Source: a virus | DNA length: 64,000 bases | Reading direction: 5' to 3' (one strand) | IMG/VR virus record: IMGVR_UViG_3300009173_000010 | Coordinates: 8,807-72,806 of that record | Part shown: in pieces, positions 1-64,000 of the stretch | Numbering within the stretch: the first letter of the stretch is position 1 | Layout: the number at the start of each line of letters is the position of its first letter | Program-made: the position numbers and the translations under genes | Notes under the pieces: model-generated | What the model was told of the DNA's origin: nothing | Seen by the model: only the letters and a program-made list of their open reading frames with translations | Databases searched by the model: none

Positions 1-1
1 T

Positions 2-3000
2 AACGCTTCTGGCGCACCAACTCGTGCAACAGATTTCGACGCTGACAGTGAAGTAACCGCTGGTGCATTTACATTCGTTGAAGAAGGTACAACAAACGCT
101 GATAACGGTTTTGTACTAACAACAGATGGTACAATCACAGTAGGTACAACAGCAATAGCGTTCGCTCAGTTCTCTGGTGCGGGTTCAATTATTGCTGGTG
201 CAGGTTTAACTAAATCTGGTAGCACATTGAATGTTATTGCAGGTACTGGTATTACAGTAAATGCTAACGATGTGCAGATTTCTGCCTCATACGCTGGTCA
301 AAATACAATAACAACCCTCGGTACAGTTGCTACAGGTACATGGAACGGCACAGGCATTGCAAATGCTTATGTTGACAATGACCTAACAATTTCCGGTGGT
401 ACAGTAGACAATTCAATAATTGGTGGTACAACACCAGTTGCTGGTACGTTTACAACACTAACAGCCAATACATCTCTTGTAGGTACATTGGGAACAGCCG
501 CACAAGGTAGCGTTACATCTTTGGGTACACTAACAGCACTCAACGTTGATAACCTTAACTTAAACGGTAATGCAATTACATCAACAGACTCTAATGGTAA
601 CATTGACCTAACCCCACACGGTGTTGGTGAAGTTAACATTACTAAAGTTGATATTGACGGCGGCGCAATCGACGGCACAATAATTGGTGCTAACTCAGCA
701 GTCGCTGGTACATTCGGTGCCTTAACATCAACTGGTACATCAACACACGCATCAGTAGATATTAATGGTGGTGCAATTGACGGAACTAACATTGGTGCGG
801 CTTCGGTTGGTACTGGTGCGTTCTCAACAATTAGTGCAACTGGTACAACAACTGGTGTTGCCGCTAATTATAGTGGCGCAGTAGGCGTTGACGGTAACTT
901 TGATGTTGCTACTAACAAGTTCACCGTAGCCGCGGCGACTGGTAATACAGTTGTTGCTGGTACACTTGGTGTAACTGGTCTATCAACATTGGCAACAGTT
1001 GATGTTGGTGGTGGTGCAATTGACGGTACAATAGTTGGTGCCGCTTCGGCAGCCGCTGGTACGTTTACAGCATTAACTGCAACAGGCACATCGACACTTC
1101 CAGTTATTAATGGTAGTGGTGCGTGGACCAACACTGGTACACTTACAGCAGGTACAGTTGACATTAATGGCGGTGCTATTGACGGCACTAACATTGGTGC
1201 TAACGCACAAGGCACTGGTCGTTTTTCATCGTTGCAAGCAGATACACTTGCTGGCGCATTGAATGCTTCTAGTCAAGCCATTACAAACGTTAATATTGAT
1301 AGTGGTGCAATCGACGGTACTCCAATTGGTGCAAATTCAGTATCAACTGGTGCTTTCGGCGCATTAACATCAACTAGTCATGTTTCCTCAGGTAACATTT
1401 CTGGTGTTGACGGTACATTCTCCGGTAACCTCGCAGTTACAGGTAATATTGTTGGTAGCGGCAATTTAACAATCAGTGGTGATACTGTTACAGCAAACGT
1501 AACAACTATTACTATTGAAGATCCACTAATGCTACTTTCAAGTAGTGCAGCCGATGCTGGTACAGTTGACGCTGGTTTTGTTGTAGAGCGTGGTTCTTCT
1601 GCTAACGTAGCATTGCTATGGGACGAATCAGCAGATGAGTTCGCGGCAATTTCTACAACAGATACAGGTACTACAGCAGGTAACGTTACAATCGCTGCCT
1701 ATGCAGACTTCAAGGCCAAAGATGTTCAGGCCGGAGGTGCATTAACAGCAGCCGGTGCTACAACACTTAGTGGTGCTCTTACTGTTTCAGGTGGTGGTGC
1801 AGTTGCTCTAGGTGCAAGTGCCTTAACAGGTTCTGGTGCGTGGACACATACTGGTACACTTACAGCAGGTACAGTTGACATTAACGGTGGTGCAATTGAT
1901 GGAACAGCAATTGGTGCGGCTTCGGCAAGCACTGGTGCGTTCTCAACATTGAGTGCAACCGGTACATCAACACTAACAACTGTTGATATCAATGCAGGTA
2001 ATATTGATAATACAGTAATTGGTGCAAGTACAGCAGTCGCTGGTACATTTGCGGCGTTGACAGCAACTGGCACATCAACACTTTCAACTGTTGATATTAA
2101 CGCTGGTGCAATTGATGGAACAGCAATTGGTGCAAATTCAGTATCAACTGGTGCGTTCTCAACAATTAGTGCAACTGGTGCAATCACTGGTGATTTAACT
2201 GGTGACGTAGCAGGTAACGTAACATCAACTGGTACTTCAACTTTCACAACCGTAGATATTAACGGTGGTGCAATTGACGGTACTAATATTGGTGCTAACC
2301 AAGTAGGTACTGGACACTTCTCAACATTAGGTGCAACCGGTACATTAACTGGTGTTGCCGCTAACTTTAGTGGTGCAGTAGGCGTTGATGGCAACTTTGA
2401 TGTTGCTACTAACAAGTTCACAGTAAATGCAACTAGTGGTAACACACAGGTTGCTGGTACACTGGGTTCAACAGGTGCAATTACAGCATCAGCAGGCGTA
2501 ACTGGTGATTTAACTGGTAACGTTGCTGGTAACGTAACATCAACTGGTACTTCAACTTTCACAACCGTAGATATTAACGGTGGTGCAATTGATGGTACAG
2601 CAATTGGTGCTAACTCAGCATCAACTGGTGCGTTCTCAACATTGAGTGCAACAGGTACAACAACTGGTGTTGCCGCTAACTTTAGTGGTGCAGTAGGCGT
2701 TGATGGCAACTTTGATGTTGCAACCAACAAAATGACAGTCGCAGCCGCATCTGGTAATACAACTATTGCTGGTACACTTGGCGTAACTGGTGCAATTACT
2801 GGTGCTTTAACTGGTAACGTAACTGGTAATGTAACTGGTGACTTAACTGGTAACAGTGCTGGTACACATACTGGTGCAGTATCTGGTAACGTAACATCAA
2901 CTGGTACTTCAACATTTACAACTGTTGACATTAATGGCTGTGCTATTGATGGTACAATTATTGGTGCTAACGCAGCCGTAGCAGCCGATTTTACAACAAT

Positions 3001-4879
3001 GGATGCAACTGGTAATGTTACAATTGGCGGTACTCTAGCAGTAACCGGTAATACAACACTAACAGGCAACCTAACTATAAACGGTACAACAACAGATGTT
3101 TCAACTGTTAATACAGTAATTGAAGACGCTGTTATTATGGTCAACAATGGCGAATCTGGTGCAAGCGTTACAGGCGTTTTCTCTGGTATCTCAGTTGACC
3201 GTGGTTCGTCAGCAAATGCCCATATGGTATTTGATGATGGACAAGATCGTTGGGAATTCCTAACAGGCCACGACACAATTGCTTCAGCCTCACTTGGCAA
3301 CGTAGCATTTGGTACAGTCGGTGCAGGTACATGGCAAGGTACAGCAATTGCTGACACATATGTTGCTAACGATCTAACAATTAGTGGTGGTACAGTAAAC
3401 AACTCAGTCATTGGTGGTTCAACTGCCGCGGCTGGTACATTTACAACACTTGGCTTTGATACACTAGGTTCTGCTGTTGATATGGGGAACCAAAATCTTA
3501 CTAATGTTGACATTGATAGCGGTGCTATTGATGGTACAGTAATTGGTGCCGCTTCGGCAGCCGCAATTACAGGTACTACTATTACAGCAAGTTCCTCATT
3601 AGTAGGTACACTAGGTACAGCATCTCAAACTAATGTTACCGGTCTCGGTACAATTGGTACAGGTGTATGGCAGGGTACAGCAGTAGCCGCAGGCTTCGGT
3701 GGTACCGGTATTGATACTTCAAGTTCAACTGGCGCAGTTCGCGTAGACAGTGGTACTTGGTCTGTAGGTGATGTAAGCCTAACAGCAGACGTATCTGGTA
3801 CACTTCCAGTTGCAAATGGTGGTACTGGTATTACATCAGGAACAACTAATCAGTTCTTGAAGTTTACAGGTTCTACAACAATTGGTGCAGGCTATGCAGA
3901 AGACCTCTATGCTAATGATGTTAAAGTCTTTAGTGCAAGTGGTGCAACAACCTCAGGTGCTGGTGAAGGTGTAAAACTAACCAACGCTTCCGGTAAGGCA
4001 TACTTCCGTTCAGTGAATACAGCAGGCTCAGGCGACGTTGATCTATATCTCGGCGCTCAAGACTCTGGTGACGTTGTTATTGAAGGTACAGGTAATGGCG
4101 TAGTTAAAGGCGATAACGATCTCGACTTAACAGTACGAGGTGGTGATTCCTCTGCCGCAGACGCTGGTGATTTAATTCTCTCCGGTGGCAACGGCACAGG
4201 CTCAAATGCCTCTGGTAATGTATACATCCAGGGCGGTTTGGGTGGTTCTGCTAACGGTAATGTACAAATTCGTGATGCAAATGGCTTAGAAGTATTGAAA
4301 TTCACAGAGACAGGAAGTGCTGTCAATGAGATGACAATTGCTAACGCGGCCACATCAGGTACACCAACCTTAAGCACAACAGGTAGCGACACAAACATTA
4401 CATTGCTTATCAGTCCTAAGGGTTCGGGCGTTATTAACGTTCCAGCATCTTATGCGGCACGAGCAGGTTTTGGCACAAACTCACTAGCAACAAAAGAATA
4501 TGTTGATAATAATTCTTCAACAGAAACTTTTGCTAGACGTGCGTCGTTCACAGCCAATAGTTCAGCAAATGATTTTGCTGTTGGTACTATTAACTCAGGT
4601 ACAACAAACTATATTAATCGAGTAACAGTAGCCGTTACAACTGCTTTAAGCGGTGGTAGCGTATCTGGCGTTCGACTACATGATGGTACAGCGTACTTGA
4701 CCGCTCTAGATGATTGTGATACATCAGAAACAGGAACTTATGTTATTGATCTTCCAACATCAACAGCAACAGCCGCAAGTGCGGTACTTACAGCAAAAGT
4801 TGTTCAGAGCAATGGCACAACTGCCTCTGTTCCAACAGCAGGCGTTGTAGTAGTAACAGCACAGTGGGTGAAAGTATAA
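2..4879 (+). CDS. Giant Gly/Thr/Ala-rich repetitive tail-fibre/virion fibre protein (5'-truncated; frame is open from base 2, upstream of the ORF-track start at 227)
   Basis: Open frame from base 2 (NASGAPTRATDFDADSEVTAGAFTFVEEGT...). 12 copies of a V(D/N)I(N/D)xGAIDGTxIGA-type motif. Phage fibre motifs 'ITIEDPLMLL..GFVVERG..LLWDESADEF', 'GTLPVANGGTG', 'LATKEYVD'. Confidence 0.8.
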   Translation, partial: NASGAPTRATDFDADSEVTAGAFTFVEEGTTNADNGFVLTTDGTITVGTTAIAFAQFSGAGSIIAGAGLTKSGSTLNVIAGTGITVNANDVQISASYAGQNTITTLGTVATGTWNGTGIANAYVDNDLTISGGTVDNSIIGGTTPVAGTFTTLTANTSLVGTLGTAAQGSVTSLGTLTALNVDNLNLNGNAITSTDSNGNIDLTPHGVGEVNITKVDIDGGAIDGTIIGANSAVAGTFGALTSTGTSTHASVDINGGAIDGTNIGAASVGTGAFSTISATGTTTGVAANYSGAVGVDGNFDVATNKFTVAAATGNTVVAGTLGVTGLSTLATVDVGGGAIDGTIVGAASAAAGTFTALTATGTSTLPVINGSGAWTNTGTLTAGTVDINGGAIDGTNIGANAQGTGRFSSLQADTLAGALNASSQAITNVNIDSGAIDGTPIGANSVSTGAFGALTSTSHVSSGNISGVDGTFSGNLAVTGNIVGSGNLTISGDTVTANVTTITIEDPLMLLSSSAADAGTVDAGFVVERGSSANVALLWDESADEFAAISTTDTGTTAGNVTIAAYADFKAKDVQAGGALTAAGATTLSGALTVSGGGAVALGASALTGSGAWTHTGTLTAGTVDINGGAIDGTAIGAASASTGAFSTLSATGTSTLTTVDINAGNIDNTVIGASTAVAGTFAALTATGTSTLSTVDINAGAIDGTAIGANSVSTGAFSTISATGAITGDLTGDVAGNVTSTGTSTFTTVDINGGAIDGTNIGANQVGTGHFSTLGATGTLTGVAANFSGAVGVDGNFDVATNKFTVNATSGNTQVAGTLGSTGAITASAGVTGDLTGNVAGNVTSTGTSTFTTVDINGGAIDGTAIGANSASTGAFSTLSATGTTTGVAANFSGAVGVDGNFDVATNKMTVAAASGNTTIAGTLGVTGAITGALTGNVTGNVTGDLTGNSAGTHTGAVSGNVTSTGTSTFTTVDINGCAIDGTIIGANAAVAADFTTMDATGNVTIGGTLAVTGNTTLTGNLTINGTTTDVSTVNTVIEDAVIMVNNGESGASVTGVFSGISVDRGSSANAHMVFDDGQDRWEFLTGHDTIASASLGNVAFGTVGAGTWQGTAIADTYVANDLTISGGTVNNSVIGGSTAAAGTFTTLGFDTLGSAVDMGNQNLTNVDIDSGAIDGTVIGAASAAAITGTTITASSSLVGTLGTASQTNVTGLGTIGTGVWQGTAVAAGFGGTGIDTSSSTGAVRVDSGTWSVGDVSLTADVSGTLPVANGGTGITSGTTNQFLKFTGSTTIGAGYAEDLYANDVKVFSASGATTSGAGEGVKLTNASGKAYFRSVNTAGSGDVDLYLGAQDSGDVVIEGTGNGVVKGDNDLDLTVRGGDSSAADAGDLILSGGNGTGSNASGNVYIQGGLGGSANGNVQIRDANGLEVLKFTETGSAVNEMTIANAATSGTPTLSTTGSDTNITLLISPKGSGVINVPASYAARAGFGTNSLATKEYVDNNSSTETFARRASFTANSSANDFAVGTINSGTTNYINRVTVAVTTALSGGSVSGVRLHDGTAYLTALDDCDTSETGTYVIDLPTSTATAASAVLTAKVVQSNGTTASVPTAGVVVVTAQWVKV
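640..3560 (+). repeat. Internal coding repeats of the fibre gene (e.g. near-identical ~65-bp blocks at ~2213 and ~2528; ~60-bp blocks at ~2348 and ~2663)
   Basis: Direct DNA repeats GGTAACGTAACATCAACTGGTACTTCAACTTTCACAACCGTAGATATTAACGGTGGTGCAATTGA and ACTGGTGTTGCCGCTAACTTTAGTGGTGCAGTAGGCGTTGATGGCAACTTTGATGTTGC. Confidence 0.85.
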
Positions 4880-4916
4880 GCGTTAATTCGCTAGTAGCGG
4901 ATTAACTGCTACGAAT

Positions 4917-5372
4917 TTAAGGAGCCTCGGGGGAAACCCCGGGGTTTTCTTTTAATTCTCTTTGAAGAATAGAGGTAAGTTTGTTAACATTATTTTTATT
5001 ATGAAGGATAAGTTTAGTTCCGGCATGTAATGGTTTCGGCCACGCTCCAATTTTAACCCAAGCATAACCATCATTTTCATCATTTAAAATAGGATGGAAT
5101 TCACTATTAATTATACTAACAAAACTTGCATATTTAAATGCTTCGTCGTTGCTAATAAAATTATCTAAAGGATATGTTTTAAGAATTTTTGGAACGAAAA
5201 TAAGTTCTTCTTTAATTTCTCGGGTTAATGCTATACCTAAAGATTCGCCCGGCTCGACCTTACCACCAAAAAAACTCCAGGTTAAAGGGTGCGAACTTTC
5301 TGCACTTCGAAGTCCTAACATTACACGTTTTGTTTTTAAACTTAAAAATATGGTGCCTACGGCCTCAATCAC
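4917..5372 (-). CDS. NUDIX hydrolase
   Basis: Nudix box GGKVEPGESLGIALTREIKEEL; C-terminal 'WPKPLH' motif. Confidence 0.85.
   Translation of the reverse strand: MIEAVGTIFLSLKTKRVMLGLRSAESSHPLTWSFFGGKVEPGESLGIALTREIKEELIFVPKILKTYPLDNFISNDEAFKYASFVSIINSEFHPILNDENDGYAWVKIGAWPKPLHAGTKLILHNKNNVNKLTSILQRELKENPGVSPEAP
4920..4953. terminator. Intrinsic terminator after the fibre gene, overlapping the 3' end of the convergent NUDIX gene
   Basis: GCCTCGGGG-GAAA-CCCCGGGGT followed by TTTCTTTT. Confidence 0.75.
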
Positions 5373-5487
5373 TACTATGAACCTTTGTTTTAAATGAACA
5401 CTTGTTACAAGTATATATGCATTCTGTTGTTTCGTATAGAATTGTACCGCGACGGCATTGTGGACACTGAATTAGTGTTGGACGCAA
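5365..5487 (-). CDS. Small Zn-ribbon protein (40 aa, TTG start)
   Basis: MRPTLIQCPQCRRG...YTCNKCSFK has two CxxC pairs; fills the gap between the gp15-like and NUDIX genes and overlaps the NUDIX start. Confidence 0.5.
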   Translation of the reverse strand: MRPTLIQCPQCRRGTILYETTECIYTCNKCSFKTKVHSSD

Positions 5488-5492
5488 CTCAT

Positions 5493-6890
5493 TTAATTTA
5501 CAATTTTCCAGAAACCTGGATAATATCTTCCTTGGTAAGAATTTGCCCATTCTATACCGTCCCATTTAAACTGTTCACCAGTAAAATTATTTTGAATATA
5601 AGTAGGGCCCGATGACCCTGACGAATCAAAATGCACTACCCACGCACCACCGTTGTATTGTATTAAATCGTTTTTGCTTGCTTGTAAATTTGCCCATGCA
5701 TTGGTAACATCTGCGGCATCAGGCCCGCCAATATCATCTAAAATTAGATATCGCTGATTAACGGCGGCCGCAGGTAATGTACCATCACCTGGATAATTGT
5801 TATGTGGATTAATTACTGCATTTACAGTAAGATCTGTTCCTGGCAATGTATCGGTATCAACCGTAAAATCAACGACGTTTGTTACTCCGGTTGTAGCGAT
5901 AGTTCCAACAATGTCATTTGGATCTGTTTGTAATTCAGGATCAGATTGTAACCTTAATCTAACTTGTGTTACATTATTTGTTATACCACCATATGGTAGT
6001 AAGTATTTTGCCCAATCAAATGCCGCGCCAGTTGAATCTTCATTAATACCAGCGTGAGTTAATAATTGTATTTGAGGGGGGGTTCCCGAAACCACTTTGA
6101 TTGAAGTATCTTCTGGTGTAACAATTTGCCTATTTAGATAAGTTGCATCACCAAAAAAGTCAAATGCTTCTGGATCATAATTAAGATCTATATCTTGTGT
6201 TCTAGTAGTAACTTGATGAATTAATTTTTGTTGTGTTATTTTGACCGGAGGACTAACCCAAACTGGCATTGTAAATGTTAATGACCCAACATCAATTTGA
6301 GAATCAATACCTTGTGGGACACCTCTAGCAGACCAACTAATATCTGTTAGTTCAACTACAGTTAATGATGTCCAATCTAATATGTTTGTATTTGCTTGTA
6401 ATTCAATTGCAGGATTAAACAGTACTAATATTTGTTCCATTAATTGTAATTTTTGATCGGTATTACTAGTCCATATATCAACTTGCATAGTTAACGTATA
6501 TGGTGTTGGCATTAATCTTTCGACGGTATACATATTACCAATTTCGTTTGTATATTTTCCTGTTTCTTGATCAAATTTTCGTTCTGTTACATGTTTTTGA
6601 TCTGTATAAAATGGGTCAAGTGTTCGTGTTCTGTCTGGTTGTAGTGTTAATATATGAGATGTAATAAATGGACACGAGTTAACAACATTCTCACTATTGT
6701 TTCGTAATATATGCCCAACCATTCTTTGCATATCAGCATATCTGCAAGGTACCTTTATAAATTTTTCTATGTCGTCTTTGCCCTTACCAGTTTTAATTAA
6801 TAAGCCACCAAATAATCGCATAAATTGCAGAAGGTATCTGCGAAATTGCTCATCATAAAAGTATCCTGCTTCGTTATATCTAGTTGCCAT
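5493..6890 (-). CDS. Tail completion / sheath stabiliser protein (T4 gp15-like) with C-terminal extension
   Basis: 'YFYDEQFRRYLLQFMRLF', 'KVPCRY', 'MPTPYTLTMQVDIW...QKLQLMEQILVLFNP' match the gp15 family pattern; adjacent to neck gene. Confidence 0.7.
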   Translation of the reverse strand: MATRYNEAGYFYDEQFRRYLLQFMRLFGGLLIKTGKGKDDIEKFIKVPCRYADMQRMVGHILRNNSENVVNSCPFITSHILTLQPDRTRTLDPFYTDQKHVTERKFDQETGKYTNEIGNMYTVERLMPTPYTLTMQVDIWTSNTDQKLQLMEQILVLFNPAIELQANTNILDWTSLTVVELTDISWSARGVPQGIDSQIDVGSLTFTMPVWVSPPVKITQQKLIHQVTTRTQDIDLNYDPEAFDFFGDATYLNRQIVTPEDTSIKVVSGTPPQIQLLTHAGINEDSTGAAFDWAKYLLPYGGITNNVTQVRLRLQSDPELQTDPNDIVGTIATTGVTNVVDFTVDTDTLPGTDLTVNAVINPHNNYPGDGTLPAAAVNQRYLILDDIGGPDAADVTNAWANLQASKNDLIQYNGGAWVVHFDSSGSSGPTYIQNNFTGEQFKWDGIEWANSYQGRYYPGFWKIVN

Positions 6891-6891
6891 T

Positions 6892-7989
6892 TTAGAAATC
6901 CGACTTTGGTTTTACTGCTTTACTTATACCTTGTTTTGAAGGAATAGTAGCACCAGTATTGCCATCAATAATTAAATTAGTATTTTTTGTAAATTTATGT
7001 AGAATTGCATTACCAGCCGCCCATATACCACGTTGATCGTCTTCGACTTTAAGCCAATGATTACCTGATTTTTTATATAATCGATGAGGAGTATAATCTG
7101 TGCGTAAATAATATGCACCGTCGGTGGCGTTTGTTGGAAATGTTGCGCCACTACCAACAACAGATGCACCGTTATCGGGTACAGCATCTTCAAGAAATAT
7201 ACCTTTCTTTTTATCAGTTTCATTAAAATATAAATGAGCAGTATCAAATCCGTGTTTTGGAACTTCATTTTCTGCTTGTTCAAGTACTGCTTCGCTTATA
7301 TCAATTTCACTACTATATGTACTAAGAATATTTTTTAAATCATCTGCATCATCGCCGTCGCCGAGAATATCTCTATATTCGACTGTATCTTGCAATGCTT
7401 GGCACTTGACACGTATCATGTGTGGCCACCAATTTGCATCAAATCCGCCTGCTTCTCTTACAACATCTTCTACAACATAAAATTTGCGTATCGGACCTGC
7501 TGAATTATCAAGTCCTGTATCATCAGCCAAGTGTGGCAATTCTAAAACATCGCCGCTCATTATTTTACGACCTAAAATAGTCATATGATCATTTAAATGA
7601 AATGTCATATAAATGTTATCAGCAGATAGAAACATACCAAATTGTGTTAAATCAAAATCATTATCTTGTGGTTGATATACGCCTCGCATATCATAAACAA
7701 TTTCATCATATTTGCGATCTCTATTTTCTAAGAATAATAAATCTTGTATTTTTGTTTCTGCAACAATGTTTTTAGGATCTGTTGATTTCTTTGACGCATA
7801 GTTAGGTTTTGTTGCATCTGCTTTATTTACAGTTCCGTCTGGGTTAATTGTTTCGCCCTGGTCATAGACACCTATATACTTGTGTATAAAAACACCAGTA
7901 CCGCCAGCATAAATATGTTCGCCGACTAACCGATCTACAAATTTGTAGTCATTGCCCTTTTCAGGCCTCCATAATCATAGTCGTGGCAT
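6892..7989 (-). CDS. Neck / head-closure protein (gp14-like); true start probably 7989 with an in-frame TGA at codon 5
   Basis: RBS AGAGG and late promoter precede ATG 7989. The frame reads MPRL*LWRPEKGNDYKF...LLFLENRDRKYD...MRGVYQ and continues into the ORF-track ORF. 'LTQFG' and 'GDVLELPH' are gp14-like motifs. Confidence 0.65.
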
Positions 7990-8009
7990 ATAATGTAACC
8001 TCTTTATTG

Positions 8010-8015
8010 TATTTA
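8010..8015 (-). promoter_or_regulatory. T4-type late promoter (TAAATA) for the neck/tail-completion operon
   Basis: GGTAAATACAAT on minus strand ~20 nt upstream of ATG 7989. Confidence 0.6.
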
Positions 8016-8029
8016 CCGTTTTCTTTAGG

Positions 8030-8058
8030 TTGACAAATGGATAAATGTAGTTTATCAT
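8030..8058 (+). promoter_or_regulatory. Sigma70-like promoter
   Basis: TTGACA-N17-TATCAT. Confidence 0.6.
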
Positions 8059-8089
8059 ATATAAGTACATAAAATCTCGTGGAGATATA

Positions 8090-9391
8090 ATGGCCATTTA
8101 TAAAACAACTAAAAAATCTAAAAAACGTAGACCTCGTAAAAAAACAGACCTCGGCGAGTCCCCCAATTGGCCAGTATTTTTAGCCGACGGCCCTACGGAT
8201 ATGGCTATATATTCATATCATTCGCATTCTATGCAATGGTATAACTATAATCATAAAGCCAAAGATTTGCGTAAAGATGTTGAATTGTATCTAAAAAAGA
8301 ACAAATATTCTAAAAAAGACATTAATGCTTGGAAGGCCGCAGATGTTTGGCGTACAGGTGTTACTGTTTCAGGTTTATGTAAAATGATGAATGAAGGAAT
8401 GATTGAGGTTCTACCTAATCCGTATAAACAAGATAATAAGTATAAACATTCTTATGATAAAACTTGGGAGCCTGTATCTGGACATATATGGATACAAAAC
8501 AAACTTGCTGAAATAATTGATCATGGTAAAAAAGCAATTGCTGAAAACAAAGTAGTTGAAAAAGAAAATAAATTAAAAGCACCCCCAAAAACAATTCAAG
8601 AACGTATGCACGAAAAACTTTTAGAATTTTTAGAAGAAACCGAAGGTGCAATAGAAGATTTTTTATATGGTGACAAGCCTTTTGTATCAGATTATAGTAT
8701 GTATAAACATCTTACAAGAGACGCATTGCCTCCTAAAATAGCATCGCAAATTGTTAAAATATATGAAGGCGAGGCCGAAGAATACCAAGAATTAGCAAAG
8801 CCTTGCACAGAATCACAATTAAAGAAAATGACTGAGCAGGATCAAGATTATCATATGCAACTGTTAGAAGGACATTCTCATACGACAAAACCTCAAGCAA
8901 AAAAAATTGCTACGTTTTATGAAACCCTTATTGCTGATGTTAATATGTATATTGATTCTGCTAAAGTTTCGAGAACACCTCGTAAGAAAAAAGCACCAAC
9001 AAAAGAAAAGTTAATAGCAAAACTTAAATTTAAAACAAATGATGAAAAATATAGGATAGCAAGTATTAATCCAATAGATATTATCGGTGCTGATGAATTA
9101 TGGGTGTTTAATACTAAAACACGTAAACTTGGAAAGTATATAGCATTGAATACCGATCCTATGGGACTTAAAAGAGATGGTTCGGGACTATCAGTAAAAG
9201 GTACTACAATTTTAGGTTTTCATGTTGAACAAAGTATTCAGAAGACTTTGCGTAAGCCTGAAGAACAATTAAAAGAATTTACAAAATCAGGAAAAGTAAA
9301 ACTTCGAAAGTTTCTCGAAAAAATTAAGACTACAGATATTAAATTAACCGGTAGAATTAATAACGAGACGATTATACTCAAAGCCAGTTAA
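8090..9391 (+). CDS. Conserved basic jumbo-phage protein of unknown function
   Basis: 433 aa ORF with GGAG RBS; C-terminal 'LWVFNTKTRKLGKY...VKGTTI...QKTLRKPEEQL...GRIN' block typical of large myophage hypotheticals. Confidence 0.6.
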   Translation: MAIYKTTKKSKKRRPRKKTDLGESPNWPVFLADGPTDMAIYSYHSHSMQWYNYNHKAKDLRKDVELYLKKNKYSKKDINAWKAADVWRTGVTVSGLCKMMNEGMIEVLPNPYKQDNKYKHSYDKTWEPVSGHIWIQNKLAEIIDHGKKAIAENKVVEKENKLKAPPKTIQERMHEKLLEFLEETEGAIEDFLYGDKPFVSDYSMYKHLTRDALPPKIASQIVKIYEGEAEEYQELAKPCTESQLKKMTEQDQDYHMQLLEGHSHTTKPQAKKIATFYETLIADVNMYIDSAKVSRTPRKKKAPTKEKLIAKLKFKTNDEKYRIASINPIDIIGADELWVFNTKTRKLGKYIALNTDPMGLKRDGSGLSVKGTTILGFHVEQSIQKTLRKPEEQLKEFTKSGKVKLRKFLEKIKTTDIKLTGRINNETIILKAS

Positions 9392-9418
9392 ATACATATA
9401 GAAATGTATTTGAAGGAG

Positions 9419-9697
9419 ATGGGTCTAATGGGACACTTGAAAGATGCCGCGATCGCGGCGAATCGTAAATGTAACTTTTCTTATTACTGCTATCATGCTT
9501 GGATAGCATGCCGAGCAGGAACCTTGTTGGGATATTTGTCACTAATGTCATATGTCCATGCTTTTTTTCCGTTCGTATATGCTAAGTTCGGCCTGGCTGA
9601 ATTAATTATTCGTAATACTAATAATATACGTAGGTCTATACCCGATTGGGAAGGCTGGAAAGAGTTAGATAATTGGGATGATGAGAAATACAAATAA
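9419..9697 (+). CDS. DUF6356-like small protein
   Basis: Pattern 'HL..(Y)..H....VHAFFPF' resembles DUF6356; AAGGAG RBS favours a start at 9419 or 9428. Confidence 0.45.
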   Translation: MGLMGHLKDAAIAANRKCNFSYYCYHAWIACRAGTLLGYLSLMSYVHAFFPFVYAKFGLAELIIRNTNNIRRSIPDWEGWKELDNWDDEKYK

Positions 9698-9700
9698 ATA
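9695..9700 (+). promoter_or_regulatory. Late promoter upstream of the IOR cassette
   Basis: ATAAATA followed after 5 nt by ATG 9706. Confidence 0.55.
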
Positions 9701-9758
9701 ATACTATGAAAAAACTTCTACTAATTATCATTGATAAGTCCGTAGTAAAGGAATAATA

Positions 9759-12700
9759 ATGTTTAACTTGAACGATAGATATATCGTTTCGAGTGGTGAA
9801 TTTGTTCTGTCAGGTGTACAAGCAATTGTAAAATTGTCCCTTCTTCAAAAAGAACTTGATAAGAAGAATGGGTTAAATACTGCCGGTTATGTAACAGGAT
9901 ACAGAGGATCGCCGCTCGGAACAGTAGATAAGGAGTTTCTCGCCCAGAGAGACCTTTTAACTAAAAACAACATTACTTTTCATCCTAGCATTAACGAAGA
10001 TATTGCAGTTGCAACATTGCAAGGTACACAGCAATTAGGCATTGTATCCAAGGCTACTGTTGACGGCGTATTTGGATTCTGGTATGGCAAAGGCCCGGGT
10101 GTTGATAGATCCGGAGATCAATTTAAGCATACAAGTTTTTTTGGTACTTCGCAATATGGTGGCTGTTTAGCATTTGCTGGTGACGATCATTCAAACAAAA
10201 GTTCTACTATCCCCCACGAGACTGGCCCCACGTTTAAAACGTGGCGTATACCCGTTATAACGCCCGCTACAGTGGAGGATGTTATCCGGCTGGGTCTAAT
10301 GGGTATCGCTATGAGTCGATACAGTGGATTATGGTCTAGTATGAAGATTATTTCTAACTTAGCAGATGCGTATCAAACTGTTAGTATTAATTTAGATAGT
10401 TGGAAGCCAAATATCCCTAATAATCCTCCAGTGGTGTTTGATGTTCATGCACGGTGGCCTGATTTAGGTGTTGAGCAAGAAGCACGTATTACAGAACAAA
10501 AACTTCCTGCATTGCAAGAATTTATGCGGTATAATATGTTTGATAGTTATAACTTGCCAAAAGAAACGCATATGCGATTTAGTAGTGATAATCGCGTTGG
10601 CATTGTTGCTGTCGGAAAAAGTTATGTTGATACGTTAACTGCAATGCAAAAACTTGGAATTACAACAGATGATGTTGGTTTATATAAAGTTGGAATAGCC
10701 TGGCCATTGCACGAAGAACACCTCATAAATTTTTGTACATCATATCATGATATTCTTGTTGTCGAAGAAAAATCTGGATTAGTTGAAGATCAATTGTATA
10801 AACTTTTATATAATAAACAACATAAGTGTAATTCTAGTAGAGATCAAATAAAAATACATGGTAAGAATTTATTACCGCAAAATTTAGATTTTGATGCATA
10901 TGAAATAGCAAAAGCATTACAAGAATTATTTGATAAAACCGGCGGTGTTTGGGGTTGGGGTATTGGAAATGCTGACGGCGGCAAGAAAGCATTAGACGTA
11001 AAACTAGACGATAGTTACGAATCAGTAGAAAAAAGAGAACCGCATTTTTGTAGTGGTTGCCCACACAATTCAAGTACAGTATTACCAGAAGGTAGCAAAG
11101 CATTAATAGGCATTGGTTGTCATTATATGACAGCGTGGATGCCTGACAGGCCAAGTGTTACGTTAATGCCTATGGGCGGCGAAGGCGCAAACTGGATTGC
11201 GGCACAACATTATCAAGAAGCCAAACACGTATTTGTAAACTTAGGTGACGGTACATATTTTCATAGTGGATTGTTAGCAATTAGAGCAAGCGTTGCCGCT
11301 GATAGTACTATTACATATAAAATATTATATAATGATGCAGTAGCAATGACAGGCGGCCAGCCAATAGATGGTGACCTCTCGGTAGCACGTATATGTGAAC
11401 AAGTAATGGCAGAAGGGGTTAAAGACGTAGCAGTAGTTACAGTCGATGGTTATGCTAATGAAATTTTGCCGCGCGGAGTTACATTACATTCAAAAGACGA
11501 ATATATACAGTTGCAAAAAAGTTATACAAAAATTAAAGGCACTAGTGTAATAGTATTTGATCAACAATGTGCTACAGAAAAAAGAAGAAAACGAAAACGA
11601 GGCTTACAACCACTAGCAGAAGAATTTGTATGGATTAATTCAGCAGTATGTGAGAACTGTGGTGACTGTTCAACACAATCAAATTGTCTAAGTATAATTC
11701 CAACAGAAACTAAATTAGGAACAAAACGACAAATAGATTATGATAACTGTAACTATTCTTACGATTGCTTAGAAGGATTCTGTCCTTCGTTTGCTACAAT
11801 TAAAGGACGTAAACCAGCAGTAGAACTTGTTAAACCAAAGTTCCCAAAGTTAGTTAATTATTTGCATCCAAAAATTTCAAAGCCGGAACGTTATAATATA
11901 CTTGTTGCTGGTATCGGCGGCACTGGCGTTATTAGCACTAGTCAAATGATGTGTGTTGCCTCACATATCGATGGCATAAAAGTTATCTCAACAGATCAGA
12001 CCGGGTTAGCACAAAAGTACGGAGCAGTAACATCTACAATTAGTTTAGGAGAGAAAGCATTTGGCAGAATGTTTCCAAAATCCTGTGATGTAGTAATAGG
12101 CATAGATCCACAAGTTACAGCAATGGAAGATTCAATGCGTTTTATTGGGCCGAATACAACAGTTATTCTTAATAAAAGTTTGGCGGCCAATGCTGAGATA
12201 ATAAGAAATAGAGATTGGAAGTTAGAACTTGATGATATTGTTAATGTATTAAAAACACAATGTAAGGAAGTAATTATTATAGATGCTTCTAATTACGCTA
12301 AAAAAATAACTGGTAATGCTGTAATGGTTAATATGTTGATGCTTGGTTACGCATATGAAAAATGCTTGTTACCATATAGTGAAAAAGCAATGATAAAAGC
12401 AATTGAAGCAAACGGTGTCGCAGTAGATAGTAATAAAAATGCGTGGATGATTGGCAGGCAATCTGCTACAGTCGAAGGCCATGGCGCAATTGAACGTTCT
12501 TTGAATCCAGAGGTAAAAGATACTTTTTATAGTGCAATGTATCATAGGCACGAATTGTTAAAGAAATATCAAGACGAAGAATATGCTAACATTTATTTAG
12601 ACATAGTTACGAGAGCAAAGTTAAAAGAAGATTTCTTAAATTCAGGCACTCACAGTCATTTTAATACAGAATTTTCCGAAGCAGTAATGCGTAATTTATA

Positions 12701-13112
12701 CAAGTTAATGGCATACAAAGATGAATATGAAGTAGCCCGTATTTGGAGTGCAACACCTGAAATTAACAAATATAAAACAATTAAATTTCATATGTGCTTG
12801 CCTTGGAATCGAAAGTCACAAAAGAAAACAAGAATAGGCACGTGGGCAAAATATGTATTTGCTGTATTACAACATGGTAAAAAACTTAGAGGTAAAATAT
12901 ATGATCCTCTTGGATTTACATATGAACGAAGGCTGGAAAGAAAAATAAGAGATTGCTATATTTTGTTGGTTGAAGAGTGGATCAAAAATATTAAGACGGA
13001 TAACTATAGTAATACAGAAAGACTAGCAAAACTCCCTGATAACATTAGAGGATATGGACATATTAAGTTAGCAAGTATTTGTAATTGTGAATTATTTAAG
13101 GACGTAATATGA
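9759..13112 (+). CDS. ior: Fused indolepyruvate:ferredoxin oxidoreductase (IorAB-type, TPP and 4Fe-4S)
   Basis: GYRGSPLG; WYGKGPGVDRSGD; PHFCSGCPHN; TPP motif GDGTYFHSG...YNDAVAMTGGQ; ferredoxin CENCGDC...CLEGFCP; beta-subunit GIGGTGV and DQTGLAQK; C-terminal KLMAYKDEYEVAR. Confidence 0.93.
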   Translation: MFNLNDRYIVSSGEFVLSGVQAIVKLSLLQKELDKKNGLNTAGYVTGYRGSPLGTVDKEFLAQRDLLTKNNITFHPSINEDIAVATLQGTQQLGIVSKATVDGVFGFWYGKGPGVDRSGDQFKHTSFFGTSQYGGCLAFAGDDHSNKSSTIPHETGPTFKTWRIPVITPATVEDVIRLGLMGIAMSRYSGLWSSMKIISNLADAYQTVSINLDSWKPNIPNNPPVVFDVHARWPDLGVEQEARITEQKLPALQEFMRYNMFDSYNLPKETHMRFSSDNRVGIVAVGKSYVDTLTAMQKLGITTDDVGLYKVGIAWPLHEEHLINFCTSYHDILVVEEKSGLVEDQLYKLLYNKQHKCNSSRDQIKIHGKNLLPQNLDFDAYEIAKALQELFDKTGGVWGWGIGNADGGKKALDVKLDDSYESVEKREPHFCSGCPHNSSTVLPEGSKALIGIGCHYMTAWMPDRPSVTLMPMGGEGANWIAAQHYQEAKHVFVNLGDGTYFHSGLLAIRASVAADSTITYKILYNDAVAMTGGQPIDGDLSVARICEQVMAEGVKDVAVVTVDGYANEILPRGVTLHSKDEYIQLQKSYTKIKGTSVIVFDQQCATEKRRKRKRGLQPLAEEFVWINSAVCENCGDCSTQSNCLSIIPTETKLGTKRQIDYDNCNYSYDCLEGFCPSFATIKGRKPAVELVKPKFPKLVNYLHPKISKPERYNILVAGIGGTGVISTSQMMCVASHIDGIKVISTDQTGLAQKYGAVTSTISLGEKAFGRMFPKSCDVVIGIDPQVTAMEDSMRFIGPNTTVILNKSLAANAEIIRNRDWKLELDDIVNVLKTQCKEVIIIDASNYAKKITGNAVMVNMLMLGYAYEKCLLPYSEKAMIKAIEANGVAVDSNKNAWMIGRQSATVEGHGAIERSLNPEVKDTFYSAMYHRHELLKKYQDEEYANIYLDIVTRAKLKEDFLNSGTHSHFNTEFSEAVMRNLYKLMAYKDEYEVARIWSATPEINKYKTIKFHMCLPWNRKSQKKTRIGTWAKYVFAVLQHGKKLRGKIYDPLGFTYERRLERKIRDCYILLVEEWIKNIKTDNYSNTERLAKLPDNIRGYGHIKLASICNCELFKDVI

Positions 13113-13525
13113 AGTTGCAAGGATTACATCATTTTGCGTGGAAGTGCCGAAACGCAGATGAAACGATACATTTTTATTCACATATCTTAAAACTTCCACA
13201 CGTTCATACTATCGAAAAGGATCATGTTCCGAGTACAGGAGCATATGCACCTTATAAACATATTTTCTTCCAAATGGAAGATGGCAGTAATATTGCTTTT
13301 TTTGATTTAGGTGATAATAAAGGAACCACAACAGATTGTGATGATTGGGTAGTGCATTTTGCTTTTAATGTTAGTACAAAAGAAGATGTTGATAATTGGT
13401 GTCAATATTTAAAAAATAATAATATAGATGTTATAGGCCCTACTAATCATGATGATTGGATTTATAGCATTTATTTTTTCGATCCTAATGGATTGAGATT
13501 AGAGATTACAACACAGATAAACTAG
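13109..13525 (+). CDS. VOC/glyoxalase family protein
   Basis: LHHFAW..., HIFFQMEDGSNIAFF, VHFAF, YSIYFFDPNGLRLEI; ATGA overlap with the IOR gene. Confidence 0.9.
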   Translation: MKLQGLHHFAWKCRNADETIHFYSHILKLPHVHTIEKDHVPSTGAYAPYKHIFFQMEDGSNIAFFDLGDNKGTTTDCDDWVVHFAFNVSTKEDVDNWCQYLKNNNIDVIGPTNHDDWIYSIYFFDPNGLRLEITTQIN

Positions 13526-13541
13526 TATATGGAAATATTAA

Positions 13542-14300
13542 ATGACAGGCGGCCGAATAAAAGATTCAAGTAGTGTAAAAATAACACAGTTTTGTGATGG
13601 GAGCGCATATTTAATTCATGCGGAAAGAGTTCGAAAATCACGCGGAGAAGAATTACCTGAGCAATTGAGAACAGATCCGTTAATGTACCAAGGCGTTAGC
13701 GATAAATTTTTAGAATATAACGAACCAATATATCCTTATAAAGAGGCATATGGTTTAGATTTTGAAGCAGAAGTTGGTGTAATTTTAGATGATACCCCAA
13801 TGGGGGTATCTGTATCCGAAGCAACAGAATATATTAAATATGTTACAATTATTAATGACATTAGTTTGCGTAAATTAATACCTGCAGAATTAGCAAAAGG
13901 TTTTGGATTTTTACAAGGAAAACCTCATAGTTCCCTTGGATTAAAATGTATTCCTTTGCGTTTTTTAAATGGCACTTGGAAAGAACATGATGCTGTATTA
14001 GATGCAGACTTGGTTATTAATTATAATGGTGAGGAATTTGGTAGAATTAATACTGCAAATATGGATTTTAATTTTGCACAACTAATTTCACATGCGGCAA
14101 AAACTCGTCCATTGTCTTCAGGAACATTGATAGGAAGCGGCACTGTAAGCTCTCATGATCTTTCTGACGGTTATGGTTGTTTATTAGAACGCAATGTAGT
14201 TGAAAGCATTAATGAATTTATGAATCCCGGCGATACAATTAAAATGTATATAGTTGGATATGAAGATACATTAATTATAGATCAACAAGTTGCTTTCTAG
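13542..14300 (+). CDS. Fumarylacetoacetate hydrolase family protein (N-terminally shortened)
   Basis: DGSAY..H...RK.RG, DPLMYQG, DFEAEV, NDISLR, GFGFLQGKP, GTLIGSGTVS. Confidence 0.9.
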   Translation: MTGGRIKDSSSVKITQFCDGSAYLIHAERVRKSRGEELPEQLRTDPLMYQGVSDKFLEYNEPIYPYKEAYGLDFEAEVGVILDDTPMGVSVSEATEYIKYVTIINDISLRKLIPAELAKGFGFLQGKPHSSLGLKCIPLRFLNGTWKEHDAVLDADLVINYNGEEFGRINTANMDFNFAQLISHAAKTRPLSSGTLIGSGTVSSHDLSDGYGCLLERNVVESINEFMNPGDTIKMYIVGYEDTLIIDQQVAF

Positions 14301-14328
14301 GTAAATACTACTGTATAGAGGGACACAG

Positions 14329-15081
14329 ATGCCACGAAAACCTACTTTAGCACGAAATGAAGTTATTCAGCGTTTAACAACACGTCTCGGCGGCGGCATG
14401 GTTGATGTGGAATTAGATCCAGATCATTATAATGTTGCTATCGATAGAGCAATTGATCGCTATAGACAGCGATCATCTAATGCTACCGAAGAAAGCGGAA
14501 TGTTTTTAACGTTGCAACCAGACATAACAGAGTATATTCTACCAAATGAAGTATTAGAAGTACGTAAGTTATATAGACGTGCTATAGGCAGTGATTCTGG
14601 CACAGGCGCTGGAATAGATCCATTTGATATGGCATTTACAAATCTTTATATTTTGCAAGCAGGCCGCGTTGGCGGCGTCGCTTTATATGATGCATTTACT
14701 CAATACCAAGAAGTTGTAGGTAGAATTTTTGGTAGCGAAACAAATTTTATGTGGCATCCTAATACACACAAGTTAGAAATTATTCGAAGAGTAAAGAATG
14801 AAGAAAGCATTCTTTTACATGTTCATAACGAAAAACCAGAGAATGAAGTATTAAGAGATCGTAGAAGTAGATTATGGTTAGAGGATTATGCTTTGGCAAA
14901 TTGTAAAATTATGTTAGGAGAAGCAAGAGGAAAATATCAATCCTTACCTGGTGCAGCCGGCGGCGTAGCCTTAAATGGCGAGACTTTAAAACAAGAAGGC
15001 CAAGCCGAGTTAGATCGGCTCGAAATGGAAATTACTCGTTACGGAGACGGCGGCGAACCACCTACTTTTATAATCGGTTAA
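14329..15081 (+). CDS. Neck protein (T4 gp13-like)
   Basis: 'RLGGGMVDVELD', 'WLEDYALANCK..LGEARGKY..LPG..GGVALNG'; late promoter TAAATA at 14303. Confidence 0.8.
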   Translation: MPRKPTLARNEVIQRLTTRLGGGMVDVELDPDHYNVAIDRAIDRYRQRSSNATEESGMFLTLQPDITEYILPNEVLEVRKLYRRAIGSDSGTGAGIDPFDMAFTNLYILQAGRVGGVALYDAFTQYQEVVGRIFGSETNFMWHPNTHKLEIIRRVKNEESILLHVHNEKPENEVLRDRRSRLWLEDYALANCKIMLGEARGKYQSLPGAAGGVALNGETLKQEGQAELDRLEMEITRYGDGGEPPTFIIG

Positions 15082-15090
15082 GGAGTTCAA

Positions 15091-15360
15091 ATGTTACCAA
15101 CCGATTCCCGGGCCGAATGGCCCTATATAAATAAACCTCCCCAATATGGCACTATGGATGATCTGTCCACTGCTGATTTACTACAACTTGAAAAATTAAT
15201 TTTAAATACATTAAAAGGAAATACAAATAGAGGACCAACGTATGGTGAGTTTTCTATTGTAGGACTTAATGGTTGGTTAAACGAGTGTCGTAGTATTTTA
15301 CAAAAACGTAAGTATAAAAGTTCTTATAAAATATTAAAAAATATGGTGTTAACTGCTTGA
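15091..15360 (+). CDS. Hypothetical protein
   Basis: 89 aa ORF with AAGGAG RBS. Confidence 0.55.
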   Translation: MLPTDSRAEWPYINKPPQYGTMDDLSTADLLQLEKLILNTLKGNTNRGPTYGEFSIVGLNGWLNECRSILQKRKYKSSYKILKNMVLTA

Positions 15361-15385
15361 CATAGACTAAGAATAATGTTATTAT
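15357..15385 (+). promoter_or_regulatory. Sigma70-like promoter; probably leaderless transcript for dNMP kinase
   Basis: TTGACA-N17-TATTAT with extended TG; ATG 6 nt downstream, no RBS. Confidence 0.55.
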
Positions 15386-15391
15386 AATATT

Positions 15392-16081
15392 ATGATTATT
15401 GGGTTATCTGGATTAGCAGGTAGTGGTAAAGATACAGTAGCATCTTTTATTGCTGAAAAGCACGAATTTGATAGAGTAAGTTTTGCCGGCGCCTTAAAAG
15501 ATGCTACGGCCGCAGTTTTTTCCTGGCCGCGAGAATTACTTGAAGGCGACACAAATGAAAGTAGAGATTGGCGAGAACAAGTAGACACTTATTGGAGTGC
15601 AAAGTTTGGTTATGCTGTTACTCCTCGGACAATTCTTCAACAGTTTGGTACAAATGTATGCAGAGAACATTTAAATGATAATATCTGGATTTATTGTGTA
15701 GAGAAAAAATTACAAGAAAATAACAAAAATAAATTAAATACAGTAATTACAGATGTGCGGTTTCCAAATGAAATAAAAATGATTAAACAGGCCGGCGGAA
15801 AGTGTTTTCATGTTAAACGTGGCCCAGAGCCTAAATGGTGGCACTTGGCAAAGGCAGCAAATGGGTTAGAAGAAAATTTTAAAAATGATGTCATGTTCGA
15901 AGGAGATAGTGCTGTAATTTCTAATAAATTAGAGATTGAATATAATCTCCATATTAGTGAGTGGGCCTGGGTCGGGTCTTCGTTTGATAGTGTAATAAAT
16001 AATAATAGTACATTAGAGGCGTTAGATGAAAAAGTAACCAATCTATTAGCCGTTTATGATTTCTTTGGCAAGGATATATAG
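15392..16081 (+). CDS. Deoxynucleoside monophosphate kinase (T4 gp1-like)
   Basis: IIGLSGLAGSGKDT P-loop, SFAGALKD, TPRTILQQFGT, VITDVRFPNE, HISE. Confidence 0.92.
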   Translation: MIIGLSGLAGSGKDTVASFIAEKHEFDRVSFAGALKDATAAVFSWPRELLEGDTNESRDWREQVDTYWSAKFGYAVTPRTILQQFGTNVCREHLNDNIWIYCVEKKLQENNKNKLNTVITDVRFPNEIKMIKQAGGKCFHVKRGPEPKWWHLAKAANGLEENFKNDVMFEGDSAVISNKLEIEYNLHISEWAWVGSSFDSVINNNSTLEALDEKVTNLLAVYDFFGKDI

Positions 16082-16119
16082 TCAGCCAGTAATTAACGTA
16101 ATATAGAATGATGAAAGGC

Positions 16120-16142
16120 AACCGGCTATATAGTCGGTTTTA
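16120..16142 (+). terminator. Hairpin/terminator between dNMP kinase and sheath
   Basis: AACCGGCTA-TA-TAGTCGGTT followed by TT. Confidence 0.45.
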
Positions 16143-16209
16143 TAATGATTTCCAATAAATACTGTTAACAACTTATATAAGTTATTATTAAGTTTAAGGG
16201 GAAAGATAA

Positions 16210-18909
16210 ATGCCAACATTAGTATCACCGGGCGTATCGGTTAGCGTAATCGATGAGTCCTTTTACGGATCCGCTGGTTCCGGTACTATACCTTTAATTG
16301 TATTCGCAACGGCTGCCACTAAGGCACACCCAAGCGGCACAGGTACAGCAACTGGTACAACAGCGATCACAGATGAAGTAAAACTTATTACTTCACAACG
16401 AGAACTAATTCAAACATATGGCGATCCTTCCTTCAGGTCGGTTAGCGGAACACAAATTCATGCTGATAATCAGAATGAATATGGTCTATTAGCGGCACAT
16501 AGTTACCTAGGAATTGCAAACAGAGCATATATGCTTCGTGCAAATCTTGATTTAGGTCAACTAGGTGCGGCTTCGACTGCTCCAGCCGGCGCACCTGTTA
16601 ATGGTACACACTGGTTAGATTTAACAACATCTACGATGGGCGTTTTTTCTTACAATGCGGGAACAGCAACTTGGGTTGCACAAACTGCATCTAAGTTAAA
16701 CGCATCCACTGAGGTTGATGCTGGTACCGGTGCACCGTTAAATAGTATCGGCCTGGACGGAGCGTTCGCATGGGTTGCAACTGTAGGTGGCAATGCTCAT
16801 AATAGAATCTGGAACAAAGTAAGTGGTGTTTGGTATCACTTAGGTACAGATACTTGGAGAGCAGCCGCATCAAAAGACTTTCAGTTTGCCGCACATACTG
16901 CCATACCAACTGTAAAATCAACAGAAGGTGGCGGCGGTGCATTAGCAACCGGCGATGTATGGATTAAAACAACAGAATTCAATAACGGTACAAAAATGGT
17001 AGTGAAATCATATGATACATCTACCAAGAAATGGACCACAATTACTTGCCCAGTATTAGCAGATACAACCGCGGCTTGGACAAATTTTACAACTCCAGTT
17101 GCAGGTAACTTGTTTGCTAAGTACAATCACGAGCAAGGAGCACACACTTTAAAAGTTGCATCACATTCAATTTTACGATTTAATGGTAGTGCAACACTAG
17201 CAGTTACAGGTAGTGCCAATCCAGCACCAACTGCAACGCACACAATGGTAATTAATGGTACAACCGTTACGTACTCATCGAGTGCAGATTCAGCAGTTAT
17301 TAGGACGGCAGCACTTGTTAATTCGGCGGCGATCACAAATATTACCGCTAGTGTAGCAAGTAACAAACTAGTTATTACAAATACAGCAGGTAAGGACATT
17401 GTTCTTGCCGCGGGTTCAGGGACTTTGATTACTGATTTAGGTCTAACCGCAGGAACAAGTTCAAACTGGGTTGCACTCAGTTATGAGCCAAATTTAAATA
17501 CTCCAGTTGGTGCCACACCTAATGGTACATTATGGTATGATAGCAGAATTACTACAGTAGATTTGCTTGAAACATATGATAATGCAGGTGTGACAACATG
17601 GAGAACATTTAGTGGTACATTAACACCATCGGCATCAAAACCAACAACACCTTCTGCAGGTGATATATGGATTGATACAACTGACACTGAAAATTATCCA
17701 CTAATGTACAAATATAATGGTACAACATCTGTTTGGGATGTTATTGATAAGACAGACCAGACAACTAGCGAAGGTATTATATTTGGCGATTTCCGAGAAA
17801 CTGCGTCTAGTTCATTGGAATCAGACGCACCAGTGCCAGCAACATATCCAGTTGGTATGTTGGGTTGGAACTTTATGGCTTCTGGCTATAATGTTAAGAA
17901 GTATAACTCAACTACTGCTAAATGGGTTAATGAATCCGGCACCAAAACAGCAGGTGATCCATATATGGGTCGTCATGCTACTAAGAAGGTTATTGTTAGA
18001 GCACTAGCGGCCGCACTTAACTCGAACCAGGATATTAGAGCAGAAACTAGATTCTTTAATCTAATTGCTTGCCCAGGTTTCCCAGAGTTAATTGACGAAA
18101 TGAAAACCTTGCACATTGATCGTAAGGAACAAACATTCGTTATTTGCGATGTTCCGTTTAGGCTTGCATCCTCTGGTACAGCAGTACAAAATTGGGCAAC
18201 CAATGCGGCTAACGCGGCAGAGAATGGCGAAGACGCCCTACTAAGTTCAGGTCATGAACTAGGCGTATGGTATCCAGGCGGTTGCTTAGTATCAAATACT
18301 GATGGTACAAACGTTGTACAACCAGCATCTCATATTATGTTGAGACAGATGGCATACAACGATCAAGTAGCGTATCAGTGGTTTGCTCCAGCAGGTTATC
18401 AACGAGGCCTTGTGCAGAATGCAACAAGTGTTGGTTATATTAGTGCTGAACAAGAATATGTACCAGTAACACTAAACCAAGGTCAGCGTGATGTACTTTA
18501 TACAAATAAGGTTAATCCAATTGCATTTATGCCTAATAGAGGTTTAACTGTATTTGGTCAAAAGACACTTTATCCGTTAACAAGTGCATTAGATCGTATT
18601 AATGTATCTCGTTTGGTTGCTTTTTTGCGTAAGCAGTATGATGATATGGCACAGCCATTCTTATTCGAGCCAAATGATACTTACACTAGAGATCAAGTAC
18701 TAGAAGTATTCAATGGTTTTATGGCAGATCTTATTACAAAAAGAGCAGTATATGACTTCTTAGTTGTTTGTGATGATAGTAACAACACACCAACAAGGAT
18801 TGATCGTAACGAGCTTTGGATTGATGTAGCGATTCAGCCAGTTAAAGCAATTGAGTTTATTTACATTCCTGTAAGAATTAAGAATACAGGAGAGTCATTA
18901 ACTACATAA
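16210..18909 (+). CDS. Tail sheath protein (gp18-like)
   Basis: N-terminal LVSPGVSVSVIDES; C-terminal WFAPAG..RG, VNPI, FGQKT, SALDRINVSRL, FLFEPND, IQPVKAIEFIYI. Confidence 0.95.
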   Translation: MPTLVSPGVSVSVIDESFYGSAGSGTIPLIVFATAATKAHPSGTGTATGTTAITDEVKLITSQRELIQTYGDPSFRSVSGTQIHADNQNEYGLLAAHSYLGIANRAYMLRANLDLGQLGAASTAPAGAPVNGTHWLDLTTSTMGVFSYNAGTATWVAQTASKLNASTEVDAGTGAPLNSIGLDGAFAWVATVGGNAHNRIWNKVSGVWYHLGTDTWRAAASKDFQFAAHTAIPTVKSTEGGGGALATGDVWIKTTEFNNGTKMVVKSYDTSTKKWTTITCPVLADTTAAWTNFTTPVAGNLFAKYNHEQGAHTLKVASHSILRFNGSATLAVTGSANPAPTATHTMVINGTTVTYSSSADSAVIRTAALVNSAAITNITASVASNKLVITNTAGKDIVLAAGSGTLITDLGLTAGTSSNWVALSYEPNLNTPVGATPNGTLWYDSRITTVDLLETYDNAGVTTWRTFSGTLTPSASKPTTPSAGDIWIDTTDTENYPLMYKYNGTTSVWDVIDKTDQTTSEGIIFGDFRETASSSLESDAPVPATYPVGMLGWNFMASGYNVKKYNSTTAKWVNESGTKTAGDPYMGRHATKKVIVRALAAALNSNQDIRAETRFFNLIACPGFPELIDEMKTLHIDRKEQTFVICDVPFRLASSGTAVQNWATNAANAAENGEDALLSSGHELGVWYPGGCLVSNTDGTNVVQPASHIMLRQMAYNDQVAYQWFAPAGYQRGLVQNATSVGYISAEQEYVPVTLNQGQRDVLYTNKVNPIAFMPNRGLTVFGQKTLYPLTSALDRINVSRLVAFLRKQYDDMAQPFLFEPNDTYTRDQVLEVFNGFMADLITKRAVYDFLVVCDDSNNTPTRIDRNELWIDVAIQPVKAIEFIYIPVRIKNTGESLTT

Positions 18910-18928
18910 CGTAGTTATTAACACCCAT

Positions 18929-18959
18929 TAGAAAGGGGCCTTGTGCCCCTTTCTTTTTT
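18929..18959 (+). terminator. Intrinsic terminator after sheath
   Basis: AGAAAGGGGC-CTTGT-GCCCCTTTCT followed by T-tract. Confidence 0.85.
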
Positions 18960-19021
18960 GGCGGTAAATTGATAAATAACTACAGTAGACACTTATTCTA
19001 AAAGTGAGGAGATAAAATAAG

Positions 19022-19612
19022 ATGGTAACTCTTAATAAATTCGGTATTAATGTCGACGACAGCCAACGAGGTATTTTACAGCCAAAACTTAAATATAAGT
19101 TTCGCGTAGTATTCTTTAATTATGGCGGCGCCGGCGGTGGTCGAGAGTATACACAAAATGTTGTATCTGTTGATCGCCCAAAACTTTCATACGCTGAAGT
19201 TCCAATTCATTCGTATAACTCAATTGCATATGCTATGGGTAAGCACGAATGGGCAACAATGACTTGTGCAATTCGAGATGACGTTAGCAATGATGTTGTC
19301 GGCCTAACTGGTCGTCAAGTTCAGCGCCAAGTTGATCATCACAACCAAACATCGGCACTTAGTGGTGCAGATTTTAAATTTGGTATGAGAATTGACATTA
19401 TGACAGGTGCGGCAAATTCTATTCTTGAGCAGTGGACCTTAGAAGGTTGCTTCTTGCAGAATGTTGATTATGACGGCGGCGATTACTCCGCAAGTGAACC
19501 ATTGATTGTAACATTAACTGTGCGCTTTGATAATGCAACGCATTTTGGAGCAAATGGGTCCGATCAATTGACACCAGCAGGACTAACCCAACAGAATACG
19601 GGCACGGCATAA
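19022..19612 (+). CDS. Tail tube protein (gp19-like)
   Basis: 'PKLKYKFRV', 'RPKL', 'GKHEW', 'EQWTLEGCF', 'LTVRFD'; follows sheath; late promoter at ~18973. Confidence 0.88.
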   Translation: MVTLNKFGINVDDSQRGILQPKLKYKFRVVFFNYGGAGGGREYTQNVVSVDRPKLSYAEVPIHSYNSIAYAMGKHEWATMTCAIRDDVSNDVVGLTGRQVQRQVDHHNQTSALSGADFKFGMRIDIMTGAANSILEQWTLEGCFLQNVDYDGGDYSASEPLIVTLTVRFDNATHFGANGSDQLTPAGLTQQNTGTA

Positions 19613-19639
19613 TATTAATATTCGGAGGCATACAACCTA

Positions 19640-21667
19640 ATGGCTACCTATATAGATCCGAAGGGTTATAAACCTAAAGATAGTGGTAAATCATTTGTTG
19701 TAGGCTCATCCGAAGCACCACGTGTTCACGGGTTTTCAGGAACGAAATGGCAAAAGTACGATTCGGCTCCTCGCTTTAAGAATCAATTTTTTGTACATTT
19801 TCAGTTTAGACCTCAAGTGACATATTCGGGTGGTTTTGAAACTTTGAAGGGCGTTTCGTATAAAGTTATAACGTTTGACGCCCCAAAGTTTGAAATCCAA
19901 AACGAAACAATGATGCAATATAATAAACGTCGCATTATTCCTACACAGATACAATTTAGCCCGTGCAATATTACTTGGCATGATACTAAAGATGCTCAGG
20001 TCCAGCAATTTTGGCAATTTATCTATAACTTTTATTTTAAAGATGGCATGAAGAAAAAGCCTGGCCTATATGAAATGTCAGCATCTACAAAGATAGTTGA
20101 AGGCGCTGATGCAGGCGCAATTAAAACGCCGCTTCCACATGAACAGTTTGGTTATCATTTAGGTAATAAAGAAGAATATCCGAACTTGTTTAGTGCAATC
20201 TCATTATATCTTGTTGCAAATTCAAAATATACTCGTATAGATTTAGTAAATCCATATTTACAAGCATTTAATCATGATTCATTAAGTCAAGAAGATCCAA
20301 ATACTCTTATGACTTTAACAGCAACCTTTCAACCCGAAACAGTTGTTTATGTTGCTGAAAACAAAACCCTTAATGAGGCCGACGATTATAATGGAACAGT
20401 ACGAGCATTACTGGGCATGAGCGATAAAAATACGGCTATTTTTAATCATTATAGTTATGATGATACAATACCAGAAGTAAAAAATGGCCCAAAAAATATT
20501 GCTATTGTTCGTGATTCGATTGGCATGGGAACAAACCCAACAGATGGAACACTTGAGAAGAAAATTGGTAGGCGGAGTGCAGGAATGGCAACAGATAGTG
20601 GAGATTTAGATACTATGTTCTCACCCACTTTAGTCTCTTCATCAAAGGATTATATGCAATGGTGGCACACAGGCGATGTTGAAGAAATGGAAGTAATACT
20701 TCAAAACATTGGTGTTACAATAGCCGTTGACGATTTTTCATTTTTAACGCAGACAATGACAAATCTGTTTAAAGGTACAAAACCTCCACAACATATTGAA
20801 AAACTAGCAAAGTCATTACAAACAGCAGTAGCAACCGACCCTGCAATTGCATCTAATCCAGCAACATTGGGCGGTAATGCCGGTGCCGTTGATACGACGC
20901 CGCCCTTCGCCTTAGAAAAAGCCAATGTTGCGGCCTTTGATGATTTAAATGCGGCGATGTCATCAGTTACTGATCCTGGCGTTGTGCCAAGTGAAAAAAG
21001 CACAGCCGCTTTAAAAACTGCTATTACTAATGTTAAGACAGCACCACCGGGTACAGTTGGCAAAGCACTTTCAACCGCTCTATCATATGGCCAATCGTCA
21101 ATAGCCGTTAACGTATCAGGCGCACGGGCATCATTAATGGGCGGAACAGTACCGTCTTTTAATGCTCCGGGACTGAGTAATATAGGATTTGGTTCGTTGT
21201 TGCCATCAGGGCTGTCTGGTTTAAATCAAACTTTGCAAACATTAAGTACAATAGCAAGTGTTGTAAATGTTGTTGCTGGCGGAAATTCTTTTGGTAAATT
21301 TTCAACTGGTGCAAGTACATTAGCAAATGTAGTACAAGGATTATCAACTGGTAATTTAAGACAGGCGGCATTATCGGTTGGTACGCAAACACATTTTTCA
21401 CCAAATATAGGAAAGGCAATCACAGTTATTGATATGGTAACAGCAAGCCAAGCAACGTCTCAAAGATTGGTAGGTTCTAATTTCAATAATAGCGTAGTTT
21501 CAAGTTCACGAGGCGCCGCCAAGCCGTGGGTTAATCCGGATTCATTAGGTAATAAAACAGTTAATACAACATTGTTAACAACACAAGGAAAAGTTGCTCC
21601 CACATCATTTAATAAAACATTCGGCCCAGCCACATCAACGCAAAATAAAAATATTCATCCTTGGTAA
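19640..21667 (+). CDS. Tail-tube-like / baseplate tube initiator protein with long low-complexity C-terminus
   Basis: N-terminal tube-fold pattern 'DAPKFEI..ETMMQYNKRR....IQFSPCNITWHD'; position after the tube gene. Confidence 0.55.
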   Translation: MATYIDPKGYKPKDSGKSFVVGSSEAPRVHGFSGTKWQKYDSAPRFKNQFFVHFQFRPQVTYSGGFETLKGVSYKVITFDAPKFEIQNETMMQYNKRRIIPTQIQFSPCNITWHDTKDAQVQQFWQFIYNFYFKDGMKKKPGLYEMSASTKIVEGADAGAIKTPLPHEQFGYHLGNKEEYPNLFSAISLYLVANSKYTRIDLVNPYLQAFNHDSLSQEDPNTLMTLTATFQPETVVYVAENKTLNEADDYNGTVRALLGMSDKNTAIFNHYSYDDTIPEVKNGPKNIAIVRDSIGMGTNPTDGTLEKKIGRRSAGMATDSGDLDTMFSPTLVSSSKDYMQWWHTGDVEEMEVILQNIGVTIAVDDFSFLTQTMTNLFKGTKPPQHIEKLAKSLQTAVATDPAIASNPATLGGNAGAVDTTPPFALEKANVAAFDDLNAAMSSVTDPGVVPSEKSTAALKTAITNVKTAPPGTVGKALSTALSYGQSSIAVNVSGARASLMGGTVPSFNAPGLSNIGFGSLLPSGLSGLNQTLQTLSTIASVVNVVAGGNSFGKFSTGASTLANVVQGLSTGNLRQAALSVGTQTHFSPNIGKAITVIDMVTASQATSQRLVGSNFNNSVVSSSRGAAKPWVNPDSLGNKTVNTTLLTTQGKVAPTSFNKTFGPATSTQNKNIHPW

Positions 21668-21675
21668 ATATTAAT

Positions 21676-22080
21676 ATGAGTACACAATTAACAGGAGCAA
21701 CCGGTTTAGTTAAATCTTTTGGTAAGACAAAAAAGTCTGAGCCAGGCAGTACATTTTTAAGTAATATTAATATGGGCGAAATGCAGATTAATGGAGCCGA
21801 GTTTGATATTGTTCGTGGTATACTTGAAGCAGATCATAATGTATCAAGCGAAGTCAAGAATGTTTTAGCAGTTCTTATGTTAGAAGCGGCAAAAGGCCTT
21901 AATATTAGTGTTACTGAATTGGTCGAATTAGGTAGCATAAATCCTAATAAAATTAGTATACCAGAAGTAGGTCTCGAGATGATTAATCGATTGAGACCGA
22001 TTACGAGCCAAATTGGAATGAAAACTGTTAATGCCAAAGCATCTGATGTTGTGTACATTGACAGGAATATTATTTCATAA
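21676..22080 (+). CDS. Hypothetical virion-associated protein (start revised to MSTQ)
   Basis: TAAATA-N5-ATG at 21676. Confidence 0.55.
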   Translation: MSTQLTGATGLVKSFGKTKKSEPGSTFLSNINMGEMQINGAEFDIVRGILEADHNVSSEVKNVLAVLMLEAAKGLNISVTELVELGSINPNKISIPEVGLEMINRLRPITSQIGMKTVNAKASDVVYIDRNIIS

Positions 22081-22541
22081 TGGCCAAACAACCCAAGTTT
22101 GCAAGAGGGTTATTCACTCCTCAAAATCATAAAAAATATGTTGGTTTAAAACAGCCAAGATACAGATCTGGCTGGGAATTAGCATTTATGAGAATGTGTG
22201 ATGCTCATCCTAATATAGTTAGTTGGGCAAGCGAACCATTACGAATTCCATATATTAATCCAATGACAGGACGCAAAACAAATTATATTCCAGATTTTGT
22301 AATACAGTATAGAGATCGGCATGGTAAAGCACATAATGAAGTAATTGAAATTAAACCATTTGCCCAGACTACAGACGAAAGAGCAGGTAGCCAAACAGAA
22401 AAAGCAATGGCTTTAGTTAACAAGGCCAAATGGCAAGCCGCATACGAATGGTCAAGTCAACGTGGCCTACGATTTCGAGTATTAACTGAAAATGAAATTT
22501 TTATGAATCCTCAAAAAAAGAAATCTCGTAAACGTAGATAA
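22080..22541 (+). CDS. Head completion nuclease (T4 gp4-like, TnsA-type fold)
   Basis: 'PQNHKKYVG...YRSGWE..FM..CD..PNI..WASE...IPY...YIPDF...EIKP...NKAKW...FRVLTE'. Confidence 0.88.
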   Translation: MAKQPKFARGLFTPQNHKKYVGLKQPRYRSGWELAFMRMCDAHPNIVSWASEPLRIPYINPMTGRKTNYIPDFVIQYRDRHGKAHNEVIEIKPFAQTTDERAGSQTEKAMALVNKAKWQAAYEWSSQRGLRFRVLTENEIFMNPQKKKSRKRR

Positions 22542-22571
22542 TGTTATATCTATAAATAATATGGGTAGTTA

Positions 22572-23108
22572 ATGATGACAAAAAAACTTGAAGAAGAATT
22601 TAATTTGCCTCCATTAAAAGAGGCCCTTGCTGATGCCGAAAATCATAACGGTTTGGAAACGCCTGATGATATATCTGAAGATGAAGAAGTAATTGAAAAA
22701 GAAAAACTTCCTATTGATGCTATTGAAATACAAACAGCATTACGAGCGGCAGATAAAATTGATCAAGCACTGCCAACTGTTAGAGGATTGGAATCACATG
22801 ATTTAGATATGGATTCATATGCTACACAGGCAGAACAAGCATTTAAAGACTTAATGGATTTAGGAATGAACGTAGAAACTCGCCATGCAGGCGATATTTT
22901 TGCGGCCGCCCAACGTATGTTAAAGAATTCAATTGAAGCAAAAGCAAATAAAGCAGATAAAAAATTAAAAATGATTGAAATGCAACTTAAAAAGATGAAA
23001 TTAGATCAAGAAAAAAACGGAGATTCGGGCGCAATTCAAGGCAAAGGTTATGTGATTGCTGACAGAAATGATATTCTTAAAAGTTTTCTAGATCAAGAAA
23101 ATGAATAA
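22572..23108 (+). CDS. Conserved helical protein, possibly terminase small subunit-like
   Basis: Helical pattern 'LMDLGMNVE.RHAGDIF..AQRML...KKLKMIEMQ...VIADRNDIL' parallels the gp16 architecture; late promoter TATAAATA at 22551. Confidence 0.4.
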   Translation: MMTKKLEEEFNLPPLKEALADAENHNGLETPDDISEDEEVIEKEKLPIDAIEIQTALRAADKIDQALPTVRGLESHDLDMDSYATQAEQAFKDLMDLGMNVETRHAGDIFAAAQRMLKNSIEAKANKADKKLKMIEMQLKKMKLDQEKNGDSGAIQGKGYVIADRNDILKSFLDQENE

Positions 23109-23141
23109 ATAGTAAAAAGAACTCTTAAGAGGGAAAACAAA

Positions 23142-23678
23142 ATGAAAAAATTATCAGATTATTTGGCCGAGTCTGTTAAAGAATTTAATTATAAAATTAA
23201 GATTCTTGGTGAAGTAGAAGATGGCATGATGGATGCTATTGAAAATGAATTAAAGAAATACGATCTCAAATCAATGGGCTCACCAACAAGAACAATGTTC
23301 CAGAAAAATCCTTTAGATTTTGAGGAAGGTGTATCAGGCGAAGTTAATATTGCTAGTTTTAAAACAGGTATTGCATTACCAAAAGATGCAGTACGAGATG
23401 TTATTGCACATAAGTTAGGAATTCCGGAAAAATATTTAAAGATCCGATCAGAAAACGATCCACTTGAATATTCTCTTGTTGACAATGCAGTTGATACTGA
23501 AATTACAGTAGGCGAAAGCGATCCTGCAGATTCAGCATTAATGAATGAATATGAAGCAGATGAACATAAAGCAGAAGATTATCATGGCAATGAATTTAAT
23601 ACAAAATTTGTTGATGAATTAATGAAGTTAGTAAAAGATAGAGATCAACATGTATCTAAATACATGAAGGAAGAATAA
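23142..23678 (+). CDS. Putative head/internal protein with capsid-targeting-like N-terminus
   Basis: MKKLSDYLAES; late promoter at ~23106. Confidence 0.55.
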   Translation: MKKLSDYLAESVKEFNYKIKILGEVEDGMMDAIENELKKYDLKSMGSPTRTMFQKNPLDFEEGVSGEVNIASFKTGIALPKDAVRDVIAHKLGIPEKYLKIRSENDPLEYSLVDNAVDTEITVGESDPADSALMNEYEADEHKAEDYHGNEFNTKFVDELMKLVKDRDQHVSKYMKEE

Positions 23679-23685
23679 TTCCGGA

Positions 23686-24999
23686 GTGGATGAAATGACA
23701 AATAATGGAACTAAGTATAATGCAGATTTATATCGTGCATTGGATATTATAAAGAAGTATAATATGCCTAATCAACCTAAAGCAGTTGATGAAGCACCAT
23801 ATGGATTGATAAATCGTGCAAAAGATGCTGTAAAGGGTGGCGTCGGTGCAATGGTGGGCAAAGGACAGATGTCTAAAGGTAGAATAGAAGCAGGTCGATT
23901 GTCGGATGATTTAAATAAACAATATTTACAATTTTTAGGACAACGCGGACATAAGAATCAAAAGACTCAAACAGTTCAGGATATTACAGATTTCTTTTCT
24001 AAATTTCAAGTTGATCCGGCTTCGTATTTTGCAAAAGCAGGAGTTGCCGCAGGCGAGCCAACCACAGTACTTACAAAAAAACAATCCGATAATGTTGTAT
24101 TACAAATTGGTCAAGGAATGGCGTCAAGCGGAAAAGTCCCACCAGGCATGGGCGCCGCAGAAGATCCAGCCACGGCCGGTAAAGCCGCAACTGATACAGC
24201 ACCAACATCAGCAGGCGCAAAGGCCGCAGGAGCGGCAGGAGCCGCAGGCGCAGCCGGCGCTTCATTTGGTAGAAAATCTGATGGTACAGCGGCCGCAACA
24301 GGCGGAGCAGGCGCAACAGGAGCCGCAGGCGGAGCAGGCGCAACAGGCGGAGCAGGCACAACAGGAGCCGCAGCCGAACCAGGCACAACAGGAGCCGCAG
24401 GCGAACCAGGAGCCGCAGGAGCGGCAGGAGCCGCAGGAGCGGCAGGAGCCGCAGGAGCGGCAGGAGCGGCAGGAGCCGCAGGCGAACCAGGAGCCGCAGG
24501 AGCCGCAGGAGCCGCAGGCGAACCAGGAGCCGCAGGCGAACCAGGAGCCGCAGGCGAACCAGGAGCCGCAGGCGAACCAGAAACGCCAGCCACGCCAGCC
24601 ACGCCAGCACAAAAGTTTAATAATGGTGATGAAGTTAGTTATATAACTTCAAAAGGCAAACCACAAGATGGCATATTTGTACAATATTTAGATACTAAAG
24701 ATGCCGAAGGCGACCCACAAGCACAGGTTCGACAACCTAATCAAACAGATGCTCAAGCCTATGCAATTGATGCGGACAGTATCGGCCCTAAAGGTTCTCC
24801 ACCAGTTAATAATGATGCGGCAAAAGCAAGTACACCAGCACAAAATAAGGTACTTGGCCAAGTTGAAAAATTAAATGACAGTGATCGCGTAAAATTAAAA
24901 AATACTATTGGTAGAATTTTAACAAGCCAAGCAATGAAAGCAAGTCCTGGACGATTAGCCGCCAGCAAGAAGCCAGCCGGGGAGGTATCAGCAGGATGA
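23686..24999 (+). CDS. Putative head protein with collagen-like Gly-X-Y tract
   Basis: About 31 Gly-X-Y triplets (GAA/GEP/GTT), one interrupted. Confidence 0.65.
   Translation: MDEMTNNGTKYNADLYRALDIIKKYNMPNQPKAVDEAPYGLINRAKDAVKGGVGAMVGKGQMSKGRIEAGRLSDDLNKQYLQFLGQRGHKNQKTQTVQDITDFFSKFQVDPASYFAKAGVAAGEPTTVLTKKQSDNVVLQIGQGMASSGKVPPGMGAAEDPATAGKAATDTAPTSAGAKAAGAAGAAGAAGASFGRKSDGTAAATGGAGATGAAGGAGATGGAGTTGAAAEPGTTGAAGEPGAAGAAGAAGAAGAAGAAGAAGAAGEPGAAGAAGAAGEPGAAGEPGAAGEPGAAGEPETPATPATPAQKFNNGDEVSYITSKGKPQDGIFVQYLDTKDAEGDPQAQVRQPNQTDAQAYAIDADSIGPKGSPPVNNDAAKASTPAQNKVLGQVEKLNDSDRVKLKNTIGRILTSQAMKASPGRLAASKKPAGEVSAG
24301..24579 (+). repeat. GC-rich 9-bp-unit coding tandem repeat (GGAGCCGCA / GGCGAACCA)
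   Basis: Directly visible tandem units encoding GAA and GEP. Confidence 0.9.
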
Positions 25000-27503
25000 A
25001 ACTAACAGAATTAAAAAATAAAAAAATGTATCTATATGAGAGCGAACTTGGATCTGATTTAGATAATTTTACATCTGAACAAAAAGAAGTAATGCGTCAA
25101 GTTGAAGAAACATTGATGCCTTATATTAATGAGTATAAACGGTTAATTTTATCAGAAGCGGCAGTTACACCAGACCAAGTAAATGCTATTTTTCAACAAG
25201 CAGTTGATGGCCATATAGAAGCAACCGGTAATCCAGGTTTATTAAAGAAAAGTACACAAGCAATTGGTAAAAGTTTACCAGTTAAAGCGGTAAAAGCGGC
25301 CAATAAGGCACTTAACGACTTAGGTAAAAAGATTCAAGATACTGAACCAGTACAAAATTTTGATGCTTTAGTTGCTAAAAAGATTGGAGAAATGAAAGTT
25401 AAACTAGAAGACAGTCCAATGGGGGCGGCTCTAGTTAAACAAGTACAAGCATATGGTAAGTGGGGTAAAGAGAACCCAGGTAAACAAGCAATTATTGTTG
25501 CTGTAATTACATTAGCAGGCGGCATGATCGCTGGCCCAGCCGGCGGCGCTATTGCTGGTTTTGTAATGAGAGCAGGTAACGATTTGATTGCAGGCGAAAA
25601 GTTAAGTACAGCAGTTGGTAGAGCAGGAAAAACAGCGGCAATTGGTGCTCTTGTTGGTTTTGCGGCCAATTGGCTTGGCGACGGTGTTATTTCTAATATT
25701 GAAATGGCAGGTATCGAAGACATTGAAGGAATGGAAGCGGCCATGAAAGCGATCAATGTTGAGGATGCAATGGCCGGAGTAACTGATCAATATGGTGATC
25801 TTGTTGCTGAATTAGATGGTGCTATGTCAATTCAATCGACGGGTAGTATTAATGCTTTCCATTATAGTTATGATATTATTATGCCACCTGATGTATATGA
25901 ACAATTTGAAGCCGCAAAAGCGGCAGTCTCGGCCACCGGCGGTAATTGGTCGCCAGAATGGTATACAGAAGTAGCAAAATATCATGAAATGATGGCAGGT
26001 TTGCAAAACGACCCTATCCAAGGAACAATGCGAGCGGCAGTAGATGCAATTAAATCGGCACAAGAAACAGGAATGTCAATTGATCAATTAGAACAAGTTA
26101 TAGGTCAATATGATAATCTCGACGGTTTATTAACTAATTTAGAAGCGGCACAAGGCCCTGTTGCGGCCGCGGCACAAGCGGCGGTTCAACAAGCAGATCA
26201 ATTAAAGGCAGCCGCAACAAAAGCAGGCGAACCAGAAGAACCTGAAAAACCAGTTCCAGCCGAAATGATTCCAGCAGGTGCTGGAGAAGAAACTGCTAAA
26301 GAAAGTTTTGAAGAAAATGACGATCATTTATATGAACTTAATTTTGCTGGAATAAAAACAGCAATGGGTGGTGTGCTGGCCAAGGCCGCCGCTGCCGTAG
26401 CCGATGTTGGCGCAATATCAGTAGATGGTTTAGTAAACGCATGGAAAAAAGCAGGTTCACCAGAAGATTCAGCAAGTATTAGAAATATAGTAGTTGATGC
26501 TGGAATTGGCGCTGATACAGTTGATAATGCATTTTCATCAGCAGGAATTGACGTAAGTGCAGAACCAGAAGCAGGTGCAGATGCCGAAGCAGAAGCAGGT
26601 GCAGAAGCAGGTGCAGAAGCAGGCGCGGATGCCGAAGCAGAAGCAGGTGCAGAAGCAGGTGCAGAAGCAGGCGCGGATGCCGAAGCAGGCGCAGATGCCG
26701 ATGCCGAAGCAGGCGCAGATGCCGATGCCGAAGCCGGCGCCGAAGCAGGCGCTGAAGAACCAGCAGGCCCAGCAGACGATCAAGTATTGCAAGATTTAGC
26801 ACAAATGATTATTGATAATGGTATGGTACAAGTACCACAAGGCAATGTAACCCATGCAGGCCTTATGGCCCTAATTGGTGAATCAGTTAGTAATGAAGAG
26901 TTAAATGATTTAATGGAGAGAATAATGAAAATCGATGAAATGTGTGGTGTTTGTGATCCAACAGGTCCTGAGGTAATGCCAGAACCTAAAACAAATTACA
27001 ATCTAAACATCACCCAAGATGATGGTAATACTCATAAAACTATGAATGTTACTAGTGATGCTCCTGATGAATTAATGAAAGTATTAAGTTTGGCGGGCGT
27101 TTCAACCGGCCATTCAGAACCAGATGGTGATGAAATTGTTGGCGTTGACCTTGATGGCGATGAGCCAGCAGGCCCACAAAGTATGGGCGACTTAGTACAG
27201 AAGTTAAACAACATTGGAAGCAATAGCGATGAACATGACCACGACGGTATGACACATTCACATCCAAATGATGGCGAGCACGACCATGATGATGATGGCG
27301 AAGAGTATGAAAGTGTTGAACAAGACCCACGTAGTAAGCCAAAATATTGGTCCAGATCTGATTTACCGATACATGGCGCAGGCGAGAAAAAGCAACCAAA
27401 GCAACGCACAGTAAGTGCAAGACAAGGCGACAATCCTTATCTTAATGCAGAATCGTTAGAGGAAAAATTCTCAAAAGCATACACAGACTATAAAAGCGAG
27501 TAA
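24996..27503 (+). CDS. Large acidic putative head/ejection protein with hydrophobic Gly-Ala segment, AEAG repeats and His/Asp-rich motif
   Basis: MKLTELKN N-terminus; AIIVAVITLAGGMIAGPAGGAIAG; AEAG/ADAE repeats; DEHDHDGMTHSHPNDGEHDHD. Confidence 0.6.
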   Translation: MKLTELKNKKMYLYESELGSDLDNFTSEQKEVMRQVEETLMPYINEYKRLILSEAAVTPDQVNAIFQQAVDGHIEATGNPGLLKKSTQAIGKSLPVKAVKAANKALNDLGKKIQDTEPVQNFDALVAKKIGEMKVKLEDSPMGAALVKQVQAYGKWGKENPGKQAIIVAVITLAGGMIAGPAGGAIAGFVMRAGNDLIAGEKLSTAVGRAGKTAAIGALVGFAANWLGDGVISNIEMAGIEDIEGMEAAMKAINVEDAMAGVTDQYGDLVAELDGAMSIQSTGSINAFHYSYDIIMPPDVYEQFEAAKAAVSATGGNWSPEWYTEVAKYHEMMAGLQNDPIQGTMRAAVDAIKSAQETGMSIDQLEQVIGQYDNLDGLLTNLEAAQGPVAAAAQAAVQQADQLKAAATKAGEPEEPEKPVPAEMIPAGAGEETAKESFEENDDHLYELNFAGIKTAMGGVLAKAAAAVADVGAISVDGLVNAWKKAGSPEDSASIRNIVVDAGIGADTVDNAFSSAGIDVSAEPEAGADAEAEAGAEAGAEAGADAEAEAGAEAGAEAGADAEAGADADAEAGADADAEAGAEAGAEEPAGPADDQVLQDLAQMIIDNGMVQVPQGNVTHAGLMALIGESVSNEELNDLMERIMKIDEMCGVCDPTGPEVMPEPKTNYNLNITQDDGNTHKTMNVTSDAPDELMKVLSLAGVSTGHSEPDGDEIVGVDLDGDEPAGPQSMGDLVQKLNNIGSNSDEHDHDGMTHSHPNDGEHDHDDDGEEYESVEQDPRSKPKYWSRSDLPIHGAGEKKQPKQRTVSARQGDNPYLNAESLEEKFSKAYTDYKSE
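26559..26756 (+). repeat. Coding tandem repeat (GCAGAAGCAGGT / GATGCCGAA units)
   Basis: Visible 12- and 18-bp units encoding AEAG and ADAEAG. Confidence 0.85.
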
Positions 27504-27508
27504 CTACT

Positions 27509-27841
27509 GTGAAGTTTTTTGAGATTGTAAATGAGGATTGGGAATCTGATGCCGCAGAACGCGAAAAGCGTGAGCGCGGCCATGATGCCTTTGATGCTTC
27601 ACATGATCAAGCATTGTGGCGCCGCCGCCCAGCCGATCGTTCCCCAGAAGTAGGTGATCACCGAGTGTGGGGCGGCATGAGTGGCAGTCTTATTAAACAA
27701 GCAAAGCGGTTAGAACATATTGTAGACGAACTTGAAGGGTTTAATGTTGAAGAAGCAGATCCAATAGTATTAAAACGTTTTCGAGATGCTCTCATGGATC
27801 TTAATGAAATTGAAATGGGCGACGACGATGAAAGCGAGTGA
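27509..27841 (+). CDS. Hypothetical acidic protein with capsid-targeting-like N-terminus
   Basis: MKFFEIVNE (GTG start). Confidence 0.55.
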   Translation: MKFFEIVNEDWESDAAEREKRERGHDAFDASHDQALWRRRPADRSPEVGDHRVWGGMSGSLIKQAKRLEHIVDELEGFNVEEADPIVLKRFRDALMDLNEIEMGDDDESE

Positions 27842-29315
27842 GTTTATATTTTTAATTGAAAAAGGCTTATCACATGGTGATCTTGCTAAAAGATATGGAG
27901 AGTATCTTGATCAATTAATTACGTTTATTAATAACGGCGAGGAAGTTGAATTAGAAGGCGCCTCATGGAAGAAATATGGTAATTTTGTAACATTTGAGAA
28001 AGAAGACGCAAAAAAACTTGCTCAAGTATATTATGGCCAAGATGAGATACCAACGGACAAAACCAACGTGGAAGTGACCGATGCAGGACCTGATCGAATT
28101 GTTCCTGTCGGCAACTATAAAACTTTAAGATTAACCATTCAAGGTACTAAAGATACAGTGCCGGTGGGTCATGTACATAAATCGGATAAATTTAAATCCG
28201 GTAAAGGATTTAATGCAGGTGATGTCGGCGAAGCATTTTTAGGTGCCGCGGCAACTGCTAAATTTAGATCACCTAATGTTGATATTACCGAAGAGGATAT
28301 TATAAACGTTCTTAAATCGATGACGATTACCGAAGCCGCAAAAACTTTACAGGGCGAAGTTTGGACCGAGGTTAATCTCGGCCCTAATAACATTCCGAAT
28401 TCTGACGCCGATGAGTTATACTTTAAATTAGTTTTGAATAGATCGGGTTTTACAGCAATTCAAAAAGCAATCAAATCAGGCACCTGGCATCCTAAAATGG
28501 CTGGATTGAATAGATCAGCAGTCATGTGGGCAAATACTAATCAAACTGTTACAAACGCAGTTAAAACAATAATTGAAAATGGCAAAAAAAATATGGTAAA
28601 AGTTACATCAGATGGTACAATGGATCAAAAAGGCACTAAAGCAGATTTATTTTTAACTGTTGATGATATAACAATTAGTTTATTAAGTGCTAAAACAGGT
28701 GATGTAAAACAGTTTGGCCAAGTTAGTGGAGATACATTTGAGGTTTTTCAAGAATATTTTAACAAGATTCTTGGAGTAGATATACCCGATACTTGGATTG
28801 ACCAGTTAGAGGGAGTCGGCCGAAAAGAGAGTTTCGAGATTTTACAGAAAATATATGAAAAAGTATTTACTGAGTTAAAAGCCGAACTTGCAGGTAATAC
28901 AAAGAAAGAAGTTACATTTTTAGACAGACTTTATTCAGGTATTAAGCATTTCGCCACAAACAACGACCCAAACGTTAGCATGGTTATTTTAAAAACTACA
29001 CCAAACGCACCCGGATATAAAGAATTATTCTTTGGTCCAGAGTTACATGAAGCAATGAAACAGTTTGATTTAAAGATAGATTATCAAGCAACCCCTCCAG
29101 TAATTAAAATCTTTGGCGTTCCGGTAGGATCGGATGCAAAAGAAGTATTCGCAGGCAAAGAAATGTTGGTTCAAATTAGATCGAATCTTAAACCTTCAGA
29201 AAGTTATTTAAGAAATACCATCGAAATGGGCGATCTATTAAAACATATTGCGGATGTTAAATATAAGATTGAGCGGGACGATCCCATCACTCAAATAAAC
29301 CCAACTAAACCTTAA
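27828..29315 (+). CDS. Putative head-packaged protein with restriction-endonuclease-like motif (start revised to MKASEF)
   Basis: MKASEFIFLIE start; 'GDVGE' helix and 'TKADLFL...SLLSAK' resemble a PD-(D/E)xK core. Confidence 0.45.
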   Translation: MKASEFIFLIEKGLSHGDLAKRYGEYLDQLITFINNGEEVELEGASWKKYGNFVTFEKEDAKKLAQVYYGQDEIPTDKTNVEVTDAGPDRIVPVGNYKTLRLTIQGTKDTVPVGHVHKSDKFKSGKGFNAGDVGEAFLGAAATAKFRSPNVDITEEDIINVLKSMTITEAAKTLQGEVWTEVNLGPNNIPNSDADELYFKLVLNRSGFTAIQKAIKSGTWHPKMAGLNRSAVMWANTNQTVTNAVKTIIENGKKNMVKVTSDGTMDQKGTKADLFLTVDDITISLLSAKTGDVKQFGQVSGDTFEVFQEYFNKILGVDIPDTWIDQLEGVGRKESFEILQKIYEKVFTELKAELAGNTKKEVTFLDRLYSGIKHFATNNDPNVSMVILKTTPNAPGYKELFFGPELHEAMKQFDLKIDYQATPPVIKIFGVPVGSDAKEVFAGKEMLVQIRSNLKPSESYLRNTIEMGDLLKHIADVKYKIERDDPITQINPTKP

Positions 29316-29366
29316 ATCTCCAATCATATAAATAAATTACAGTTGTATTTGTCAAGGAGGGTTCTT

Positions 29367-29627
29367 ATGCTTTTAAAGGAGTATCGTCTAACTACAATGT
29401 CAGTGTATTATTGGATGCCTGACTATAATCATATACTGCAACAATTTATATGGCAGTACATGGATGTTCCACCTGCTTTTGCTCGATCATATCGTTTTTT
29501 AGATTTTTGGAAAGAAAATATAGAAGCAGTAATTGAAGAAGTAACAATCGCACATGGCGATCACAATCCATGGGATCTACAGGTTACTAATGATTACCGT
29601 GTTGTGGATTTTGAGAAGAAATTTTAA
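29367..29627 (+). CDS. usg: Usg-like protein
   Basis: YRLTT..VYYWMPDY..ILQQFIWQ..DVPP.F....RFLDFW..NIE..I..V.IAH matches the alphaproteobacterial Usg pattern; AAGGAGG RBS. Confidence 0.75.
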   Translation: MLLKEYRLTTMSVYYWMPDYNHILQQFIWQYMDVPPAFARSYRFLDFWKENIEAVIEEVTIAHGDHNPWDLQVTNDYRVVDFEKKF

Positions 29628-29635
29628 AGGATAAC

Positions 29636-31231
29636 ATGCCACAAGGTACAGACAGTAAATTAATTAAATCTGCTCATAAGTCGATAAAGTATACTAAAGA
29701 AGAAATAACACATTTAAAAGAATGTATGGACAAGACAACGGGTCCTTTATACTTTATGAGTAATTTTATGTATATACAGCATCCGGTTCGCGGAAGGCTA
29801 TTATTTGACCCATATGATTATCAGGTAGAATTGGTAGACAATTATCATGAGAATAGATTTAGTATTAATATGTGTGGACGACAGATGGGTAAAACTACTG
29901 TTGCCGCAGGCTATTTGTTGTGGTATGCAATGTTCATTCCAGACAGTACAATATTAATTGCCGCACACAAATATCAAGGTTCTGCTGAAATTATGCAACG
30001 TGTGCGTTATGCTTATGAGAGCGTACCGGATTTTATTCGGCCTGGTGTGACTAACTACAATAGAAATAGTATAGATTTTGATAATGGGTCGAGAATACAA
30101 TCATCAACAACTACAGATAATACTGGACGCGGTATGTCCTTGTCACTTATTTACTGTGACGAGTTTGCATTTGTGCAACCAAGAGTAGCACAAGAGTTCT
30201 GGACTTCCTTATCTCCAACATTAGCAACAGGTGGTAAATGTATTATTACATCTACACCTAATAGTGATGATGATCAATTTGCATCAATTTGGCGAGAAGC
30301 AAATAATACAATTGATGAACACGGCGACCATCAAAAATTAGGACGCAATGGATTCTCAGGTTTTAAAGTTACTTGGCAAGAGCACCCAGACCGTGATGAC
30401 GAATGGGCAAAGGGGGAAAGATCCCGCGTTGGTGAAGAACGTTTTAGACGAGAGCATTTGTGTGAGTTTATTATTTACGATGAAACATTAATTGATCCAT
30501 TAAAGTTAGTTGGTTTAAAAGGAAGAGAACCAGTATTGAGAACTGGAGAAGTGCGTTGGTTTAAGAAACCGACGAAAGGCGGTATTTATCTTGTTGGCTT
30601 AGATCCAAGTTTGGGCACAGGCGGAAATTCAGCGGCCATTGAAGTTTATGATGGTACAACAATGGAGCAGATTGCGGAATGGCAACATAATAAGTCTCCA
30701 GTAAAACGCCAATTAAAAATTATGCAAGACATTTTAATGTATATTGCAAAAGAAACAGATTATAAAGAAGGTACACATTTAGAAACAGAAATTTATTGGA
30801 GTGTAGAAAACAACACACTCGGTGAAGCCGCATTAACTGTTATTGAATATACTGGGGAAGAAAATTTTCCTGGACAAATGATAAGTCAACCAAAAGCAGG
30901 AAGCGCCACCCGACGATTTAGAAAAGGCTTTACTACTACAGCAAAGACAAAAATAGCAATGTGTTCGATGCTTAAAAATTTAGTAGAGTCTAATAAAATA
31001 AAAATATATAGTAATAATTTAGTAAGAGAATTAAAGAATTTTGTAGCACACGGATTAAAATTTCAGGCAAAATTGGGGGAATCTGATGATTTAGTAGCGG
31101 CAACGTTATTGGTACTTCGAATTAGTCATCATTTAGCAAAATATGACGACAGAATTCACGAAAGAATGGCTCAAAACGCCGCTGATGACGATACTGGCTT
31201 CGAACTGCCCCTCCCATTAGGTCTAATTTAA
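29636..31231 (+). CDS. Terminase large subunit (gp17-like)
   Basis: GRQMGKTT Walker A, LIYCDEFAF Walker B, ITSTPN, nuclease GLDPS...DDLV. Confidence 0.95.
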   Translation: MPQGTDSKLIKSAHKSIKYTKEEITHLKECMDKTTGPLYFMSNFMYIQHPVRGRLLFDPYDYQVELVDNYHENRFSINMCGRQMGKTTVAAGYLLWYAMFIPDSTILIAAHKYQGSAEIMQRVRYAYESVPDFIRPGVTNYNRNSIDFDNGSRIQSSTTTDNTGRGMSLSLIYCDEFAFVQPRVAQEFWTSLSPTLATGGKCIITSTPNSDDDQFASIWREANNTIDEHGDHQKLGRNGFSGFKVTWQEHPDRDDEWAKGERSRVGEERFRREHLCEFIIYDETLIDPLKLVGLKGREPVLRTGEVRWFKKPTKGGIYLVGLDPSLGTGGNSAAIEVYDGTTMEQIAEWQHNKSPVKRQLKIMQDILMYIAKETDYKEGTHLETEIYWSVENNTLGEAALTVIEYTGEENFPGQMISQPKAGSATRRFRKGFTTTAKTKIAMCSMLKNLVESNKIKIYSNNLVRELKNFVAHGLKFQAKLGESDDLVAATLLVLRISHHLAKYDDRIHERMAQNAADDDTGFELPLPLGLI

Positions 31232-31242
31232 TAAATACATAT

Positions 31243-33630
31243 ATGAGTTCGAGTATAGAAAATATAGCCACCGAAGTTCGCAAGGTGATCAAAGGTACAG
31301 GCTTTCGTTTAGAAATGTTTTCTGAAAACGGAGATAAAACTCTTGACGATCGTGAAGCCAGAAGGTTCTTTTTAAAGCCTTCTAATGTTATGATTACACT
31401 TGACGAAACTTTAAAAACTATAAAATTGCACAAACCAGATTCGGTAGAATTAGATGAAATTGAGAATTTACGTAAAACGTTGCAAAGTATTGCAACTAAA
31501 AACAGATGGAATTTTGATCTACGAACGTTTGGACATACCTTAAAACCAAAGGATTATGTGCATCAAGCAGTTAAATCAATGAATGATGAGGAATTAGCAA
31601 TGAAAAATATGGCAGAGGGAATGTCTCCGATGTCAGGAAGTAGTAAATCTAGTTATCAGTTACATGATAACAAAGTAAAATTAATCGTGAGACATACAAA
31701 ATCAATTGACGAAGAAGTACGCGGTTCACGAAGCCGTCACATTAAGGCACTGTTTATCGAAAATGGCGCCGGAGAAAGATTTCAATATCCGCATATACAT
31801 TTAGCAGGTGCGAGAGCAATGGCAAGACATGTAAGTATGGGAGGCATTACACATGATGATGTAGGAAGCCACATTACAGGATTGTCAGAGGAATATGCTC
31901 AAGTACAAAAGTTTTTGCGTTATGCACGATCACCTAAGTTTGTTAGTGAGGAAACAGGTGATGCTGTTGAAGCAGTCAAAGAACGTTATGCAAATATTAA
32001 AGAACAATTAGTTGCACTCACTAGTGTTAAGAATTATGGTCAAGCAGTAGAATCAATTGATAATACAGTACGAGAAACTACTGATGAGAAAGTTACAGAA
32101 CTTAAAGATATGTTTACTACAAGAGAATTCCCTGAGTCTCTTGAAGAGTCACTACCGCTAATTTCCAAAATTATAGAATATCGTGTTAAACCACAGCCAT
32201 CAGTTGGCGATCAGTTAAAGGACATTGATTTACTTAAGAGCAAAGCCGAAGAAGCAGAGTTTCATACACCATCAGCAGGCCAAGATGAATATTCGAGTGC
32301 GAATATTATGAAGTTTGCAAGTGTAAGAGATGAGATCTCTTACAAAGTTAGAGAGTTATCAGCAATTATTAAGGATGACTTGTTATCAGCATTTTTGGCA
32401 CGTACAGGTGAGAAAATGCAAGACGAGGGAGCAAGCATTTCGAGTGAAGAAGTTGATATAGTTAAAACTGTTATGCAACGAGCCGGAGATAAAGGGTTGT
32501 TTGCTAAAAAAGCCTCTGCTGATGCTGACGCAGGCCCAAGTATCGATGATGAGAATCCCGAAGAAATGCCGGATGATATGTATGCACCAGAAGGTAAGCA
32601 ATTTGAAAGTTGGTTAGAAGATGTTGCTAGTGATAAAGCATTGTTTGAAACAGTTAAAATTTCAGAAGATGAGTTTGTAGACTTTAGTCGCGCAGTTGCT
32701 GATGCAAAACAACGTATGGCAAACTTGCCACGTATGAGTGACGGTTCACCATTAATCCGTAAGATTAAAGGTATGTGTGAAGAAGTTGCAAAGGAATATG
32801 ATCTTAAAACAGAAGATGTTTATTCTGCATTAAGTGGTGAGGAAGTTATTAACGAAGGCGAGCCACGCCAATATAAAGGCGACGGCACTGATGCAATGGT
32901 AGTTAAGGACGGCGAAGTAAAAGTGATTGACGCCGAAGAATTAGACAGTGCATTAGTTGACGGTTGGGAATTAGCAGAATCAGTAATTCGTGAAGATAAG
33001 TTTTCAGAAACAGAAATTACTGTTAATAAAGATATTCCATTAGCAGGTGATAGTATTTGGATGAATTCTGAACATGGTATTGATGAACCAGTTGATTCGG
33101 TTCATGTTTCGACTATTAGTGTTAGAACTGGCGATGAAGACGACGAGGATGATAATACCATAAGTGTTTATGTTGACCATGATGGTCCATATCAAATTTA
33201 TACTGATTCGGGTTTTGAAAAAGCAATTAGTGACATTACTGGATATGATCTTGGCTTTAGTGAGCAAGGTATGCAGGAAGACGAACTTGCACATCTAGAA
33301 GGTTATCTTGACAACACAGGGCAAGAAGAAGAGCTAGATGATTTAGGCCAAAATCTTGAATATGATGCAGACCCAGCCCTTGAAACGCGAAACCGTGTTA
33401 GACATTTAGCAGGTATAGATCCAGTTATTGAAGACGCCGAAACTGATGATGACGAAGAACAAATAGACGAAGCACAAAGCGAAGCACAAAAAGCCGCTTT
33501 CCAGAAAATGCTTGATGCTAAAAATGGCAAGAAGGAAGAAACTGACGATGATAATGACGACGATAATGACGACGAAGACGACGAAGTCTCAGAAACATTA
33601 GATCGTGTTAAGCATTTAGCAGGCGTTTAA
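31243..33630 (+). CDS. Conserved jumbo-phage virion/head protein with acidic modular C-terminus
   Basis: Follows terminase; 'SKSSYQ...VRH...RSRHIKALFIENGAGERF..HLAGARAMARHV'; ends with two RV(R/K)HLAG(I/V) motifs. Confidence 0.6.
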   Translation: MSSSIENIATEVRKVIKGTGFRLEMFSENGDKTLDDREARRFFLKPSNVMITLDETLKTIKLHKPDSVELDEIENLRKTLQSIATKNRWNFDLRTFGHTLKPKDYVHQAVKSMNDEELAMKNMAEGMSPMSGSSKSSYQLHDNKVKLIVRHTKSIDEEVRGSRSRHIKALFIENGAGERFQYPHIHLAGARAMARHVSMGGITHDDVGSHITGLSEEYAQVQKFLRYARSPKFVSEETGDAVEAVKERYANIKEQLVALTSVKNYGQAVESIDNTVRETTDEKVTELKDMFTTREFPESLEESLPLISKIIEYRVKPQPSVGDQLKDIDLLKSKAEEAEFHTPSAGQDEYSSANIMKFASVRDEISYKVRELSAIIKDDLLSAFLARTGEKMQDEGASISSEEVDIVKTVMQRAGDKGLFAKKASADADAGPSIDDENPEEMPDDMYAPEGKQFESWLEDVASDKALFETVKISEDEFVDFSRAVADAKQRMANLPRMSDGSPLIRKIKGMCEEVAKEYDLKTEDVYSALSGEEVINEGEPRQYKGDGTDAMVVKDGEVKVIDAEELDSALVDGWELAESVIREDKFSETEITVNKDIPLAGDSIWMNSEHGIDEPVDSVHVSTISVRTGDEDDEDDNTISVYVDHDGPYQIYTDSGFEKAISDITGYDLGFSEQGMQEDELAHLEGYLDNTGQEEELDDLGQNLEYDADPALETRNRVRHLAGIDPVIEDAETDDDEEQIDEAQSEAQKAAFQKMLDAKNGKKEETDDDNDDDNDDEDDEVSETLDRVKHLAGV

Positions 33631-33641
33631 GGGATTGATCT

Positions 33642-33774
33642 ATGTTAGTCGAAGAAATACTTGAAGTATGTTGATGCCTTAAATAAACATTGGAAAGAAC
33701 ACCCAGAAGACTTTGGACCCAAAACAAAAAAGAGTGAAGCAATAAATCATCTTAAACATTTAGCAGGGATATAA
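33642..33774 (+). pseudogene. Short frameshifted or deleted head-protein gene (MLVEEILE.../...HLKHLAGI*)
   Basis: The ATG 33642 frame stops at 33674; another frame (33661-33774) carries the C-terminal LKHLAGI motif. Confidence 0.45.
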
Positions 33775-33782
33775 ATATTATT

Positions 33783-34136
33783 ATGAAACTCAATGATTTA
33801 TTAAACGAGACTATACAAGAGGAAGAGGAAACGCAATACATTGTATTAGACGTTGCCCGTCCTGGTCGTTCTTGGGTTGCAGATAGTAAAAAAGATGTTG
33901 TTGATGCAATTTTAACTAATGCTATTAAGCAATGGCAAGTACTTGAAGCCGACGACAATGAAATTATTGCTGATTATCATCATGATACAATTTACTCCGG
34001 TACTATTACACCAAAAGATAAATCACTAGAAAGAGTAAAAGAATTAATGTTTACAGTTAAGGATGATCTACCAGATCATTCAGCATTTCCAAAAGTTAAA
34101 GCAGATATGGAAATAGTTGATTCTGATGAGATTTGA
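33783..34136 (+). CDS. Hypothetical protein with capsid-targeting-like N-terminus
   Basis: MKLNDLLNE; TAAATA-N5-ATG. Confidence 0.6.
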   Translation: MKLNDLLNETIQEEEETQYIVLDVARPGRSWVADSKKDVVDAILTNAIKQWQVLEADDNEIIADYHHDTIYSGTITPKDKSLERVKELMFTVKDDLPDHSAFPKVKADMEIVDSDEI

Positions 34137-34183
34137 TCAGCCGGATATATTATTGTTAATTTGTTTATGTCACAAAAAAATGG

Positions 34184-34212
34184 TTGACATTTGTTGAATT
34201 AGATACTATACT
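34184..34212 (+). promoter_or_regulatory. Sigma70-like promoter of the SSB/UvsX operon
   Basis: TTGACA-N17-TATACT. Confidence 0.7.
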
Positions 34213-34277
34213 GTATCTAGTTAAGTATATAAAACTCAACTTAAAACTAACATTAGGCTAATACAGGAGAACTAATA

Positions 34278-35249
34278 ATGGCTACATTGGCAGAACTAAG
34301 GGCAAAACTCGCGGCACAGGATCAGCGTCAGTCTGGACCTCGCGAAACAGATAACGCAATTTATGCGTTTTGGAATATCCCCAACGATACTACAGCAACG
34401 ATGCGTTTTCTTCCCGACGGGGACGAAAGCAATACATTCTTTTGGCAAGAGCGTCAAATGATTCGTATTACTTTCCCTGGAGTAAAAGGGCAAGACGAAG
34501 CAAGACCAGTTACGGTTAACGTACCGTGCATTGAAATGTGGGGAGAAACCTGTCCAGTACACGCAAAAATCCGTCCATGGTTTAAGGACCCGACACTTGA
34601 AGACATTGGTCGCAAGTATTGGAAAAAGCGTTCATACATCTTTCAAGGGTTTGTTGTAAATAATCCATTGGAAGGTGATGCAAAACCAGAGAATCCAGTT
34701 CGACGCTTTGTTATTAATCCGTCTATTTTTAAGATTATTAAAGCGGCGTTAATGGATCCTGAAATGGAAAACTTACCAACTGATTATACAAGCGGTACAG
34801 ATTTCCGACTTACTAAAACACAGAAAGGTCAGTATGCTGATTATTCAACTTCGAACTGGGCTCGTCGTGAGCGTACTTTGGGAGAAGAGGAACTTGAGGC
34901 AATTAATACACATGGTCTGTTCACACTTAATGATTATCTACCAAAGCGTCCAGACGCAAGAGGAGTAGAGGTAATCTATGAAATGTTTGAAGCATCAGTT
35001 GATGGCGAACTTTATGATGCTAATAAATGGGGCGATTATTATCGCCCATATGGTGTTGATAATCCAAATAAAACAACTTCAAAACCTACTGTAACTGTGT
35101 CAGCCGACACATCAAAGTCTGTTGAAGAGGTTGATACACCGGTACCTGATAAGGAAGAGGTTACAGAAACTGCTACTAATAATACTGAGAAATCAAGTGC
35201 AGAAGATATTCTTGCTATGATTCGTAGTCGTAAGAATGCATCTGAATAG
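34278..35249 (+). CDS. Single-stranded DNA-binding protein (gp32-like)
   Basis: MATLAELRAKL, RFLPD, CIEMWGETCPV, YWKKRSY, GTDFRLTK, YADYSTS; acidic tail. Confidence 0.9.
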   Translation: MATLAELRAKLAAQDQRQSGPRETDNAIYAFWNIPNDTTATMRFLPDGDESNTFFWQERQMIRITFPGVKGQDEARPVTVNVPCIEMWGETCPVHAKIRPWFKDPTLEDIGRKYWKKRSYIFQGFVVNNPLEGDAKPENPVRRFVINPSIFKIIKAALMDPEMENLPTDYTSGTDFRLTKTQKGQYADYSTSNWARRERTLGEEELEAINTHGLFTLNDYLPKRPDARGVEVIYEMFEASVDGELYDANKWGDYYRPYGVDNPNKTTSKPTVTVSADTSKSVEEVDTPVPDKEEVTETATNNTEKSSAEDILAMIRSRKNASE

Positions 35250-35254
35250 TAGTT

Positions 35255-35280
35255 ATTGGGAGGGGGGAACCCCTCCCAAT
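35255..35280 (+). other. Strong 11-bp GNRA hairpin without U-tract between SSB and UvsX (mRNA stability/processing element)
   Basis: ATTGGGAGGGG-GGAA-CCCCTCCCAAT. Confidence 0.6.
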
Positions 35281-35300
35281 CATTCACATGGAGGACGCAA

Positions 35301-36386
35301 ATGGTAAGACCGTACGATTTTTCTAAATTAAGAAAAAGTTTAACAAAAAACATTGATGGCTTAAGTCTCGGCTTCAATGATCCTAAGGACTGGATTGACA
35401 CTGGCAGTTATGCATTAAATTATCTTATTAGCGGAGACTTTTATAAAGGTGTTCCTCTCGGTAAGGTAACAATGTTTGCTGGCGAATCTGGATCCGGAAA
35501 AAGTTTAGTGGTGAGCGGTAATTTAGCCCGTAATGCACAAGCGTCCGATTGCTTTGTTGTTATGATGGATAGCGAAAATGCACTTGACAATACTTGGCTA
35601 CAAGCACTTGGTGTAGATACAAGCGAAGATAAACTTCTAAAAATTAATGTATCTATGATTGATAGTGTTGCTAAAACATTATCAGAATTTCTTAAAGGAT
35701 ACAAAGAAGAAAACGGGGGCAAGCAATACGACGAATGCCCAAAAGTAGTAATTATTATTGATAGTTTAGGTATGTTGTTATCGCCAACGGATATTAAACA
35801 ATTTGAAGCCGGCGATCTAAAAGGTGATTTAGGACGCAAGCCTAAGGCGCTTACAGCATTAATTCGTAATACAGTTAATAATATTGCTCCATATCCAATT
35901 GGATTTATAGTTACAAACCATACATATTCTTCTCAGGATATGTTTAATCCAGATGACAAGATATCAGGCGGCCAAGGGTTTGTGTATGCAAGTTCTATTG
36001 TTGTTGCTATGCGGAAATTAAAACTTAAGGTTGATGCAGATGGTAATAAGGTTTCTGAGGTTTTAGGAATTAGAGCCGCAATGAAAGTCATGAAAACAAG
36101 ATTTTCAAAACCATTTGAATCAGTGCAAGTTGAGATTCCGTATGAGACAGGAATGAGCCCATACAGTGGATTAATTGATCTATTTGAAAAATCTGGTGAT
36201 CTTGTTAAGCAAGGTAATAGGTTATTATATAAAGACAATACTGGAAAAGAACATATATACTTTAGAAAGGGATGGAATGCAGAGACATTACCGATTATTT
36301 TGCAAGAAAAAGCAAATGGAGTAGTATTAGAACCGGTAATTGAAGTTGAGAATGATCCTATTTCTTCAGAAATAAATGAGGAATAG
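35301..36386 (+). CDS. uvsX: RecA-like recombinase (UvsX)
   Basis: WIDTGSYALN, AGESGSGKS, DSENAL, IIIDSLG, NHTY, SGGQGFVYASS, KTRF; GGAGG RBS before 35301. Confidence 0.92.
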   Translation: MVRPYDFSKLRKSLTKNIDGLSLGFNDPKDWIDTGSYALNYLISGDFYKGVPLGKVTMFAGESGSGKSLVVSGNLARNAQASDCFVVMMDSENALDNTWLQALGVDTSEDKLLKINVSMIDSVAKTLSEFLKGYKEENGGKQYDECPKVVIIIDSLGMLLSPTDIKQFEAGDLKGDLGRKPKALTALIRNTVNNIAPYPIGFIVTNHTYSSQDMFNPDDKISGGQGFVYASSIVVAMRKLKLKVDADGNKVSEVLGIRAAMKVMKTRFSKPFESVQVEIPYETGMSPYSGLIDLFEKSGDLVKQGNRLLYKDNTGKEHIYFRKGWNAETLPIILQEKANGVVLEPVIEVENDPISSEINEE

Positions 36387-36426
36387 GTAAATATCCACGA
36401 TTGCATATATTATTGCGGAGAAAAGT

Positions 36427-36666
36427 ATGAGTGAATTACCTGATTTCTTTACAGAAATGTGGACGGCAATTAAAAATTATATCCCCCAAAAGGATAGATA
36501 TGATGCCGCAAGAAGAATCGTTGATGTTTATGATGGCCTCGGCGACGTTGAAGAGTTAAAAGATTATACAGGACAAGATGATTATTTAGATAATGCATTA
36601 AGTGATTATTTTAATGAAGTAGAAGAATTTGAAGATTCGGACGAAGAAACGGATGACGAATATTAA
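36427..36666 (+). CDS. Small acidic conserved protein
   Basis: 79 aa ORF, GGAG RBS, coupled to UvsY. Confidence 0.65.
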   Translation: MSELPDFFTEMWTAIKNYIPQKDRYDAARRIVDVYDGLGDVEELKDYTGQDDYLDNALSDYFNEVEEFEDSDEETDDEY

Positions 36667-37151
36667 TGGCTAATTGGTATGAGAAAGTTTCAAGTAACAT
36701 TAGTAATCTTCCTGATTGTATCGAGTATTACGAAGAACAATTAGTAGAAGCACGTAAGGAGATACCCATGCATGGGTCAATTGAAAAATCTTCAAGTGTG
36801 CTTCCTGCTATTGTTGAGACTCGTTTTTCTCAGTTACAAGAAATTGAAGCAATTCTTGAGCATCTTAATATTCAGTTACGAAGAATTAGAGCACGAACCT
36901 TTAGAAAATTTTTAGAGAAATATGAACGGGCATTGACTAGTAGAGATGCCGGAGCGTATGTTGATGGGGAATCCGAAGTAGTTGATCAAACAGAATTAAT
37001 TAACCAGTTTGGACTTTTACGAAATCAATTTCTTGGTGTATTAAAAGCACTGGAAGCAAAGCAATTCCAAATTAATAATATTGTTAAATTGAGAGTTGCT
37101 GGTTTGGAAGATTCTGAAATTAATATATTTTATGGGAATCCAAATAAATAA
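36666..37151 (+). CDS. uvsY: Recombination mediator (UvsY-like)
   Basis: 'YVDGE.EV', 'LKALEAKQFQINNIVKLRVAGLED'. Confidence 0.8.
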   Translation: MANWYEKVSSNISNLPDCIEYYEEQLVEARKEIPMHGSIEKSSSVLPAIVETRFSQLQEIEAILEHLNIQLRRIRARTFRKFLEKYERALTSRDAGAYVDGESEVVDQTELINQFGLLRNQFLGVLKALEAKQFQINNIVKLRVAGLEDSEINIFYGNPNK

Positions 37152-37154
37152 CTA

Positions 37155-37183
37155 TTGACAAGTTGATAAACATAGTATATAAT
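37155..37183 (+). promoter_or_regulatory. Consensus sigma70 promoter
   Basis: TTGACA-N17-TATAAT. Confidence 0.8.
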
Positions 37184-37217
37184 GGTTTGACACATTGTAA
37201 TTAAAAGGAGTGTATAA

Positions 37218-37628
37218 ATGAAAATCAATTTACGTAGAGCCGCAACTTTGCAAGAGCAAATTCGTCAAGCGGTATCAGATGTTAATCTTGCTCACGGCCA
37301 AGGTGAAGAGACCGCCGATTTAGAACAGAAATTAACCCATCTAGAAGAGGTTGAATCTGTATTGTATAGTTTGCGTGATAAAGTTGGTAAAGCAAACGTT
37401 GAAACGGGTGTTAGTACGCTATTAACAAAACGAGTCCAACTTAATAATTTAATCGGACGTTATGAGAAACTTGTACGTCACGGTATGGAATCTTTTCAAT
37501 CAAAGTTATCAGATCTTCGCAAGGAGAGAGTAACAATTAGTGAAAAGATTTTAGAATTAAATGTTGGATCTTCGGTAGAGTTAACTGATACAGATGAACA
37601 AATTCTTGCAAGAGAGAATATACTTTAA
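37218..37628 (+). CDS. Coiled-coil protein of unknown function
   Basis: AAGGAG RBS; heptad pattern throughout (MKINLRRAATLQEQI...KANVETGV...ILELN). Confidence 0.7.
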   Translation: MKINLRRAATLQEQIRQAVSDVNLAHGQGEETADLEQKLTHLEEVESVLYSLRDKVGKANVETGVSTLLTKRVQLNNLIGRYEKLVRHGMESFQSKLSDLRKERVTISEKILELNVGSSVELTDTDEQILARENIL

Positions 37629-37638
37629 TATAAATAAC

Positions 37639-37811
37639 ATTGATGCATAGGCATCAATCGCGATACGCTAAACACTATAATGATGAAATTAGAAGTATTA
37701 AGTAAAAGATAACACGGTATGATTGTTAATTGTCACAGACGTAACAATAACGAGCGAGTGTTTAGTTAACTTTTAGGCGGGTGACTAGAAATAGTCACTC
37801 GCTTTTTTTTT
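37639..37811 (+). ncRNA. Candidate structured ncRNA or regulatory leader (late promoter to terminator)
   Basis: TATAAATA at 37629; stems 37639-46/37651-58, 37668-76/37757-65, 37722-28/37742-48; terminator 37776-37811; no sizeable ORF. Confidence 0.5.
37776..37811 (+). terminator. Intrinsic terminator
   Basis: GGCGGGTGACTA-GAAA-TAGTCACTCGCT followed by T-tract. Confidence 0.85.
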
Positions 37812-37827
37812 GGAGTCTTTATAATAT

Positions 37828-38790
37828 ATGGATATAACTTTGTTATGGATGATCCTAGGTTTTATGTTAGCCGCATATTCTGTTGTTGCTAATGATAGTG
37901 TACAAACCTTAGGTCCATGGCTAGCATCAAATTCAGAAAAATTTAAATGGTATACTTTATGGGCCGCCGCTTCGATTGGTCTATTAATAACTATGTGGTA
38001 TGGGTGGTATATTAATGCAGGTGATATATCATTTGGTAGATTAAATAAAATACCATTTCAAGAAGTGCAATGGTATCATGCTACAGCACCAGCCATACTT
38101 TTATTGTTAACGCGAATAGGCGTTCCAGTTTCAACCTCATTCCTAGTGTTATCGGCATTTGCTAGTACATTTGTATTGGAAAAAATGCTTGTAAAATCTG
38201 TTATGGGTTATGCATTGGCCGCAGTTGTTGCGTATTGTTTATGGATTGTTTTAGAACGATTAATTGATGAAAAACATGATAAAGTAAAAGAACACCATAA
38301 AAGATATTGGCGTGTTGCTCAATGGGGCACAACTGGGTTTTTATGGTATACTTGGTTATCACACGATATGGCAAATATTGCTGTATTCCTCCCACGAGCA
38401 TTGTCTATAGAATGGATGCTTTTTATATCTGTTGTATTTGTAGTGTTCTTAGGATATACATTTCGAGAACATGGCGGCAAAATTCAAGAAATTGTTTTAG
38501 AAAAAACAGGCACTAGGTATGTTCGATCAGCAACAATAATTAATTTAGTTTATGCATTCATATTGTTATTCTTTAAAGAATTAAATGACATTCCTATGAG
38601 TACAACTTGGGTGTTTGTTGGATTGCTATGTGGACGAGAACTTGCTATATCAACTGTTATGGAAAATTATAAATTCAAGCACGTATTTCCAATTGTAGGA
38701 AGAGACTTTCTTAAAATGATGTTAGGATTAATAGTTTCAGTTGGAATAGTATTGGCAATACATTATGTAATTATACCTTACGGTTATTGA
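37828..38790 (+). CDS. Multi-pass membrane protein, PiT/phosphate-sulfate permease-like
   Basis: About 9-10 hydrophobic segments; duplicated signature-like motifs 'VANDSVQTLG' / 'SHDMANIA' and 'PVSTS' / 'PMSTT'. Confidence 0.65.
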   Translation: MDITLLWMILGFMLAAYSVVANDSVQTLGPWLASNSEKFKWYTLWAAASIGLLITMWYGWYINAGDISFGRLNKIPFQEVQWYHATAPAILLLLTRIGVPVSTSFLVLSAFASTFVLEKMLVKSVMGYALAAVVAYCLWIVLERLIDEKHDKVKEHHKRYWRVAQWGTTGFLWYTWLSHDMANIAVFLPRALSIEWMLFISVVFVVFLGYTFREHGGKIQEIVLEKTGTRYVRSATIINLVYAFILLFFKELNDIPMSTTWVFVGLLCGRELAISTVMENYKFKHVFPIVGRDFLKMMLGLIVSVGIVLAIHYVIIPYGY

Positions 38791-38797
38791 TCAATTG

Positions 38798-38805
38798 TAT
38801 AAATA
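38798..38805 (+). promoter_or_regulatory. Late promoter for the aaRS-like gene and tRNA
   Basis: TATAAATA. Confidence 0.55.
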
Positions 38806-38862
38806 AAATAAAAGAAAATTTAGTTCTATTCCGAGCAAAATTTTTTTGACTGGAGAAAACAT

Positions 38863-39693
38863 ATGACACAACTTATTAATCCGGAGAAATTCACGGATAG
38901 CGTGGGCCGTTTACGGTCCTTTTTTTTGAACAAAGGATTTCAAGAAGTACATACGCAAAATCGTTTAAGTATATTAGCGGCATGCGAAGATCCAACAACT
39001 GTCTCAACATATAATTACGCCGGCCAAGTTTGGCCGTTACCGCAAACAGGACAGATGTGGTTAGAATACGAGTTACTTACTAAGCCTGAGGTTCCGGGCT
39101 TTTTTTGTGTCTCAACATCATATAGGCAAGAGCCTAATGCTATACCTGGTAGGCATGATCTTATATTTCCTATGTTTGAATTCGAAATGCCAGGGGATAT
39201 TAATGACTTATATCGAATGGAATTGGATTTATGCGAAGCAGTAGGCTTTTCATCAATTGATGCAATTACATCAAAAGATTACACTGATTGGTCAGCGGAA
39301 TTTGGCGTTGAAGAATTAACACATGCAGAAGAAACTGCAATGTATGAAAAGTACGGTAATGTACAAATGATTCGAAACTTTCCAAATTACACAAGTCCAT
39401 TTTGGAACATGAAACAAAATGGTGATGGAACAGCCGCAAAAATTGATGTAATTATTTGTGGACAAGAAACAATTGGTTCTGCAGAACGGTCAGCAGATAC
39501 AACAGAAATGCATGATATGTTTCACACAATTAGTGATGGGCAATATGCTAGTTTGTTGCATGGAACGTTTGGCAAGGACAGAGTTAACAAAGAATTGGAC
39601 GAATTTTTAAGTCATGATTTTATACCACGTGTAGGCGGCGGCATTGGAATGACTAGATTTATTCGTGCAATGGAAATGTGTAACTTGTTCTAA
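38863..39693 (+). CDS. Class IIb aminoacyl-tRNA synthetase catalytic-domain-only paralog (Asp/AsnRS-like; archaeal-type asparagine synthetase-like)
   Basis: Motif 1 LRSFFLNKGFQEVHT; LPQTGQMWLE; motif 2 SYRQE...RHDLIFPMFEFE; ETIGSAER; motif 3 GGGIGMTR. 276 aa with no N-terminal OB-fold anticodon domain. Confidence 0.8.
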   Translation: MTQLINPEKFTDSVGRLRSFFLNKGFQEVHTQNRLSILAACEDPTTVSTYNYAGQVWPLPQTGQMWLEYELLTKPEVPGFFCVSTSYRQEPNAIPGRHDLIFPMFEFEMPGDINDLYRMELDLCEAVGFSSIDAITSKDYTDWSAEFGVEELTHAEETAMYEKYGNVQMIRNFPNYTSPFWNMKQNGDGTAAKIDVIICGQETIGSAERSADTTEMHDMFHTISDGQYASLLHGTFGKDRVNKELDEFLSHDFIPRVGGGIGMTRFIRAMEMCNLF

Positions 39694-39971
39694 AGAATTT
39701 GTTCCGGAGTGATGGAATTGGTAGACATGCTGGGCGGTTTACTCAGTGTCCTTGGCAGGGCGTGAAGGTTCGAATCCTTCCTCCGGAGCCAGTTTTTAAT
39801 TTTAAGACTTAGGCTTCTTCGGCTTCTTTTTTTCTTTCTTGGGTTTGTCTCTATTTTTACTTTCCATCCTTGTTTTCCTATGGTTCGTGTTGTATCTACA
39901 TCTCCGAACTCGCCCATACTTTTACCAGTTTGTATTTGCCTACTATAATCGTATGGATCTTTACCGTTCAT
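39690..39971 (-). CDS. Small basic hypothetical protein (3' end uncertain; as read it runs antisense through the tRNA)
   Basis: Start overlaps the stop region of the CCA gene; an alternative frame ends PKKEKKKPKKPKS* at 39802, before the tRNA. Confidence 0.35.
   Translation of the reverse strand: MNGKDPYDYSRQIQTGKSMGEFGDVDTTRTIGKQGWKVKIETNPRKKKRSRRSLSLKIKNWLRRKDSNLHALPRTLSKPPSMSTNSITPEQIL
39703..39791 (+). tRNA. Non-canonical long-variable-arm tRNA, anticodon GTT (Asn-like), encoded CCA
   Basis: Acceptor TCCGGAG/CTCCGGA + G73 + CCA; D-arm ATGGAATTGGTAGACAT; anticodon stem CTGGG/CTCAG with loop CGGTTTA; V-arm GTCCT-TGGC-AGGGC; T-arm GAAGG-TTCGAAT-CCTTC. Confidence 0.85.
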
Positions 39972-41157
39972 CGATCACTGTTGATAATAATTCTTCTTTG
40001 CTAGGTTTGTAGTTTTTAGACTTCCATTCGTCTCGTAACTTTGTTAGTAAAGCACCCATGTTAGGACCAGGTTTTACATCTGCACTAATTAAGTCTTTTC
40101 CTGTTACAGGAAATTCTGGTACTTGCCAACTTCTAATATGATTTGCAATAGCATCTTTGTCTTGTATTTTAGCAAGAGCATAAACAAAATATTGATGAGT
40201 TTCATCAACTAAAAATTCTTCTGCACTTTGCTGTGTTAGAGGTGTATTTTTAAATTCAGTTAAAAAAGATAAAAGTTGCATTTCTGCATTTGATAGTTTC
40301 CATGCATTACCTATCGCGTCTACATCTTTTATATTACGCATAAGACTTGCTAAAGGAACAATAGGACTTTGCATTGTACTAACTTTTTCTGCTAGTGCAA
40401 TATCATCTAATGGTAGATTAATATTTTTTGTAACGCCTGTTTTTTCTAAATGTACTAATATGTCTTTTACATTGTTACCTAACAGTATCTTTTGCATTTC
40501 CATCCATATACGTTCACCAGAAATTTGTGTTAAACCTTTAACATTGCTTTTTATAGCATCTAATGTATCTTTCTCCCAAGTAGGATTATTAATGCGTCCT
40601 TGGAATCTAAAGTAGCGCAAAATTCTTAAATAATCTTCTTGTATACGTTGTTCCGGTTCACCTACAAATTTACTTACTTTATCTTGTAAGTCATTTGCTC
40701 CATTAAAATAATCATATACTGTACCGTCTAAATCTAATGACATAGCATTGTATGTTAAATCTCTGCGTTTAGCATCTTCTTCCCAACTACGTATAAATTC
40801 AACAGTAGCGTGTCTACCAGTATGTTCTGCGTCTGCACGTAACGTTGTAATTTCTAATTGTTCTTTATTAATTACAGCGGTAATTGTTCCGTGCTGTAAT
40901 CCTGTTGGAATATACTTAATATTGCCCTTTTCAAACATTTCAACCATTTCGTCTGGTGTAGCATCTGATGCTAAGTCTGTATCTTTGGGCAATTTGCCAA
41001 GCATTAGGTCTCGAACTGCACCACCAACAATACGTAGTTCAAATCCGTTTTTATGAAAAAGGTTACCGAGTGAAACTACACCAGCAGTAAGAATTTGTTT
41101 AAATTCGTCACTATCTAGTTTTTCTTGTGCCTCAACTAAAAATTCTAATGCTCTCAT
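39961..41157 (-). CDS. cca: tRNA nucleotidyltransferase (class II CCA-adding enzyme)
   Basis: VGGAVRD..DTD, GLQHGTI, EITTLR, EDAKRRDLTYNAM, FVGEPEQRIQEDYLRILRYFRF, ISGERIWME, PVTGKDL; start revised to MRALEFLVE (TAAATA-N5-ATG). Confidence 0.93.
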   Translation of the reverse strand: MRALEFLVEAQEKLDSDEFKQILTAGVVSLGNLFHKNGFELRIVGGAVRDLMLGKLPKDTDLASDATPDEMVEMFEKGNIKYIPTGLQHGTITAVINKEQLEITTLRADAEHTGRHATVEFIRSWEEDAKRRDLTYNAMSLDLDGTVYDYFNGANDLQDKVSKFVGEPEQRIQEDYLRILRYFRFQGRINNPTWEKDTLDAIKSNVKGLTQISGERIWMEMQKILLGNNVKDILVHLEKTGVTKNINLPLDDIALAEKVSTMQSPIVPLASLMRNIKDVDAIGNAWKLSNAEMQLLSFLTEFKNTPLTQQSAEEFLVDETHQYFVYALAKIQDKDAIANHIRSWQVPEFPVTGKDLISADVKPGPNMGALLTKLRDEWKSKNYKPSKEELLSTVIDER

Positions 41158-41190
41158 ACATATATTTACCAAGATATATATTTGTAATGA

Positions 41191-41218
41191 TTGACAAACT
41201 GTTATTTTCTGTTATTAT
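41191..41218 (+). promoter_or_regulatory. Sigma70-like early promoter
   Basis: TTGACA-N16-TATTAT with extended TG. Confidence 0.55.
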
Positions 41219-41244
41219 TATATAACATAATAAGGAGAATAACA

Positions 41245-41505
41245 ATGTCCCAAGATAATATTATACAATTAAATCCAAATAAATCTGTTTTAGATACTGA
41301 TGATTTGGATACTATTGTAGCCGAGGTAATTGATTACATTGGCGAGGTTGCTGATAACCGCAATCTTCCGTTAAATGATGAATTTGCCAGAGATATGGCT
41401 ATTGCTATGAGGTTTGTAAGAGCTGGATTTGCCCGTCAAATGGGTGCAGAAACTGACGTAATCCAGGAAGAAATGACAAAATTAGCCGATTTTATGCTAA
41501 AATAA
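41245..41505 (+). CDS. Hypothetical protein
   Basis: TAAGGAG RBS before ATG 41245. Confidence 0.65.
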   Translation: MSQDNIIQLNPNKSVLDTDDLDTIVAEVIDYIGEVADNRNLPLNDEFARDMAIAMRFVRAGFARQMGAETDVIQEEMTKLADFMLK

Positions 41506-41539
41506 TTTAAAAACCCTTATATTTCAATGACTTATATGA

Positions 41540-41567
41540 TTGACAAACCAAGATATCATGCTATAAT
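41540..41567 (+). promoter_or_regulatory. Strong early promoter
   Basis: TTGACA-N16-TATAAT with extended TG. Confidence 0.75.
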
Positions 41568-41594
41568 GTATACATAATGAGAAATGAGGGAAAT

Positions 41595-41939
41595 ATGTTT
41601 AAATTGTTTCAGGTTCATCTTACAGATGAAGAGGTTGCCCAGGTTAATGCTACTGGACATGATTCAGTTCCTAAGCAGAAAGCCCGGTTGCAAGCCAGTG
41701 TTTTTGGTGATCCGAGCGAAGCAATTGCTGGCGGATTTTTTGAGCACGTTGCCAACATTGATGCATTGACGTTAGAGGGCGTATTCCATATTGGGAATCA
41801 AGGCCCAGAAGAGAAAATTGAACGGCTTGGCCCAATGTCCTCAACGAGCGTTGGCGATATAGTCGAAGACCCAGACGGAAAACAGTGGGTAGTTGCTAAG
41901 TGTGGTTTCGATCCAATTGAGGAGAAAATAGTATGTTAG
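41595..41939 (+). CDS. YodL-like early protein
   Basis: 'LEGVFHIGN...MSSTSVGDIVE...WVVAKCGF' resembles the YodL-type SxSVGD motif. Confidence 0.55.
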   Translation: MFKLFQVHLTDEEVAQVNATGHDSVPKQKARLQASVFGDPSEAIAGGFFEHVANIDALTLEGVFHIGNQGPEEKIERLGPMSSTSVGDIVEDPDGKQWVVAKCGFDPIEEKIVC

Positions 41940-42073
41940 AGATTTTGTTGTTTTTAATACTGCTAGTTTTAGTAGTTGCATTTTTGCCAAATATCGCAAA
42001 ATTTATTGTATCGTTAATATTGATATCATGTGCAATAATTGGCTTAATAGTTCTTGTTAGTGTTTTTATTTAA
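41933..42073 (+). CDS. Small two-TM membrane protein (46 aa; not in ORF track)
   Basis: GAGGAG RBS; MLEILLFLILLVLVVAFLPNIAKFIVSLILISCAIIGLIVLVSVFI. Confidence 0.6.
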   Translation: MLEILLFLILLVLVVAFLPNIAKFIVSLILISCAIIGLIVLVSVFI

Positions 42074-42083
42074 GGAGTCTAAC

Positions 42084-42242
42084 ATGATTAGATTTATTGC
42101 AGGTTTGTTCTTGTGTATGGGTGCCGTTGGCGGCCTTGAACAGGATACAATGACGTTCGCCCAGTTCTTTATGTTTGCTGGTATTGGTTTAGGCTTAATG
42201 TTTTGGGCAGTGCCAACGTTGGCCGCACAAGCCAGTGACTAA
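42084..42242 (+). CDS. Small membrane protein
   Basis: TAAGGAG RBS; MIRFIAGLFLCMGAVGGLE... Confidence 0.65.
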   Translation: MIRFIAGLFLCMGAVGGLEQDTMTFAQFFMFAGIGLGLMFWAVPTLAAQASD

Positions 42243-42492
42243 CGAAATTAATTTTGTCCATCCGAGCATTTCTGATAAAGATATAGAACTGTTTGGTTTT
42301 GATGATATTGAAAATGTTCCGATTCAGGAGCATTGGATCATGGCCCATATTATGGTTGAGGCAGGCCTATTTACTAGTATAAGCAATGCTCGCAAAAATG
42401 GTTGGAACACGCCTATACCAAAAGGCTTCTGGCAGAAAAAAGTTGGCAAGATGAGAAAGTTGATAAGTATACTAAATGAGTTGGAAGGATAG
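42235..42492 (+). CDS. Small protein with S4-like RNA-binding motif
   Basis: 'AHIMVEAGLFTSISNARKNG...KKVGK' resembles the TyrRS C-terminal S4 motif (L..AGL..S.S.ARR...GKK). Confidence 0.5.
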   Translation: MTNEINFVHPSISDKDIELFGFDDIENVPIQEHWIMAHIMVEAGLFTSISNARKNGWNTPIPKGFWQKKVGKMRKLISILNELEG

Positions 42493-42493
42493 T

Positions 42494-43048
42494 ATGCGAA
42501 TTATAGAGGTAGATCAAGAGAACGTGGTTAATAAGGCTTTGGCGTTTGCTAAAGATGCCCACGAATCCATCGGCCAGAAACGAAAGTACACTGGCGAGGA
42601 TTACATTGTCCATCCAATAGAAGTTTCACAGATTGTTAAATCGGTTGGCGGATCCGAAGCAATGCAAGCGGCCGCCCTTTTGCACGATACCGTTGAAGAC
42701 ACAAATGTCACGAATGCGGAAATTGTTGAGCATTTCGGTCCTGCGATCGCTAAACTAGTAAATGAACTAACTGATATAAGTAAACTCGAAGATGGAAATC
42801 GAGCCCTTAGGAAAGAAATGGACAGAGAGCATTCTGCTAGTGCTAGTGCTGATGCACAAACGGTAAAATTGGCTGATTTGATCAGCAACAGCAAAAGCAT
42901 CGTAAAACACGATCCAAATTTTGCTAAAGTTTATATTAGAGAAAAAGAGGCTCTTTTGCAGGTGCTAGATAAGGGCAATTCTCGTTTACACGCAATCGCG
43001 ACGAAACAAGTTGCAGATGCGAAAGAAACCCTAAAAATATCAGGGTAA
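42494..43048 (+). CDS. HD-domain hydrolase, RelA/SpoT hydrolase-like (small alarmone hydrolase / Mesh1-like)
   Basis: A..AH..GQKRKYTGEDYIVHP.EV, AALLHDTVEDT, FG..IA.LV.ELTD, VKLADLISN. Confidence 0.85.
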   Translation: MRIIEVDQENVVNKALAFAKDAHESIGQKRKYTGEDYIVHPIEVSQIVKSVGGSEAMQAAALLHDTVEDTNVTNAEIVEHFGPAIAKLVNELTDISKLEDGNRALRKEMDREHSASASADAQTVKLADLISNSKSIVKHDPNFAKVYIREKEALLQVLDKGNSRLHAIATKQVADAKETLKISG

Positions 43049-43113
43049 TCTGTTGTATTTTTGCAACAATCCAAGAAATCTTGCATTTAACCGTCAAAAT
43101 AGCCCAGTTAAGG

Positions 43114-43141
43114 TTGACAGATCACCCAGATGTGTTATTAT
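43114..43141 (+). promoter_or_regulatory. Sigma70-like early promoter
   Basis: TTGACA-N16-TATTAT with extended TG. Confidence 0.6.
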
Positions 43142-43196
43142 TATACTATAGTTAATGAGAACTATTTAATTCACCAACCAACCGAAAGGTAATTAT

Positions 43197-44240
43197 ATGT
43201 CCGCTCAAATGGTAAAGGTTTTTGGAGAGTATCGTAACACTCCAATTGAGGGTGTAGTTTTTCCTCTTACAAAAGGTTTCACAGAAGGCAAGAAGCATAA
43301 TTTCATCACTGTTGATGGAACGCCGGTTGCTGGATTTCCCAATCGCTTTATTCGAGTCAGGGTTGCTGACAAAAACGCTTTTTCGTTTGTTGGTAAAGAC
43401 GTACCTGCTGGTACAGTAGACCCAACTCTAGTTTCAAAAGAAACCGAAGCAGAAGCAATTGAACGAATTCGTGAGCGTTTCGAAATTCTAAATGAGATGA
43501 CCGAAGCAACAATGGAAGGTACCGTACGAGGTATGGTTGTAACAGGCCCTCCGGGTGTTGGTAAGTCATTTGGTGTCGAAAGTACGCTCGAGAAGCATCA
43601 CACTTTTAATAAACTTGCTGGCAAGAAGGCCAAGTATGAGGTTATTAAAGGAGCAATGACTCCGTTGGGCCTTTATGCTCTATTATTTAAGAACAGTGAT
43701 CCGGGCATGGTGCTGGTACTTGATGATTGTGACACAGTTCTTTGGGACGAGTTGTCACTAAACATCCTTAAGGGTGCGTTGGATTCAGGTAAGCATCGTA
43801 GGATTTATTGGAACGCTGATTCATCTAAATTGCGGAATGAAGGTATTCCGGATCATTTTGAGTTTAAGGGTTCGATTATCTTTATTTCAAACTTGAAGTT
43901 CGATGCTCATATGAAGGGCAACCGGATGGGCAAAATCAAAGATCATTTAGAAGCAATTATTTCTAGGTGTCATTATTTGGATCTAACATTGGATACAATG
44001 CAAGACAAGATGCTTCGTATTCATCAGATTGTTGGTGACGGGATGCTGGATGATCATAAACTTTCCGACGACGAAGAAAAAATGATTGTTAAGTACATCG
44101 AAGATAATAAGGAAAAACTGCGCGAAGTGTCATTGCGAATGGTACTCAAAATTGCAGACTTGTTTAAAATGGCTCCTAACAATGAGAAGTGGAAGCGTCT
44201 AGCAGAAACGACTTGCATGGTTAGGAAGATTATGAGTTAA
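43197..44240 (+). CDS. Conserved phage P-loop (AAA-like) ATPase
   Basis: GPPGVGKS Walker A, LVLDDCD Walker B, LKGALD, IFISN, SRCH. Confidence 0.8.
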   Translation: MSAQMVKVFGEYRNTPIEGVVFPLTKGFTEGKKHNFITVDGTPVAGFPNRFIRVRVADKNAFSFVGKDVPAGTVDPTLVSKETEAEAIERIRERFEILNEMTEATMEGTVRGMVVTGPPGVGKSFGVESTLEKHHTFNKLAGKKAKYEVIKGAMTPLGLYALLFKNSDPGMVLVLDDCDTVLWDELSLNILKGALDSGKHRRIYWNADSSKLRNEGIPDHFEFKGSIIFISNLKFDAHMKGNRMGKIKDHLEAIISRCHYLDLTLDTMQDKMLRIHQIVGDGMLDDHKLSDDEEKMIVKYIEDNKEKLREVSLRMVLKIADLFKMAPNNEKWKRLAETTCMVRKIMS

Positions 44241-44329
44241 CTTGCCGAGCGGGCAGGTGGGGGTCGGTCTCATTGCCGGCCCCTTTTTTTAACTTGACAT
44301 TAAGGGCAATTTCATATAAACTTACTGTA

Positions 44330-44512
44330 ATGGAAAAAGTAATAGTTTATACAAGTTCGAATAGTATTTCTTGTATAGGAGAGGACAATGTGGGTTCTCA
44401 TCCTATTGTTTATTATCGTGTAAGCAAAAAATCACCGGAAGCAATATGTGGATATTGTGGTGTAATATTTAGGTACGACAAAGATGCCGACAGCAAAACT
44501 CGTTATCCGTGA
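44330..44512 (+). CDS. zf-CHCC zinc-finger protein (NDUFS6-like)
   Basis: C.G....SHPIVYY......AICGYCG; promoter TTGACA(44294)-N17-TAAACT ends 7 nt before the ATG. Confidence 0.7.
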   Translation: MEKVIVYTSSNSISCIGEDNVGSHPIVYYRVSKKSPEAICGYCGVIFRYDKDADSKTRYP

Positions 44513-45938
44513 CGAAGTAAACATTAAATTTGAAAACGTTGACCCGTCTACGAGGCGTAAGTTATCAGCGGCCGTCAAGTTTATGCTACCATATGCATAC
44601 CATATGCCTGCGTATAAGTTAGGACGCTGGGATGGTATGATACGTTTCTGCGATGTAGGTGGTAGGACATACCTTAATTTGTTAGATACATTGCTACCAA
44701 TACTACAGCAATCGGGATACGAATTAGACATAGAGGATCATAGGCAACAATGGAATTTTAAGTTTGATCAAATTGATGAGAATGTATTAAGTGATATTAC
44801 GTGGCCTAAGGGGCATGTTAATGAGGGAGAGGCTATTGTTCTACGAGACTACCAAGTAGATGTTGTTAATAACTCGCTGTCACACTTACAAAGCCTACAA
44901 GAGGTTGCTACAGGTGCTGGCAAAACGATTATAACTGCTACGCTAAGTAAGTTAGTAGGAGAATACGGGCGTAGCATTGTTATAGTACCTAACAAGAGTT
45001 TAGTAACGCAGACAGAAGAGGATTATATTAATATTGGCCTCGACGTGGGTGTATTTTATGGTGATCGTAAAGAGTTTGGCCGCCAACATACTATTTGTAC
45101 ATGGCAATCTTTGAATGTTCTACTTAAAAAGAGCAAAAAGAAAACAGCCGGAATTGATATACAACAATTTATTGAAGGCGTTGTATGTGTAATGGTAGAT
45201 GAAGTACATCAAGCAAAAGCAGATGTGCTAAAAGAATTACTTACAGGCGTCTTTGCAAATATTCCTATTCGTTGGGGACTAACAGGTACAATACCAAAAG
45301 AGGATTACGAGTTCTGTAGTCTTAAAGCAAGTTTGGGCGAGGTAATTAATTCTATTAGTGCCCACGAATTGCAAGAAAGAGGTGTGCTGAGTAATTGTGA
45401 AGTTAAGGTATTGCAGTTAAAAGACGATGTTGAGTATCCAAATTATCCAAGTGAATTAAAATATTTGGTATCTGATCCTAAGCGTATTGATTATCTTTCT
45501 GGTGTAATAGGTGATATTGCAGAAACAGGAAATACTTTAGTCTTAATTGGACAAATTAAAACTGGAGAAATGTTAATTGAACGATTACCAAAGGCTGTAT
45601 TTGTAAGAGGAGCGACTAAAAATGAAGACCGTAAAGAAACTTATGACGAAGTTGCAACAAGCGATACGAAACTTATTGTTGCAACCTACGGCGTGGCCTC
45701 TGTGGGAATCAATATTCCTAGGATTTTTAATCTTGTTCTTATTGAGCCCGGTAAGTCATTTGTAAGAGTTATTCAAAGTATAGGTAGAGGCATACGTAAA
45801 GCACACGATAAAAACTTTGTGCAGATATGGGATGTTACTAGCAATTGTAAATATAGTAAAAGGCATCTAACGACACGTAAAAAGTATTATAGAGAAGCAC
45901 AGTATCCGTTTGATATTGAAAAAGTGTCATTTAAATGA
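44484..45938 (+). CDS. uvsW: SF2 DNA helicase (UvsW-like)
   Basis: WDG.IRF, LRDYQ, ATGAGKT, VDEVH, GLTGT, ATYGVASVGINIP, QSIGRGIR. Confidence 0.92.
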   Translation: MPTAKLVIRDEVNIKFENVDPSTRRKLSAAVKFMLPYAYHMPAYKLGRWDGMIRFCDVGGRTYLNLLDTLLPILQQSGYELDIEDHRQQWNFKFDQIDENVLSDITWPKGHVNEGEAIVLRDYQVDVVNNSLSHLQSLQEVATGAGKTIITATLSKLVGEYGRSIVIVPNKSLVTQTEEDYINIGLDVGVFYGDRKEFGRQHTICTWQSLNVLLKKSKKKTAGIDIQQFIEGVVCVMVDEVHQAKADVLKELLTGVFANIPIRWGLTGTIPKEDYEFCSLKASLGEVINSISAHELQERGVLSNCEVKVLQLKDDVEYPNYPSELKYLVSDPKRIDYLSGVIGDIAETGNTLVLIGQIKTGEMLIERLPKAVFVRGATKNEDRKETYDEVATSDTKLIVATYGVASVGINIPRIFNLVLIEPGKSFVRVIQSIGRGIRKAHDKNFVQIWDVTSNCKYSKRHLTTRKKYYREAQYPFDIEKVSFK

Positions 45939-45987
45939 TTGCACTTTTAAAAAAAAGATGTTATAATAACAATCGTAGGAAGAGTGT

Positions 45988-46491
45988 ATGCAAATATTAA
46001 CAGTAGAAAATGAACCGTATAGTTTAAATAATTTACCTGACGAAATTGACGATGTAAGATATTGTGTTCTCGATGTAACAGACCCAACATTTATTGATTA
46101 CTATTTCTTACCTTTGATATTTTTGGAGAGTTTTAGTTCTCCGGCAGTAGTTTTACAGATCGGCGAGTTTCAAATTCAAATGCCGTTAGATTGGAATATT
46201 TTAGTAGGCGATCCAGGCCAAGGAATGTTAGAAGTATTACCTTTAACAAATTTAAATGATAGAGGTTTTGAAACGTTATTATACAACCCATTGAAAGGAT
46301 ATATGCCTAGTTGGGCACCTGTACAAATCGTAAACGTGTTTGTTGAACTTAAATGGTATTTTCCAAAATTAAAATTTGGCCATTTATTAGCAATGCCATT
46401 GCAAAATAAGTTTAATCCATTATGTGCATTTTTTATAAAAGAAACAAACAAAATTCCAGATCAAATTGACATCGGTGATGTAATAACATGA
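45988..46491 (+). CDS. Conserved hypothetical protein
   Basis: 167 aa ORF with RBS and upstream extended -10 (TGTTATAAT). Confidence 0.65.
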   Translation: MQILTVENEPYSLNNLPDEIDDVRYCVLDVTDPTFIDYYFLPLIFLESFSSPAVVLQIGEFQIQMPLDWNILVGDPGQGMLEVLPLTNLNDRGFETLLYNPLKGYMPSWAPVQIVNVFVELKWYFPKLKFGHLLAMPLQNKFNPLCAFFIKETNKIPDQIDIGDVIT

Positions 46492-46499
46492 AGAAATAA

Positions 46500-46991
46500 T
46501 TGACAATGAAAGTTGATATGTTTAAAGACATACTTCCTGCAATTAATAAGGGAGATAGAAATTTTTATAATAAGTTGCCTCCTGAAATGAAGAAAAGCAG
46601 TCAAGTAAATTTTTGGATGATACATCGTTGGGCAACGTGTACACACCGAAACAAAGAACATTATCTAATGTTTATTAATGAACTATGTAATGATCATTAC
46701 AGCGATATAAGTAACCATCCAGAGTTGCAATGGTTGTTATTAAGTGTAATAGGCATCGGTCCTGAAAAATATTTTGGACAATGGGTTGGAACCCCAAATA
46801 GTAGAACTAAGGAAAACGCTATCGATAAATTTCTATTAGATGTATATCCAACTATAAACGATGAAGAATTAACTTTGTTAAAGGAAATGAACACAAAAGA
46901 TGACCTCCAAGACCTTGCCTGTAAACTCGGATACAACGACAAGCAAATTTCTGATATCTTTAATGACAAACGTAGAAGTAAAAAGAAGTAA
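46500..46991 (+). CDS. Clamp-loader small subunit-like (gp62-like)
   Basis: 'FWMIHRW...INE..N......HPELQWLLL...QWV' pattern; replication context. Confidence 0.5.
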   Translation: MTMKVDMFKDILPAINKGDRNFYNKLPPEMKKSSQVNFWMIHRWATCTHRNKEHYLMFINELCNDHYSDISNHPELQWLLLSVIGIGPEKYFGQWVGTPNSRTKENAIDKFLLDVYPTINDEELTLLKEMNTKDDLQDLACKLGYNDKQISDIFNDKRRSKKK

Positions 46992-47670
46992 CGGATTTAA
47001 ATGTAAATTTTGTAACCGAGAATTTAAAAGTGTTAAAACTCTCGGTAACCATACCTGTGAACAAAAACGAAGGCACATGGGCCAGGATGAAAAGTATGTG
47101 CAATTAGGATTTAGAGCGTTTCAGCGTTTTCATCATTTAAATTCAACTGCGGTTAGACCAAAAGATAAACCGTTTGATGAGTTTCGCAAATCACAATTTT
47201 ATTTAGGATTTACAAAATTTGGAAAGTTTGCACAAGACGCAAATTGTTTAGATTTTGAAGTATTTGTCGATTGGCTTATTAAGCATGAAGTTAAAATGGA
47301 TGATTGGGCCAAAGATGCCGCATACGAATTATATGTAAGAGATCATTCTAAAAGAGAAAGTGCAGATGTTGCAATGGAACGTAGTATTAAGTTTATGCAA
47401 AAATGGGCAGAACAATCTGGAAAACTATGGTATTATTTTTTTAGAGAAGTAAATCCAAATTTATTTACATACTGGATTAGGACAGGGAGAATTTCACCAT
47501 GGGTTGTATTTAATTGTCAAAGTGGTACGAGTATGTTAGGACAACTTAATGATGAACAAATGTCATTAGTAGCAGATGCATTAGATCCCGGAACGTGGAG
47601 TCATAAATTTCAAAATGATCCAAACGAAGTTGAATTTGTACAAAAAGTTTTAACAGAGGCCGGCCTATGA
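46963..47670 (+). CDS. Zn-finger-containing conserved protein
   Basis: FKCKFCNREF....LGNHTCE; 'GRISPW'. Confidence 0.65.
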   Translation: MTNVEVKRSNGFKCKFCNREFKSVKTLGNHTCEQKRRHMGQDEKYVQLGFRAFQRFHHLNSTAVRPKDKPFDEFRKSQFYLGFTKFGKFAQDANCLDFEVFVDWLIKHEVKMDDWAKDAAYELYVRDHSKRESADVAMERSIKFMQKWAEQSGKLWYYFFREVNPNLFTYWIRTGRISPWVVFNCQSGTSMLGQLNDEQMSLVADALDPGTWSHKFQNDPNEVEFVQKVLTEAGL

Positions 47671-48230
47671 AATTACCTGATATTGATGTTGATTTAAAAA
47701 ATAGAGATGATGTGTTAACGGTATTAAAACATATTCCAGCAAGTATTACTGATGATAAAAAGCATAACACTGGCGTATATTTTAATAGCATACCAGTAAA
47801 TCCATTGACAGGATCCTCAACTATTGATTATAAAATGGCTGAGGAGCGAGGATATTTTAAGTTAGATCTTTTGAATGTTAATCTTTATAAAGATATCAAT
47901 GATGAGAAACATTTAGATAGTTTAATGAATAAAGAACCAATGTGGGAGTTGCTTGACCATAAAGATTTTGTTGAACAGTTATTTCATATACACGCTCATT
48001 ATAAAATAGTATCTCAGTTAAAGCCACGAACAGTTGAACAATTAGCATCTGTGTTAGCAATTATAAGACCATCTAAGCGTTATTTGTTAAATGAAGAGTG
48101 GGATACAATAAACAAGGAAGTTTGGATTGCACCAATTGACGGTGGATATTATTTCAAAAAATCTCATTCGATTGCTTATGCAGTTGCGATTGTAGTACAA
48201 ATGAATTTAATAGTGGAACAATGTAGTTAA
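47667..48230 (+). CDS. Minimal DNA polymerase III alpha (DnaE) catalytic-core homolog
   Basis: PDIDVD, KHNTGVY, GYFKLDLL, LAIIRP, YFKKSHSIAYA in only 187 aa. Confidence 0.8.
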   Translation: MKLPDIDVDLKNRDDVLTVLKHIPASITDDKKHNTGVYFNSIPVNPLTGSSTIDYKMAEERGYFKLDLLNVNLYKDINDEKHLDSLMNKEPMWELLDHKDFVEQLFHIHAHYKIVSQLKPRTVEQLASVLAIIRPSKRYLLNEEWDTINKEVWIAPIDGGYYFKKSHSIAYAVAIVVQMNLIVEQCS

Positions 48231-48607
48231 GTTTTATCTATCTTACGTACTAATTGTACTGTTCGTCTCTTAATACGTTTTCTAACTATGTTATGCAGAC
48301 TTGTAATTGGCCCAAACAAAAATTCAACATCTTTACTTATATAGTTTCGTAAGCAAAAACGAAATTGTTCCATTTCGTACGGAAGGAATAAATTTATTGG
48401 CGTAATACGATTACTTTCCCACCACCAAGTATCACCTACGTGTAAGAACTTTTTCTTAAGATCGCTATCTCCAATTAAATCAAAAGAATAGATACTAGTA
48501 ATGTGAGAATTATGATTTTGTATAATGCCGATAATTTCTTTACTGGCATATTTAATACCAGTTAAGAATGGATATTTTTCGATCAATTGTTTTATGTCAT
48601 CATTCAT
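48227..48607 (-). CDS. Conserved hypothetical protein
   Basis: 'KYPFLT...WWWESNR..PINLFL'; convergent with mini-DnaE. Confidence 0.65.
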   Translation of the reverse strand: MNDDIKQLIEKYPFLTGIKYASKEIIGIIQNHNSHITSIYSFDLIGDSDLKKKFLHVGDTWWWESNRITPINLFLPYEMEQFRFCLRNYISKDVEFLFGPITSLHNIVRKRIKRRTVQLVRKIDKT

Positions 48608-48657
48608 TGCTATTACTTATTCCGATAAATACTTTATGAGTGTTGGAGTGAAAGCAA

Positions 48658-49449
48658 ATGGCTGTTAATAATATTTACACATATAAAATAAATCATTCTT
48701 TAACATTAACAGACGGAGGATTAAGCGGAACTATGTACAATGACGTAATAAAAGTACACAAAGGAATTGATGATAAAATATCATTTCAAGTGTTTGATGA
48801 AAATCGCAGGCCCGCTAATATTTCTTTGTTAACGTTATATTTAAATGTTATGAATGCAAATACTGGCGACTTAGCAGTACAAAAAGTGCCAACGATTACC
48901 GATGGATCCAATGGAAAATTTGATGTACTTTTTTCATGGACAGATACAGTTAATTTAGATCAAGGATTTTATGAATTCAGTGTAACGTCAACAGATTTAA
49001 ATGATGAACAAAACGTTATGTATGTTGATACATCTCAAAATGCTATAGGTGCGATTGAACTTATTGAGGGAGTTATACCAACACCTTCGGCTAGTGCAAT
49101 AGTAACAACGTTTGTTTTAAATGGTACACGATATGAAAGTGCCGGAATTGATGTTAGTCCAACAAAAAATTATCAAACTAATTTACATACTTGTGCCCTT
49201 TATGCTACAACTTGGGCAGGAAGTTTTTGGGTTGAAGGCAGTCTCGATCTAGACGCCCCAACGAATTGGTTTATAGTGGATTTATATCCTAACAATGCTA
49301 CAGCAGACCATTTAACGTTTTCAACATCATCGCCATTAACTGGAATTGATGCTAGTAACTTTAGATTATCATGTAATTGGCTTAGGTTTGTTTATGAACA
49401 TGATGCTGGTAATACTGGCACAATAGATAAGGTATTACATAGAAGTTAA
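48658..49449 (+). CDS. Virion structural protein (BppU-like Ig-type N-terminal domain)
   Basis: Beta-rich; late promoter at 48626; 'KVHKGIDD.I.F', 'WLRF.Y...GTIDKV..RS'. Confidence 0.5.
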   Translation: MAVNNIYTYKINHSLTLTDGGLSGTMYNDVIKVHKGIDDKISFQVFDENRRPANISLLTLYLNVMNANTGDLAVQKVPTITDGSNGKFDVLFSWTDTVNLDQGFYEFSVTSTDLNDEQNVMYVDTSQNAIGAIELIEGVIPTPSASAIVTTFVLNGTRYESAGIDVSPTKNYQTNLHTCALYATTWAGSFWVEGSLDLDAPTNWFIVDLYPNNATADHLTFSTSSPLTGIDASNFRLSCNWLRFVYEHDAGNTGTIDKVLHRS

Positions 49450-49452
49450 ACA

Positions 49453-50025
49453 ATGATACAGAACTTTTACAAGGACCCTGATATAGAATTTGATATTGGG
49501 AAACTTCAGAAAGACTTACAACTCATCGATGATAGAGTGGCACGGCAATCTCCTCTCATCGAATGTGATATTAATGCAATTTGTTTAACTCAAATTCCTG
49601 GTGACCCGAATTCAATTACTGGTGGTAATGTAAGAGGACTATTTTGGACCAAGCCTGATAGTACAGGCGTCGAAGTTCAACGTGAAGAAGTAATTGATGA
49701 ATCACAATATACTGAATTTGTTAAATTATTTGAAGATACTTATTATAAAGAAGTCTACGATACATTATTAACCAAATATAAATTAGGTAGAGTTAGGTTA
49801 CTTTGGAAGTTACCTCGTACTACATTAAGTTGGCATCGAGATCCGGAAAAGAGATTGCACATTCCTATTATAACTAACCCTGGTGCATTAATGGTTATTG
49901 ATAATGAGGTAATGCATATGCCAGCAGATGGTAAAGTATGGATTACTGATAATACAAAGTACCATAATGCGTTTAATGGCGGCGAAGTGGATCGTGTTCA
50001 TTTGGTAGCCACAGTAATTGGTTGA
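49453..50025 (+). CDS. 2OG-Fe(II) oxygenase, Asp/Asn beta-hydroxylase-like
   Basis: GRVRL, WHRD (HxD), RLHIPIITN, YHNAFNGG..DRVHLV. Confidence 0.8.
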   Translation: MIQNFYKDPDIEFDIGKLQKDLQLIDDRVARQSPLIECDINAICLTQIPGDPNSITGGNVRGLFWTKPDSTGVEVQREEVIDESQYTEFVKLFEDTYYKEVYDTLLTKYKLGRVRLLWKLPRTTLSWHRDPEKRLHIPIITNPGALMVIDNEVMHMPADGKVWITDNTKYHNAFNGGEVDRVHLVATVIG

Positions 50026-50050
50026 CAAATTGCACTTTTTCTTATACTAT
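50022..50050 (+). promoter_or_regulatory. Sigma70-like promoter; probably leaderless primase transcript
   Basis: TTGACA-N17-TACTAT; ATG 7 nt downstream. Confidence 0.55.
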
Positions 50051-50057
50051 AATATAG

Positions 50058-51050
50058 ATGTTTGCTGACAATTTAAGATCAACAATTCTAACAAGAATTC
50101 CTGGTAAGAAAGCAAGTCCTGGCGGCTGGATGTCGTTGAATTGCCCTATGTGTACTGCAATGGGTGAAACTCGTCCTGACATACGTAAACGAGGCGGTTT
50201 TAACATGACTGCTGATAATTCAATTGTGTTTAACTGTTTTAATTGTGGATTTAAAACAGGCTGGAAACCTGGAGGTATTTTAGGTAGTAAGTTTGTTGAA
50301 TTGTTAAAAGGGTTGGGCATAACGGATACTACAGTAAACAAATTAAAAATTCAAAGTTATAATGAACGAGAAATTAATCCAATATTTAATACAAAAATTG
50401 AAGAGATAAAATTAGATTGGGAAGAAAAAGCATTACCAAAAGATGCAAAACCAATAGATGAGAATACACCAGAGTATATTTTAGAATATTTGCAATCTAG
50501 AGGAGAAGGAGTATATAGTAGTTGGAATTATTATTGGACACCTAATACCTATATGAATTTAAATGAACGTATAATTATACCATGCTATTTTAAGAAAAAA
50601 GTTGTTGGCTGGATTACAAGACATGTATATCCAAATAAAACTGATAGACCAAAATATTATGTTCAAACACAAAAAAATTATATGTTTAATTTAGATCAAT
50701 TATATACAACAGAACGCAAGTATGCTATACTAGTTGAAGGACCATTTGATGCTATCGGTATCGATGGAATTGGTTTACTCGGCTCAAAAATAAATCAAGT
50801 ACAAGCAGATTACTTAAATACATTTAATAGAAAATTTATTTTAGTTCCGGACAGGGACAAAACAGGTGAACGATTAATTGAGGAAGCACTTCGTTATAAT
50901 TGGGGAGTTAGTTTTCCACAATGGGATGATGAAATAAAAGATGTTGCCGATGCAGTTAAGAAATATGGAAGAATTTTTACATTAAAGAGTATATTAGAGT
51001 CAGTTGAGAATAATCCAACAAAGATTGGGATTAAGAAAAGGATAGCATAA
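50058..51050 (+). CDS. DNA primase (Zn finger + TOPRIM)
   Basis: CPMC...CFNCG; YLQSRG; RIIIP; VEGPFDA; VPDRDKTG; KDVAD. Confidence 0.9.
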   Translation: MFADNLRSTILTRIPGKKASPGGWMSLNCPMCTAMGETRPDIRKRGGFNMTADNSIVFNCFNCGFKTGWKPGGILGSKFVELLKGLGITDTTVNKLKIQSYNEREINPIFNTKIEEIKLDWEEKALPKDAKPIDENTPEYILEYLQSRGEGVYSSWNYYWTPNTYMNLNERIIIPCYFKKKVVGWITRHVYPNKTDRPKYYVQTQKNYMFNLDQLYTTERKYAILVEGPFDAIGIDGIGLLGSKINQVQADYLNTFNRKFILVPDRDKTGERLIEEALRYNWGVSFPQWDDEIKDVADAVKKYGRIFTLKSILESVENNPTKIGIKKRIA

Positions 51051-51412
51051 TGGGACATATAGGAGATTTGTTTAAAAGAGTAGATGAGTTACAAAAAGAA
51101 ATTGATGTTATGAAAGAAGAAAATCAAAATTTAAAAGATTTAATTAAAGATAAAACTGGTGTAGATGTTAATGCAACAAGTGATGAGAAGACTGATAATA
51201 TTGACGGCGTTCCAGTTCCAAAGCCTGTTGTAACAACTAAACCTAATTGCCCAGTTAATTTGAATTATAATCAAGGATTAATTGCTGGAAGAATTATGCA
51301 ACATTTGCGACGGAAAGCATTGAGTGTAACACAGTTATTCAATTTGATAGAAGATAAATTAATAAAAGATCCAAAATTTATATTAGATATAAGGCGACAG
51401 AAGAAAAATTAA
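51050..51412 (+). CDS. Hypothetical protein
   Basis: ORF coupled by TAATG overlaps to primase and helicase. Confidence 0.6.
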   Translation: MGHIGDLFKRVDELQKEIDVMKEENQNLKDLIKDKTGVDVNATSDEKTDNIDGVPVPKPVVTTKPNCPVNLNYNQGLIAGRIMQHLRRKALSVTQLFNLIEDKLIKDPKFILDIRRQKKN

Positions 51413-52794
51413 TGGTAAAAGAATTTAAAGAAGATCTCCAAAAACTCTTTTTGGGGTTTTTAATTAGTGATAAAGAGTTATATGTTAGAGTGCAATCATT
51501 AGTTGTACCTACATATTTTAATAATAAATTAAGACCAACGGTTGAATTTATTAATAAACATGCTGATGAATATAACAGTATGCCTACTATTGATCAGATT
51601 AAAGCAAAAACAGAAATAGGATTAGAATTAGATGCTGAGGTTACAGCAAGGCATAAAGAATGGTTTTTAGATGAGTTTCAAGATTTTGCAAAGTTTAAAG
51701 CACTTGAGCAAGCAATTTTAGCAAGTGCTGATGATATTGAAAAGGGAGAATATTTCTCTGTAGAAAAACGTGTTAAGGAAGCAAGTAGCGTAGGGTTGGC
51801 AAAGAATTTAGGTACAGATTATTTTGCAAATCCAAAAGAAAGATTACAGAAGTTAAAAGATAATAATGGGCAAGTAAGTACAGGATGGACATCAATTGAT
51901 AAAAAATTATTTGGTGGATTTAATAAAGGTGAGTTAAGTATTTTTGCTGGCACATCTGGTGCAGGCAAAAGTTTATTTTTGCAAAATCTTGCATTGAATT
52001 GGGTGCAAGCAGGTTTAAATGTTGTTTATATTACACTTGAACTTAGTGAAGAATTGGTTGCAATGCGTATTGATAGTATGGCAACTGGGTTAAGCAGTAG
52101 AAGTTTATTTAAAAGTTTAGATGATGTTGATTTAAAAGTCCGAATGATGAAAAAGTCCTCAGGTAATTTACAACTTGTATATTTGCCAAGTGGTGTTAAT
52201 ACTGGGCAAATTAAAGCATTCCTCAAAGAATTAGAAATACAACACGGTAAGCAAGCACAAGCAATATTAATAGATTATTTAGATCTAATGATGCCAAATG
52301 ATAAACGAGTAAGTCCAAGTGATTTGTTTGTTAAAGACAAATATGTTGCAGAAGAATTACGTAATTTAGCAGTAGACCTTGATACATTATTAATAACAGC
52401 GTCTCAGTTAAACAGAACAGCAGTTGAGGAAATTGAATTTGATCATAGTCATATTGCTGGCGGACTAAGTAAAGTACAAACAGCAGATAATGTTATTGGT
52501 ATTTTCACAAGTGCGCCAATGCGTGAACGAGGGCGTTATCAAGTACAGTTTATGAAAACACGTAGTAGCAGTGGTGTAGGGCAACGAGTTGATCTGGGAT
52601 TTAATTTAGAAAGTTTGCGTATTGAAGATTTGTCTGATGAAGACCAGGAAGATGATAATACAACTCCGATATATAAAAATGTATTACGTACAAGTAATGT
52701 TACTGATGATAAAGAAGTAAATGGTAAAACTGTTGAAACAAAATCAGCAGATATTCGTAAAATGATATCTAATATGAATAAGCTCAATAAGTAA
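51412..52794 (+). CDS. Replicative DnaB-like helicase (gp41-like)
   Basis: STGW, AGTSGAGKS, YITLELSE, IDYLDL, TASQLNR, KTRSS. Confidence 0.93.
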   Translation: MVKEFKEDLQKLFLGFLISDKELYVRVQSLVVPTYFNNKLRPTVEFINKHADEYNSMPTIDQIKAKTEIGLELDAEVTARHKEWFLDEFQDFAKFKALEQAILASADDIEKGEYFSVEKRVKEASSVGLAKNLGTDYFANPKERLQKLKDNNGQVSTGWTSIDKKLFGGFNKGELSIFAGTSGAGKSLFLQNLALNWVQAGLNVVYITLELSEELVAMRIDSMATGLSSRSLFKSLDDVDLKVRMMKKSSGNLQLVYLPSGVNTGQIKAFLKELEIQHGKQAQAILIDYLDLMMPNDKRVSPSDLFVKDKYVAEELRNLAVDLDTLLITASQLNRTAVEEIEFDHSHIAGGLSKVQTADNVIGIFTSAPMRERGRYQVQFMKTRSSSGVGQRVDLGFNLESLRIEDLSDEDQEDDNTTPIYKNVLRTSNVTDDKEVNGKTVETKSADIRKMISNMNKLNK

Positions 52795-52829
52795 CTCAGC
52801 ATAAATATATATAATCAGGAATTGTTAAA

Positions 52830-53072
52830 ATGAAAATAAAAAGTATTTTAAATGAAATAGATAGTATTTTACCGCAGAAAAACAAGGCATTGATAGTCGA
52901 AAGCCGCGCAAGCCACGTTATTACTTCTGCATCAAATATTATGAATATGATTTCTGAGAATTATGATACTGATACAGCAGAAAAATTACAAAAAAAGTTT
53001 TTAAATGCAATCCGCACAGGCAATGTAGATAAATTTAGTAATGCTTTAAAAAGGATTAATAATGAAGGTTAA
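52830..53072 (+). CDS. Small conserved head-associated protein
   Basis: Late promoter at 52802; MKIKSILNE. Confidence 0.6.
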   Translation: MKIKSILNEIDSILPQKNKALIVESRASHVITSASNIMNMISENYDTDTAEKLQKKFLNAIRTGNVDKFSNALKRINNEG

Positions 53073-54453
53073 TGAACTTATACTTAATATTAAACAAAAA
53101 CGTAAGTTCCGTGGACCTCGAATCCCTCGTAAAAAAGGTATAGAATTCCATAAACTTGCAAAAGTACGCAGGGCTATTAAAGATGATATGGAAATGGCCG
53201 GCATTACCGAAGCAGAAGCGGAAGGTAAAAATCTTCATTTAACTCATTTTGAAGATAGTTTAATACATGGTGGTTATAAAGGTGCCGAAGATGCATTAAA
53301 TATTGCCGCAGGCCTACTAGATATGCTCGAAGGTAGTGCCACCGAAAGCGTAAACATTACAACTAAGTGGGATGGAGCACCTGCTATATTTGCAGGTATT
53401 AATCCTGAGACTGGTAAGTTTGTAATGGGCGACAAAGGATTGTTTGCTAAAACTCCTCGCATAATGGACACACCAGATGCTATTGACCAAAACAAAGCAG
53501 ACAGAACAAATAAAGGCGAAGCAGTTGATTTAAGTGGGTTGCGTAGTAAATTAAAAGAAGTATTAGAGCATCTACCTAAAGTTTTTCCGCCTGATTATCG
53601 AGGTATTTTACAAGGCGATTTATTGTTTACATCTGATATTAAACAGGTAAAAGAGATTGATGGAGAAAAATATCTTACATTTACTCCAAATAGTTTAACT
53701 TATGCTGTTCCGGTTGGCAGTGATATAGCAAACCAAATTGAGCAAGCAACAATTGGTATTGTTTTTCATACAAAGTATGATGGTGATACTATTCCTACAA
53801 TGAAAGCAAGTTTTGGCGCAAGCGTTGATGATTTAAAACCAAGTTCAGATGTTTGGTTCCAAGATGCTAAAATACATGACGTAAGTGGGCAAGTAACATT
53901 AACAAAAGAAGAAACTAATAAGATTAGTTCAGCAATTAATACCGCGCATAAAAGTCTTCTCGGAGCCGGCCAGAAAGTTTTTCAGTTTCTTGAGAGCGAA
54001 GAAATGGGTAAAGATTTTAAGAAATCTTTAGAGTCAACAATTAATGCTAGTATTAAATCTGATGGTACTATCCCTGAAAATCCTTTAGCATTTGCATCAA
54101 GTCATGTTGCTCGTTTTGAAGATAAGTATGAAAAAATAATTTCTGGTTCAAAAAGACAAGATACTGTTGATAGGAAAACAGAAGAACTTCAAAAAGGCCT
54201 AGACTTTTTTGAAGCAAATAAAGAAAACTTTACACAATTATATCATGTATGGTTATCGTTGTTTGCTGTAAAATCCATGTTTGCAGAAAAAATGAGCAAA
54301 ATTAAAGCAATGGATACATTTAAAATTATGCCAGATGGCTCTATCGAAGTACGAGACCCAGAGGGTTTTGTAGCAGTTGACCATATTGGTAATGCTGTAA
54401 AGATTGTTGATCGTTTAGTCTTTAGTGCTGAAAATTTTCAAAAGTCGTTTTAG
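53062..54453 (+). CDS. DUF6267-like protein with RNA-ligase-type nucleotidyltransferase motifs
   Basis: KNLHLTHFED; motif I TKWDGAP; QGDLLF; motif IV PEGFV; motif V VKIVDR. Confidence 0.65.
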   Translation: MKVNELILNIKQKRKFRGPRIPRKKGIEFHKLAKVRRAIKDDMEMAGITEAEAEGKNLHLTHFEDSLIHGGYKGAEDALNIAAGLLDMLEGSATESVNITTKWDGAPAIFAGINPETGKFVMGDKGLFAKTPRIMDTPDAIDQNKADRTNKGEAVDLSGLRSKLKEVLEHLPKVFPPDYRGILQGDLLFTSDIKQVKEIDGEKYLTFTPNSLTYAVPVGSDIANQIEQATIGIVFHTKYDGDTIPTMKASFGASVDDLKPSSDVWFQDAKIHDVSGQVTLTKEETNKISSAINTAHKSLLGAGQKVFQFLESEEMGKDFKKSLESTINASIKSDGTIPENPLAFASSHVARFEDKYEKIISGSKRQDTVDRKTEELQKGLDFFEANKENFTQLYHVWLSLFAVKSMFAEKMSKIKAMDTFKIMPDGSIEVRDPEGFVAVDHIGNAVKIVDRLVFSAENFQKSF

Positions 54454-54484
54454 AATCGAAAACGCCAATCAGATAAATACTATT

Positions 54485-55282
54485 ATGGAATTAGAATTTA
54501 TCAATGAACTCTGTGAAAGCAGATTAGTAAGGCAAAAAAAGCAGATAAAGAAATTTACTGCTAAAGATGCCGCTGATCTAGTTTTCCTTTATGCCTGTAC
54601 TATAACAATTCTTAAAAATGAATTCAAATATGCTCCAACGGGTATGGCTTATGCACATAAGACTCGTATGTATTCTAACTGGAATGTATTCCGTACCAAC
54701 GGTACAGATATGTATGTTTTGTTATGCGGTCTAGTCGGTACAGATGATACAAATACATTAATGGCAGACCAAGAAGCCAGCCAAATTTTTCGTAATTCAT
54801 TGAATGTTAACCAACCTCAGTTGAAACAATGGTTAGCATATTCTGCTAAAGGAAAAGTTAATGCCCAAGTTGATGGTCAATTTCTATTTAGATTTGAGAA
54901 ACAATTGCGTGTAGATAATGCACAATATAAAGCGATTCGTAGATTAGCATCAGATTGGTCTAACTTAAAGCATGGACAAAAAACATTAATTATTACGCGA
55001 TGTATGCAAGCCTTTCGTATACGTGCCCGTAGATCGGAATTATATCCAGTCTTAATGAAATTATCTAAAGAGAAGAAATTTATTCCAGTTAATAAGAAAG
55101 GTAAAGTCGTTGCCCCACGTGATATGGAATTAGCACAACCAGCCGGAACAAAAGGCGGTATGAGTACACGGTCTAAGATTGCTATTGGTATAGGTTTACC
55201 GGTTGCAACAGCCCTTGGTGGATTTGCTTTAGGTAGGCGTTTTAACCGAAAACAAAGCAAAAGACGCGAATATTCAACATAA
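54485..55282 (+). CDS. Conserved putative head protein with C-terminal hydrophobic segment (start revised to MELEF)
   Basis: TAAATA-N5-ATG; MELEFINELCE; IAIGIGLPVATALGGFALG. Confidence 0.6.
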   Translation: MELEFINELCESRLVRQKKQIKKFTAKDAADLVFLYACTITILKNEFKYAPTGMAYAHKTRMYSNWNVFRTNGTDMYVLLCGLVGTDDTNTLMADQEASQIFRNSLNVNQPQLKQWLAYSAKGKVNAQVDGQFLFRFEKQLRVDNAQYKAIRRLASDWSNLKHGQKTLIITRCMQAFRIRARRSELYPVLMKLSKEKKFIPVNKKGKVVAPRDMELAQPAGTKGGMSTRSKIAIGIGLPVATALGGFALGRRFNRKQSKRREYST

Positions 55283-55382
55283 TAAAATATCTTAGTAGTA
55301 AATTTTTCCTTCGATTGTATAAATACATGTAAGCATTGATACAAATCGTGTTAATGCAAATGATATAACAGGAGAAAATCCA

Positions 55383-55697
55383 ATGGTAGCAAGAGTTAAT
55401 GGTGGAGTAGCCTCAGGTCAAGTACTAGTAGGTTCACTATCACATTTCACAGTAACAATAGCCGGCAATGCAACAGCAAAGTTGGGTGTTGATAGCACAA
55501 TTCAGAAGATCCTAGAAATGGTTGCAACAAAGTCAACCGTTGTAATCCTAGGTGTAGTAGGGACAGCCGGTTTCCGTTTCGCAGTAGAAGGCGACACAGC
55601 ATGGACAGCCGCCGCACTACAAGTTTCACTTCGTGCATTAGGTACAGTTGACAGTATCGATCTTAGTTCAGATTCAGTTGCTGACTTCGCATACTAA
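55383..55697 (+). CDS. Small virion structural protein (likely highly expressed)
   Basis: Own TATAAATA promoter (55318), AGGAG RBS and own terminator. Confidence 0.65.
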   Translation: MVARVNGGVASGQVLVGSLSHFTVTIAGNATAKLGVDSTIQKILEMVATKSTVVILGVVGTAGFRFAVEGDTAWTAAALQVSLRALGTVDSIDLSSDSVADFAY

Positions 55698-55718
55698 TTT
55701 TTAGTATGGAAAGAGTTT

Positions 55719-55749
55719 AAAACCCCTTCCTCGGAAGGGGTTTTTTCTT
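55719..55749 (+). terminator. Intrinsic terminator
   Basis: AAAACCCCTTC-CTCG-GAAGGGGTTTT followed by T-rich tract. Confidence 0.85.
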
Positions 55750-55769
55750 GGCCAATAAATATCTTTGTT

Positions 55770-56159
55770 ATGATGCATGAGTTTAATCTTGAACACGCAA
55801 CGTGGTTTACTTTATATACTTTAATAGATATTTCGCATTCAATAAGAAGAAAAGATAACTCACAAAAAAATTGGGATACTATTATTAATGGTATTAGTAT
55901 GCGAGCTCAACCTTTGGGCTCAAATCTTCCTGAAAAAAAACGACAAAAAACAACAAAATTTAAGTTTGGATCTGAATACAAAAATAAAGTAATGAATATT
56001 TGGATGTGGTCTTTTGCAATCGAACACGTCGGTGCTATTAATATAAAAACCTTAATGCAAGAATTTAATGGTATGCCAGTTATTGATAAATTTAAACATA
56101 TTGAAACAAAAGGTTTAAAAATCAAAAATACGTATTTTGTGATGACTAATTCACCATAA
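55770..56159 (+). CDS. Hypothetical protein
   Basis: Late promoter at 55756; 'YTLIDIS...QKNWDTII..ISMRAQP'. Confidence 0.6.
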   Translation: MMHEFNLEHATWFTLYTLIDISHSIRRKDNSQKNWDTIINGISMRAQPLGSNLPEKKRQKTTKFKFGSEYKNKVMNIWMWSFAIEHVGAINIKTLMQEFNGMPVIDKFKHIETKGLKIKNTYFVMTNSP

Positions 56160-56184
56160 ATAGTAATGTTATAGGAGTTTATTA

Positions 56185-56454
56185 ATGGCAGACGATCCAA
56201 AAGTTAAAAAGTTATATGTTCATTCTGGCGATACATATGATATTGAGGCTGACAGCCTCGAAGCCCATGTGGCGATTTGTAGCGAAAGATATGGCGCATT
56301 GCATCAACACATTGACGACTCGGAAACACGTTTAACTGAAAAAATTGATAATAATAGTAATCAAATTACTCGTTTAGAAAGAGTTTTCTTTTGGGGCATC
56401 GGCGCTGTTTTTATTACATTACTTGGCGCAATGTTGTCAACCATCTTTAAATAA
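56185..56454 (+). CDS. Coiled-coil protein with C-terminal TM helix (XhlA/holin-like topology)
   Basis: 'LEAHVAICSERY' followed by VFFWGIGAVFITLLGAML. Confidence 0.55.
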   Translation: MADDPKVKKLYVHSGDTYDIEADSLEAHVAICSERYGALHQHIDDSETRLTEKIDNNSNQITRLERVFFWGIGAVFITLLGAMLSTIFK

Positions 56455-56489
56455 TAATTTCCAAATCTTCTTTTCGCATAAATACACGT

Positions 56490-56831
56490 ATGAATCTAAC
56501 AGATCTATATGGTGAAGAACCTATTGTTGAAGCACGGCGAGTCTGGGCTCGCCGTGGTAAAAAAGTTGTGCAAAAATTTCGTTGTACTAGTGGCTGGCGC
56601 AAAGGAAGATTAGTTGCTACAGCGGCTTCGTGTTCTAAACCAATAGATATGAAGAAACGCTTTACGTTGAGAAAAACTAAAGCACGATTAGGAAAACGAA
56701 TTGCACGAAAAACTGCAAGGTCAAAGAAATTTAATCCAATTACGAAGAGGATTACGCAATTGAATAAAAGTACTCGTCCTAAGACGCCAGGACGATCAAA
56801 AGGCGGCGTAAAATGGTGGCATAGAACATGA
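56490..56831 (+). CDS. Highly basic prohead-core-like protein
   Basis: MNLTDLYGEE; Arg/Lys-rich 'KFRCTSG.RKGR.VA'. Confidence 0.55.
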   Translation: MNLTDLYGEEPIVEARRVWARRGKKVVQKFRCTSGWRKGRLVATAASCSKPIDMKKRFTLRKTKARLGKRIARKTARSKKFNPITKRITQLNKSTRPKTPGRSKGGVKWWHRT

Positions 56832-57256
56832 AAACGTTTAGAGAATATTTAGAAGAAATTAATGCAAAACCACCCGGTGCCCCAGCAGGAACACAAGCGG
56901 CATCTAATAAAACTAATGTAGCAAACACAGGAGGCGCAACTTCTGGTGCTCAAACAAAGCCAAGTTCCAATTTACAAGGAGTAACTAACGTTGTTCCAGC
57001 ACAAAGTAATTCACCAACAGCACAAGGTTCACAAGGAACAGTAGCACCAACTGATATGGAACAACCAGAAGCGGTTGTTAATGTTAAGTCTGGACAAAAT
57101 GCAGGACAAACTGCTCTTAAAGATTTTAAAGCAACAGTAACACCAGGTGAATCTGAAATAGAATTTAAAAGTGCTGACGGAAAGACATTTATGGTTCCGC
57201 AAGAATTTTTTATTGATGAACAAATTACGGATCTTAAAAAACTTTCAGGGATTTAG
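56828..57256 (+). CDS. Internal head protein with T4-like capsid targeting sequence
   Basis: MKTFREYLEE (T4 internal-protein CTS is MKTYQEFIAE); C-terminal DLKKLSGI. Confidence 0.65.
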   Translation: MKTFREYLEEINAKPPGAPAGTQAASNKTNVANTGGATSGAQTKPSSNLQGVTNVVPAQSNSPTAQGSQGTVAPTDMEQPEAVVNVKSGQNAGQTALKDFKATVTPGESEIEFKSADGKTFMVPQEFFIDEQITDLKKLSGI

Positions 57257-58121
57257 AAATGATAATAAATGATATTATATTGAAAGAGACAACAATTATA
57301 TCACCTTTTGGTCTTACTAGATATAATAAGGTAGCCGAGTTATCAGAATCACATATTCGAAATGTTTTAGGTGTTGAAATACCTTTAACTGAATCGGTAT
57401 ATTCATTTAAATATAGAGAACAAATTCTATATGAACAAGAACTCTATGAAGGAATGTTAGATTCAGTTAAAACTTACCTTGGTAACAAATATACTACCAC
57501 CGTTAATGACATTAACGGTGGTATTAAAGATTTTAAAGATGCCGCTATACTAATAAAAGATACTATAACAAACCCAGATGGCCTGCCACAAATACTCCAA
57601 CAAATTAAAAAATATTTTACAAACACGGTTTGGAAACCGTTAATTAACCTTTTTAATAAATTTATTGAACAAATATCAGGTGGGTCAATTCCACAAGAGT
57701 TGATTGATAAAGTAATATGGGTTAAAGACTTCCTTGTGGCCAAGGTGCAATCGTTGTTGGCTATAACAGGTTGGACTGGATTTATGACTATTATAGGCAT
57801 ATATGGTTTTATATCATTTATTAAAGTAAAAGTTCAAGGACTTGTTGGACTAGCAGTCGACACAGCAATTGATAGTATTAAAGATTTTTTTATTGGAACG
57901 TTTGATATGCTTAAAGATAATATGGATAAGGTTATGCAGACCGCAGCCAGTACCTCAATAGGCGCATTTTTTACTGCGATCAGTGTAATTAAAGAAGTTC
58001 ATGCCGCATTTATAACTATGTTATCTTATATTAAAAGCAAAATATGGGCCGGCCGGACAGTGCAAGCAAACACAAATCCAGTTGGCGAAGACATTCAATA
58101 TCTTAAAAAACTTTCAGGGAT
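57231..58121 (+). repeat. 22-bp direct repeat (57231-57252 and 58100-58121) flanking one gene
   Basis: ATCTTAAAAAACTTTCAGGGAT identical at both sites. Confidence 0.85.
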
Positions 58122-58131
58122 ACAGAAATGA
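57259..58131 (+). CDS. Putative internal/ejected protein with hydrophobic helices
   Basis: MIINDIILKE; hydrophobic LLAITGWTGFMTIIGIYGFISFI; C-terminal YLKKLSGI. Confidence 0.6.
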   Translation: MIINDIILKETTIISPFGLTRYNKVAELSESHIRNVLGVEIPLTESVYSFKYREQILYEQELYEGMLDSVKTYLGNKYTTTVNDINGGIKDFKDAAILIKDTITNPDGLPQILQQIKKYFTNTVWKPLINLFNKFIEQISGGSIPQELIDKVIWVKDFLVAKVQSLLAITGWTGFMTIIGIYGFISFIKVKVQGLVGLAVDTAIDSIKDFFIGTFDMLKDNMDKVMQTAASTSIGAFFTAISVIKEVHAAFITMLSYIKSKIWAGRTVQANTNPVGEDIQYLKKLSGIQK

Positions 58132-59392
58132 AGATTGATGAGATTAAATTAAAAGAAACAACTACTGGTGCAACAGGTGCAGGTTCGATTGCGGTTTCGA
58201 TCAGTTCGGTCGGTGATGGCGGAATGATTTCACGGACAGGTACAAAAAAGAAAAGCAAAAAGAACAAGAATCCGCATGGTATTGATATGCCTAAAGATTC
58301 TTTATTTGCTGGTAAGAAGAATGTTACTGAAACTTCATTGCCACCACATTTAGCAAAGTTTTTTGATAAAGAGGGCAATGTAAAACCAGAAGTTGCAAAA
58401 CGCATGTCTAAAAAGAAAGATTATAAAATAACAGATGTTACGCCAAAGGGCTATGGCCCTGAGAATTATTATGAAATTGGCGGCGACCGCTATGATGGCG
58501 GTATAGTGTTTAAAGTATATATAGGTGGAGATGAAGTTCATAGTGATATTATTGATGCCGATCATCCTTATGTGTACAACGGTAAAAAATATGATGGTGT
58601 TACGAAAGCATTAGATGCAATTGCTAAAGATAATGATTTAGATTCTGCCGATGATTTTAAACGTGTAGAGATGGAAGGGTCAATACCTGATGATAAGGCA
58701 GCAGGTATTAAATGGGCCGATGATCCAGATTGGAAAAAGTTACATGATATGAATCTTGACATGGTACAAGATTTTATTGCTCATAAAGAAGAAACAAACG
58801 AAGCACATGATGATTTTGATATGGATGATGAAATAGCATCATACGATGGCGACGATGATGCCGAGCCAATGAGCGATGCACCGTATGCAATTTTATGGCA
58901 CGGACAGTATGCTGAATGGTACGGTGACAATGATCCTGAAAGCGGCGAAGGCCGTTATAAAATGAAAGGTGATGCAGGTAATGTACTTGCTAAGAATATT
59001 CCAACGTATGCACAAGCAGAGAAACTTTTGCCACGAGTATCGGGAATGGGACACGTTGGCGATCACGGAGAATGGGGCAAAGATCATTCAGTTGTAATGC
59101 AAGCCTCAGATCCAATAATTGTACCAATGAAAGAATTAGGAGAGCATTTTTATAGTTATGATTCTGATATGCAACAATATAGCGATATGGGCAATGACGA
59201 TCATCATGATGTAATAGATTTGGCAGGCGTAGACGAAAGAAAACTTTCCGGATCCGAAAAAAAAACAAAGAGCATAATGTAAAAAAGTTAAAAAAACATA
59301 AGAAGAGTTTTTCAAAATATGGAAAAGATGCAGACAGCGTTATGTATGCAGTAGCAACAAGAGATGCTAAAAAAGGAAAGAAATACAAATAG
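58128..59392 (+). CDS. Modular acidic head protein; -1 frameshift at A9 (59257-59265) extends it from 59282 to 59392
   Basis: MKIDEIKLKE; the -1 frame gives ERKLSGSEKKNKEHNVKKLKKHKKSFSKYGKDADSVMYAVATRDAK*, filling the gap to the next RBS. Confidence 0.6.
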
Positions 59393-59401
59393 GATAATAT
59401 T

Positions 59402-60097
59402 ATGACAGTAAAAACTTATAATAACCTCATTGATGAGATGAAAGAACTTGCTGATAGACTCAACAAGCATTACGATACTGTAACTTTAGAAACAGTAGAG
59501 GAATTAGATACACCTGCTACTGAAACTCAACGTATTCTTAATGAACTTAAAGACAAAGGCGTTCTCAAAGAAGAAGAAATGCAAGAGGCTTGGTGGGATA
59601 AAAAAGAGCCAGGCAAAATTGAATATGACGAGATTGGAGAAGATGCAGGATCTGACGATGATCAAAGGTTTGTTCATAAACAATTTATGGAAGTATCAAA
59701 TAGACTAGATTGGATTGCAGAACGTTTTTCAGAAGATAGTATGCTTGCAAGGAAAACTGGAGAAATCGGCGGCGATACAGGCGGGTTTGGAAAAGTTTCC
59801 CAAGCGGCCGATATGCTACTTTCCGCAATTGAAGAATTACATCGTGATGCAATGGGACACATACATCAAGAGTCACTTGAGGTTGAAGAAGGCTACCAAA
59901 CAATGCCACCAATTGATAAAGAGCGTTATACAGAACTCCAAGGCCTAGAAGGCCCGTTTATGACGTTGTCTGGTAAAGTAGTTTATTATGATCCAAAAGA
60001 AGGCAAGTATTATGATAGAGATTCAGATATATATTTAGATTATGATGAATGGAAAGCATACGATAGTAAACCAGATTGGTCATCAAAGGAAGACTAA
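59402..60097 (+). CDS. Modular acidic head protein
   Basis: C-terminal module GLEGPF...VYYDPKEGKYYD..SDIY. Confidence 0.6.
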   Translation: MTVKTYNNLIDEMKELADRLNKHYDTVTLETVEELDTPATETQRILNELKDKGVLKEEEMQEAWWDKKEPGKIEYDEIGEDAGSDDDQRFVHKQFMEVSNRLDWIAERFSEDSMLARKTGEIGGDTGGFGKVSQAADMLLSAIEELHRDAMGHIHQESLEVEEGYQTMPPIDKERYTELQGLEGPFMTLSGKVVYYDPKEGKYYDRDSDIYLDYDEWKAYDSKPDWSSKED

Positions 60098-60549
60098 TGA
60101 ATTTAACCGAACTAATGCGAGACTTTAAAAGTCGAATTGTTGAAAACCAGTTGTGGGATAATTTAATGGACCGCAACGATGGTGTGTTTTATCGCGGCCA
60201 AAGATCATCAGGACGCGGCGGCGGCACTGGTTTAGGAGCATTAGGAAATGGTGTTTATTTAACATGGTCATCGTCCATGGCAGACTTTTTTGCTAAGGAA
60301 GTAGACGGCGAAGTTAAAGAATATAGAGTTAAGCCAGGTCTTAAGATGGCAGATAGTGCTGGAGCAGACTTTGGTGAGATAAAACAATCCATGGGTTTTC
60401 AACCATGGGAATACAGCGACGACCCAATGTTTGGTGGTATGCTAACTATGGGATTAAAAGATAAAGGCTATGATGGTGCTGTTAGTGATAATCAAGCAGA
60501 AGGCATAGTTATTTTTGATCCAAAGAATGTTGAGGAAGTAGAACAATGA
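60097..60549 (+). CDS. ADP-ribosyltransferase-like protein (ART-PolyVal type), start MNLTEL
   Basis: FYRG..., LGNGVYLT...A..FA, GEV, LKDKGYDG, IVIFDPKNV. Confidence 0.6.
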   Translation: MNLTELMRDFKSRIVENQLWDNLMDRNDGVFYRGQRSSGRGGGTGLGALGNGVYLTWSSSMADFFAKEVDGEVKEYRVKPGLKMADSAGADFGEIKQSMGFQPWEYSDDPMFGGMLTMGLKDKGYDGAVSDNQAEGIVIFDPKNVEEVEQ

Positions 60550-60761
60550 AATATACAGAAATTTTAGGTGGCATTCAGACTTGGGTTAATAATGAAGAAA
60601 ATGAATTGGTTGAAGCGGTTCAAAAAGAAGGCCGGCTACGACATACAGATTTAGACGAAAGACAATTAGAGCATTGTAATAATTTAGTTAAACGTGGCAT
60701 TTTAATGAGGCAAGAAGACCAAGACGGCCATTATTTTAAAGAAGTTAATGATGATTTATAA
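60546..60761 (+). CDS. Small conserved protein (winged-helix-like)
   Basis: MKYTEIL...NNEE...LDER......LVKRGIL. Confidence 0.6.
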   Translation: MKYTEILGGIQTWVNNEENELVEAVQKEGRLRHTDLDERQLEHCNNLVKRGILMRQEDQDGHYFKEVNDDL

Positions 60762-61200
60762 TCCAAATGACCTTCCGGAATATCATGCAGAAATTGATTG
60801 GTCAAAACCAACAGCATTATTTTTAGGAAGATTTAATCCATGGAATTCAGGCCACCGCGCAACATTTGAAACAATGCTACGAGCAGGAGAAAAAAATTTT
60901 CAGGGAAGAGGTAACGACCCTGTTTCAAAAGCAAAGCAAGTTTGCATAATGGTTAGAGATCAAGGCGAGGATAATTTTAATGAGATTAAAGAAAGTATTA
61001 TTGAATCCTTAGAACCTGATTATCATGGCAAATATACTATTATGCAAGTTCCAGATATTACAGATATTTTTTATGGTAGACAAGTTAGTTTTGATGTGCA
61101 TCGTGTATGTTTACCATCAGAGTTAGAACCAGTTCCTGGTAAAAAAGTACGGGCGGAAGAGCAGTACCATCAACAGAAATTTTGGGCGAATCGACAATAG
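60748..61200 (+). CDS. Cytidylyltransferase-like (HIGH-superfamily) nucleotidyltransferase
   Basis: ALFLGRFNPWNSGH, QVCIMVRD, VPDITDIFYGR. Confidence 0.65.
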   Translation: MMIYNPNDLPEYHAEIDWSKPTALFLGRFNPWNSGHRATFETMLRAGEKNFQGRGNDPVSKAKQVCIMVRDQGEDNFNEIKESIIESLEPDYHGKYTIMQVPDITDIFYGRQVSFDVHRVCLPSELEPVPGKKVRAEEQYHQQKFWANRQ

Positions 61201-61235
61201 TAATAAGTAATATAAACTATGACGAGGTGTTAGTT

Positions 61236-61706
61236 ATGACTAGTGCTACTGATATGAAAAAGATACTGGAAACTTTAGAAGTTACTCTCAATAAAGTTGT
61301 TAATAATGTTGTAGAGGAAGGTAAACCTATTATACATAAAAAAGGTATTTTAGGTAATACTTGGGAAGTTGTTAAGGAAGATATTAATCATTATAGAATT
61401 TTTTGTAAAGAAACTAATAATACGCTTGTTGATAATATCGAATTGTATGAAGTTGCATTTAATATTGCATATCTATTAAACAAAGGAAATGCAATAGAAT
61501 CGGAAAAAGTTAAAAAAATTATCCGAGAGAATGAACAATTTTGTAAACATTTTTATAAAGCAATATTTTATAACAAAAAACGCAAAATATATGCGAAACA
61601 AGGAAACTGGCAAAAACATGTTCTTATGGAAACACAGTTTGAAATTGCTCGAGATCAGGCGATTCACGCAAGAGAGAAACTTCGAAATTCGAAACAAAAG
61701 TCATAA
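61236..61706 (+). CDS. Conserved hypothetical protein (start revised)
   Basis: GAGGT RBS before ATG 61236. Confidence 0.6.
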   Translation: MTSATDMKKILETLEVTLNKVVNNVVEEGKPIIHKKGILGNTWEVVKEDINHYRIFCKETNNTLVDNIELYEVAFNIAYLLNKGNAIESEKVKKIIRENEQFCKHFYKAIFYNKKRKIYAKQGNWQKHVLMETQFEIARDQAIHAREKLRNSKQKS

Positions 61707-61739
61707 ATATGTTTATCCAGTAATAAACAGGGGATAAGC

Positions 61740-62468
61740 ATGTTTTTAAACGATTTATCAAATAATACAATACACTTTAATAGAATTAACCGTTGGCTTA
61801 ATTCAGAATTTGGTGTCTCCGTTGACAATACCTCGTCAAGGACAAACCTTATTGAGGCCAAAGGTAAATTAGAAGTTCGTAAAAACAAAATTGCCTCCAA
61901 TAGTAAGTTTAATGAATATCATAGTGATAAAGGTTATGTGAAGACTATGCTAATGCTTGAAGCAGTAAATATGCTTCTTAGTAATAGCGAAGGTTCAATT
62001 ATGGCTACGGTGCAACCAATTAATCTTTCGGAACAAACAGATGAGATTGAAAATGCTCAAATTCTTTTGGCCGCACAGGATATGGTTGATAAACTTACTG
62101 CTATGGCAGAAGATTTAGCAGAACTTCAAACAAAGGCATTGATGCCACTAGTTGATGAGATTAAGTATAACTTAGGTCAGCAACAGGCACAGTCTTTTAA
62201 TGATACAGCAAAAGGACAATTACAATCTGCTCTAGACGCTATTATAGGCGTTAAAGATGCAATGGGTGATCAAGTATTAGCATTACAAGGTGGCGAAGTT
62301 CCTGCTCCAGATATGGGTGCAGAACCAGAAATGCCTGGGATGCCCGAAGAGGAACCTGCCGCAGAAATACCAGGCGAAGTTCCAGCAGAAGATACTCAAG
62401 ATATGATGGGCGGCGCCGATGAAGTTGCAGGCCCAGCAGAGTCACCACTAGGTAGAGAAGAAAAGTAA
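61740..62468 (+). CDS. Prohead core / scaffold-like protein
   Basis: MFLNDL; 'LSE...AQILLAAQDMVD' coiled coil; Pro/acidic tail ending LGRE. Confidence 0.55.
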   Translation: MFLNDLSNNTIHFNRINRWLNSEFGVSVDNTSSRTNLIEAKGKLEVRKNKIASNSKFNEYHSDKGYVKTMLMLEAVNMLLSNSEGSIMATVQPINLSEQTDEIENAQILLAAQDMVDKLTAMAEDLAELQTKALMPLVDEIKYNLGQQQAQSFNDTAKGQLQSALDAIIGVKDAMGDQVLALQGGEVPAPDMGAEPEMPGMPEEEPAAEIPGEVPAEDTQDMMGGADEVAGPAESPLGREEK

Positions 62469-62800
62469 TGAAACTTGCTGAGATTTTTTTTAGTGAAGAT
62501 CAAGGATCCAATGCTGATATAATTAAATCAGAAATTGGCGATCTATTGTTCATGATGAAAAATCAAGGCATAACTGAAATTGAAACGGAATTTGTTATTA
62601 AGAAGTTACACGACAATGGTATAGATATAGATAAAATATTATTAATTGATACACTTAATGATATGCCAGATTTAGTAAATACTGCTACAGTAGAAATGAT
62701 AACATTAAAAGTAGAGAATTTACCAGATGCTACAACAGATGCCGATCAAGCACAAGATACCGTTGCACAAGCGGCAGATAGTGCTAATCCACTTACTTAG
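62468..62800 (+). CDS. Acidic head-associated protein
   Basis: MKLAEIFFSE. Confidence 0.6.
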   Translation: MKLAEIFFSEDQGSNADIIKSEIGDLLFMMKNQGITEIETEFVIKKLHDNGIDIDKILLIDTLNDMPDLVNTATVEMITLKVENLPDATTDADQAQDTVAQAADSANPLT

Positions 62801-62808
62801 GAGAGGAA

Positions 62809-63432
62809 ATGGCTGTTAACAATATAATGATTAGTGCCGCCGACGCTAAGTTACAAGGACAAGGAAATCTTGTTATACTTAGGGAAGTCCGCGTAATTGA
62901 GGAAGCGATTTTAACAGCGGTTAGTAATAGTTTACTAAACGCAACGGTTTCCGACGGCACTGTAATGACAATGAGTACCCCTGCTATTTCCGTTACAGGA
63001 ACAATTAATAATCCAACAATAACAGCCGCAGATACTTTTACTATTAATAGTACTACGGTTACTGCTAGTGGAACAACACTTAATTCATTAGTAGATGATA
63101 TTAATACTTTAGCACTAACAGGTATTACAGCAAGTAAAACATCAGTCGCCGGCACATTAAAAATTTCAAGCGATAATAATAATTTTGCATTAACAATTGC
63201 CGCCGGGTCCGGCACAATTTTATCAGATGTTGGTATTACCGCAAGCATAACAAATGCAACAGATGTAAGTAAAACATATTATAATGTATGGCAAGCAACT
63301 GCTATCGATACAACATACACACAGCAAATGGCAGAAATAATTAAAAACTTTGTAGATTTAGGTTATACAATTATTAGGCAGAAGAATGCCTCGACATCCA
63401 ATACTACTTTTAAATGGCATGTTACTTGGTAA
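62809..63432 (+). CDS. Virion structural protein
   Basis: AGGAGAGG RBS; Thr-rich beta module similar to the sheath insert; C-terminal LGY.I.R..N...TFKW.V.W. Confidence 0.6.
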   Translation: MAVNNIMISAADAKLQGQGNLVILREVRVIEEAILTAVSNSLLNATVSDGTVMTMSTPAISVTGTINNPTITAADTFTINSTTVTASGTTLNSLVDDINTLALTGITASKTSVAGTLKISSDNNNFALTIAAGSGTILSDVGITASITNATDVSKTYYNVWQATAIDTTYTQQMAEIIKNFVDLGYTIIRQKNASTSNTTFKWHVTW

Positions 63433-63440
63433 ATAGGCTA

Positions 63441-63469
63441 TTGACAAATGATATTTCTTGTAGTATACT
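63441..63469 (+). promoter_or_regulatory. Sigma70-like promoter; probably leaderless exonuclease transcript
   Basis: TTGACA-N17-TATACT; ATG 6 nt downstream. Confidence 0.65.
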
Positions 63470-63475
63470 ATAAGA

Positions 63476-64000
63476 ATGTCATTAATAAACAAATTATACG
63501 AATATCCCAAATTAAAACGAACAGATAAAGATGGCGAACGTCTTTATGATACAGGAAATGCAAAGGTACCTTCTGTAACGACTATCCTTGGCCGCATGAA
63601 AGATATGTCTGGCATTAATGCTTGGAGAGCTCGTGTCGGAGCAGAAGAAGCACAACGTATTTTAGTAGAAGCCGGAAATTTAGGTACAGCAACACATAAA
63701 CATTTAGAAAATCATTGTTTAGGTATAGAGCGTCCTGGCGGCACAAATTTACTTAGACAAATAGCATCTAAATTAGCAGACGTAGTTATTGAAAATGGCC
63801 TTGTAAATGTTAATGAAGTATGGGGATTAGAAGCATCATTATATTCTCCCGAACTTTATGCAGGTACTACAGATTGTGTAGGACTTTGGAAAGATAAACC
63901 CGCCATTATAGATTTTAAAACATCTCGTTCAGTAAAAAAACGAGAATGGATCGAGGATTATTTTTTACAAGGTTCAGCATATGCTATGGCACATAATGAA
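63476..64000 (+). CDS. PD-(D/E)xK exonuclease (Cas4/MGME1-like phage exonuclease), 3'-truncated; not in ORF track
   Basis: Own translation: VPSVTTIL...WRARVG...GTATH...E...AGTTDC...IIDFKTS...YFLQGSAYA. Confidence 0.88.
   Translation, partial: MSLINKLYEYPKLKRTDKDGERLYDTGNAKVPSVTTILGRMKDMSGINAWRARVGAEEAQRILVEAGNLGTATHKHLENHCLGIERPGGTNLLRQIASKLADVVIENGLVNVNEVWGLEASLYSPELYAGTTDCVGLWKDKPAIIDFKTSRSVKKREWIEDYFLQGSAYAMAHNE

Follow-up and report, generated by a model that had tools for sequence, protein, structure and literature searches.

A synthetase-like gene and an atypical long-arm tRNA with asparagine identity form a conserved cassette of marine T4-like phages

Background

Stand-alone class II synthetase cores include asparagine synthetase AsnA, the archaeal AsnRS-like asparagine synthetase and EpmA/PoxA, each of which passes an aminoacyl-adenylate to a non-tRNA acceptor. 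To our knowledge no such core-only paralogue is tightly linked to a tRNA gene or occurs as a fusion with PyrD or PyrF. Among tRNAs, the identity elements of bacterial tRNA-Asn are the GUU anticodon, G73 and U1:A72, while the discriminator of tRNA-Leu is A73; position 33 of a tRNA is normally U and position 37 normally a purine. We know of no nuclease that targets tRNA-Asn in the hosts. Phage tRNAs with anticodon-loop changes have been proposed to evade host anticodon nucleases (van den Berg et al. 2023, PMC10264068).

Here we describe a phage gene, called X below, which encodes such a core and is followed immediately by a tRNA gene in a 64-kb window (the whole stretch of viral DNA analysed, 64,000 nucleotides). 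Since 2005–2010 X has been annotated only as 'tRNA ligase', a name under which Sullivan et al. 2010 (PMC3037559) list it as a sporadic gene present in 2 of 16 cyanophages. Our literature search, which left aside supplementary tables that may hold tRNA lists, found no study of the X protein or its RNA. X is among the commoner unexplained genes of marine phages, with at least 8000 clusters at 90% identity and more than 595 matches listed in IMG/VR.

Results and discussion

Organisation of the locus

An earlier reading of the letters alone (the sequence-only reading) had described a 276-aa class IIb core without an OB-fold and, 9 nt past its stop codon, a well-formed tRNA with encoded CCA, and both descriptions hold (Table 1). 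The tRNA is the sole one that ARAGORN finds in the whole window, and is called as Asn (GTT). It scores 39.7 bits against the Rfam tRNA model RF00005 (cut-off 29) in a search of the window's own record; in the Rfam E-value search only tRNA-Sec was retained for it, at 24.7 bits, and the family model R1 gives 91.3 bits. In most relatives the tRNA begins 5–12 nt after X. No promoter-like site was found in the spacer of the window, and a promoter and terminator scan of positions 38600–40100 gave nothing above chance close to the two genes. Since a spacer of 9 nt leaves no room for a promoter, we infer that X and the tRNA are made from one transcript.

Table 1. Features of the locus, in window coordinates
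Feature	Coordinates	Strand	Basis
Gene X: 276-aa catalytic core of a class IIb (Asp/Asn/Lys-type) synthetase, stand-alone	38863..39693	+	ORF list, Pfam
Spacer of 9 nt from X stop codon to tRNA position 1	39694..39702	+	Sequence reading
Long-arm tRNA with Asn identity set (U1:A72, G73, GUU) and encoded CCA	39703..39791	+	ARAGORN, Rfam, family model R1
Anticodon loop CGGTTTA (C32, G33, G34 U35 U36, U37, A38)	39735..39741	+	Sequence reading
Variable region, 17 nt, including a hairpin of 5 bp (class II type arm)	39747..39763	+	Sequence reading
CCA-adding-type (class II) nucleotidyltransferase gene	39964..41157	-	Pfam, NCBIfam

The acceptor stem pairs TCCGGAG with CTCCGGA and is followed by G73 and the CCA end, the D arm has a 3-bp stem and the loop GAATTGGTAGA, and the anticodon stem is CTGGG/CTCAG. 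The T stem is GAAGG/CCTTC and contains A50:U64 and A51:U63, which can be read directly from the letters as the sequence-only reading had done. That reading had also pointed to G33 and U37 as breaches of near-universal rules, and error at these two positions is ruled out. Contigs of three DNA runs (X10, X11 and X3) span the entire tRNA with no other letter at 39735–39741, and the same is true of a near-identical contig from an RNA-library run, X5; X10 and X11 are not flagged as sources of the window, while X3 and X5 may be. None of these contigs holds an ordinary Leu/Ser anticodon loop.

The nucleotidyltransferase gene converges on the tRNA, and had been counted as a third component of the system. 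Its product matches PF01743 (PolyA_pol head) at 120.7 bits and PF12627 at 43.6 bits; its best NCBIfam match, PRK13299, reaches 224 bits, under the cut-off of 290, and CCA-adding and A-adding or poly(A) activities are not separable at this level. The gene does face the tRNA, but a homologue was found in the flanks of none of 80 IMG/VR loci with X, which rules it out as a member of the unit and leaves it a neighbour in the window's phage only.

The X protein

PF00152 (the class II D/K/N core) is the only Pfam domain in X, scoring 44.4 bits against a cut-off of 25 with residues 16–269 aligned to positions 31–291 of the 308-position profile; the match begins at residue 16, and no N-terminal OB-fold for anticodon binding was found. 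Class II motifs 1–3 are kept, and R88, E90, R209 and R265 (in GGGIGxTR265) are invariant across the family, along with other positions. Scores against curated synthetase models are far lower than the cut-offs, at 24.9 bits versus 414 for asnS (PRK03932) and 21 versus 353 for aspS, and the NCBIfam asparagine synthetase A models of archaeal type give 17.7 bits versus 322 and 16.8 versus 389. The best PDB profile matches are AsnRS and AspRS chains (e.g. 2xgt_A and 9m5m_A, E values 4e-7 to 5e-4), with no chain of AsnA or archaeal asparagine synthetase at E ≤ 10, and a search of the ESM Atlas returned only clusters of the phage family itself.

The active site was read from one sequence alignment (HMMER), in which the substrate pocket carries Leu-Glu, as in AsnRS, where AspRS has Lys-Gln. 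The QxxQxxLE segment is likewise AsnRS-like, while the motif-2 loop reads EPNAIPGRH in X versus EKSRT-RRH in AsnRS. The protein is strongly acidic, with a median net charge of -20 in phages and -11 in cells. X is probably not a tRNA synthetase.

The family, named 'amino acid--tRNA ligase-related protein' by NCBI, comprises 855 clusters at 50% identity. Over its full length X is 57–77% identical to its phage and cellular members, and 57–64% to the cellular relatives. Phage and cellular X share an identical conserved residue at 113 of 276 columns, and only one conserved difference separates them past the N-terminus.

The tRNA family

The structure of the tRNA is conserved far beyond chance. Among 25 relatives, with 20 pairs each, all 500 pair cells are paired and changes on both sides are seen at 16 of the 20 pairs; none of 500 shuffles reached this level, and slid controls were 42–56% paired. 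In 62 distinct complete sequences the anticodon is GUU in 61 (GUC in the other), U1:A72 is present in 61, G73 in all 62 and CCA in 59. The variable region measures 13–38 nt in 60 of the 62, and a variable-arm hairpin of at least 3 bp is formed in 57. Asparagine identity elements on a Leu-type long-arm body, as first recognised in the window, are thus a property of the whole family.

Position 33, by comparison, is free (U in 44, A in 9, C in 7 and G in 2 of the 62), so that U33 is lacking in 18, and position 37 is mostly U (U in 50, A in 9, C in 2 and G in 1), a pyrimidine being found in 52. The tree of X implies at least 11 changes at position 33 and at least 10 at position 37. The departure from decoding rules seen in the window is therefore real and a family trait, but G33 itself is a rare state of a free position (2/62). 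Decoding selection does not normally yield a tRNA family with these frequencies at positions 33 and 37.

R1 cross-matches ordinary phage tRNA-Leu genes at 57–71 bits, and the Rfam tRNA search missed the family RNA in two records (G017 and G098). The second of these, a 158-kb record, encodes the family RNA (with C33) and in addition a canonical 75-nt tRNA-Asn with the loop CTGTTAA. Since a normal tRNA-Asn is also present in this phage, the family RNA there is not merely a decoder, which favours a special role for it.

Linkage of X and the tRNA in phages

A family tRNA lies just 3' of X in 72 of 80 IMG/VR loci, or 72 of the 79 that can be assessed; it was not found in 7, and one locus is cut at the gene end. 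The pair is also present in the cultured phages P-SSM2, P-SSM5 and P-SSM7. In the reverse direction, X lies just upstream in 68 of 80 loci picked by tRNA pattern; 5 more are at a locus edge, and among the 7 without X only one (L239) has a true family-like tRNA. With a single exception, the tRNA-linked X sequences belong to one phage clade (support 95), which has no cellular member. We conclude that X and the tRNA are a conserved cassette of marine T4-like phages. The sequence-only reading had taken the RNA to be a purpose-kept partner of the adjacent gene, and linkage in both directions across the clade bears this out, as does the long-arm GUU tRNA with covarying stems downstream of homologues; the loop it envisaged is not fixed, since position 33 is free.

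The linkage has exceptions. Ten X sequences that branch within the phage clade have no family RNA nearby, and two huge phages (LR756501 and LR756508) contain X and lack the family RNA, their R1 matches being ordinary tRNA-Leu genes; these phages also hold one 74-nt tRNA-Asn.

Cellular relatives and pyrimidine synthesis

The family RNA was found beside none of 72 cellular-type X loci. What recurs there is the later part of pyrimidine synthesis: PyrD, PyrE or PyrF is encoded within 2 kb of X in 12 of the 72, with differing gene orders, in Bacteroidota, Alphaproteobacteria, Dependentiae and Pasteurellaceae. Fusions point in the same direction, with DHO_dh joined ahead of X in 8 of 11 longer clusters and in the reverse order in a ninth, and X joined to OMPdecase is also found. 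No aspartate carbamoyltransferase (ATCase) scored above the cut-off in any of 13 X-bearing genomes, against all 14 of the control genomes. Of the 13, two encode CarB, and PyrD and PyrF are encoded by ten each. In two lineage samples PyrB is absent from all five X-bearing genomes and present in 126 of 147 without X. When the two starting genomes are left out it is absent from three of three (hypergeometric P ~0.004); these three have PyrD, which adjoins X in one of them (G040). The only cultured phages with pyrE among 50,697 records are the three cultured phages with X.

The link is not universal. Two Patescibacteria (G001 and G002) and a member of the Rickettsiales (G004) have X with no convincing PyrD or PyrF, which counts against a pyrimidine role. 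In Patescibacteria the conserved neighbour of X, at 14 loci, is a true tRNA dihydrouridine synthase (Dus), and this keeps a tRNA-related role alive. The window's own record yielded no pyrE, pyrD or pyrF; pyrE was also not found in five other X-bearing IMG/VR records, nor pyrD or pyrF in the one of these searched for them (G017), all of these records being fragments 20–67% complete. The three genes are absent from the two huge phages with X as well.

AsnRS is present in 6 of the 13 X-bearing genomes and absent from 7. Because six genomes have both, X is ruled out as a replacement for AsnRS.

Function of the cassette

We tentatively favour, at a little short of even probability, a reading in which X is a metabolic enzyme that activates Asx (aspartate or asparagine) and feeds pyrimidine synthesis, and is co-transcribed with an atypical Asn tRNA charged by the host. 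The cassette would be a transcription unit of two genes that is mobile among marine T4-like phages, and X an enzyme of the AsnRS/AspRS fold that forms adenylates from ATP and has departed from tRNA charging. The cellular family would work with the last steps of UMP synthesis, most likely converting aspartate or asparagine to dihydroorotate or a direct precursor without carbamoyl phosphate or aspartate carbamoyltransferase, and phage X may be an auxiliary metabolic gene for pyrimidine supply. The tRNA would be a real one, keeping what host AsnRS needs (the GUU anticodon and G73), the CCA end and the U1:A72 pair that is used by the route through non-discriminating AspRS and GatCAB, on a Leu-type long-arm body in which positions 33 and 37, concerned with ordinary decoding, loop modification or nuclease recognition, may vary freely. 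It would be charged by the host and not by X, and could act as an Asn tRNA of unusual kind that needs no modification or withstands nucleases and is expressed only together with an Asx-consuming enzyme. Against this reading, a direct functional tie accounts better than simple co-expression for the near-exclusive linkage in both directions, the Asx theme common to enzyme and tRNA and the phage with both kinds of tRNA-Asn.

The sequence-only reading had named three candidate roles for the RNA, as an Asp/Asn carrier outside the ribosome, a substrate on which host ND-AspRS/GatCAB would make Asn, or a decoy for anticodon nucleases, and it may serve any of these. The carrier role could make for a tie with X, although we consider this unlikely. 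The RNA may be a non-ribosomal carrier of Asx, or a regulator, that is loaded by host AsnRS or non-discriminating AspRS and kept off the ribosome by its odd loop and body, with X using the aminoacyl-RNA or sensing its charging, and cellular X doing likewise with ordinary tRNA-Asn. The two-way linkage would be expected, as would relaxation of positions 33 and 37 while GUU, G73, U1:A72 and CCA stay fixed, and the coexistence with a canonical tRNA-Asn; the AsnRS-type Leu-Glu pocket and the tRNA-modifying Dus beside patescibacterial X are also in keeping with it. However, cells have no dedicated RNA beside X, and the surface of phage X has no change peculiar to its clade. The protein is also very acidic, with few basic residues in its motif-2 loop, and the ten nested phage sequences have no such RNA close by. 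By our own reasoning, moreover, there is no known chemistry that leads from alpha-esterified Asx to a pyrimidine ring.

It is less likely again that X is, as the sequence-only reading proposed, an anticodon-blind mini-AsnRS/AspRS that reads U1:A72 and G73 at the acceptor end and aminoacylates its own RNA, as a dedicated or orthogonal pair. The catalytic motifs and the four invariant residues are consistent with this, as are the AsnRS and AspRS structures that are its nearest solved relatives, the invariant acceptor end of the RNA and the seven X-bearing genomes that lack AsnRS. Against it, cellular proteins 57–64% identical to X have no such tRNA, lie beside or are fused to genes of the pyrimidine pathway (PyrD and PyrF among the latter, PyrE among the former) and complement the absence of ATCase; six of the genomes have AsnRS already, the scores fall far under every curated synthetase cut-off, and the acidic protein has lost basic residues from its motif-2 loop. 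This part of the earlier interpretation is thus not supported.

A tRNA-independent asparagine synthetase like AsnA or the archaeal enzyme, with the cassette supplying Asn plus an extra tRNA-Asn to an AT-rich phage, would suit the core-only architecture, the AsnRS-like pocket, the Asn identity of the RNA and the weak matches to asparagine synthetase A models, but is improbable given that no such chain is among the PDB profile matches, that free Asn would be unusable in translation in the seven genomes without AsnRS, and that the PyrD and PyrF fusions, the absence of ATCase and the RNA's unusual loop and body are left unexplained.

Returning to the metabolic reading, a bolder form of it, to which we give equally little credence, would make X an entry to pyrimidine synthesis independent of ATCase and carbamoyl phosphate (Asx + ATP to dihydroorotate) that in the marine phage clade is run on, or gated by, a dedicated non-decoding tRNA of Asn identity loaded by a host synthetase, akin to the use of Glu-tRNA in haem synthesis.

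If our readings are right, they offer a testable function for a large bacterial family of synthetase-like proteins, with members in many Patescibacteria and in several free-living Bacteroidota and Alphaproteobacteria among others, and a candidate for the missing pathway start wherever a genome encodes PyrD, PyrE and PyrF without ATCase or carbamoyl-phosphate synthetase. They would also add to the phage auxiliary metabolic genes for nucleotide supply. The tRNAs would constitute a natural family that keeps anticodon and acceptor identity fixed but can dispense with U33 and R37, and could reveal what these two positions are really needed for, as well as non-ribosomal or defence-related uses of tRNA.

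Comparison with known systems

X shares the PF00152 catalytic-core fold with class IIb AsnRS and AspRS, and its QxxQxxLE segment with AsnRS. It differs from them in having no OB-fold anticodon-binding domain, in scoring about 25 bits against curated cut-offs of 340–414 and in its less basic motif-2 loop, and its cellular gene neighbours are metabolic rather than translational. The analogy that we favour is a functional one, with AsnA, the archaeal AsnRS-like enzyme and EpmA/PoxA, as which X may work; by sequence X is a member of none of these groups, with 17.7 bits versus 322 for asparagine synthetase A and no match to EpmA.

The family RNA has GUU, G73, U1:A72 and an encoded CCA in common with bacterial tRNA-Asn, of which one phage (G098) carries a canonical copy. 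Where bacterial tRNA-Asn has a class I body with a short variable loop, a 4-bp D stem, U33 and A37, the family RNA has instead a long paired arm and, in its D arm, a stem of 3 bp with a Leu-type loop; its position 33 is free, and position 37 is mostly U. It resembles bacterial class II tRNA-Leu in the D arm, the long variable arm and the body as a whole, but differs from it in the GUU anticodon and the G73 discriminator. Like the phage tRNAs treated by van den Berg et al. 2023 (PMC10264068), it keeps its anticodon while nearby loop positions depart from the host-like state; unlike those tRNAs, it is altered at U33 and R37, has had its body class swapped and is tied to one enzyme gene.

The cassette in the window

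X, the gene for a class IIb synthetase core, and the tRNA directly 3' of it lie in an IMG/VR virus record of 72.8 kb, ~20% complete. No anticodon-binding domain was found in X using Pfam, the class II D/K/N core being its sole match, and NCBIfam models gave weak, partial matches (asnS, 24.9 bits where the cut-off is 414; aspS, 21 bits; archaeal-type asparagine synthetase A, 17.7 bits). The tRNA, which scores 39.7 bits with the Rfam tRNA model, has the acceptor TCCGGAG/CTCCGGA, read as U1:A72, together with G73 and an encoded CCA, a D arm with a 3-bp stem and the Leu-type loop GAATTGGTAGA, the anticodon loop CGGTTTA (hence G33, GUU and U37), a 17-nt variable region containing a 5-bp hairpin, and the T stem GAAGG/CCTTC. 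The facing nucleotidyltransferase scores best in NCBIfam with PRK13299, a model of the CCA enzyme, but at 224 bits it falls short of the cut-off (290). Re-reading of the locus, with ARAGORN and Pfam, bore out all that the sequence-only reading had stated about its sequence.

Features in and around the cassette
Feature	Position	Strand	Remarks
Membrane protein gene	37828-38790	+	320 aa; directly 5' of X
X	38863-39693	+	276 aa; Pfam PF00152, 44.4 bits, residues 16-269
Antisense ORF	39690-39971	-	93 aa; lies across the tRNA; most likely no gene
tRNA-Asn (GTT)	39703-39791	+	ARAGORN; single tRNA of the window; 9 nt past X stop
PolyA_pol-head nucleotidyltransferase gene	39964-41157	-	convergent with the tRNA

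The membrane protein has a sub-threshold match to the PHO4 phosphate transporter model (29 bits; cut-off 33.7), and homologues with 63-74% identity lie near X in five more loci (L019, L037, L062, L073 and L091).

At least 90% of sampled words from 39300-40100 were present in 11 seawater runs. Contigs from sequencing runs X10, X11 and X3 span the window tRNA with zero differences at 39735-39741, as does a contig from the RNA-library run X5, which bears on the sequence and says nothing of transcription; X3 and X5 possibly represent the source sample. The unusual anticodon loop is thus upheld in all four runs, and an assembly artefact as the origin of G33/U37 is ruled out by these contigs.

A tRNA family under selection

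More than 595 IMG/VR stretches encode a relative of X, of which the best 80 were analysed. Relatives also occur in the Prochlorococcus phages P-SSM7, P-SSM2 and P-SSM5 (59-62% identity, annotated 'tRNA ligase'), each with a long-arm tRNA-Asn within ~10 nt 3' of the gene. In an alignment of 25 such downstream RNAs all 500 of 500 pair cells are standard pairs, with two-sided changes in 16 of 20 pairs; none of 500 shuffles equalled this pairing and slid controls were 42-56% paired. The sequence-only reading proposed to look downstream of homologues for a conserved long-arm GUU tRNA with G33/U37 and covarying stems; a long-arm tRNA with covarying stems was found at 72 of 80 loci, and it is a real tRNA family under selection.

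Of 62 distinct complete family RNAs, all but one have the anticodon GUU (the exception has GUC), 61 have U:A at 1:72, all 62 have G73 and 59 encode CCA. What is kept thus comprises the anticodon and the discriminator, both read by full-length class IIb synthetases, as well as U1:A72 and the CCA end; anticodon, discriminator and U1:A72 are known Asn identity elements. At position 33, 44 RNAs have U, nine A, seven C and two G; at position 37, 50 have U, nine A, two C and one G. Two RNAs have a variable region of 6 nt, 33 have one of 13-18 nt and 27 one of 27-38 nt, and 57 of the 62 contain a hairpin of 3 bp or more there. Mapping onto the X protein tree requires a minimum of 11 changes at position 33, 10 at position 37 and 13 in arm-length class. 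By these counts and changes position 33 is free to vary within the family, G being its rare state and the one seen in the window, and the U37 of the window is what most members have.

Three family RNAs have C at T-loop position 55; in the subgroup formed by L011, L014 and L022 the T loop is TCCGA, with C replacing the near-universal U55, and the L022 RNA has the GUC anticodon with G37 (loop CTGTCGA). Family members are likely overlooked by some annotation pipelines: the Rfam tRNA model (E <=0.001) misses those of G017 and G098, the records of L008 and L006, both of which are detected by ARAGORN and by R1, our covariance model of the family. The P-SSM2 record (L002, AY939844.2) carries a tRNA-Asn annotated at 164094-164179, within ORF PSSM2_205, and ARAGORN and R1 place the family RNA at locus positions 3813-3902 (~162082-162171 of the record), directly after the ligase gene; the annotated coordinates look displaced by ~2 kb.

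Linkage of the RNA to X

R1, built from the 25-RNA alignment and run on the best 80 IMG/VR X loci, placed the family RNA directly 3' of X in 72 (two clipped by a contig end) and found none in seven (L016, L019, L020, L021, L023, L034 and L039); the last, L055, stops at the end of the X gene. A reverse search of IMG/VR with a tRNA-only pattern gave at least 120 stretches, and of 80 loci examined, some sharing contigs with the X-derived set, 68 have X within 300 nt upstream, five lie too near a locus edge for the upstream gene to be determined and seven lack X (three non-tRNAs, three RNAs of another type and one family-like tRNA). In a quick, midpoint-rooted FastTree of 160 protein rows, an 85-row clade (support 95) includes 75 of 76 tRNA-linked rows and 10 without the RNA nearby, and all 72 cellular-type rows fall outside it. 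The linkage is two-way and has a single origin.

The family-like exception, L239 (IMGVR_UViG_3300012000_000008, ~1703-1790), is the sole long-arm GUU tRNA without X upstream among the 80 pattern loci, and has U1:A72 and the loop CTGTTAA. L188, L192 and L244 hold tRNA-like 5' halves sharing the Leu-type D arm, which diverge past the anticodon-stem position, with loop TGGTTAT or TAGTTAA followed by a lengthy sequence of no resemblance; interruption of a tRNA may explain them. Two huge-phage records that have X contain the family RNA nowhere, their R1 matches being ordinary tRNA-Leu genes, plus one 74-nt tRNA-Asn.

The sequence-only reading had counted the CCA enzyme as part of a candidate dedicated tRNA system. 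No homologue of it flanks any of the 80 IMG/VR X loci, which excludes it from the unit.

Several further features were seen around the cassette. P0315, a 614-aa metagenomic protein, has a GIY-YIG/NUMOD3 homing-endonuclease module fused to, or read through into, a downstream X domain, which hints at cassette movement. ARAGORN found tmRNA genes within 3 kb in eight loci (L028, L030, L047, L048, L056, L057, L064 and L066), with tags ending ...ALAA. The window X ends ...CNLF, and -AA is the C terminus of 12 among 69 distinct phage X proteins (L036, L038, L040, L053, L056, L060, L061, L062, L064, L070, L074 and L079; e.g. ...FALAA, ...ALAKAA, ...VKLAA), much as in the ssrA degradation tag; a tmRNA is encoded as well in several of these phages. 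Arrays beside the cassette in L078, L080 and L081 include a 93-94-nt tRNA-Ile (TAT; ARAGORN), unusually long for tRNA-Ile.

X in cells and pyrimidine synthesis

The X family comprises at least 8000 clusters at 90% identity (every scored candidate matched) and 855 at 50% identity (E <=1e-3). A search of species genomes gave 384 stretches coding for a relative, the best 80 being 72 cellular loci (57-64% identity) and eight that behave as phage contigs binned in MAGs. The hosts include many Patescibacteria, Dependentiae, Rickettsiales, Bacteroidota, Alphaproteobacteria, Gammaproteobacteria and one cultured Pasteurellaceae, and NCBI records call the protein 'amino acid--tRNA ligase-related protein'. 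None of the 72 cellular loci has the family RNA, nearby tRNAs being ordinary Gln, Lys, Thr and Arg genes. Phage and cellular X share an identical conserved residue (>=85%) in 113 of 276 columns, with one conserved difference beyond the N-terminus, and median net charge is -20 in phages and -11 in cells. We take this to mean that phages and cells share one activity and that phage X gained no RNA-binding surface.

The cellular context of X points to pyrimidine synthesis. A gene for dihydroorotate dehydrogenase, OMP decarboxylase or a phosphoribosyltransferase lies within 2 kb of X in 12 of 72 cellular loci, in varied orders and four phyla (Pfam-verified), e.g. the Phocoenobacter cluster of pyrD, X, pyrF and a small phosphoribosyltransferase. 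Fusions also occur (661-aa DHO_dh+X, 588-aa X+OMPdecase), and eight of 11 longer X clusters carry DHO_dh and the synthetase core, a ninth having the opposite order. ATCase was above cut-off in none of 13 X-bearing genomes compared to 14 of 14 controls; CarB was found in two of the 13, dihydroorotase models scored above cut-off in one and none, and the others were found as follows: PyrD in 10 (one weakly) and PyrF in 10. Among 81 genomes of one Bacteroidota order, 70 have ATCase and three have X, all without ATCase; in a second family the figures are 56 of 71 and two, both without ATCase. Leaving out the two starting genomes, all three X-bearing genomes are among the 24 of 150 without ATCase (P ~0.004, by our own arithmetic), and all three have PyrD, adjacent to X in one. 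In a set of 50,697 phage records, X and pyrE occur in exactly the same cultured phages (P-SSM2, P-SSM5 and P-SSM7); Sullivan et al. 2005 (PMC1079782) noted pyrE in P-SSM2.

No pyrE was above cut-off in the window's record, five other X-bearing IMG/VR records (all such records being fragments) or the two huge phages, and neither pyrD nor pyrF was found in those searched for them. Two Patescibacteria genomes and one Rickettsiales genome with X gave no convincing PyrD or PyrF. In Patescibacteria X has as conserved neighbours DnaX and, in 14 loci, a true tRNA dihydrouridine synthase; across L104-L156 the order FtsQ-like, Dus, X, DnaX, tRNA-Gln(UUG) is kept in several classes of the phylum.

Proposed working of the cassette

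Our leading, tentative explanation is that X is a metabolic enzyme and the RNA an atypical Asn tRNA charged by the host, the two being tied by co-expression. X, which in alignment appears to keep the class II ATP- and carboxylate-activating residues, would adenylate Asx and so yield, with no use of carbamoyl phosphate, either dihydroorotate or an immediate precursor of it that enters at PyrD; candidate co-substrates are ammonia and CO2, urea, or carbamoyl-aspartate as the acid, among which sequence cannot discriminate. The RNA would be made only alongside X, since it lies 9 nt downstream and no promoter for it was found in that gap. Its fixed features fit charging by host AsnRS, or by non-discriminating AspRS with GatCAB. 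X is no stand-in for AsnRS, which is present in six of 13 X-bearing genomes; GatB is present in all four AsnRS-less ones examined. That positions 33 and 37 of the RNA are free and its body is swapped fits either release from ribosomal duty or escape from loop-directed nucleases or modification enzymes; escape from such nucleases was proposed for other phage tRNAs by van den Berg et al. 2023 (PMC10264068).

One of five records scanned, G098 (158 kb; loci L316/L299), holds both a family RNA, with C33 and beside X, and a canonical 75-nt tRNA-Asn (GUU, loop CTGTTAA) in an array of 12 ordinary tRNAs, and this favours a special role for the family RNA. A role of the RNA as carrier or regulator in the service of X is favoured by this coexistence and weakened by the cellular X proteins, so alike and with no family RNA next to them; we consider it unlikely. 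The dedicated synthetase-tRNA pair of the sequence-only reading seems to us improbable. An Asn-supply module is very doubtful: the 34-member X profile matched solved structures weakly (AsnRS/AspRS at E 4e-7 to 5e-4, LysRS next), with no AsnA or archaeal asparagine synthetase at E <=10, the weak NCBIfam match of X to the latter notwithstanding.

Comparison with known systems

The X-RNA pair has been visible in GenBank since P-SSM2 and P-SSM7 were deposited, as 'tRNA ligase' and 'tRNA-Asn', and Sullivan et al. 2010 (PMC3037559) list the ligase as a sporadic host-like gene. Literature searches, supplements excepted, turned up no study that deals with the pair, with the RNA's odd features or with what the X family does. 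What is new here is the family-wide description of an RNA that joins Asn identity to a class II body and is free at positions 33 and 37, its two-way linkage to X, the removal of the CCA enzyme from the unit, and a cellular context pointing to pyrimidine metabolism. Provisionally, in the profile alignment X appears to share Leu-Glu with AsnRS where AspRS has Lys-Gln, and its motif-2 loop, EPNAIPGRH, appears less basic than the EKSRT-RRH of AsnRS.
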